Source: Promethearchaeota archaeon (lineage in GTDB: Archaea; Asgardarchaeota; Lokiarchaeia; Sigyniarchaeales; SOKP01). From it: a stretch of DNA of 30,225 bases. The position numbers and the translations under genes are program-made. Where the stretch lies: assembly GCA_019894975.1 (NCBI GenBank), contig JAGXNO010000042.1:1-30225 (forward strand), written 5' to 3'. Under the pieces are notes generated by a model. That model was given only the letters and a program-made list of their open reading frames with translations. It was not told the origin of the DNA and ran no database searches. Each line of letters opens with the position of its first letter. Position 1 is the stretch's first letter. Below, in pieces: positions 1 through 30,225 of this stretch.

Positions 1-1
1 A

Positions 2-82
2 TTTTGCCAAACGCTCATTACTCCTGAACATAAATTCTGCACCTACTGTGGCAGCAACTTAAATGAAGAAGAAGAGACTTGA
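2..82 (+). CDS. 3' end of a zinc-ribbon-containing protein (5' part outside window)
   Basis: Frame from nt 2 reads FCQTLITPEHKFCTYCGSNLNEEEET*, stop TGA at 80-82. The C...KFCxxCG pattern is typical of C-terminal zinc ribbons. Not in the ORF track because it is truncated. Confidence 0.7.
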   Translation, partial: FCQTLITPEHKFCTYCGSNLNEEEET

Positions 83-110
83 ATTACAAAAATAAGTAGA
101 ATTCTAATTT

Positions 111-407
111 TTATCCACAGCAGTTATTACTTTGAGGATTTTTAGATCGGGCTCGAGCGTCCCACAAACACCCACATCCTTTACGTTCTTGGAGAAGGAC
201 AGCCATTGCAGGGCAATTTCTTTGACAAGCACTACATTCAGTGCATCTATCAACATCATATATCTTGAATTTGCCATTATCAGTTGATTGTGGAATTCCA
301 AAAGGGCAAACTTCTGCACAGATACCGCAACCAGTGCATAATTCTTGATCAATTGATATTTTAGGCAAACTTATTGTAATATTTATTGAAGCGGGTTTTA
401 GGACCAT
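111..407 (-). CDS. hgcB: HgcB-like 2[4Fe-4S] ferredoxin with Cys-rich C-terminal tail
   Basis: Two CxxCxxCxxxCP motifs (CTGCGICAEVCP, CTECSACQRNCP); the second resembles the HgcB C(M/I)ECGAC signature. GCGC follows the second cluster and the protein ends NNCCG, as in the HgcB GxGC...CC tail. Lies directly downstream of the hgcA-like gene. ATG at 407 chosen; GTG at 416 is possible. The symbol indicates family resemblance, not proven Hg methylation. Confidence 0.8.
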   Translation of the reverse strand: MVLKPASINITISLPKISIDQELCTGCGICAEVCPFGIPQSTDNGKFKIYDVDRCTECSACQRNCPAMAVLLQERKGCGCLWDARARSKNPQSNNCCG

Positions 408-478
408 TTTAACCACATCTTTATTTTAATAGCTCTAATAATATAATATTCTTAGCAATATTTATGTTATTCTATTAT

Positions 479-2158
479 TTAGAATAAGACAAAACCTACA
501 CTAGCCAGAATTAAACCTACTATTAATAAGGGTAGATTAATTTTTCTGAAAGTTGGATATTCTTCCTGTATTTCACCTGGACTCGTTTCCATTGAGTATC
601 CGCTAAAGCTCATTGTAAAGAAGAAAGCAAACCAGAAATACAATCCTATACTCCATAGGCTTACTATAATTGAATCATGGATAAACCAAGTTAAACCACC
701 TAAGATTATTACGTTAAGAATTCCATACACTATTCCCTTCTTAATAAAACATCGTGTAAACTTTGTTATCGGAAAAAAGAAGGCAATTAAAGCATTTGTG
801 AGAAGTATCCACAGCCAAATCTCACCGATTCTCCAAAACTTATCAATCCAAAGGGGATTAAGGAAGCTAATAGCAAAAATGAGTACTAATAATCCTATAG
901 TTGGTTTGAGGAATATTTTTCTCAGTAAAAATGTAGAATGTGTTATAAATGCCCGTAATCGGTGTGAGAGCGTAAATTTTGCCAATTTCCATTTATCTGG
1001 TTTTTTTGCAGGGCGGTCTTCTAGATAACGGGGTAAATGTTTTGCCCAAACTGGTCCATAGAGGATATTAAATGGAAAATCTGGGGATTCACTCTTTATT
1101 ATAGGTGCAGCTACCCCCCCTGCTGAGAGTTGGGGCAATATAAGAGTTTTTTTAGTTGTTACACCAGTTATCCCAGAAGCTTCAACAGCTTCAATAACCT
1201 GTTTGTTTCCAAAGTTATCTCCACGTGCTGCACACCATACATTTATACCTTTTGAGTCTACACATAATACCCAAGCATCTATTCCTTTGAGTGCTCGCAT
1301 AACTTTAATATATGTGTAAATATAATTTGCGGTAACTATAATTGGGGCCTTTTCATTTGGTTTTCCTGATTGGTAGATTCCAGGTTCAATAGGGAGATGG
1401 TCTACTTGGCCTGTAAAAATACATTTATACATTTGCATTTGACTTCGGAAACCTTTAGATTTTCTTTGAGACGGTCGATAATATCCAGGCTTATCTCGAT
1501 TTACATCGTTAATTTTTTCCAATTCAAGAGCCTTGATTGAACCGTGTCTCCATTTTTTTTCGATATTTATTTTAAATCCTATTGGCTCCATATAATCAAA
1601 AAACCATTTCACAAGTGACGTAGTTGGTATCCGAAGTCTCCTTAATTTTTTCTTGAACCACCATCGTTTTATTTTGAAAATTATTTTCCAAAATCCAGAA
1701 GGTACAAATTCGGCACCAATCAGTATTTTGCCTCCAGGTTTTAGCATTCTCCAAGAGTTTCTAAGAAAGATTTGCTGTTCAAATGGTCCGAGTTCTGAAA
1801 GCATGAATGTGCTGACAATTAGATCCATTGAGTTCTCCTCAACAGGCAATTCTTTGATAGTTCCGATTTGATATATTAATTTAACATCTTGATCAGTCGG
1901 ATAATTTTTCATAGCATTGTTAATCATTTGAAAATTCTTATCTATTGCAAGAACATTGTTTCCTTTTAACGCTATTTTAGAGGCTAGATCACCTGTACCA
2001 CAACCTACCTCCAATATAGATTGTGATGTTCCAATTCGTTCTAAAATCCAATCTTTGACTTCAATATTTACACCTTTAGTTAAAGCAGTAAATTTTTCGT
2101 CATAGGTATCTGGTTCTTGCTCTAATTTTCTCATAAAGGTTACAGCGATTTTATTCAC
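479..2158 (-). CDS. hgcA: Class I SAM-dependent methyltransferase fused to HgcA-like corrinoid-binding domain and ~5 TM helices
   Basis: aa ~1-215: ILEVGCGTG, AIDKN, DLIVSTFMLSE, LKPGGKILI (class I MTase). aa ~255-395: PGIYQSGKP..APIIVTANY..DAWVLCVDSKGINVWCAARGDNFG..LILPQLSAGGV..YGPVWA, colinear with the HgcA/CdhD-like corrinoid domain, cap-helix Cys309. C-terminus has five hydrophobic segments and FTMSFSGYSMETS, resembling HgcA NFTGSTxxTS. GTG start preceded by AGGTG. The symbol indicates family resemblance. Confidence 0.85.
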   Translation of the reverse strand: MNKIAVTFMRKLEQEPDTYDEKFTALTKGVNIEVKDWILERIGTSQSILEVGCGTGDLASKIALKGNNVLAIDKNFQMINNAMKNYPTDQDVKLIYQIGTIKELPVEENSMDLIVSTFMLSELGPFEQQIFLRNSWRMLKPGGKILIGAEFVPSGFWKIIFKIKRWWFKKKLRRLRIPTTSLVKWFFDYMEPIGFKINIEKKWRHGSIKALELEKINDVNRDKPGYYRPSQRKSKGFRSQMQMYKCIFTGQVDHLPIEPGIYQSGKPNEKAPIIVTANYIYTYIKVMRALKGIDAWVLCVDSKGINVWCAARGDNFGNKQVIEAVEASGITGVTTKKTLILPQLSAGGVAAPIIKSESPDFPFNILYGPVWAKHLPRYLEDRPAKKPDKWKLAKFTLSHRLRAFITHSTFLLRKIFLKPTIGLLVLIFAISFLNPLWIDKFWRIGEIWLWILLTNALIAFFFPITKFTRCFIKKGIVYGILNVIILGGLTWFIHDSIIVSLWSIGLYFWFAFFFTMSFSGYSMETSPGEIQEEYPTFRKINLPLLIVGLILASVGFVLF

Positions 2159-2350
2159 ACCTATTTACTATTAATTTTCAAAACTACTCTTTGAGTAATA
2201 AGATTCTATGGTTCTTAATTTTTTTCTGTAGTAATTAAGTATAGATCATTTTTGTTAAAAATTGGACTCCTTTTATCTTAATATAGGTTTTATATATAAA
2301 AGATGTAGAATTCTAATAAATTAAAAAATTTCAAGAAAAGGTATATAAAA

Positions 2351-2932
2351 ATGAGTGAAGAAGTAAGTGATAATACATTTTGGAAAGGAACTCTTCGAAA
2401 ACATAAGAATGCTCTAATTATAATGATTATAGCTGGAATATGCTTATTCATTGGAGCAATTTTAGTTGGGATTTGGGTATTAGAGGCAAACCCTTTTGTA
2501 GATCCACGTACCGGTACCTTTAACGATTGGACGCTTAATTATGTTGTTGGATTCATGATACTCATAATTCTATGGGAATTATTGTTAATTGGATTACCCG
2601 CAGCTATATTCTTTGGTGTTGGAGGATACTTATGGTGGAAGGGATTACCAGAAGAAGAAAAGAAAGAACACAAGGAACGAGAGAAAAAAAAGAAATCCCA
2701 TAAAGCAGAAAAATATGGTGGTGGTGGCGGGGGATTTAGTTTCGTTATGTTTATCGCATTTTGTATCTATATCGCAGTGCAAGGGAATTATAACGCCACA
2801 TTTGGCTCTGAACCGTACACATATTGGCTATATTCATATATGTTAACATTTATGTGGATTGTTATCGTTCTTGGGACACCTTGTTTAATCGCTTTTATTA
2901 TCTGGTATTTAGTAAAAGGAAGAAAAAAATAA
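2351..2932 (+). CDS. Hypothetical membrane protein (~4 TM) with charged loop and Gly6 tract
   Basis: 193-aa ATG ORF with four hydrophobic segments and a central EEEKKEHKEREKKKK...YGGGGGGF loop. TTTATATA TATA-like box near 2288-2296. Confidence 0.75.
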   Translation: MSEEVSDNTFWKGTLRKHKNALIIMIIAGICLFIGAILVGIWVLEANPFVDPRTGTFNDWTLNYVVGFMILIILWELLLIGLPAAIFFGVGGYLWWKGLPEEEKKEHKEREKKKKSHKAEKYGGGGGGFSFVMFIAFCIYIAVQGNYNATFGSEPYTYWLYSYMLTFMWIVIVLGTPCLIAFIIWYLVKGRKK

Positions 2933-2962
2933 GAATTAAAAAAAAAATTCATTTCTTTTTTT
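2933..2962. terminator. Probable bidirectional oligo-T terminator region between convergent genes
   Basis: A10 run (2938-2947, a T-tract on the minus strand) and a T-rich run (2952-2962) in the short gap between convergent stops. Archaeal intrinsic terminators are T-tracts. Confidence 0.4.
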
Positions 2963-5207
2963 ATATTTTTGGTTTAAAAATCTTTTTATCTATTAAATTA
3001 AGTACAGTCTCAGCGTCCTTAATTTGAAAGCCCTTTTTAGCGTAAAGTAAATAGGAGAGGAAAAAATAATCCGTCTTCCTCATTTTCATTACTTCTTCTG
3101 CTCTAATAATTAATGTTTTTTCGTCTGAGGATATTTTTACATTTTGAGTTTTTAATTCTAATGGATATATTAATGAAGTTTCTAAATGTATATCAAGTAA
3201 ATTTTTAATTCCACTAAACTTAGAGATTTCTCCTGTAAAATTTGCTAGGTCTTCACCATATTCACCATCAATATCATATGATAAGGATTTAATCGAGTCT
3301 AAGAAGTCTTGAGAAGGATTATCTTTCATTATAAGTAAAATTCTAAAATCTTTAAATTCAGACATTATTATTTTAGATTCAAGATATTCTAGTTTTATTG
3401 TTTGAGATTGTTCATTGGCGCCTGTTAATTCTATGCCAAAATTACGAATAGCTTCTAAAAATCCCGTAATGAGTGAAGCATCAATATCTTTCCCTGCAAG
3501 TAACTGTTCATAAATATTAAGCCCTGTGTTTTTTTCAATAATTATAAAATAATCTAAATTTAAAACATCCATGTATTTATTATAGATTTTCTGTCTGAAT
3601 TCCTGATGTTTCGTTTTCGATCTTTTTACAAGTTTATACGATATAAAACTAGCCCCTGCTAAAAGAACCGAGCCCACAACAATAATAACAATATAGAGTG
3701 GATCTAAAACAAATGGGACATTAACTTGAAAATCCTGAGACTTGATTCCTGCATTTTCCCCATCAAACCAATAAACATAAGCCCAATAAATTCCCTTGTT
3801 TGGGTTAGATGACAATGTATGAGCTAGAACAATTTCGCTTGTCGTAGTTACGGCAATCTCTACTGTTTCTCGATATTCTTCAAACCCTAAAGAATTTATT
3901 AACACATATGTAAGATTTCCAGGATTAATTGGGGGTAACACAGAAAATTCCAAATCCTGATCGGGTTCGAATTTAAGTTTTGGCGTTTTTAATGATAAAA
4001 CCACATTGGGTGAATTAGCATTTATTTCCCAAGAAGCCCCATCAATAAGAACATCATTTGGAATCACTAAGTACTCATCTAAAATGTTAATGGTAACATT
4101 AGGTGTAATGTCCACTCCATTTCTTTTTACTGAAAAGTTATACCATGAGGTAGGATAATTAAATTTGACAGTATAATTTTGGTGAATCTTAGTAAAATCA
4201 GGAGTTAACAACCAGCTATTTGCTGAATTATCTCTAAGTTCCAATTGACCATCAGAAAAGAAATGATTAACTAACTTAACTTGATAACTCAGATTGAAAA
4301 TTAAGCCAATAGATCGATTATTTCCAATTTCAATATTAAAATCTGTAGCATTTGGAGTAATAACATCATTAATTGTAAGATTTCCTGTACCTTTGCTGGG
4401 TCCATCTAAAATAGGGTATGAAGATCCATTAAGTTCAGCAGTCATGTTAACTTCTTCAGGGTTGAAAGATCGATTTACTCGTTGAATTAACTTATATAAT
4501 AGTGGCTTTCCAATATCATCTTGCTTCCATTCACCGTCATACACAGCTGTATGCAGATTTATGTTGTAAGATCCACTCGCATTATAAAACCAATTGTAGG
4601 TTGATTTATCTGTCGGAAACAATTCAGAACCATTTATTGCTAAATAATAACTTCCTGTAGTAAGCGAGATCTCTTCTTCAAATGTTTGTAGATGCCATTC
4701 AGGGCTGGATATATTTATTAAAGTGTTCGCTAAAATGTTTCCATCCGGAGCATCAGTACCTCCATCAAAACCTTGAATTTGAACATACACTGGAAAGACA
4801 GGAGTTCCTGTAATGTATCCATAAATATAAACACCAAATATAATTGTAGGTTCTGTAATATTGATTTCTACACCATAACCTAATTTTCCTCTGGGATCAA
4901 TTGTGTGAATGGCTTGTCCTTTATCTTCAACAGTTTTAACTTCTTCACCTAATTTAATGTCGCTGATATTCAATTGGATGTTTGTAATATTCCAACTCTC
5001 TGAAGGAAGGGATAGACTAATTGAACTTACACTAGTTTGATTATCTATATTTTCTGTCATTTCAGTCATTCGAGAACTAGTTGAAACTATAATTGTTTCA
5101 TCATGTCCCTGGGCATAAGAAATATTAATTAATTGAACAAGGCTTATAAACGCGATCGTTGTTAGAAAAAAGCTAATTATTAGCAAAGAATGATTAATTT
5201 TTCTCAT
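2961..5207 (-). CDS. Single-pass membrane protein: large ectodomain, TM, cytoplasmic longin-like domain (paralog B)
   Basis: N-terminal hydrophobic signal/anchor, a beta-rich ectodomain with about 18 N-x-S/T sequons, TM (LYIVIIVVGSVLLAGASFISY), then IIEKNTGLNIYEQ...DASLITGFLEAIRNFGIEL...IKLEY...IIMSEF...RILLIM, a longin-like pattern. ATG at 5207 preferred over TTG at 5231. Confidence 0.75.
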   Translation of the reverse strand: MRKINHSLLIISFFLTTIAFISLVQLINISYAQGHDETIIVSTSSRMTEMTENIDNQTSVSSISLSLPSESWNITNIQLNISDIKLGEEVKTVEDKGQAIHTIDPRGKLGYGVEINITEPTIIFGVYIYGYITGTPVFPVYVQIQGFDGGTDAPDGNILANTLINISSPEWHLQTFEEEISLTTGSYYLAINGSELFPTDKSTYNWFYNASGSYNINLHTAVYDGEWKQDDIGKPLLYKLIQRVNRSFNPEEVNMTAELNGSSYPILDGPSKGTGNLTINDVITPNATDFNIEIGNNRSIGLIFNLSYQVKLVNHFFSDGQLELRDNSANSWLLTPDFTKIHQNYTVKFNYPTSWYNFSVKRNGVDITPNVTINILDEYLVIPNDVLIDGASWEINANSPNVVLSLKTPKLKFEPDQDLEFSVLPPINPGNLTYVLINSLGFEEYRETVEIAVTTTSEIVLAHTLSSNPNKGIYWAYVYWFDGENAGIKSQDFQVNVPFVLDPLYIVIIVVGSVLLAGASFISYKLVKRSKTKHQEFRQKIYNKYMDVLNLDYFIIIEKNTGLNIYEQLLAGKDIDASLITGFLEAIRNFGIELTGANEQSQTIKLEYLESKIIMSEFKDFRILLIMKDNPSQDFLDSIKSLSYDIDGEYGEDLANFTGEISKFSGIKNLLDIHLETSLIYPLELKTQNVKISSDEKTLIIRAEEVMKMRKTDYFFLSYLLYAKKGFQIKDAETVLNLIDKKIFKPKI

Positions 5208-5329
5208 TATTTCCTTAATGACAACCTGCAAATATAAATATGATTGATATAGGATATCGAAATACTAATCACGTTCAAAATTAGAAAATTTCAATGAAAA
5301 TTTTGTTGATTTAAATAAAATATAATTTT

Positions 5330-7615
5330 CTAAATTAATTGGAATATCTTTTTTTCGATTAATTTAAATATAACTTCTACGTCTTTTGGGCTACATTCTT
5401 TTCCAGGCAATAATGATTTTATAAGAAAATGGTCTTGATTATTAGTTTTCATCCATGATACTGCTTTATTGATATAAAATCTTTCATTTTGTGTGATTCT
5501 TAGTTTGTCGAGTTTCTCAACAGGAGTAATTTTTAACGGATATATGAAAGCTACATTTAAATGTTGTTTAAGTAAATTCTCAACTGATTGGAACTTTTTA
5601 ACATCCCCATTAAAAGATTCTAGCATTGTTCCATAATTTTTATATACATCATAGGTTAATTCTTCAATCGAATACAAAAAGAACCTGGAGGGTCTTTCTT
5701 TCATTATTAGGATTAGTCTGACATTAATGAACTCGCTCATTAATACTATGGAATCTTTGTATTCTAGTTTAATTATCTGTGATTGATCTTCAACCTTGAT
5801 TAATTCAATTCCAAATGAATGTATTGCTTGTAAAAATCCGGATATTAAAGCTGCATCGATTTTTTTCTCCGTGTAATTTTGAGTATAAACATTTAACCCC
5901 GATCTTTTGTCTGACACCATTATATAATCAAGATTCAAGATGTCTATACATGAGTTAAATAATTTTTGTTTTTTTTCAATTTGTTTGTTTCTATATGATC
6001 TTACTGTTCGATATGACATAATACCTGCAATAGAGACTCCAATTATACTAATTATTATAACCGCAATCATCCATGGTTCTAATGTAAATGGAACGGGGGG
6101 AATAGATATTTGAAATTCCTGACTCGCCACCCCAATATCTGTATGATTATACCAATACACTTTTGCTGAATATGTTCCTTCAGTCCAATTTACGGGGATT
6201 TCGTATGAGAAAAAGTGTAGCCCTGAGACAGATTCTTCTACTTTAATTAATTCTGCTTTACCACTCGGTTTTATTATATAAAAAGTAAGATTACCTTGAG
6301 TGCTCGGAGCGTCAACAGAAAATTCTAATTCATCTCCACGTTTCCATACCGTAATTGTCATTTCTAAATTAAGATTAATGTTTGGTGAATATGAGTCTAT
6401 TTTCCATTCAGCTCCCTCTACTATAGTTCCATTAGGAATATTAATAGAATTATTAATCATATCAATGTTTACTAATGAGGTTACATTTTCCCATGGTCCA
6501 CTCAATTTTCTATATATAGTAAAATTATACCAATCGTTTGGAATCTCAAATTGTATAGAGTAGTTTTGAGAAATTCTATTGATTACTGGTGACATCGACC
6601 AAAAATTATACGAGTCTTCAGGTGTTGCAAGGGCTTCAGTTGTGAATGAATTTTTTAATTTAAGAGAATAATTATAATTGAATTTTAAGGTTACTGATCT
6701 ATTAATTATGATTGTAAGATCAAAATTGATTCCTTCCTGAAAATGATCCAGGTCACTAATTTCTAAAGATCCTGTACCAATAACTGATCCGTTAGTTATT
6801 TCAAAATTATCTCCATTGATTTCAGCCGTCATGTTTAGATCTGAAGGAAAATAACTTCGAGCAACTTTTTGATTTAATTTACAGAGAAAACTTGAATTTA
6901 TGGCTCCCGTACTCCAAGAAGTTATAAATGAAGATGTATGTAAAAATGGATTTTGAGGATCAAAATCATCTATTTGCCAATAATATTTTGCTTCTGTATT
7001 TAAGGGTAAATCAGTCCCATTCATCACTAGAGAATAATTTCCAGCCGGAAGTGTTATTGAGTTTAATGAAAAGTCTTGATAATACCAATCCAAATTGACA
7101 GAAATATTTAAATCTATAGATCTATAAATTGTATTGTTAGGACTCTGATTCCCTTCATCATATCCTTGTATTTGGAATTTAATAGTCTCGGTTGCTTGCG
7201 GGGTTTTATATGCTTTTATATAAACTCCAAATAATTCAGTGGGTTCCAAGATTTCAAACTGGGTACCTAAGGCAAATGTTCTAAATGTAGGATTTTTATT
7301 AATTACCAAATCCAGCCCTGTTTCACTGTCTTCAATCGTTTTGATTTCATTTCCAAGTCTTATATCAGTAAAGTTAATTTGTATGTCTGTGACTGTCCAA
7401 TTTTCTTCTGGGAGCGGAATATTTAATTCACTAACATTTGTTTTTATTCCTTCAATTTCCGAATATTCATTAAATTCTAAATTCGAAGAAAAAGATATAG
7501 GCTCACCATTAGTTTGAGCATAAGAGAATGGTAGGAATTGAATTAGACTAATTACAAGAAATATAAAAATAAATAATGCAACTAATTCTCGTTTAATCTT
7601 TACAAAATTTACCAT
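5330..7615 (-). CDS. Single-pass membrane protein: large ectodomain, TM, cytoplasmic longin-like domain (paralog A)
   Basis: Same architecture as 2961-5207, with shared blocks (DIRLGNEIKTIED/DIKLGEEVKTVED, NMTAEING/NMTAELNG, LISGFLQAIHSFGIEL/LITGFLEAIRNFGIEL). About 21 sequons counted in the ectodomain. Confidence 0.75.
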   Translation of the reverse strand: MVNFVKIKRELVALFIFIFLVISLIQFLPFSYAQTNGEPISFSSNLEFNEYSEIEGIKTNVSELNIPLPEENWTVTDIQINFTDIRLGNEIKTIEDSETGLDLVINKNPTFRTFALGTQFEILEPTELFGVYIKAYKTPQATETIKFQIQGYDEGNQSPNNTIYRSIDLNISVNLDWYYQDFSLNSITLPAGNYSLVMNGTDLPLNTEAKYYWQIDDFDPQNPFLHTSSFITSWSTGAINSSFLCKLNQKVARSYFPSDLNMTAEINGDNFEITNGSVIGTGSLEISDLDHFQEGINFDLTIIINRSVTLKFNYNYSLKLKNSFTTEALATPEDSYNFWSMSPVINRISQNYSIQFEIPNDWYNFTIYRKLSGPWENVTSLVNIDMINNSINIPNGTIVEGAEWKIDSYSPNINLNLEMTITVWKRGDELEFSVDAPSTQGNLTFYIIKPSGKAELIKVEESVSGLHFFSYEIPVNWTEGTYSAKVYWYNHTDIGVASQEFQISIPPVPFTLEPWMIAVIIISIIGVSIAGIMSYRTVRSYRNKQIEKKQKLFNSCIDILNLDYIMVSDKRSGLNVYTQNYTEKKIDAALISGFLQAIHSFGIELIKVEDQSQIIKLEYKDSIVLMSEFINVRLILIMKERPSRFFLYSIEELTYDVYKNYGTMLESFNGDVKKFQSVENLLKQHLNVAFIYPLKITPVEKLDKLRITQNERFYINKAVSWMKTNNQDHFLIKSLLPGKECSPKDVEVIFKLIEKKIFQLI

Positions 7616-7896
7616 GCAAAACCCTTAGATATTAATTACTAAATCGAATTATTAAATTTATTCGACCTGTCTTTAAATAATTAATTGTACTAAAATATTT
7701 AACATTTCTGTTCTAAAATAAGGATTTTTTTTTTTATGTTCCTACTATTCTTTTTGGAAAATAAGTCTGAACTCTAAGATTTTTATGTAAAATGCATCAA
7801 CAAGTTCAAATCTCTTCTTCATATTCCAATGGTTATTTCTATCTAAATTCAATACAAAAAAAAAGTTAGTAAAAAATAAATCTTGAATTCTTAGGA

Positions 7897-8481
7897 TTAA
7901 ATTGCTAGTTTTTGAAGTAAAAACGCAAAATTTTTCCCTAAATTCTGAAATGTAAGCTTTCCTTCTGCATCTTTATCCATATCTTGAGCATTCATCACGT
8001 TAGGATTTACCCCAAGGTTCCAATAACTAGAACCAACAATGAACATATTATTTATCCCAAAGAAGTAGTTAATACTTGAATAAACATGAGTTGCTCCAGC
8101 TCGTCTTACGGAAACTACTGCAGCGCCAGCTTTATGTTTTAAAAGGTCTCCATTGACTTTACTTACAAGTCCTGCTCTCTCGATTAAAGCCTTCATTCTT
8201 GCAGGAGTGTCGGCAAAATAAGTGGGTGCCCCGAGGATAATACCATCTGCTTCAATCATTTTCCCTAAATATTCGTTTAATTTATCAGTTTTAACAGCAC
8301 ATTCCTTGTCCCTATTCTGTGTGCAGCGATAACAAGAGATACACCCTTGAATTTTATCCATCCCCATCCATATATATTCCACATCAACTCCCGCTGCCTT
8401 CAGTTCATTCATCACTATATCCAAACAAAAACGTGTGTTCCCATTCTCTCTTGGACTTCCATTAAATACAATAACTTTCAT
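7897..8481 (-). CDS. Iron-sulfur flavoprotein (Isf)/NADPH-dependent FMN reductase family flavodoxin-like protein
   Basis: N-terminal NGSPRENGNT phosphate loop, compact CxxCxxCx7C motif (CISCYRCTQNRDKEC), ADGIILGAPTYF, RRAGA and GSSYWN motifs. Confidence 0.9.
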   Translation of the reverse strand: MKVIVFNGSPRENGNTRFCLDIVMNELKAAGVDVEYIWMGMDKIQGCISCYRCTQNRDKECAVKTDKLNEYLGKMIEADGIILGAPTYFADTPARMKALIERAGLVSKVNGDLLKHKAGAAVVSVRRAGATHVYSSINYFFGINNMFIVGSSYWNLGVNPNVMNAQDMDKDAEGKLTFQNLGKNFAFLLQKLAI

Positions 8482-8699
8482 AATTTTAACCTAAAAGAAT
8501 TTAACATACAAATTATTTTTGAATAATTGATGTATCGCTTTTAATTTTTATGTTAATAAAAAATCTATAAGAAGAAGTTTATTTTGGTGTTTTTCTATTG
8601 GTTTGTATGGTTTATTGGAATACTAATTTGTCTAATTGTAGTAATCTTATACAAAATCCATAAAATTGAATTAAGATTCTTTTCCGTCTCATGTCATGA

Positions 8700-9608
8700 C
8701 TATCTCGGAATTTTCCGCTCCATAGTCAGAAATCTTGGATCTTTAATATAGGAATTTATGGTATGGATAAAATGATCCCTATCCTCTTTGATGTTATTCG
8801 ATTCGATGTAGCAGTAATTAGCAGCATGATCATTAAACACTTGTGAGGTAACATTTTCCCCCAAATTTGCTATAATATCTCTTTCTTCTATGAGGTAATC
8901 TACAGGATCAATTAGTTCAAATTCCCCCTTCTCTAAATCATACCATAAAGGTATATTAGATCCAACCCCCAAAGATCTGAATCGAAAGATAGTTGGATTG
9001 ATCTCAGTGAGAACTCTTGCGGTTTCTAGTACATGGTCTTTTGAATATTTTTTTCCCCCTAAACCTAATAAAACATATAAGCTAAGTTGTATTCCCGCTT
9101 CCATAACCTTTTTTCCCGCTTTTATGAATGAATTTGCATTAGTTCCTTTATGCATGAAACGCAGTACGGTATTACTGCCACTCTCTAACCCCATGTAAAC
9201 TATATCCAAGCCCGCATCCTTTAGTTCTTTCAATTCTTCATCTGATTTCCGCAAAATATCAAGAGCCTTCGAATAACAACTTACCCTTTTCACATTATTT
9301 AATTTTTCTCTAACATATTTAATAATTTTAACAAGGTGGTCAGTAGGAGCAGAAGTAGGATTTCCACCAGCTAAATAAACAGGGAAACCATGGTAATTGT
9401 TTTTTGCAGCTCTGTCAATTTGCTCAAAAACATACTCCAAGGGAAGGATTTCATATTCTTGGTAAACTTCATAGTCCTTTCCTTTATACATGTCACAGAA
9501 TTTACATTTGTTCCAAGAACAGCCACTCGTTACAGCTATTAATAAACTATATGCTTCTACAGGTGGTCTAAATAATATTTGTTTTGGTGAAACTTTTGAT
9601 CTGATCAT
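8700..9608 (-). CDS. Radical SAM protein, function unknown
   Basis: RPPVEAYSLLIAVTSGCSWNKCKFC (CxxxCxxC), YLAGGNP, YMGLESGS, LLGLGG and DHAANY motifs. Confidence 0.88.
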   Translation of the reverse strand: MIRSKVSPKQILFRPPVEAYSLLIAVTSGCSWNKCKFCDMYKGKDYEVYQEYEILPLEYVFEQIDRAAKNNYHGFPVYLAGGNPTSAPTDHLVKIIKYVREKLNNVKRVSCYSKALDILRKSDEELKELKDAGLDIVYMGLESGSNTVLRFMHKGTNANSFIKAGKKVMEAGIQLSLYVLLGLGGKKYSKDHVLETARVLTEINPTIFRFRSLGVGSNIPLWYDLEKGEFELIDPVDYLIEERDIIANLGENVTSQVFNDHAANYCYIESNNIKEDRDHFIHTINSYIKDPRFLTMERKIPR

Positions 9609-9889
9609 ATACTTTGAAAATGTTATTTAATTCATTTAAAAATAGGAAGTTATAAGATGTATTATTTGTTCAATTAAAAAATTAGTTTTAATTAAATAAA
9701 ATTTAAAAAAAAAGGAAAGAATATTATGAGGATTTAATCTAGAATCAATACCATATTTATCTACCCTCCATCTTCAATTAGAAAAACTCATTTAATTGAA
9801 TAAAATTAATCACTAAAAAATAAATAATCTTATATCGCGCATTTATTATTAATATAAAGAGAAGATAACCACAATCATTGAATTTTACA

Positions 9890-11137
9890 ATGCAAAATCG
9901 TCCTGAGTTACTTGCCCCTGTTCAAGATTGGAATTCATTAAAATTAATAGGCAGTTTGACTGATGCGGTATATTTTGGGGTAAAGAAGTTCAATATGAGA
10001 ATAAAAGCAAAAAATTTTGAACAAAATGATTTGAATAAAATAGTTGAATTTTGTCATAACCAAGAATCCCCTAAAAAGGCATATTTAACTACAAATATTA
10101 TAATCTATGATTCAGAATTACAAGATTTAGAAAGTCTTATATCTGAAGCTAAAGATGCGGGAATTGATGCAATTATTAGTCATGATCTTGCTACAATTCA
10201 AATTGCTAAACGATATAATGTTGATTTTCATATATCGACACAGGCAAATGTTTCCAATATAGAATCTGCTAGGTTCTATGAAGAGTTAGGTGCTGAGAGG
10301 ATAATATTGGCAAGAGAATTATCACTTAAGCAAATAAAATTGATAAAACACCTTCTAAATAAAACTAAAATTGAAAGCTTTGTACATGGTTCAATGTGTA
10401 CTTCAATTTCAGGAAGATGTTATTTTTCTGCTACTATTTGTGACTCTGAAGAATATTCTGCTAACCGTGGAAACTGTATTCAACCGTGTAGAAGGGAATG
10501 GAGGGTAATTGATGATAAAAACAATGAATTCTTATATGATGGCCAGATGTTTCTTAATGCGAAAGATTTGTGTATGATAGAATATATTCCTGAATTAATT
10601 GATGCACACATTGATGCCTTCAAGATAGAGGGTCGTATGAAAGATCCTGTTTACGTTAAAACCGTGGTTGAATGCTATAAAGAAGCTTTAGATTCCTATT
10701 ACGAGGAGAGTTATACTGAAAAAAAAATAAAAAATTGGCTCGAAAGGCTTTCTACGGTATTTAATCGTGGTTTTCATACAGGATTTTATTTTCATAGACC
10801 AACTGTAGAAGACATTGAATTAAAAAAGAGAGGAAACATTTCAGCCTATAAAAAGTCTTATCTGGGAAAAATTCTTTCTTATGATGAAAACAGTAAATCT
10901 GCTAATATTTTACTTGAAAACTTAGAAAATCCTTTGATGCTAGGAGATGAGATAATTATCACTGGTCCCACTACATATATGATTGAAACAATAAAGAAGA
11001 TGATCTATAAGGGGGAAAAAGTTAAAAGTATCACAAGAAAAAGGTACACAACTCCAGTTAGGATTAATTTACGCCTGAACACTGAAGTGAAAAAAGAGGA
11101 TAAAATTTATATTTTATCCAAGAATTCTAAAGTGTGA
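9890..11137 (+). CDS. Peptidase U32 family Fe-S protein (TrhP/RlhA-like, probable RNA hydroxylation)
   Basis: [45 protein letters not shown] and FKIEGRMK, including the four conserved Cys. ATG at 9890 preferred over TTG at 9878. Confidence 0.92.
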
Positions 11138-11823
11138 ACTTGATGAATTACGAAGAAAAAAGGAAGAAATTGGTGAATAATCTCAAAAATCGAGATTATC
11201 CTGTATTGACTAAGCCAGAAGTAATTAAAGCAATGTTGAAAGTACCCAGACACCTCTTTGTTCCCAAAGATGCAGAGTCATCTGCTTACATTGACTCACC
11301 TTTATCAATTGGATCTGGTCAGACTATTAGTGCGCCCCATATGAATGCGATGATGTGTGAATACCTTGAATTGAAAGAAGGAGATAAAGTTTTAGAAGTT
11401 GGAACTGGTTCTGGATACCATGCGGCACTATGTGCAGAATTAGTTGCACCAAAAAATTCTAAACATCCTGGTCATGTATATACCATTGAACGTCATGAAG
11501 ATCTCGCTAAAAAAGCAAAAATTGCGCTAAAGAAAACAGGTTATGAAAGTATGGTGACAGTAATACATGGTGATGGTACATTAGGGCATCAAAAGGAAGC
11601 CCCATATGATAAAATCTTAGTAACTGCTGCCTCTCCTAAAAAAATTCCTCCACCATTGCGAAATCAATTAAAAGACAATGGAATTCTTTGCATTCCAGCA
11701 GGTTCTAAGAGTTATGGTCAGGATTTGTATATTATTCGGAAACAAGGGGAAGATTATGATTCAAAAAGGATTACTGGTGTGAGATTTGTGCCTTTAATAG
11801 GCGAATTTGGGTTTGAATCTTAA
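11134..11823 (+). CDS. pcm: Protein-L-isoaspartate(D-aspartate) O-methyltransferase
   Basis: [57 protein letters not shown] and VRFVPLIG. The GTG start overlaps the U32 stop (GTGA); alternative ATG at 11143. Confidence 0.95.
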
Positions 11824-11873
11824 ATTCTTATTTATAGGGTAAGAAATTATAACCATTAAAAGTTAGGAGTGAA

Positions 11874-12017
11874 TTATTTCTCAATTTGCTTCTTAAGCTT
11901 CTGTTCCATTAATTTTTTTCTAACGTTTTTGATATGTTCATTATTTTCGATATTTTTCTTTGTAGAAATAGAACTGTAACTCCAGCCATTCCGTTTTCCA
12001 TTATGATTAGTTCCCAT
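11874..12017 (-). CDS. Possible small basic protein (47 aa)
   Basis: In-frame ATG at 12017 within the 80-aa track ORF gives MGTNHNGKRNGWSYSSISTKKNIENNEHIKNVRKKLMEQKLKKQIEK. A TTTAAAAA TATA-like element lies ~25-30 nt upstream. No family recognised. Confidence 0.35.
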   Translation of the reverse strand: MGTNHNGKRNGWSYSSISTKKNIENNEHIKNVRKKLMEQKLKKQIEK

Positions 12018-12147
12018 GGTCAGTGAAATCTTTAATTTTTTTAAATTTATATTTGATATTAGACCCTTAATATATTTAAGGCTAGTTAAAACCGACGAAA
12101 TTCTTACGTCTATCACTAAAATAGAAAATTTTAGAAAAATTTTAATA

Positions 12148-14325
12148 CTAAAAAGTCTTTAATTTGAGGTGAAATTCAAGGGCTTTCTCGAACTTAAAAA
12201 GAGGGGTTACGTTGATTCCCTGATAAATCTTTTGATAGCCTTCCTCTGTGTATGCATATGCAATAATGGGGAATCTATAAATCTTACTTGAATTCAAATC
12301 ATTCGATATCTTAATTTCTAAACCTAAATCGTAGGATTTGTCATAAGCTTTAAAAGTGTATCCTTTTTCTTCAGAAACCTTCAAGAGATCCACCTCTAGA
12401 TCATCATTCAATTCTCTTTGAGCATTATCCCATTGGAATTGATTTGTGTCTCCATTAAAGAAAAAGGGAATGTCTATTGCGATATTTAAATAATCAACAA
12501 TCCTTTGCAGATGTGGTTCTTTACCGGGTATTTCTTCAAAGTTAGCTCTCACGATTATCTCAATCTCATTATCCTCTACATATATATCTTTAGTTATTCT
12601 AATCGGATTTCTATAATCACTCTCTGGATCTTTTACGCTCCCAATTCTTTCCATCTCTAATATTGCTTTTTTACCTTCTTTCTCGCTTGAGGTAACTTTA
12701 AATTCCCCATCTACAAAATCCCCAAATTCATAACATTTATCCGATTGCAACTGTTCGATTGTTACATCATCATGCAAAAACCTTAGACGGAGCATACTTC
12801 TTCTGTATCGATCGACTAACACTTCTTCACTATCCAATTTTTTACTATCATGATATGCTTCTGGCCATCTGGTTAACGTGTTCAATATATTATAAGACAT
12901 TGGCTTATAATCCAATTCAAAAAGAGTGCCACCATCAGCAGGATTAATGTAGAGATTATAAATATCCGATTCAATAATGTGTTCTGTTCTACTATTTTTA
13001 TTAAAATCAATAGGCGTTATGTAAATATATGAGGTTAGATCCGGGTTAATAAGAGCATTTATTGTATCAATTAATTTTTCAGCATTTATTAAATGTGTGT
13101 ACACAGAAAATCTTAAGAACTGTAAATAAACTCCGCCAAATAGACCATGCCAATAACAATCATTACATTGAGCTTTATATATTTCATCCCAAGCGTCATT
13201 TATTTTATTTAAAATAATGGAAATAATCTTATCATCTTGAACGTTTAAAAGATTCTCTTCTGTATAGATTAGTTTATGCCGGACATACAACATTTTTTTA
13301 TGCATATTATTAGATTCGGGATACTTTACAAGGAAAGATCTCCAAAATCCTCCCTTTAAAAATTGATAAGTTTCCCTTTTTTCCTCATCATCTTTTAAGG
13401 CTTTTCTTATCCTTTTAAAATTCCTTCTAATATTCGTAGGTAAAACCCATTCCTCCATTTTGTCATAGCTTGCTGTGGGAAGATATATTAAGCTTCTTGC
13501 TGGAAACTTTTCCATGTATTCAGAGAGTGTTACAGATTTAATCCACTCATTAGTTGTAACTTGTTCAAAAAAAGCAGGTATAAAAGGCTTTCCCTCATCT
13601 CCATCTTCATGACCCTGTCCCTCTACATAGCATATTTGGTTAGTGGTTCCCCACACACCCATCTTTTCTGCATCAGATATTAGCAGAGCAATTCTATCAC
13701 CATTCCCATCAGCCATTTTTTTTAAATAATCAATAGAATAGTAAGTTGGTTTCCATGGTGTCAGATATCTTAGTTCTTCGTTAATTGGAAAAATTCTTAA
13801 AGTTTTGCCTTCGTCTTCCGTTATGTATGAGTATAAAGTTTCTTCTTCTGTTATTCCTGTCGATCTGAAATGATTGTCATCAACGATAACATATTTTAAG
13901 CCCACATCATTAAGAAATGAAGGATAATTAGGTTCCCAAACTCTTTCTGATAACCAAGCACCTTTGACTTCTAGATCAAATTCTTCTTTTATTAAATCGG
14001 ACAATTTTTTCATTTGAGCTATTTTATCTCTGTAAGGTATTATTGCGAACATTGGTTCATAATAACCACCACCTATTATTTCAATTTGCCCCCTATTTGC
14101 CATTATTTTTAATTTTTCTATAAACTCAGGCTTATTCTCCAAAAGCCATTCTAATAAATTACCAGAAAAATGAAGGGTGAATTTAACATCTTCAAACTGG
14201 AATATATTGTTAATTAAAGGCTCATATGATTTTTCATAGATATCCTCGTAAACAAAACTTACTTGATCAACTGGTTGATGAAAGTGAAACAATATTGGAA
14301 GATTTATGCTTTTTTCCACATCCAT
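12148..14325 (-). CDS. GH57 alpha-amylase/4-alpha-glucanotransferase
   Basis: The five GH57 conserved regions are present: HFHQP, GQIEIIGGGYYEP, WLSERVW (catalytic Glu), SDAEKMG (catalytic Asp), AQCNDCYWHG. Also YLPTASY and KYPESNNMHKKM of the 4-alpha-glucanotransferase subgroup. Confidence 0.93.
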   Translation of the reverse strand: MDVEKSINLPILFHFHQPVDQVSFVYEDIYEKSYEPLINNIFQFEDVKFTLHFSGNLLEWLLENKPEFIEKLKIMANRGQIEIIGGGYYEPMFAIIPYRDKIAQMKKLSDLIKEEFDLEVKGAWLSERVWEPNYPSFLNDVGLKYVIVDDNHFRSTGITEEETLYSYITEDEGKTLRIFPINEELRYLTPWKPTYYSIDYLKKMADGNGDRIALLISDAEKMGVWGTTNQICYVEGQGHEDGDEGKPFIPAFFEQVTTNEWIKSVTLSEYMEKFPARSLIYLPTASYDKMEEWVLPTNIRRNFKRIRKALKDDEEKRETYQFLKGGFWRSFLVKYPESNNMHKKMLYVRHKLIYTEENLLNVQDDKIISIILNKINDAWDEIYKAQCNDCYWHGLFGGVYLQFLRFSVYTHLINAEKLIDTINALINPDLTSYIYITPIDFNKNSRTEHIIESDIYNLYINPADGGTLFELDYKPMSYNILNTLTRWPEAYHDSKKLDSEEVLVDRYRRSMLRLRFLHDDVTIEQLQSDKCYEFGDFVDGEFKVTSSEKEGKKAILEMERIGSVKDPESDYRNPIRITKDIYVEDNEIEIIVRANFEEIPGKEPHLQRIVDYLNIAIDIPFFFNGDTNQFQWDNAQRELNDDLEVDLLKVSEEKGYTFKAYDKSYDLGLEIKISNDLNSSKIYRFPIIAYAYTEEGYQKIYQGINVTPLFKFEKALEFHLKLKTF

Positions 14326-14440
14326 TTAATTCTCATCTCTTCTATAATATAGGTTTTAAAGGTTTTGAGCAATTTATGTGATTAATTGATTATATTGAAT
14401 ACTATGTTCAATATAAATTGAAATTTAAAAATATAAAGAA

Positions 14441-16681
14441 TCAAAAATTTAAAAAATGATCTAAATCTAGTTGTTTTTCTTCAGGATCTTTTTTATTAAC
14501 TTCATCAAAATTGAAGTATTCATTTAAATCTGCTTTTATCAAACCTTTTTGAACTAAATCTTCTCTTAGTTCTTGAGTATTATGATTGTTAATTGAAGAT
14601 AAATCATAGTTATAGAGCATTTTTAGTGAGTTTAAATCATGGTTATAATTAAATTCGATTATTTTGTCATAGAGATCTTTATCATTACCTTCTAAACCAA
14701 TGAGATCTGCACCTAAATTATTACTAACAATTCGCACATTTTCAGCATATTTAATCTTATCGTCTACAGGCAAGTTTTTTATTTCATCATATAGATACCA
14801 TCTAGTTCCAACAATAAATAAGAGAGTGTCTTCAGATTGATATTTTTCGATCTTATCGATAAGATTTTCATCACTAACATCGTTAGTAAAATCGAATTGA
14901 GTGCTTTTTATTTGATCTAAATTCTTAGGATTTAATTCCAGTTTATTTTTCAAATCTTCTCCGGTTTGAGAATTTGATAGCCTTTGATGTATGAAGTTAT
15001 TGTCTTCAAGTATTAATCCATCAGGTCTTCTTTTATCAGGATATATATTTGGTTCTGCATAATATTTCTGATTAGGAAGATCATTTATTGTTTTTGTTAT
15101 AAGAGAGTTTATATTTAAATGTGTAAACGACCCAATTTCAAGATTTTCATCGATAGGAAACCTTTCTCTATGATCTTCAATATTATCTTGAAACACGTCT
15201 CTTTGAGAAATATTTGAAACTGAAGGTGAACTTACACTATTCTTTTCTGCAATTTCTGATATATTTAACTTAGTATTCATAATATCTTTGACAATGTTAT
15301 TCTTCGTTACCTTGGTAATTGATTCATAGGCTTTCCATGTATTTTCATATTCCTGTTTAGATATCGTTTTTTTAGCCAACTTACAAATATACTCAGTAGA
15401 TACACTAAAATGTTTTCCAACTTCGTTTAAAGACCGAGGATTTGGTTTGTTAATTTCGTTTTTTATAGTTTTTGTTATTTTCAAAGCAAGCTCCTTTGGA
15501 ATTTCAGTTGTTAATGGTGCCCATATTTTATCATGAAGGTCTTTAGGGATAACTTGCTTGGCAAGTCTCTTAATTGTATCCGCTCCTACCTCAGGGAAAT
15601 CTTTATGAATGTTTCGTAATGTTCTTGGATGTTCTTTCAAAGATTCATCTTTAATTGAATTCATTATTTCATTTTTAATTTCGTTAGGTATTTTTTTAAT
15701 TGCTGGCCATAAATCTTTATATCTATCAGGATAGATTTCTCTAGCTAATTCCATAACATAAGTATGGGATGCACCTGGAAAATCATTTGAAATACTTCTT
15801 AAAGAACTAGGATTTTCTTTTTGGACTTCTTCTTTCAAACGATCCTCAATTACTTTTTTTGTCTCATTGGATACTGATCCACTTGTAGACCGCCACATAT
15901 TTCTATACAAATCTTGAGATATTTCATTCTTGGCAATTCTATGTACAGTTTTTTCTGAAATTTTTGGAAAATCTTTCGCAATCTTATAGAGAGAATCATG
16001 TTGAGCACCTAGTTTATAATTTTCTGATTCTTGATTTAACCTGTTTTTAATCCTTTCTTTAATTTCAGGATCCAAAGAAATGTCAAATCTCTGATGATGA
16101 GCATCTTTATTATCATTATATACTTCTTTCAACGATATATTTCCAACAGTTCCTCGACTAACCGACAAACCATCTTCTCTTAAGCTCGTTGAAATTTTTG
16201 TTTGAGAGAAATCTGAATTCTCGATTTTATCTTTAATAAAGCTGTAAATTTCTTGGTTCTTATGTATAGCATAGATTTTATTAATTAGCTCCAGGTCTGA
16301 TCCATTCTTTTTGACCCAATCCATGAAATCTTTTCTAAGGTTCTTTCCATGGTTGGGATATTTACCTGTTTCATTATAGTAGGTTCTAAAGGTGTTTTGA
16401 ATTCTTTCATCAAATAAGTTATTGTAGTTATGAATATCTACATCTTCTTGATTTTTCTCTTCTAAATATTCTCGATTAAAATTTTCCTTAATTGTATCAT
16501 TCGTCTCTACATTTGGATTAAAGCTTTCAAAATCTGTTAAAGAGCCTTGAACTTCTTCGCTTGATTCCATTTTTGCATTTAATTCATTCGACACAATCTT
16601 TTCATCCTTTCCCTTATCTATAGATTTATTCATATCCTGAGGGATTTCACGATCACCCTTATCATTACCATACTCACTCAA
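14441..16681 (-). CDS. Multi-HTH repeat protein with C-terminal PD-(D/E)XK-like nuclease domain
   Basis: 746-aa ORF, TTG start with GGTGA upstream. Acidic N-terminus, six ~60-aa helical repeats (aa ~143-508), then IGSFTH...YYAEPNI..RRPDGLIL...QFDFT...KIEKYQ...LFIVG. The CDS is secure; the nuclease call is inference. Confidence 0.6.
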   Translation of the reverse strand: MSEYGNDKGDREIPQDMNKSIDKGKDEKIVSNELNAKMESSEEVQGSLTDFESFNPNVETNDTIKENFNREYLEEKNQEDVDIHNYNNLFDERIQNTFRTYYNETGKYPNHGKNLRKDFMDWVKKNGSDLELINKIYAIHKNQEIYSFIKDKIENSDFSQTKISTSLREDGLSVSRGTVGNISLKEVYNDNKDAHHQRFDISLDPEIKERIKNRLNQESENYKLGAQHDSLYKIAKDFPKISEKTVHRIAKNEISQDLYRNMWRSTSGSVSNETKKVIEDRLKEEVQKENPSSLRSISNDFPGASHTYVMELAREIYPDRYKDLWPAIKKIPNEIKNEIMNSIKDESLKEHPRTLRNIHKDFPEVGADTIKRLAKQVIPKDLHDKIWAPLTTEIPKELALKITKTIKNEINKPNPRSLNEVGKHFSVSTEYICKLAKKTISKQEYENTWKAYESITKVTKNNIVKDIMNTKLNISEIAEKNSVSSPSVSNISQRDVFQDNIEDHRERFPIDENLEIGSFTHLNINSLITKTINDLPNQKYYAEPNIYPDKRRPDGLILEDNNFIHQRLSNSQTGEDLKNKLELNPKNLDQIKSTQFDFTNDVSDENLIDKIEKYQSEDTLLFIVGTRWYLYDEIKNLPVDDKIKYAENVRIVSNNLGADLIGLEGNDKDLYDKIIEFNYNHDLNSLKMLYNYDLSSINNHNTQELREDLVQKGLIKADLNEYFNFDEVNKKDPEEKQLDLDHFLNF
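15158..16255 (-). repeat. Intragenic array of six degenerate HTH-like repeats (A-B-B-B-B-A)
   Basis: Inner four repeats carry SLxxIxxDFP-like motifs and terminal Trp at aa 263, 325, 387 and 449 (62-aa spacing). Outer two share SVS..VxNIS..V..DN...H..RF. Visible at protein level only. Confidence 0.8.
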
Positions 16682-17009
16682 ATAAAGTCACCAATATTGT
16701 TTTGATAGCAATTTTTTAAGATAGAAAATATGAACGTATTTAAAGAAAAATACTAGCTCAGTTGAGTTATTCATGTTTTAATGATTCCATTGGATTATTC
16801 TCCATTAGGGAAGCAAATTTATCCCACATGGATTTTTAAGTAAGTTCAAGATAAATGTCTCATGAGTCTTATATATCAGAAAAAGTTTTTATAATTCCTC
16901 AGACACTTGGTTTTGTAATATCAAATAATTGTATAGGAAAATTCTAATTTTTAAGCATCTTTTTTTACTTATAAAAGATAACTAATATTATAATTGAAGG
17001 TTAAATAAA

Positions 17010-18755
17010 ATGGTTTCCATGATGAAGAACTTTGATAAAAACATTTTAGAAAAAAATTTAGTTCAGAACGTTTGTAATTCAAATGAGTTTAAAGGATGGC
17101 TCCTTTCAAAAAGATGGTTTGGAGAGAAATCAGCACTCTCAAACTTAGCATTTGATATTGGTATCACTTATTTTGAATTAATTGCTGATAGAATTTTAGT
17201 AAATATAATCGAAGTTAAAACTCCTGACTATTCCAAGACGTATTTTTTACCTTTAATTTATTATGAAAAAGTTGAAGACATTTTAGAGCCTTTAGAAAAG
17301 ACTAGAGAGATTATTTTAAACCTTACTGAAAATACCTTTAGTAAAAAAATAGCAGTAACAGTTGAAAATGAACAGAAAATTATTACTTTAAATTTAGTGG
17401 AAGCTGAATATTGCTTATTTTTCTGGAGAAAAATGTTATTTGATACCACTGTGTCTGAAAGTTTCCCATCTATGGATATGGAATTAACCCTTTATACTGA
17501 CCAGTTTGAAGAAGACGTAAATATGAAGAAAGTGCAAAATCTAATAGAAGCTGGATTGTATCCCGACAGATATCAACTTTCTATAAATCAATTAGGTAAG
17601 GGAAATACAACTAACATGCTATTTTCACTAAATATATCTAATAAGAGGAATCCGGACCAATCTTCTGTTTCTTATGTTCTTAAATCTTATAAAGATTATT
17701 CAGTAAGTTTGGAACCTTCTACACTATTCGTATTAGTTAAAAATAAGTTTCCTAATGCCCCTAAAATATATGGAACAATAAAATTACTTGATAAAGAGAC
17801 AATTGGAATAATAGAAAGTGTTCCAAATGTGGGTAATTTAGGTGAAATTTATTGGAATGAATTAAACAATATGATCACTAAGGTATTTAAAGATTTAAAT
17901 AAGGACTATTCCATTTATAACGAAAAACAAAATATTTCGAATCTAATTAAAGAAAGTTGTGCTGAGACTATAAAATTATCTTCTGAAATTGGGGGGTTCA
18001 TCAAAAACTTGCATAAAGCCCTAATTTTATCAAGCCAAGATGAATATTCTTTGGAGTCTGCAGATAGTAATACTTACCTCAGAAATTATACTGAGAGATT
18101 AAATGGTATAATCTCAGAATTATTGACTCACATGACTCAACAATCTGAAAGTGCCTTTTTTAATTTACCAAAAATAAGTTCAATTTTAATAGATATCAAA
18201 GATATTATTGAAAGATTTCGGGCTGAGTTCCAAGTTCCTAAAATTGAAATTCAACCCGTCCATCAAGATTTACACATGGAACAAATCTTATATAACAAAG
18301 CTGATAGTCAATATAATTTCTATTTTATTGATTTCGAAGGCGATCCACAATTAGCGATTGAGGAAAGGAAAGCAAAGTTTCCTGTCGAAAAAGATTTAGC
18401 ATCGTTCCTTAGAGCATTAAGTTATATTAAATTCAACACATTACTCAACTTTATCGAAAAGAAAATTATTCGAAAAGGCAGGTATGAAGTACCTGAAGAG
18501 ATTCTTTACAACCTATACTTTAGAAGAGCTGCTAAACCCTTAAATAAAACCCTAGATGTAGTCCTTAATGTTTTAAATATTTGGGAAACAAAACTAATGG
18601 GGAAAATATTAAAAAACTTAAACATGGATTATGTTTTAATTACATATTTTTATATCGAAAGAGCCCTTAATGAATTAAACTATGAAATAGGTCATCGTCC
18701 TAATAAAATACTTGTTCCTATTCTAGGGTTAAAAGAAATTGTAGATAAGAATTAA
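17010..18755 (+). CDS. Maltokinase (Mak/Pep2)-like phosphotransferase
   Basis: WLLSKRWFGEKS N-terminal cap, VLKSYK, HQDLHMEQIL (cf. HGDLHLGQVL), IDFEGDP, KDLASFLRALSY and ERALNELNYEIGHRP. Confidence 0.85.
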   Translation: MVSMMKNFDKNILEKNLVQNVCNSNEFKGWLLSKRWFGEKSALSNLAFDIGITYFELIADRILVNIIEVKTPDYSKTYFLPLIYYEKVEDILEPLEKTREIILNLTENTFSKKIAVTVENEQKIITLNLVEAEYCLFFWRKMLFDTTVSESFPSMDMELTLYTDQFEEDVNMKKVQNLIEAGLYPDRYQLSINQLGKGNTTNMLFSLNISNKRNPDQSSVSYVLKSYKDYSVSLEPSTLFVLVKNKFPNAPKIYGTIKLLDKETIGIIESVPNVGNLGEIYWNELNNMITKVFKDLNKDYSIYNEKQNISNLIKESCAETIKLSSEIGGFIKNLHKALILSSQDEYSLESADSNTYLRNYTERLNGIISELLTHMTQQSESAFFNLPKISSILIDIKDIIERFRAEFQVPKIEIQPVHQDLHMEQILYNKADSQYNFYFIDFEGDPQLAIEERKAKFPVEKDLASFLRALSYIKFNTLLNFIEKKIIRKGRYEVPEEILYNLYFRRAAKPLNKTLDVVLNVLNIWETKLMGKILKNLNMDYVLITYFYIERALNELNYEIGHRPNKILVPILGLKEIVDKN

Positions 18756-18764
18756 AAATTTTTC

Positions 18765-19424
18765 TTATTTTTCTTCTTCCACCATTCTTGCAAATTCAAA
18801 TGAATAATACGAAGATATACGATCTACAGGATGAATTTCTTTATTATATTGTTGAGTAAGGTTTTTACTACCTTTCAATTCTTCTTCAGTATATCGTGAG
18901 TTGAACTCTTTTTTCTTGAAAAGTTGCCAGACAAAAGCTTCTACAAATTTTTTTGGACCAAATTTCTTTGAAATTAATACATAGTTTTGATCATCGACAT
19001 ATTTACGAAAAAAGCCCAAATTATTGCATAAGTCTAATTTAAAGTTTAAGTCATCTACCTTATTCTTAACAAGTGATATAGAATTTATAAATCGAGCTAA
19101 TTTATCTCCGAGTAAAATTTGTTCTGCTTCTTCGACCTTCTCAATAATATCTCGAAAGAAATTTCTTATAATTATTATGAAATCTTGATCATCTAAAGAT
19201 TTCACAGAATTCTTTTGTTTTATTAGACATTGAGAAAATTCTAAATAATACCTAATTAGATTCGCCTTAGAGATGCCAATATCTCTTTTAATACGCTCCA
19301 AATTAGAATTTAATTCTTCATCAATTCTAACAGTAATGACTACTGTTGAATCCTTTGATTTATGCTCCTTTTCTGATTGGGAATTTAACGTCGAAGGAGA
19401 ATTTTGTGCTGAATTTGGACTCAT
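18765..19424 (-). CDS. Ribbon-helix-helix (CopG-like) DNA-binding protein with uncharacterised C-terminal domain
   Basis: VVITVRIDEELNSNLERIKRDIGISKANLIRYYL matches the RHH beta-alpha-alpha pattern; followed by ~155 aa of unrecognised sequence. Confidence 0.75.
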   Translation of the reverse strand: MSPNSAQNSPSTLNSQSEKEHKSKDSTVVITVRIDEELNSNLERIKRDIGISKANLIRYYLEFSQCLIKQKNSVKSLDDQDFIIIIRNFFRDIIEKVEEAEQILLGDKLARFINSISLVKNKVDDLNFKLDLCNNLGFFRKYVDDQNYVLISKKFGPKKFVEAFVWQLFKKKEFNSRYTEEELKGSKNLTQQYNKEIHPVDRISSYYSFEFARMVEEEK

Positions 19425-19450
19425 TTAATACGCCTTCATAGATAATTGCA

Positions 19451-19486
19451 TGTAATATTTGTAATAGATAATCATCTAATGTAATA
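19451..19486. promoter_or_regulatory. Three direct TGTAATA repeats upstream of the RHH gene (candidate autoregulatory operator)
   Basis: TGTAATA at 19451, 19460 and 19480, 27-62 nt upstream of the start codon at 19424. Confidence 0.55.
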
Positions 19487-20088
19487 TAAGTAACTTTAAT
19501 ATTTTAATGCTTGTGATTTCAACATTTTGCAAAGTGACTCACTCTCGGTTGGGATGGTTAAAATAATTTGCTACTTAAACTTTAAGAATTCTATATAAAG
19601 ATAGATATTAGATCTATTTATGGGAGAAAGAGAAATTTAAAAATCTCGAAATAATGATTGAAAGATGATTTTAAATAAAAGATCCTTAATTAAATCTGCA
19701 AATTTAGTGATATAATTTAAGAAAACTTTTTAAAACCTTTTTCAAGTAATATTATCAGTATAAATTCTATCAAAAAACGAAACTTCATAAGGATAAGCTA
19801 ATAGGCATGCTACAGATAAATTTCACTTTTTATTAAGGAAATCGCTAAAAATTAATAAAAAATTAGATAGAATTCGACATTTCTTATTAAAATGTAAAAA
19901 ATATGATTTCTATCAAATAATATAACTCCTTATTCGAAAAGTTAATTTTACAATTAGATATTTTAGTCTTTGAATACATTTTTCTCAAATTAATCTTCTC
20001 TAAGTAGATAGTTTCAATAGACGAATAGTTAATTAATACAATTAATTTTTAAGTCAAAAACCCAATTTACAATTTTTTCTATATCAAA

Positions 20089-20133
20089 TGTAATTCTAGT
20101 AATCATTCATATTCTTTGTAATCGAAGATTACA
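20089..20133. promoter_or_regulatory. GTAAT cluster with perfect palindrome TGTAATC-GAA-GATTACA upstream of the ArsR gene
   Basis: TGTAAT at 20089, AGTAAT at 20098, and a 7-3-7 inverted repeat at 20117-20133, about 100 nt upstream of the ATG at 20236. Confidence 0.55.
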
Positions 20134-20235
20134 GCAAAAGTTGAATTTGTAAAATTGAAGAATTTATATTCTCGGAAAAACATAATTTTCTTGTATTTAA
20201 AAGCAAAAAATATATTAAGGGTTGAATAAAAAGGT

Positions 20236-20559
20236 ATGGAAATTTCTCAAACGGGCATTTTGGAACTAAATTTACAAAATAAAGAAGAATCTCTCTCTAT
20301 AGAGTCAGATGATCAGATTGAGAAGATTGTAAAAGCACTGTCTTCACGAACCAGGAGAAAGATATTACAATATATTCAAGAAGATCCAATGGATGTATCA
20401 GATATTGCATCATGTTTAAGTATGACTGAAGCAAACATATCGGCTCAAATTAAGAAACTTGAAGAAGCTGGTTTAATCACTTGTGCTTATTCTTCTGGAG
20501 CACATGGAGTCAGAAAATTAAGCAAGCTAAGATTCAATAGATTAACTATTAAATTCTAA
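20236..20559 (+). CDS. ArsR/SmtB-family winged-helix transcriptional regulator
   Basis: KALSSRTRRKILQYI..PMDVSDIASCLSMTEANISAQIKKLEEAGLI...GAHGVRK. Confidence 0.9.
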   Translation: MEISQTGILELNLQNKEESLSIESDDQIEKIVKALSSRTRRKILQYIQEDPMDVSDIASCLSMTEANISAQIKKLEEAGLITCAYSSGAHGVRKLSKLRFNRLTIKF

Positions 20560-20674
20560 TATTTTGTAAATTCCAATTCTTTTTTTGGAACGATAATTAA
20601 GTAATAAAGTGATTTGAACTTACAATTTATAAGCCAGTTTAACAGATTTCTTCTAACTATTCACTATATTGAAA

Positions 20675-21193
20675 ATGAGAGAATTCGAAAATTTATGGGA
20701 AGGATTGAGTTTTGCTTTTCTAAAGTATGATAGTTTAAAGAGAAAATCAAAAGACTTACCTTATGTTATTCATCCGATCCGAGTCACGATGATCTTGCGA
20801 GCTGCTGGTTTTTCTGAATTTAAAGATAAGAATTTATTTTTAGCAGCACTGTTTCATGATCTCCTAGAGGATACAGATTTAACCTTTGAAGAATTAAGAG
20901 CAAAATTTGGCGATAATGTAGCTTTGATTGTAAAGGAGTTATCAAAACCCGATAATATGAGTAAAACAGATTGGTTAAGTTCTTTTATCACTGCTTCGAA
21001 AAGGGCAAAAATAATTAAAATGGCTGATCGTATAGACAATCTCATGGATATGGCAGATACTAAATGGAATAATGAAAAACAGAAATTATACGCAGAGCAA
21101 GGTTTAATAATATTAGATACTTGTGGGGGGGCAAATTCAAGATTAGCGCATAAACTTGAAGAAGTTATAGAGCAGATACTAAACATTAAATAA
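20675..21193 (+). CDS. HD-domain protein, RelA/SpoT-hydrolase (Mesh1/small alarmone hydrolase)-like
   Basis: RKSKDLPYVIHP, AALFHDLLEDT, FGDNVALIVKELS and IIKMADRIDNL are motifs of the RSH hydrolase domain. ATG at 20675; TTG at 20669 possible. Confidence 0.85.
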   Translation: MREFENLWEGLSFAFLKYDSLKRKSKDLPYVIHPIRVTMILRAAGFSEFKDKNLFLAALFHDLLEDTDLTFEELRAKFGDNVALIVKELSKPDNMSKTDWLSSFITASKRAKIIKMADRIDNLMDMADTKWNNEKQKLYAEQGLIILDTCGGANSRLAHKLEEVIEQILNIK

Positions 21194-21196
21194 TTA

Positions 21197-21217
21197 ATTC
21201 TCAACTACAGTGAGAAT
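21197..21217. terminator. Short hairpin between convergent genes
   Basis: ATTCTCA-actacag-TGAGAAT, a perfect 7-bp stem in the 41-bp gap between the HD and radical SAM stops. Function is uncertain. Confidence 0.3.
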
Positions 21218-21234
21218 AGAATAATTAGATTAAA

Positions 21235-22818
21235 TTAACTAGTAATTTTTACCGGTTTTTTTGGCTGTTTTTCAGAAGAAACCTTTTCAATTTGAGTTTC
21301 AGATGTTTCGGAGTGTTCAGTTAGGAAAGGTTTACCTGCTTCTGCAAGTGCCATGATTTCTTTCATCTCGTCAGAAATAATTGATTGTGTCATTCCCATG
21401 TTGTGAAGCATTTCCATTCCGCTTACTATCACTGTTTTTGCAAATTGAGGAATATTTTTTAACATCCAATTAAATTTTCCAAAGGGATCAGTGTATCGTT
21501 TTATAACCATTTTAAACCATCCTTTACTTAGGTAGTAAGCAGAATAAGCTTCCGCTACCAACTGAAACATTTCATTAGTAGTTAGTTGTTCAGTTCTCAT
21601 CATAGGATGAAATAAGTCGTAATGTTTATAATCAGTACTAGTAACCATATTTTTTTCTTTCATTTCATTGTAAAAATCTGTTCCTGGAAAAGCAGTTATA
21701 GGGGTAAATTGGACAATAGTTAGATTGAGTGATTTTGCAAACTGGATGTTTTCCCTTACCATTGTTTTAGTTTCTCCGGGAAATCCAATAATTACACCCC
21801 CAAAGATTGAGATCCCGCGATCTTGAAGAGAAGAAACTACTTTTCTTACCATATCAGGTGTAGTATTTTTTTTGTTCATGGCATCTAGGCTTTGTTGATG
21901 AACTGATTCAATACCAAGAAATACTTGTCTCATGCCTGCTTTATGCATTAAATCAATTAACCCTGGGTTTCGATATAGTGTATCAACTCGTGATTGGCAA
22001 GATAAAAGTATCTTATTTGGAACTCCGGAACGAATAATAGTATTTAGAATCTCTCTCGTACGCTTTACTTTTATTGTAAAATTATCCTCACAGAAGAAGA
22101 TAAAATCATTTTTCCAATCAATGTCATAGATTTCTCTCATAATTCGTTTAGTGGATTTTGTACGATAAGTAACGAGACGATCTGGGTTTCTCCACATTTT
22201 TATGATGCAACAGAACTTGCAGTTATGAGGACAACCCCGTGAAGTCTCAAGCTGAGCGACACGGGCACCTAAATAGATATATTTTTTATCGTCTATAAGA
22301 TCCCTTCGAGGCATTGGAAAATTGTCCAAATTAGGCTCTAATTTTCGATCTTTGTTATGGATTACTTTTCCTTCTTTGTTTTTAAATGAGACACCATCAA
22401 TCTCTCTTAATTGAGTTTGATTTTTGTCTTTATCAATATGTTGTATTAATTCTCGAAATGTGTGTTCCCCTTCACCTCGGATAGTATAATCTACAGCAGG
22501 ATGACTTGCTACATAATCTGGTACTAAACTGGGGTGATAACCCCCCATAATTGTAGTGCATCCTATCTCTTTAGCCATCGCGGCGACCTCAAAAGCGGAA
22601 GAGATTTGTGGAGTCATACTAGTAATAGCAACTATATCATATCGGTTCATTAATGCACGAAATTTATTTTCTTTATATTTATGCACCTTAAAATCAAATA
22701 ATTTCGCATCATGCTCAGGTACCATTGCAGCAATCGATATGAGGCTAAGAGGTGGCCCTTTAATGATTGCATCAAGCCCCGAGGTTAATCGGGCAGGATT
22801 TACGTATAGAATTTTCAA
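21235..22818 (-). CDS. Cobalamin-binding radical SAM protein (class B methyltransferase/BchE-like architecture)
   Basis: N-terminal B12-binding-like domain (PPLSLISIAA, DIVAITSMT, MGGYHPS, RGEGEHTF), ETSRGCPHNCKFC, EDNF, FLGIES, IIGFPGET and TAFPGTDFY. TTG start with GAGG upstream. Confidence 0.92.
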   Translation of the reverse strand: MKILYVNPARLTSGLDAIIKGPPLSLISIAAMVPEHDAKLFDFKVHKYKENKFRALMNRYDIVAITSMTPQISSAFEVAAMAKEIGCTTIMGGYHPSLVPDYVASHPAVDYTIRGEGEHTFRELIQHIDKDKNQTQLREIDGVSFKNKEGKVIHNKDRKLEPNLDNFPMPRRDLIDDKKYIYLGARVAQLETSRGCPHNCKFCCIIKMWRNPDRLVTYRTKSTKRIMREIYDIDWKNDFIFFCEDNFTIKVKRTREILNTIIRSGVPNKILLSCQSRVDTLYRNPGLIDLMHKAGMRQVFLGIESVHQQSLDAMNKKNTTPDMVRKVVSSLQDRGISIFGGVIIGFPGETKTMVRENIQFAKSLNLTIVQFTPITAFPGTDFYNEMKEKNMVTSTDYKHYDLFHPMMRTEQLTTNEMFQLVAEAYSAYYLSKGWFKMVIKRYTDPFGKFNWMLKNIPQFAKTVIVSGMEMLHNMGMTQSIISDEMKEIMALAEAGKPFLTEHSETSETQIEKVSSEKQPKKPVKITS

Positions 22819-23035
22819 AGATTTTATCCTCTAAACATATAATTTCTTTTCTTATCTCCTCTATCTAGTTAATATACTTAATTAGAAGAGAAAAAGCTTT
22901 GAGAACTATCTAATAGATTCTCAACTCATTTAATTAAATAAAATATATATTGCTCATATTTAAATCTATTGTTTATTCTATATAGCTGTCAAATAGACTT
23001 AGAACGTTAGTACTATCAAAGGGAAAATAGTTTGT

Positions 23036-24166
23036 TTATTGAAAATATTGAATTAACGTGTTTTTTATTATTTCAAAATGTCCTAAATTAAGTTTTAAGA
23101 GGTCATCAAATACTTCTCGAATACCAACTTTTTCTAATCGTTTGGTAATTTTGAAATAGGGTGAATTCTTCAGTTCTTTTACTAATTTTTTATTTTCTTC
23201 AAGATCATTAGTTACATAATCTGTAGAAGTAAAATTTTGATCTCCCAACATTTCTTGGATGATTGCCATCAACATAGTATCAAATGTTATTCGGAGTATT
23301 ATTTCATGATCAAAATCAGAAGCTTGAGGAAGTAAATAAGTTTTAAGTAGCGATATAGAGTTTTTAAACCGTTCAATTGAATTTGTCCCAAGTTCTTTAA
23401 TTTTTTTATTATGTTCCCGATTTTCTGATACTCTTAAACATAATGCAGCAACGGTTTGATATTCAGCAACAAAATGGATAAATCTGGCTTTAGCATTAAG
23501 CATTGTATCTTTTGATGATTCTTCATCTATAAGATCTCCTAAATTTTTTAATGCTTCTTCGAAATGAGTAGCTATGTTAATGAATTTTTTGGCTGATGCT
23601 TCAAAATCTTTTCCTGATAATAATTTTAATGCTTCTTTTTCCTCTTGTTCATATAGCTCATCAAATCTATTTATTTTCATCACAGCACTTAAGATTAAAT
23701 TCTTACCTAAATCTTTTTTAATGTGTGAATGTTCAAAAGCTTGACCTGCTTTCAATAGAAAAATTGAACATACACTGTTAAATTCATCAGGATCAACCTC
23801 ATTCAAATATTCTGCAGCTTTTTGCCAAGATTCTCCAGCGGTCTCCCAGTCTCGCATGTTATTAGCAAGATTTCCTAATTGGATTAACAATTTTGCTGAA
23901 ACTTCATATAATTTTAATTCCTCAGTTTTCCTAATAATAGATTTTAATCTGTAAGTTGCTTGAATATTATTCTTAAACTGTGAGATGATTTGAGTAATTC
24001 TTACGTAGAGTTCATCTAATTTTATATAGCTTCCAAGATCTATATAGATTTGAGCTGCTTGCTCATAAAAATTAATTGCCTCATCACCCTTATTTTTATC
24101 TGCTAGGTTTTCGGCCCTATCGATTAAATTTATTGCTTCTATTTCTTTACCTTCTCTATCGAACAT
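23036..24166 (-). CDS. Alpha-solenoid (TPR/SNAP-like) repeat protein
   Basis: Repeated helical-hairpin patterns (EAINFYEQAAQIY, AGESWQKAAEYL, ASAKKFINIATHFEEAL); no catalytic motif. Confidence 0.65.
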   Translation of the reverse strand: MFDREGKEIEAINLIDRAENLADKNKGDEAINFYEQAAQIYIDLGSYIKLDELYVRITQIISQFKNNIQATYRLKSIIRKTEELKLYEVSAKLLIQLGNLANNMRDWETAGESWQKAAEYLNEVDPDEFNSVCSIFLLKAGQAFEHSHIKKDLGKNLILSAVMKINRFDELYEQEEKEALKLLSGKDFEASAKKFINIATHFEEALKNLGDLIDEESSKDTMLNAKARFIHFVAEYQTVAALCLRVSENREHNKKIKELGTNSIERFKNSISLLKTYLLPQASDFDHEIILRITFDTMLMAIIQEMLGDQNFTSTDYVTNDLEENKKLVKELKNSPYFKITKRLEKVGIREVFDDLLKLNLGHFEIIKNTLIQYFQ

Positions 24167-24345
24167 AATTTCTTGCCAATTAAAGTAGTTTAAGGATTAT
24201 TTTCTTGATGCTGACTATAAAATTTATATTCAAATTGTATAAACTTAATTAAAATATTAAAACCTTAGTATTAATAGCTTTTTGTTATGTATTTTACATT
24301 TTTTTATCGAAGGTTGTTAAATACTGACAAGGGGACAACATTTTA

Positions 24346-25227
24346 TTACTTAAACAGTTTCATATTTTTACTTTCCACAATTTTTTTAAGTTCAATCGAT
24401 TGATATGTAGAAGAAAATGATTCCTTAGCATCTTCAATTGCTCCATAGAAAATAAAATTAGAATACCATGAAGCTATAAACATAATACTAGCTCTTCTAT
24501 AACGTGTATGGAATTTAATGTTTAATCGTGGTGAGGAATATTGAAACAGAAATAGATTTGGAGCTGTACCTACGGGAAGCTGTAATGATGTGCTGACTAA
24601 TTGTTGTGTTTCTAATACATGGGCTAAACTTTCTAAGTTAATTACACCCCCATCGACCCAGATTTTTTCAATCCCAAGATCCTTTAGTCCTCCTAGTATG
24701 CTATTATTGTTAGGTTGATTCTTTGTGGTTATGTATTCATATCTCTGGGTAGAAGTCATATTTTCTGAGCCAAGTATCAACACAACAGCTGATCTGATCT
24801 TATATTTTTGAAGAATCTCTAATTCTTGTTTATTTTTAAGGTTTGAAATAGTATTATAGATATAACGATCAGGATTAATTCCTTGTTCTGTTAAGTATTC
24901 AATCCCAGCAAGTCTAGATTCAAAATTTCCCCCTAAAACAAACGGTTGATCAAAATTTGTTATATAAAATTCTAAATATTTAACCATAGCCTTTGGTGTA
25001 GTTGCTGAAATTTCAATAAAATTAGGGATTCTATATTTTTTTGAAAGGGATAAATGTGTGTTTATTCTTTTCAGGGCTTTTTCCTCATCAAAAATCTCAG
25101 CGTTTTTGCGATTAACAAGAGTTTGACCTTGATAAAAGATAGTACCAATTAATACAGGAGGAGAATCAAAACTTCCACGACCAAGTTTAATATCTCCATA
25201 ATTAAAGAAATTCGGGTCGCTCATCAT
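24346..25227 (-). CDS. MtrH/MtgA-like pterin-binding methyltransferase family protein (divergent, stand-alone)
   Basis: PPVLIGTIFYQGQTLV...IFDEEKA, TTPKAMVKYLEF, IYNTI, WVDGGV, LPVG and NFIFYGAIEDA align with recalled MtrH motifs (PTVLxGTIFY, IYNSIN, DFVLYGPIENA). No other mtr genes in the window. Confidence 0.8.
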   Translation of the reverse strand: MMSDPNFFNYGDIKLGRGSFDSPPVLIGTIFYQGQTLVNRKNAEIFDEEKALKRINTHLSLSKKYRIPNFIEISATTPKAMVKYLEFYITNFDQPFVLGGNFESRLAGIEYLTEQGINPDRYIYNTISNLKNKQELEILQKYKIRSAVVLILGSENMTSTQRYEYITTKNQPNNNSILGGLKDLGIEKIWVDGGVINLESLAHVLETQQLVSTSLQLPVGTAPNLFLFQYSSPRLNIKFHTRYRRASIMFIASWYSNFIFYGAIEDAKESFSSTYQSIELKKIVESKNMKLFK

Positions 25228-25313
25228 CTTATAAATTTCAAATAATAGAGGGCTTACTATAACGTATCTAATATAATTAATTAAATTAACTTAAGAAGAT
25301 GAATAATTCTCTC

Positions 25314-25580
25314 TTATAGTTTCCTCGATTGCTTAATTTTTAGCATAACATCAAATTCTGCAATCAACCAGATAAGGACATCATAATGGAGAGAATCATA
25401 ATAAATTTGGGCTGCCTTTTCTCTAATTCTTTCTTGATCTGAATACAAGGGATCCTGATGAGTTATTAATTGTCTTTCAGCGAGCATCCAACATAATGTA
25501 TCATAGGGATGATCCTTTTGGGAAAGATAATATGCTGCTACTCCTATTTGGTCCACAAAATTATTATTCAAATCGCTCAT
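25314..25580 (-). CDS. Small protein with internal duplication of a DUF2934-like helical motif
   Basis: QIGVAAYYLSQKDHPYDTLCWMLAERQL and RIREKAAQIYYDSLHYDVLIWLIAEFDV are two copies of I..AA......YD.L.W..AE. ATG at 25580; TTG at 25589 possible. Confidence 0.7.
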   Translation of the reverse strand: MSDLNNNFVDQIGVAAYYLSQKDHPYDTLCWMLAERQLITHQDPLYSDQERIREKAAQIYYDSLHYDVLIWLIAEFDVMLKIKQSRKL

Positions 25581-25601
25581 TTTGATCAATTAAAATTTAA
25601 A

Positions 25602-26807
25602 TTAATATAGATGGAGTTTAACATCACAGGTTCTACATTGTCCTTCTTTTAACTTCTTAAAACATTCCTCATGATAAAGTGTATTGCACTCAAGGTTGCC
25701 ACATTGTACAGCTCGCTGTCCTTTTTCAAAGATTAAATGGCATACTGGACATGCATTAAACATGGCATCCTCTCCCAGTAAAGCGACATCTTCAATAAAT
25801 TTTGCAGGAAGAATTTCAGGTCTCTGTGTGGGCTCTTCTTTTGTGCCTCGAGAAAGTACGCGTAATTTTTGTATTTGGGTGACCTCTGTGGGAATTCTTA
25901 ATAAATAAAAACAATGCGGGCATCTTGCGGTTCCTGATCTTTTTATCTTATGATCTTTTTGAGAGTCTGCCCAGCCTGCTAAACAATGGATATGAAATGG
26001 AGTAGTGCAATTAGGACAATAACGTCCTGTGACATAAAACGATCCCTTAGTGTAGGGATTTTTGTCAGAAAAACAAATTGAACATTTTTTATAATCTACT
26101 TCACCTCTTATTTGTTTAGCACGTTGTTCTTGACCGCTTGTTAAATCTTGAACTCTTAATAAATCCGCAGCAATTTTCCTAAGAAAAGCTGGATTTTCAC
26201 TAATTACTTCCTGATTAGAGCCATATCGCTTATAATTATCATCTGCAATTTCATTAGCCGATCTTATGAGACTTTCAGGATCACTATTGTAAAAATACCT
26301 ACCTTTTGTAACGTCACTTAATTTTTTCAACGTATTCACTTGGCCGATCTGACCTACTAAAAAGGTATCAATTTTTATGTTTAATCCCTGTGCTAATCGT
26401 GCCATCTTTAAAGGATCAACTGCTGTTTTCATAATTTTTCCATCAGAAATTAAAAGAATTCTCGGGGGTTTTGCTCCGATTTTCCGCAATTCTGCTATAA
26501 CAGTTTTTATTGCTAAAGCTAACCCATCACCTAATGCAGAATATCCCCCACAAGTAAGAGAATCTAATGCATTATTGAGATTATTTATATAGGTGGAGCT
26601 TGTAAAACCTAAAAGAGTTTCTGCTCTATTTGAGAATTTGATTAACGCGAATGTACTTAAACTATCTAATTCGAATCTTTTAGCTATTAATGTCTTCATA
26701 GCATCAGTGCATGATCTTAATCGATATGGAGAAAAATCCTTCCTATACATCGATCTTGAGGTATCCAAACATATTACAATATTCTCAGGTATTCTTTGTT
26801 CGGTCAT
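25602..26807 (-). CDS. vWA domain (Ssl1/Rpn10-like) plus two C4HC3 RING/PHD-like zinc fingers
   Basis: VICLDTSRSMYRKDFSPYRL (MIDAS DxSxS) and RILLISDG. Finger 1, aa 242-299: CSIC..CPNC..HIHC..CPHC. Finger 2, aa 353-394: CPVC..CGNLEC..HEEC..CRTC. Confidence 0.85.
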   Translation of the reverse strand: MTEQRIPENIVICLDTSRSMYRKDFSPYRLRSCTDAMKTLIAKRFELDSLSTFALIKFSNRAETLLGFTSSTYINNLNNALDSLTCGGYSALGDGLALAIKTVIAELRKIGAKPPRILLISDGKIMKTAVDPLKMARLAQGLNIKIDTFLVGQIGQVNTLKKLSDVTKGRYFYNSDPESLIRSANEIADDNYKRYGSNQEVISENPAFLRKIAADLLRVQDLTSGQEQRAKQIRGEVDYKKCSICFSDKNPYTKGSFYVTGRYCPNCTTPFHIHCLAGWADSQKDHKIKRSGTARCPHCFYLLRIPTEVTQIQKLRVLSRGTKEEPTQRPEILPAKFIEDVALLGEDAMFNACPVCHLIFEKGQRAVQCGNLECNTLYHEECFKKLKEGQCRTCDVKLHLY

Positions 26808-26980
26808 ATTTTATAACAGACTTTAGGGCGTATTAATAATAATTTGACTGCAATGCTTTTCCAATTAATCTATTTTTTATATATTAATTAATTATTAAAT
26901 AATTAGTAAAATTACTAAAATTTAATAATATCTTATTAAGTATAAAGTATAAAGATAAATGTAAAATATTCTGATGCGAA

Positions 26981-28189
26981 ATGTCAGATCAAACCAATAA
27001 AGATGTTATTTTAAAAGACTTCTTTAAACGTAATGTATTAATTAGTGAACTTGAAGAAGTTTTAAGATTCAAACCAGAAACGTTAATAGGTGTAGATAAA
27101 GTTAGTTCCGATCAATTACATGCAAATGGTATAAAAACTGTTGGAGAATTAGCGAGCCTATCTGTTGCAAATCTTCCTGAAATAAAAAACGTATTACCAT
27201 CGATGTTACAAAAATGGATTAAAATAGCTCAGTTAATCCAAAAAAATATTCAGGAACAATTAAGAAGGCATAAGAAATTACTAATGATCGGGCTTGATAA
27301 TGGGGGAAAAACTTCTATTTTAGCACTAATTCAAGAAAAATTTTCAATAATTAAATCTTTACTTCCGACAAGAGGTGTCAAAAGAGAAAAGTTAGATTTC
27401 TTCGGTTACCCAATAATTTCATGGGACCTTGGAGGGCAAGTTCAATATCGCGAGAAACTATACTTCAATAGACCAGAACTTTTCTTTACAGAAGCGGATA
27501 TTATTTTATATGTTGTTGACAGTCAGGAACCTGATAGGTTTCCGGAATCTGCGAATTATTTTCGAGAAGTCTTAAAAGTTTTAAAGGAATTGAAGGAAAA
27601 ACCGGCCATACTCGTTGTTCTGAGTAAAAGTGATCAGGATATTCGCAAAACCCTTCAATGGCAACAAAACGTTTCTACCGTAAAAAATAAATTAGGTAAA
27701 GTCGCAGATGAGTTTGAGCAGTTTACCATCGATTTTTGTGATACAACTATATTTGATAGACATACAATAATGCAGATGTTTAGTATCGCATTGAAAAAAG
27801 TTTCTGATACCTCAGAAATCATTGAAAATATCCTTGAAGATTTTTGCTCTCAAGTAGATGCCAAAGCTTCGAGTTTAGTATCAATGGATGGGCTGATTTT
27901 TGGGAGTTATACCAATACGGATACCGATGAAATGCTCGTAAACAACACAGCATTACTCTTGCAAACACTTTCCAATTTCTATAACTCTATTGGTTTGATA
28001 CGGGAGAAATCAATAAGACTTGATTTACCTCTTAATGGGTTTACCATCCGAGGAGAGAAACTTTTTGAATACTCAGATCTCCAAATTCCGGTATATCTTT
28101 GGGCGCTTTCTGAAGAACCTGAAAAATTAGAAGGTAAGTTAGACTATTTCAAGGAACAATTATTACCGTTAATTAATCTTTTCCTTTAG
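26981..28189 (+). CDS. Arf-like small GTPase with N-terminal HhH-like and C-terminal roadblock-like domains
   Basis: G1 GLDNGGKT (aa 104-111), G2 PTRG, G3 WDLGGQ, G4 variant SKSD, G5-like TTI. N-terminal LIGVDKVSSDQLHANGIKTVGELA; C-terminal ASSLVSMDGLIFGSY. Confidence 0.88.
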   Translation: MSDQTNKDVILKDFFKRNVLISELEEVLRFKPETLIGVDKVSSDQLHANGIKTVGELASLSVANLPEIKNVLPSMLQKWIKIAQLIQKNIQEQLRRHKKLLMIGLDNGGKTSILALIQEKFSIIKSLLPTRGVKREKLDFFGYPIISWDLGGQVQYREKLYFNRPELFFTEADIILYVVDSQEPDRFPESANYFREVLKVLKELKEKPAILVVLSKSDQDIRKTLQWQQNVSTVKNKLGKVADEFEQFTIDFCDTTIFDRHTIMQMFSIALKKVSDTSEIIENILEDFCSQVDAKASSLVSMDGLIFGSYTNTDTDEMLVNNTALLLQTLSNFYNSIGLIREKSIRLDLPLNGFTIRGEKLFEYSDLQIPVYLWALSEEPEKLEGKLDYFKEQLLPLINLFL

Positions 28190-28199
28190 TTAATTTTTT

Positions 28200-28239
28200 T
28201 TATTAGTTGTTTCGGATCGTATAAAAATTAATGGTTTCA
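28200..28239. repeat. Direct repeat copy 1 (att-like; orphan duplicate of the methyltransferase 3' end)
   Basis: 38/40 identical to 28847-28886; core TTTCGGATCGTATAAAAATTAATGGTTTCA (28210-28239) is exact. Minus strand reads ETINFYTIRNN**. Confidence 0.9.
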
Positions 28240-28271
28240 TTTTTAATTGTTAACAAGGTCTAAAGCAAAAT

Positions 28272-28838
28272 ATGATAAAGCATGGGCAAGTAATTAGATT
28301 AAAAAGTGAAAATTTAAGGTGGATTAGATCTAATCTCAGAAAGCTTTTCCTAACTGCTTTAAGTTATCAATTTAACCGTTTAGTAGATCAAGGCCATCTT
28401 CAATCATCAGTAGATAATTTTAACGGAGTTCAGAAGATAGATCAGAGGATTCGCTCAACAGATGACTTGTTCAAGTTTTCGATCTGCCGATGTCGAAGGT
28501 GTTGGAGTGTAGAGAGAGATGCTGTCTTTTGGAGCGATGAGATTGAGTATCAATTCTGGTATCCTCCTCTTAGCGATGAAGAGAAATGTAATATTACGCC
28601 AGACACGTACTGGGTGTGTCCCGAGTGTTTCGCTATTCAAATGGAGATTGTTAAAAGACGAAAGAAAGAAAAATACTATTACTTCCGAGAGTATGACATT
28701 GCTGACACTCTGTATAGCATTGGTATTAAAAAACCTGAAGATATTGAAGCTTTCCTAAAAGAAGAAGCGAAATTTTTTGATGATGAATATTATGAAGCAG
28801 AGGACCGTTCCTATAGAAAACAGGATCTGGGTGGGTAG
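28272..28838 (+). CDS. Hypothetical protein with putative zinc-binding Cys motifs, inside the repeat-flanked segment
   Basis: 188-aa ATG ORF with SICRCRRC and WVCPECF and an acidic C-terminus; fills the space between the two repeat copies. Confidence 0.7.
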   Translation: MIKHGQVIRLKSENLRWIRSNLRKLFLTALSYQFNRLVDQGHLQSSVDNFNGVQKIDQRIRSTDDLFKFSICRCRRCWSVERDAVFWSDEIEYQFWYPPLSDEEKCNITPDTYWVCPECFAIQMEIVKRRKKEKYYYFREYDIADTLYSIGIKKPEDIEAFLKEEAKFFDDEYYEAEDRSYRKQDLGG

Positions 28839-28846
28839 GTGCAGTA

Positions 28847-28886
28847 TTATTATTTTTTTCGGATCGTATAAAAATTAATGGTTTCA
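28847..28886. repeat. Direct repeat copy 2 (encodes the methyltransferase C-terminus and stop)
   Basis: Minus strand reads ETINFYTIRKK**; 647 bp from copy 1. Confidence 0.9.
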
Positions 28887-29470
28887 CCATTAGATACTTT
28901 AATTGAAATGCCCTTTCGATTAATATAATCTTGAGGGTCAATATAATCAATTTTAAATCCATATTTTTTAAAATCCTTCTCGATCTGTTTTTTAGACCAT
29001 TCAATTACTACGATAACTCCCTTAGTATTAAGAACTCTCAAACACTCATTAAGAGCTAGCTCTCTATCTTGAATATGTTGAAGAGCATCATACAAAAATA
29101 TTCCATCAAAAGAATTATCTTCAAATGGTAAATTTTGAGCATTAAAATATTGAAATTTAATCTTTTCCTCAACCCCAAGCATCTTGGCAGATTTTTTCCA
29201 GGAACTCGAAGCACCACCGTGATGTTCTTCTTGATGGTGATGATGATCGTGAGCTCCAAGACCATTTCTTTCAGGGTCTACCTTAGGTTCACCAGTTAAA
29301 ATGCTGAAACAATTTAATGCAAGCAAGGTTGACATCGTACCCATCCCTGTACCGATATCTAATATCTTGCTCTCTTTATTCAAATTAAGTTGTTTAATAT
29401 TTTCATCTATGAATTCAGCATCTTCGGCAAATTCACGGAAGATCTTCTTGTACTTATCCAAATCCACCAT
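28850..29470 (-). CDS. Class I SAM-dependent methyltransferase with His-rich insertion
   Basis: ILDIGTGMG, NAQNLPFEDNSFDGIFLYDALQHI and ECLRVLNTKGVIVVIE. Insertion HDHHHHQEEHHGG follows the ILTGEP strand. Confidence 0.9.
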   Translation of the reverse strand: MVDLDKYKKIFREFAEDAEFIDENIKQLNLNKESKILDIGTGMGTMSTLLALNCFSILTGEPKVDPERNGLGAHDHHHHQEEHHGGASSSWKKSAKMLGVEEKIKFQYFNAQNLPFEDNSFDGIFLYDALQHIQDRELALNECLRVLNTKGVIVVIEWSKKQIEKDFKKYGFKIDYIDPQDYINRKGISIKVSNGETINFYTIRKK

Positions 29471-29472
29471 TG

Positions 29473-29682
29473 TTATAGACCATCTCGAGCAATTAATAAG
29501 TATTTATTACACTTATCTAACATTTCAATTGCTTTATTTAAATTTTCCACAACTTTTTCTAAACCTTTACTTTTAGCAATATCTCGCCATTTCGAAAAGT
29601 TTTCCTTATGAGAAACGTTATGATCAGCCCAATGCTCACATAATTTTGATAATTTCAGAATATCTTTATCAAGTTTTTCCAT
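29473..29682 (-). CDS. Small helical protein with HWxxHNxxH putative metal-binding motif
   Basis: LCEHWADHNVSHKENFSKW followed by an amphipathic helix. Ends 2 bp before the methyltransferase ATG. Confidence 0.7.
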   Translation of the reverse strand: MEKLDKDILKLSKLCEHWADHNVSHKENFSKWRDIAKSKGLEKVVENLNKAIEMLDKCNKYLLIARDGL

Positions 29683-29837
29683 ATCAATTCACATCTCTAT
29701 AATCTACTAATGAATCTACAATCAAATTAACTAATAAATAAGAATCTTCTTAGGCAGATTAATGTTTGGTTTTTCTATTTGAATAGATTTAAATAACTAT
29801 ACCTTGTTATTGAACTACGCACTCAATTTTGGATTGA

Positions 29838-30113
29838 ATGACCATGCAAAAAATAGAAGATTATGATACTGAAGCAAAAGCACGTATGAAATGGATTAAT
29901 TATAAAGGACACGAAATTCTTCTTGATGATTATACAAATGTCTTTCCAGAACAATTTGCACCTTTAGTTAAGAGGATCACTGATCTGACTTTCCAATCTG
30001 GAAAGAAAGATATTTTATTGATAGTAGATGTTACAGGTGCATTTGCGAATAAAGAAGCTGTTAATGCATTCAGCGAATCTGGGAAAAAATCAAAAGTTCT
30101 TATAAAAAAATAA
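29838..30113 (+). pseudogene. STAS/SpoIIAA-like small protein, probably C-terminally truncated
   Basis: RMKWINYKGHEILLDDY...ILLIVDVTGAFANKEAVNAF resembles recalled ~125-130 aa STAS-like proteins. The ORF stops at 91 aa (LIKK*), where a further strand and helix would be expected. The truncation is inferred from memory of the family. Confidence 0.45.
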
Positions 30114-30168
30114 ATCTTATAAACCAAAAAACAGACTGAACAGACAAAGATCAACCATAGCAGGTATC

Positions 30169-30198
30169 AGTATAGAAAAAATAAGTATAGAAAAAATA
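30169..30198. repeat. Perfect 15-bp tandem duplication
   Basis: AGTATAGAAAAAATA at 30169-30183 and 30184-30198. Confidence 0.8.
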
Positions 30199-30225
30199 CT
30201 CAGTTAATATTGTTCGATGGAATGC

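Follow-up and report, generated by a model that had tools for sequence, protein, structure and literature searches.

The closest described relatives of the locus reported here are the canonical HgcA and HgcB proteins (profiles NF040863 and NF040864). Canonical HgcA is recognized by a cysteine ligand and about five C-terminal transmembrane (TM) helices, and its cap helix reads NVWCAAGK (PMC10087281). In HgcB, residues C94 and C95 are required for mercury methylation, and purified HgcAB draws its methyl group from SAM, the stoichiometric donor, by way of Cys-ligated methylcob(III)alamin (PMC11588087). Canonical hgcAB genes have ars genes on their flanks, and an ArsR responsive to arsenic and SAH controls them (PMC7438021; 10.1101/2022.10.17.512643). 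A second arrangement, of the Pyrococcus furiosus type, consists of a fused HgcAB-like protein and an adjacent CpaM methyltransferase (NF043039 and NF043040). More distantly, the CFeSP large subunit CdhE/AcsC of the acetyl-CoA pathway has a homologous corrinoid-binding Rossmann domain (PF03599), and ArsM has a class I SAM methyltransferase fold.

The window, by which we mean the whole 30,225-nt stretch of Promethearchaeota DNA analyzed, harbors two adjacent genes, for a CpaM::HgcA-like fusion and an HgcB-like ferredoxin (table 1). Like canonical HgcAB, they combine a Cys cap helix corrinoid domain and five TM helices with an adjacent 2[4Fe-4S] ferredoxin that has an extra Cys after cluster 2 and a C-terminal CC, and they are linked to SAM and, in relatives of the fusion, to ArsR and ars genes. 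Unlike canonical HgcA, the fusion carries some 215 aa of CpaM methyltransferase at its N-terminus and a cap helix ending in RG, scores far under the family cut-offs and belongs to a separate clade; its ferredoxin reads CTECSA where canonical HgcB has C(M/I)ECGA. The P. furiosus type shares the three modules, and both systems lie outside canonical HgcA, but the fusion point differs: the methyltransferase is joined to the HgcA-like part with a separate ferredoxin in the window, whereas a separate methyltransferase accompanies joined HgcA-like and ferredoxin parts in P. furiosus. The cap motif is AAR in the window fusion and A[AS][ASCT] in HgcAB-like proteins, and the two fall in different well-supported clades. 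CFeSP lacks the Cys cap helix, the TM domain, and the methyltransferase, all present in the window fusion; a separate bona fide CdhE is encoded elsewhere in the genome (482 bits). ArsM, which relatives encode together with the fusion in the same ars operon, relies on its own Cys residues without a corrinoid, and on the ArsM model, whose cut-off is 263 bits, the window methyltransferase scores just 40.

A Methyltransferase–HgcA-Like Fusion and Its Ferredoxin

Table 1. Features of the fusion and ferredoxin genes (positions in the window)
Feature	Position	Strand	Basis or remark
CpaM::HgcA-like fusion gene	479..2158	(-)	Uninterrupted ORF; 559 aa from GTG 2158
Class I SAM methyltransferase domain, CpaM type (aa 7-213)	1520..2140	(-)	NF043040 135.4 bits, E 1.8e-39; Methyltransf_11
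Corrinoid-binding CdhD/HgcA-type Rossmann domain	1121..1438	(-)	PF03599 aa 241-346, E 5e-12
Cap-helix motif NVWCAARG, Cys309 = nt 1232-1234	1220..1243	(-)	N, W, C invariant in 45 fusions
TM domain, five predicted helices	482..922	(-)	Hydropathy; AF2 long helices over the same region
HgcB-like 2[4Fe-4S] ferredoxin, 101 aa	111..416	(-)	NF040864 57.1 bits (cut-off 99); Fer4 families
GCGC motif directly after second Fe-S cluster, residues 80-83	168..179	(-)	GCGC(L/I/V)W in almost every homolog of the alignment
C-terminal vicinal Cys pair, residues 99-100	117..122	(-)	CC near C-terminus in most homologs

The database protein identical to the window fusion is 551 aa long (P0001). This is also the length of most homologs, and the alignment to the CpaM profile begins at residue 7; ATG 2134 is therefore likelier to be the true start than GTG 2158. 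Domain positions and Cys309 are given here in the 559-aa numbering; the SAM-binding residues and the span of the AF2 helices follow the 551-aa form.

CpaM is the best NCBIfam family for the methyltransferase domain, with a 76-bit lead over the next (135 vs. 59 bits). The alignment covers profile positions 3-214 of 216, at a score below the cut-off of 180, and Pfam places Methyltransf_11/25 at residues 49-147 (Methyltransf_11 E 3e-17). Fusion orthologs from Hodarchaeales carry the NCBI name CpaM, the fusion of Abyssubacteria scores 231 bits on the CpaM model, and the association with an HgcA-like corrinoid protein that characterizes CpaM takes here the form of an in-frame fusion. The SAM motif is intact (LEVGCGTG, a GxGxG motif, with the acidic residues D65, D104, and E142). 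Across 45 diverse fusions, down to 22% identity, G44, G46, G48, D65, D104, and E142 are invariant or nearly so.

The HgcA profile matches residues 253-552 (E 9e-48, 163.1 bits). The cap helix has the sequence GINVWCAARGDNFG, of which Cys309 is the presumed cobalt ligand; together with the predicted helices, the fusion thus displays the Cys ligand and the five or so C-terminal TM helices of canonical HgcA. The AF2 model is confident over the whole chain (pLDDT 92.8, pTM 0.88), with helices at residues 389-550 (pLDDT > 83). The predicted-complex score between the methyltransferase domain and the corrinoid/TM part, 0.11, speaks neither for nor against their interaction. Foldseek retrieved with this model the deposited HgcAB model 9a0b_A as best match, followed by class I methyltransferases. 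A PDB sequence search for a solved HgcA found none; the sole structural match to it is the computed model 9a0b_A.

The ferredoxin gene starts 62 nt downstream of the fusion gene, an arrangement suggestive of co-transcription, and HgcB is the best NCBIfam match of its product. Although the score is under the HgcB cut-off and CTECSA replaces the C(M/I)ECGA motif, the ferredoxin has the two cluster motifs (CxxCxxCxxxCP), the extra Cys after cluster 2, the C-terminal Cys pair, and the co-location with an hgcA-like gene that typify HgcB. Its GCGC motif lies at what we take to be the position of HgcB Cys73. Of 40 sampled Asgard loci, 37 have an HgcB-like ferredoxin gene no more than 65 nt after the fusion; in the other 3 the ferredoxin is part of the fusion itself.

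The earlier note, made from the letters of the window, had described much of this. Its uninterrupted ORF joining a class I SAM methyltransferase to an HgcA-type corrinoid domain agrees with the Pfam and NCBIfam matches, its cap-helix Cys and five TM helices with Cys309, hydropathy, and AF2, and its HgcB-type tail on a 2[4Fe-4S] ferredoxin with the CC at residues 99-100. The CpaM resemblance that it suggested is borne out by the family scores, and it was right about an Asgard-like host and about SAM as a reported methyl donor of HgcAB (PMC11588087). It also correctly placed the ferredoxin after the fusion, at a distance that it overestimated (about 70 bp).

Family Placement and Distribution

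The corrinoid part stands at about the same distance from HgcA (163 bits) and from HgcAB-like proteins (171 bits), and far from the CdhE gamma subunit (67 bits). The cut-off of the HgcA model is 275 bits, and reference HgcA sequences score 393-429. On the HgcAB-like model NF043039 the fusion obtains 170.8 bits (cut-off 285), aligned only to profile positions 14-247, and its ferredoxin is a separate gene. The match to the CdhE/AcsC model NF003195 (cut-off 306) is confined to the C-terminal domain, and the N-terminal Fe-S region of that family is missing. With respect to the high-stringency cap motif of Hg-MATE, N[V/I]WC[A/S][A/G/S]GK, the sequence NVWCAARG keeps N, W, and C, and RG replaces GK.

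We built a careful tree with IQ-TREE (65 rows, CdhE as outgroup) and a quick tree of 105 rows. In the IQ-TREE phylogeny, a canonical HgcA clade with 100/100 support excludes the window protein, which belongs to an Asgard clade characterized by NVWCAAR (99/93); HgcAB-like proteins, triple fusions, and some methyltransferase fusions form another clade (99/87). Deeper branching is unstable: the 105-row tree joins the Asgard clade to HgcAB-like proteins (87) and the 65-row tree to canonical HgcA (86/76). An AU test of "canonical versus all others" gave p 0.44, that is, no rejection. Since the trees disagree and the AU test is not decisive, we claim no sister group for the Asgard clade.

We regard the window protein as HgcA-like, a member of a distinct, mostly Asgard clade of HgcA paralogs rather than a canonical HgcA, because its scores are below the family cut-offs, its motifs deviate, and the canonical clade excludes it. 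The HgcA type proposed in the earlier note therefore stands in this wider sense and fails in the canonical one. A grouping with CdhE, which the note would have taken as a refutation, is not what the family scores indicate.

The fusion is widespread. At E <= 1e-30 it has matches in 169 of 400 Asgard species genomes, including 104 of the 134 of its own family, and most of the matches listed in this survey span the full query length without stops. More than 120 Asgard clusters (at 90% identity), labeled Promethearchaeota, Thor-, Hod-, Hermod-, or Lokiarchaeota, share 62-89% identity with the window protein over 95-100% of its length, and other Asgard families have full-length fusions at 30-36% identity. 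An exhaustive profile search returned about 30 clusters (at 50% identity) with the methyltransferase plus HgcA-like architecture, some of them bacterial (Ca. Abyssubacteria and Anaerolineae). Cultured strains with closed genomes carry the full-length fusion as well. A word-indexed search with the methyltransferase domain alone retrieved nothing but pieces of the fusion, with no close relative standing alone; it was the neighborhoods of HgcAB-like genes that led to the stand-alone CpaM genes. The fusion is an old, phylum-wide architecture; bacteria have it too, and it also takes the form of triple fusions.

Databases already cover these parts and how they are associated, through the NCBI CpaM and HgcAB-like models. 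In a literature search for which most subscription journals were out of reach, we found no paper on the methyltransferase–HgcA fusion or its phylum-wide spread, nor, within the same scope, one on its full permutation series and ars-operon context in cultured Asgard archaea. The earlier note had placed any novelty in the fusion architecture, which is no rarity of the window. In Lin et al. (2023), where the first 327 columns of the alignment had been trimmed away, Asgard homologs were placed in a "fused HgcAB" subtree and the methyltransferase domain goes unmentioned; the Asgard proteins that we sampled are mostly methyltransferase–HgcA-like fusions with a separate ferredoxin. Current annotations of the fusion read "ubiquinone methyltransferase," "methyltransferase domain-containing protein," or "CdhE gamma." On the sequence evidence presented here, neither the count of Asgard homologs as putative mercury methylators nor their placement as "fused HgcAB" fits.

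Module Arrangements and Arsenic Gene Context

Writing M for CpaM, A for the HgcA-like protein, and B for the ferredoxin, four arrangements were found: M|A|B, M|AB, MA|B (the window), and MAB. In the M|AB loci, stand-alone CpaM genes (271 and 263 bits, above the cut-off of 180) overlap the HgcAB-like fusion genes by 4 nt. The M|A|B arrangement is a split locus with a divergent ArsR gene, and its HgcA-like protein falls inside the Asgard clade. The MAB triple fusions measure 580-645 aa, one of them scoring 245 bits on the CpaM and 353 bits on the HgcAB_like model; in three Asgard loci, all of family f19, the ferredoxin lies inside the fusion ORF. As every split or fused arrangement occurs, CpaM, the HgcA-like protein, and the ferredoxin are functionally linked. 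This is classical fusion evidence that the three modules would act together.

We fetched the 40 Asgard loci and compared the genes adjoining the fusion. In nine of them, from five genera and two families, a gene for the arsenite exporter ACR3 lies upstream on the same strand, directly so (12-48 nt) in seven. All nine have a divergent ArsR gene with a CVC metalloid site, some also a DUF166 gene, and one an ArsM gene (347 bits). Overall, an ArsR with the CVC site is encoded in 17 of the 40 loci. These counts are not independent, since the ars-linked loci are themselves related. The ACR3-linked loci include those of Promethearchaeum syntrophicum (WP_147664869.1) and Ca. Lokiarchaeum (UYP44054.1), where present annotation calls the fusion a generic or ubiquinone methyltransferase and earlier annotation called it CdhE gamma. 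In a distant fusion clade, 33% identical (family f31), an ArsR-family gene lies 3-6 nt upstream on the same strand. Two small conserved proteins encoded downstream of the HgcB-like gene in ars-linked loci belong to no Pfam or NCBIfam family.

The fusion pair of the window has no ars neighbors, and its closest relatives likewise have no adjoining ars genes. In the window's genus, the upstream neighbor of the pair is either a MarR gene or just a divergent gene for a membrane protein, and the ACR3 and ArsM genes of the source genome lie on other contigs. An FMN reductase gene (window 7897-8481) was considered as ArsH and rejected on account of its generic WrbA/SsuE-type matches. FMN reductase homologs are encoded directly upstream of the fusion in some relatives.

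The ArsR/ACR3 operon context in the relatives points to a metalloid substrate for the fusion. The metal(loid) idea of the earlier note thereby gains support, from a linkage that is absent at the window locus itself.

A Candidate Methyl Relay and Its Alternatives

We consider it probable that the products of the two genes form a corrinoid methyl-transfer system of three modules, anchored in the membrane, with a relay from SAM to cobalt to a soft metal(loid). We infer the chemistry of this relay from the domains, the fusion, the ferredoxin, and the operons observed. The ferredoxin would reduce cobalt to Co(I); the methyltransferase domain would bind SAM and present its methyl group to Co(I), giving CH3-Co(III) with Cys309 as lower ligand; and the methyl group would then pass to a soft metal(loid) held by the GCGC and CC thiols of the ferredoxin. 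The "self-charging" path of the earlier note would likewise lead from SAM to Co-CH3 to a Cys-bound acceptor. Because of the operon context in relatives, arsenite or a related metalloid is our best guess for the natural acceptor, As(III) or its like being more likely than Hg(II).

A fuller version of this reading is tentative, and we would not bet on it as it stands: CpaM, the HgcA-like protein, and the HgcB-like ferredoxin may constitute an anaerobic corrinoid pathway for methylation and detoxification of arsenite or antimonite, controlled by ArsR and coupled to ACR3 export, and metalloid handling may be ancestral to the HgcA family.

As purified canonical HgcAB uses SAM without a methyltransferase domain, that domain may have another role in the fusion. 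Methionine synthase (MetH), which has a SAM-dependent reactivation module, offers a precedent. The methyltransferase could serve only to repair the cofactor by re-methylating oxidized cobalt with electrons from the ferredoxin, the routine donor being a methyl-pterin of the Wood-Ljungdahl pathway. CdhD and CdhE are encoded in the genome and a ferredoxin partner is present in every sampled locus, which would suit such a role. It is nevertheless unlikely, given that a pterin methyltransferase gene is linked to the fusion in 0 of the 40 loci, that SAM is the stoichiometric donor in canonical HgcAB (PMC11588087), and that the methyltransferase is linked or fused throughout very divergent clades.

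We think it quite unlikely that we are dealing with a genuine mercury methylase, in which an HgcAB ortholog gained a SAM-binding domain and acts on Hg(II). The Cys cap helix, the five TM helices, and the Cys pairs of the HgcB-like ferredoxin are retained, the 65-row tree has the Asgard clade as sister to canonical HgcA, with only 86/76 support, and Asgard homologs figure as putative methylators in some surveys (PMC12484752). However, the score on the HgcA model (163 vs. a cut-off of 275 bits), the position outside the 100/100 clade, the cap helix without GK, and CTECSA in the ferredoxin all argue against mercury methylation, the gene context is arsenic rather than mercury, and organisms with non-canonical fused HgcAB gave no methylmercury when tested (PMC4646819, PMC10087281).

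We hold it still more doubtful that the corrinoid acts otherwise, in demethylation of methylated arsenicals or reductive dehalogenation of halomethanes, with the methyltransferase in a side role. Expressed HgcAB dechlorinates CCl4 according to a 2026 preprint (10.64898/2026.04.26.720869), and the ars context would also suit the handling of methylarsenicals, but the intact and invariant SAM-binding motifs speak for SAM use and no dehalogenase-type genes lie near the fusion. Finally, although one relative has a split three-gene version, an assembly or gene-calling artifact joining two neighbors is next to impossible: the frame is uninterrupted in the window, AF2 is confident through the linker, and the architecture is repeated in hundreds of independent assemblies, with matches listed at full length and without internal stops in more than 100 genomes, closed genomes of cultured strains included, which leaves neither chance nor misassembly as an explanation.

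The relay from SAM to a soft metal(loid) remains our preferred reading, and it bears on two open questions about HgcAB, the reason for its existence and the way in which its cobalamin is methylated. The occurrence of the ArsR/ACR3 context in two cultured Asgard archaea makes induction and activity experiments possible. The conserved natural joining of a SAM methyltransferase and an HgcA paralog in one chain adds a separate, genomic line of evidence that this corrinoid fold cooperates with SAM chemistry. If the arsenite pathway proposed above proves true, the SAM-methyltransferase module dedicated to it would reveal how the corrinoid receives its methyl group.

Architecture and public names of the fusion

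In three loci of the Asgard family f19 (L078–L080), the ORF of the fusion, 589–601 aa long, includes the ferredoxin domain. Triple fusions are therefore present within Asgard, as well as among unnamed metagenomic proteins. The public names of the fusion in Ca. Lokiarchaeum (L060) and Promethearchaeum syntrophicum (L058) are misleading: it is labeled "Ubiquinone biosynthesis O-methyltransferase, mitochondrial" or "methyltransferase domain-containing protein," and carried the older label "Acetyl-CoA decarbonylase/synthase complex subunit gamma."

Neighboring genes in the window and its relatives

The fusion and the gene for the 193-aa multi-TM protein, to which no family is assigned, form a divergent pair, and the multi-TM gene holds this place in eight loci of the same genus. 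None of the three ~750-aa proteins has a match in Pfam; the first two are encoded in tandem. Similar-sized tandem ORFs, all belonging to a single cluster, lie upstream of the fusion in five relatives (L013, L014, L042, L044, and L045). For the FMN reductase, an ArsH identity was ruled out by NCBIfam. Homologs of FMN reductase are encoded directly upstream of the fusion in three genus members (L045, L046, and L049).

Features in the vicinity of the fusion
Feature	Locus	Position	Strand	Remark
~750-aa protein 1	window	2961-5231	-	N-terminal hydrophobic segment
~750-aa protein 2	window	5330-7615	-	N-terminal hydrophobic segment
~750-aa protein 3	window	14441-16681	-	N-terminal hydrophobic segment
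193-aa multi-TM protein	window	2351-2932	+	middle Lys/Glu-rich and Gly-rich
FMN reductase	window	7897-8481	-	upstream of fusion, same strand
Radical SAM protein	window	8700-9608	-	upstream of fusion, same strand
Tag	L065	5292-5873	+	upstream of fusion, same strand
Tag	L069	5287-5874	+	upstream of fusion, same strand
Small conserved gene 1	L048	8008-8397	+	after HgcB-like gene
Small conserved gene 2	L048	8435-8788	+	after HgcB-like gene
Counterpart of L048 small-gene pair	L015	10023-10803

Companion genes in other Asgard loci

Family f16, a distant clade of Asgard fusions, has the gene for DNA-3-methyladenine glycosylase I (Tag, 237 bits) immediately upstream of the fusion and in the same orientation. 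This methylation-damage repair gene is odd company for a methylating system. A pair of small genes lies downstream of the HgcB-like gene in seven to eight ars-linked loci. One encoded protein is rich in Cys and contains SCC repeats as well as a DACACEW motif, and the other ends in QPDVGC; Pfam and NCBIfam returned no family for either. These small proteins may be additional components of the fusion/HgcB-like system.
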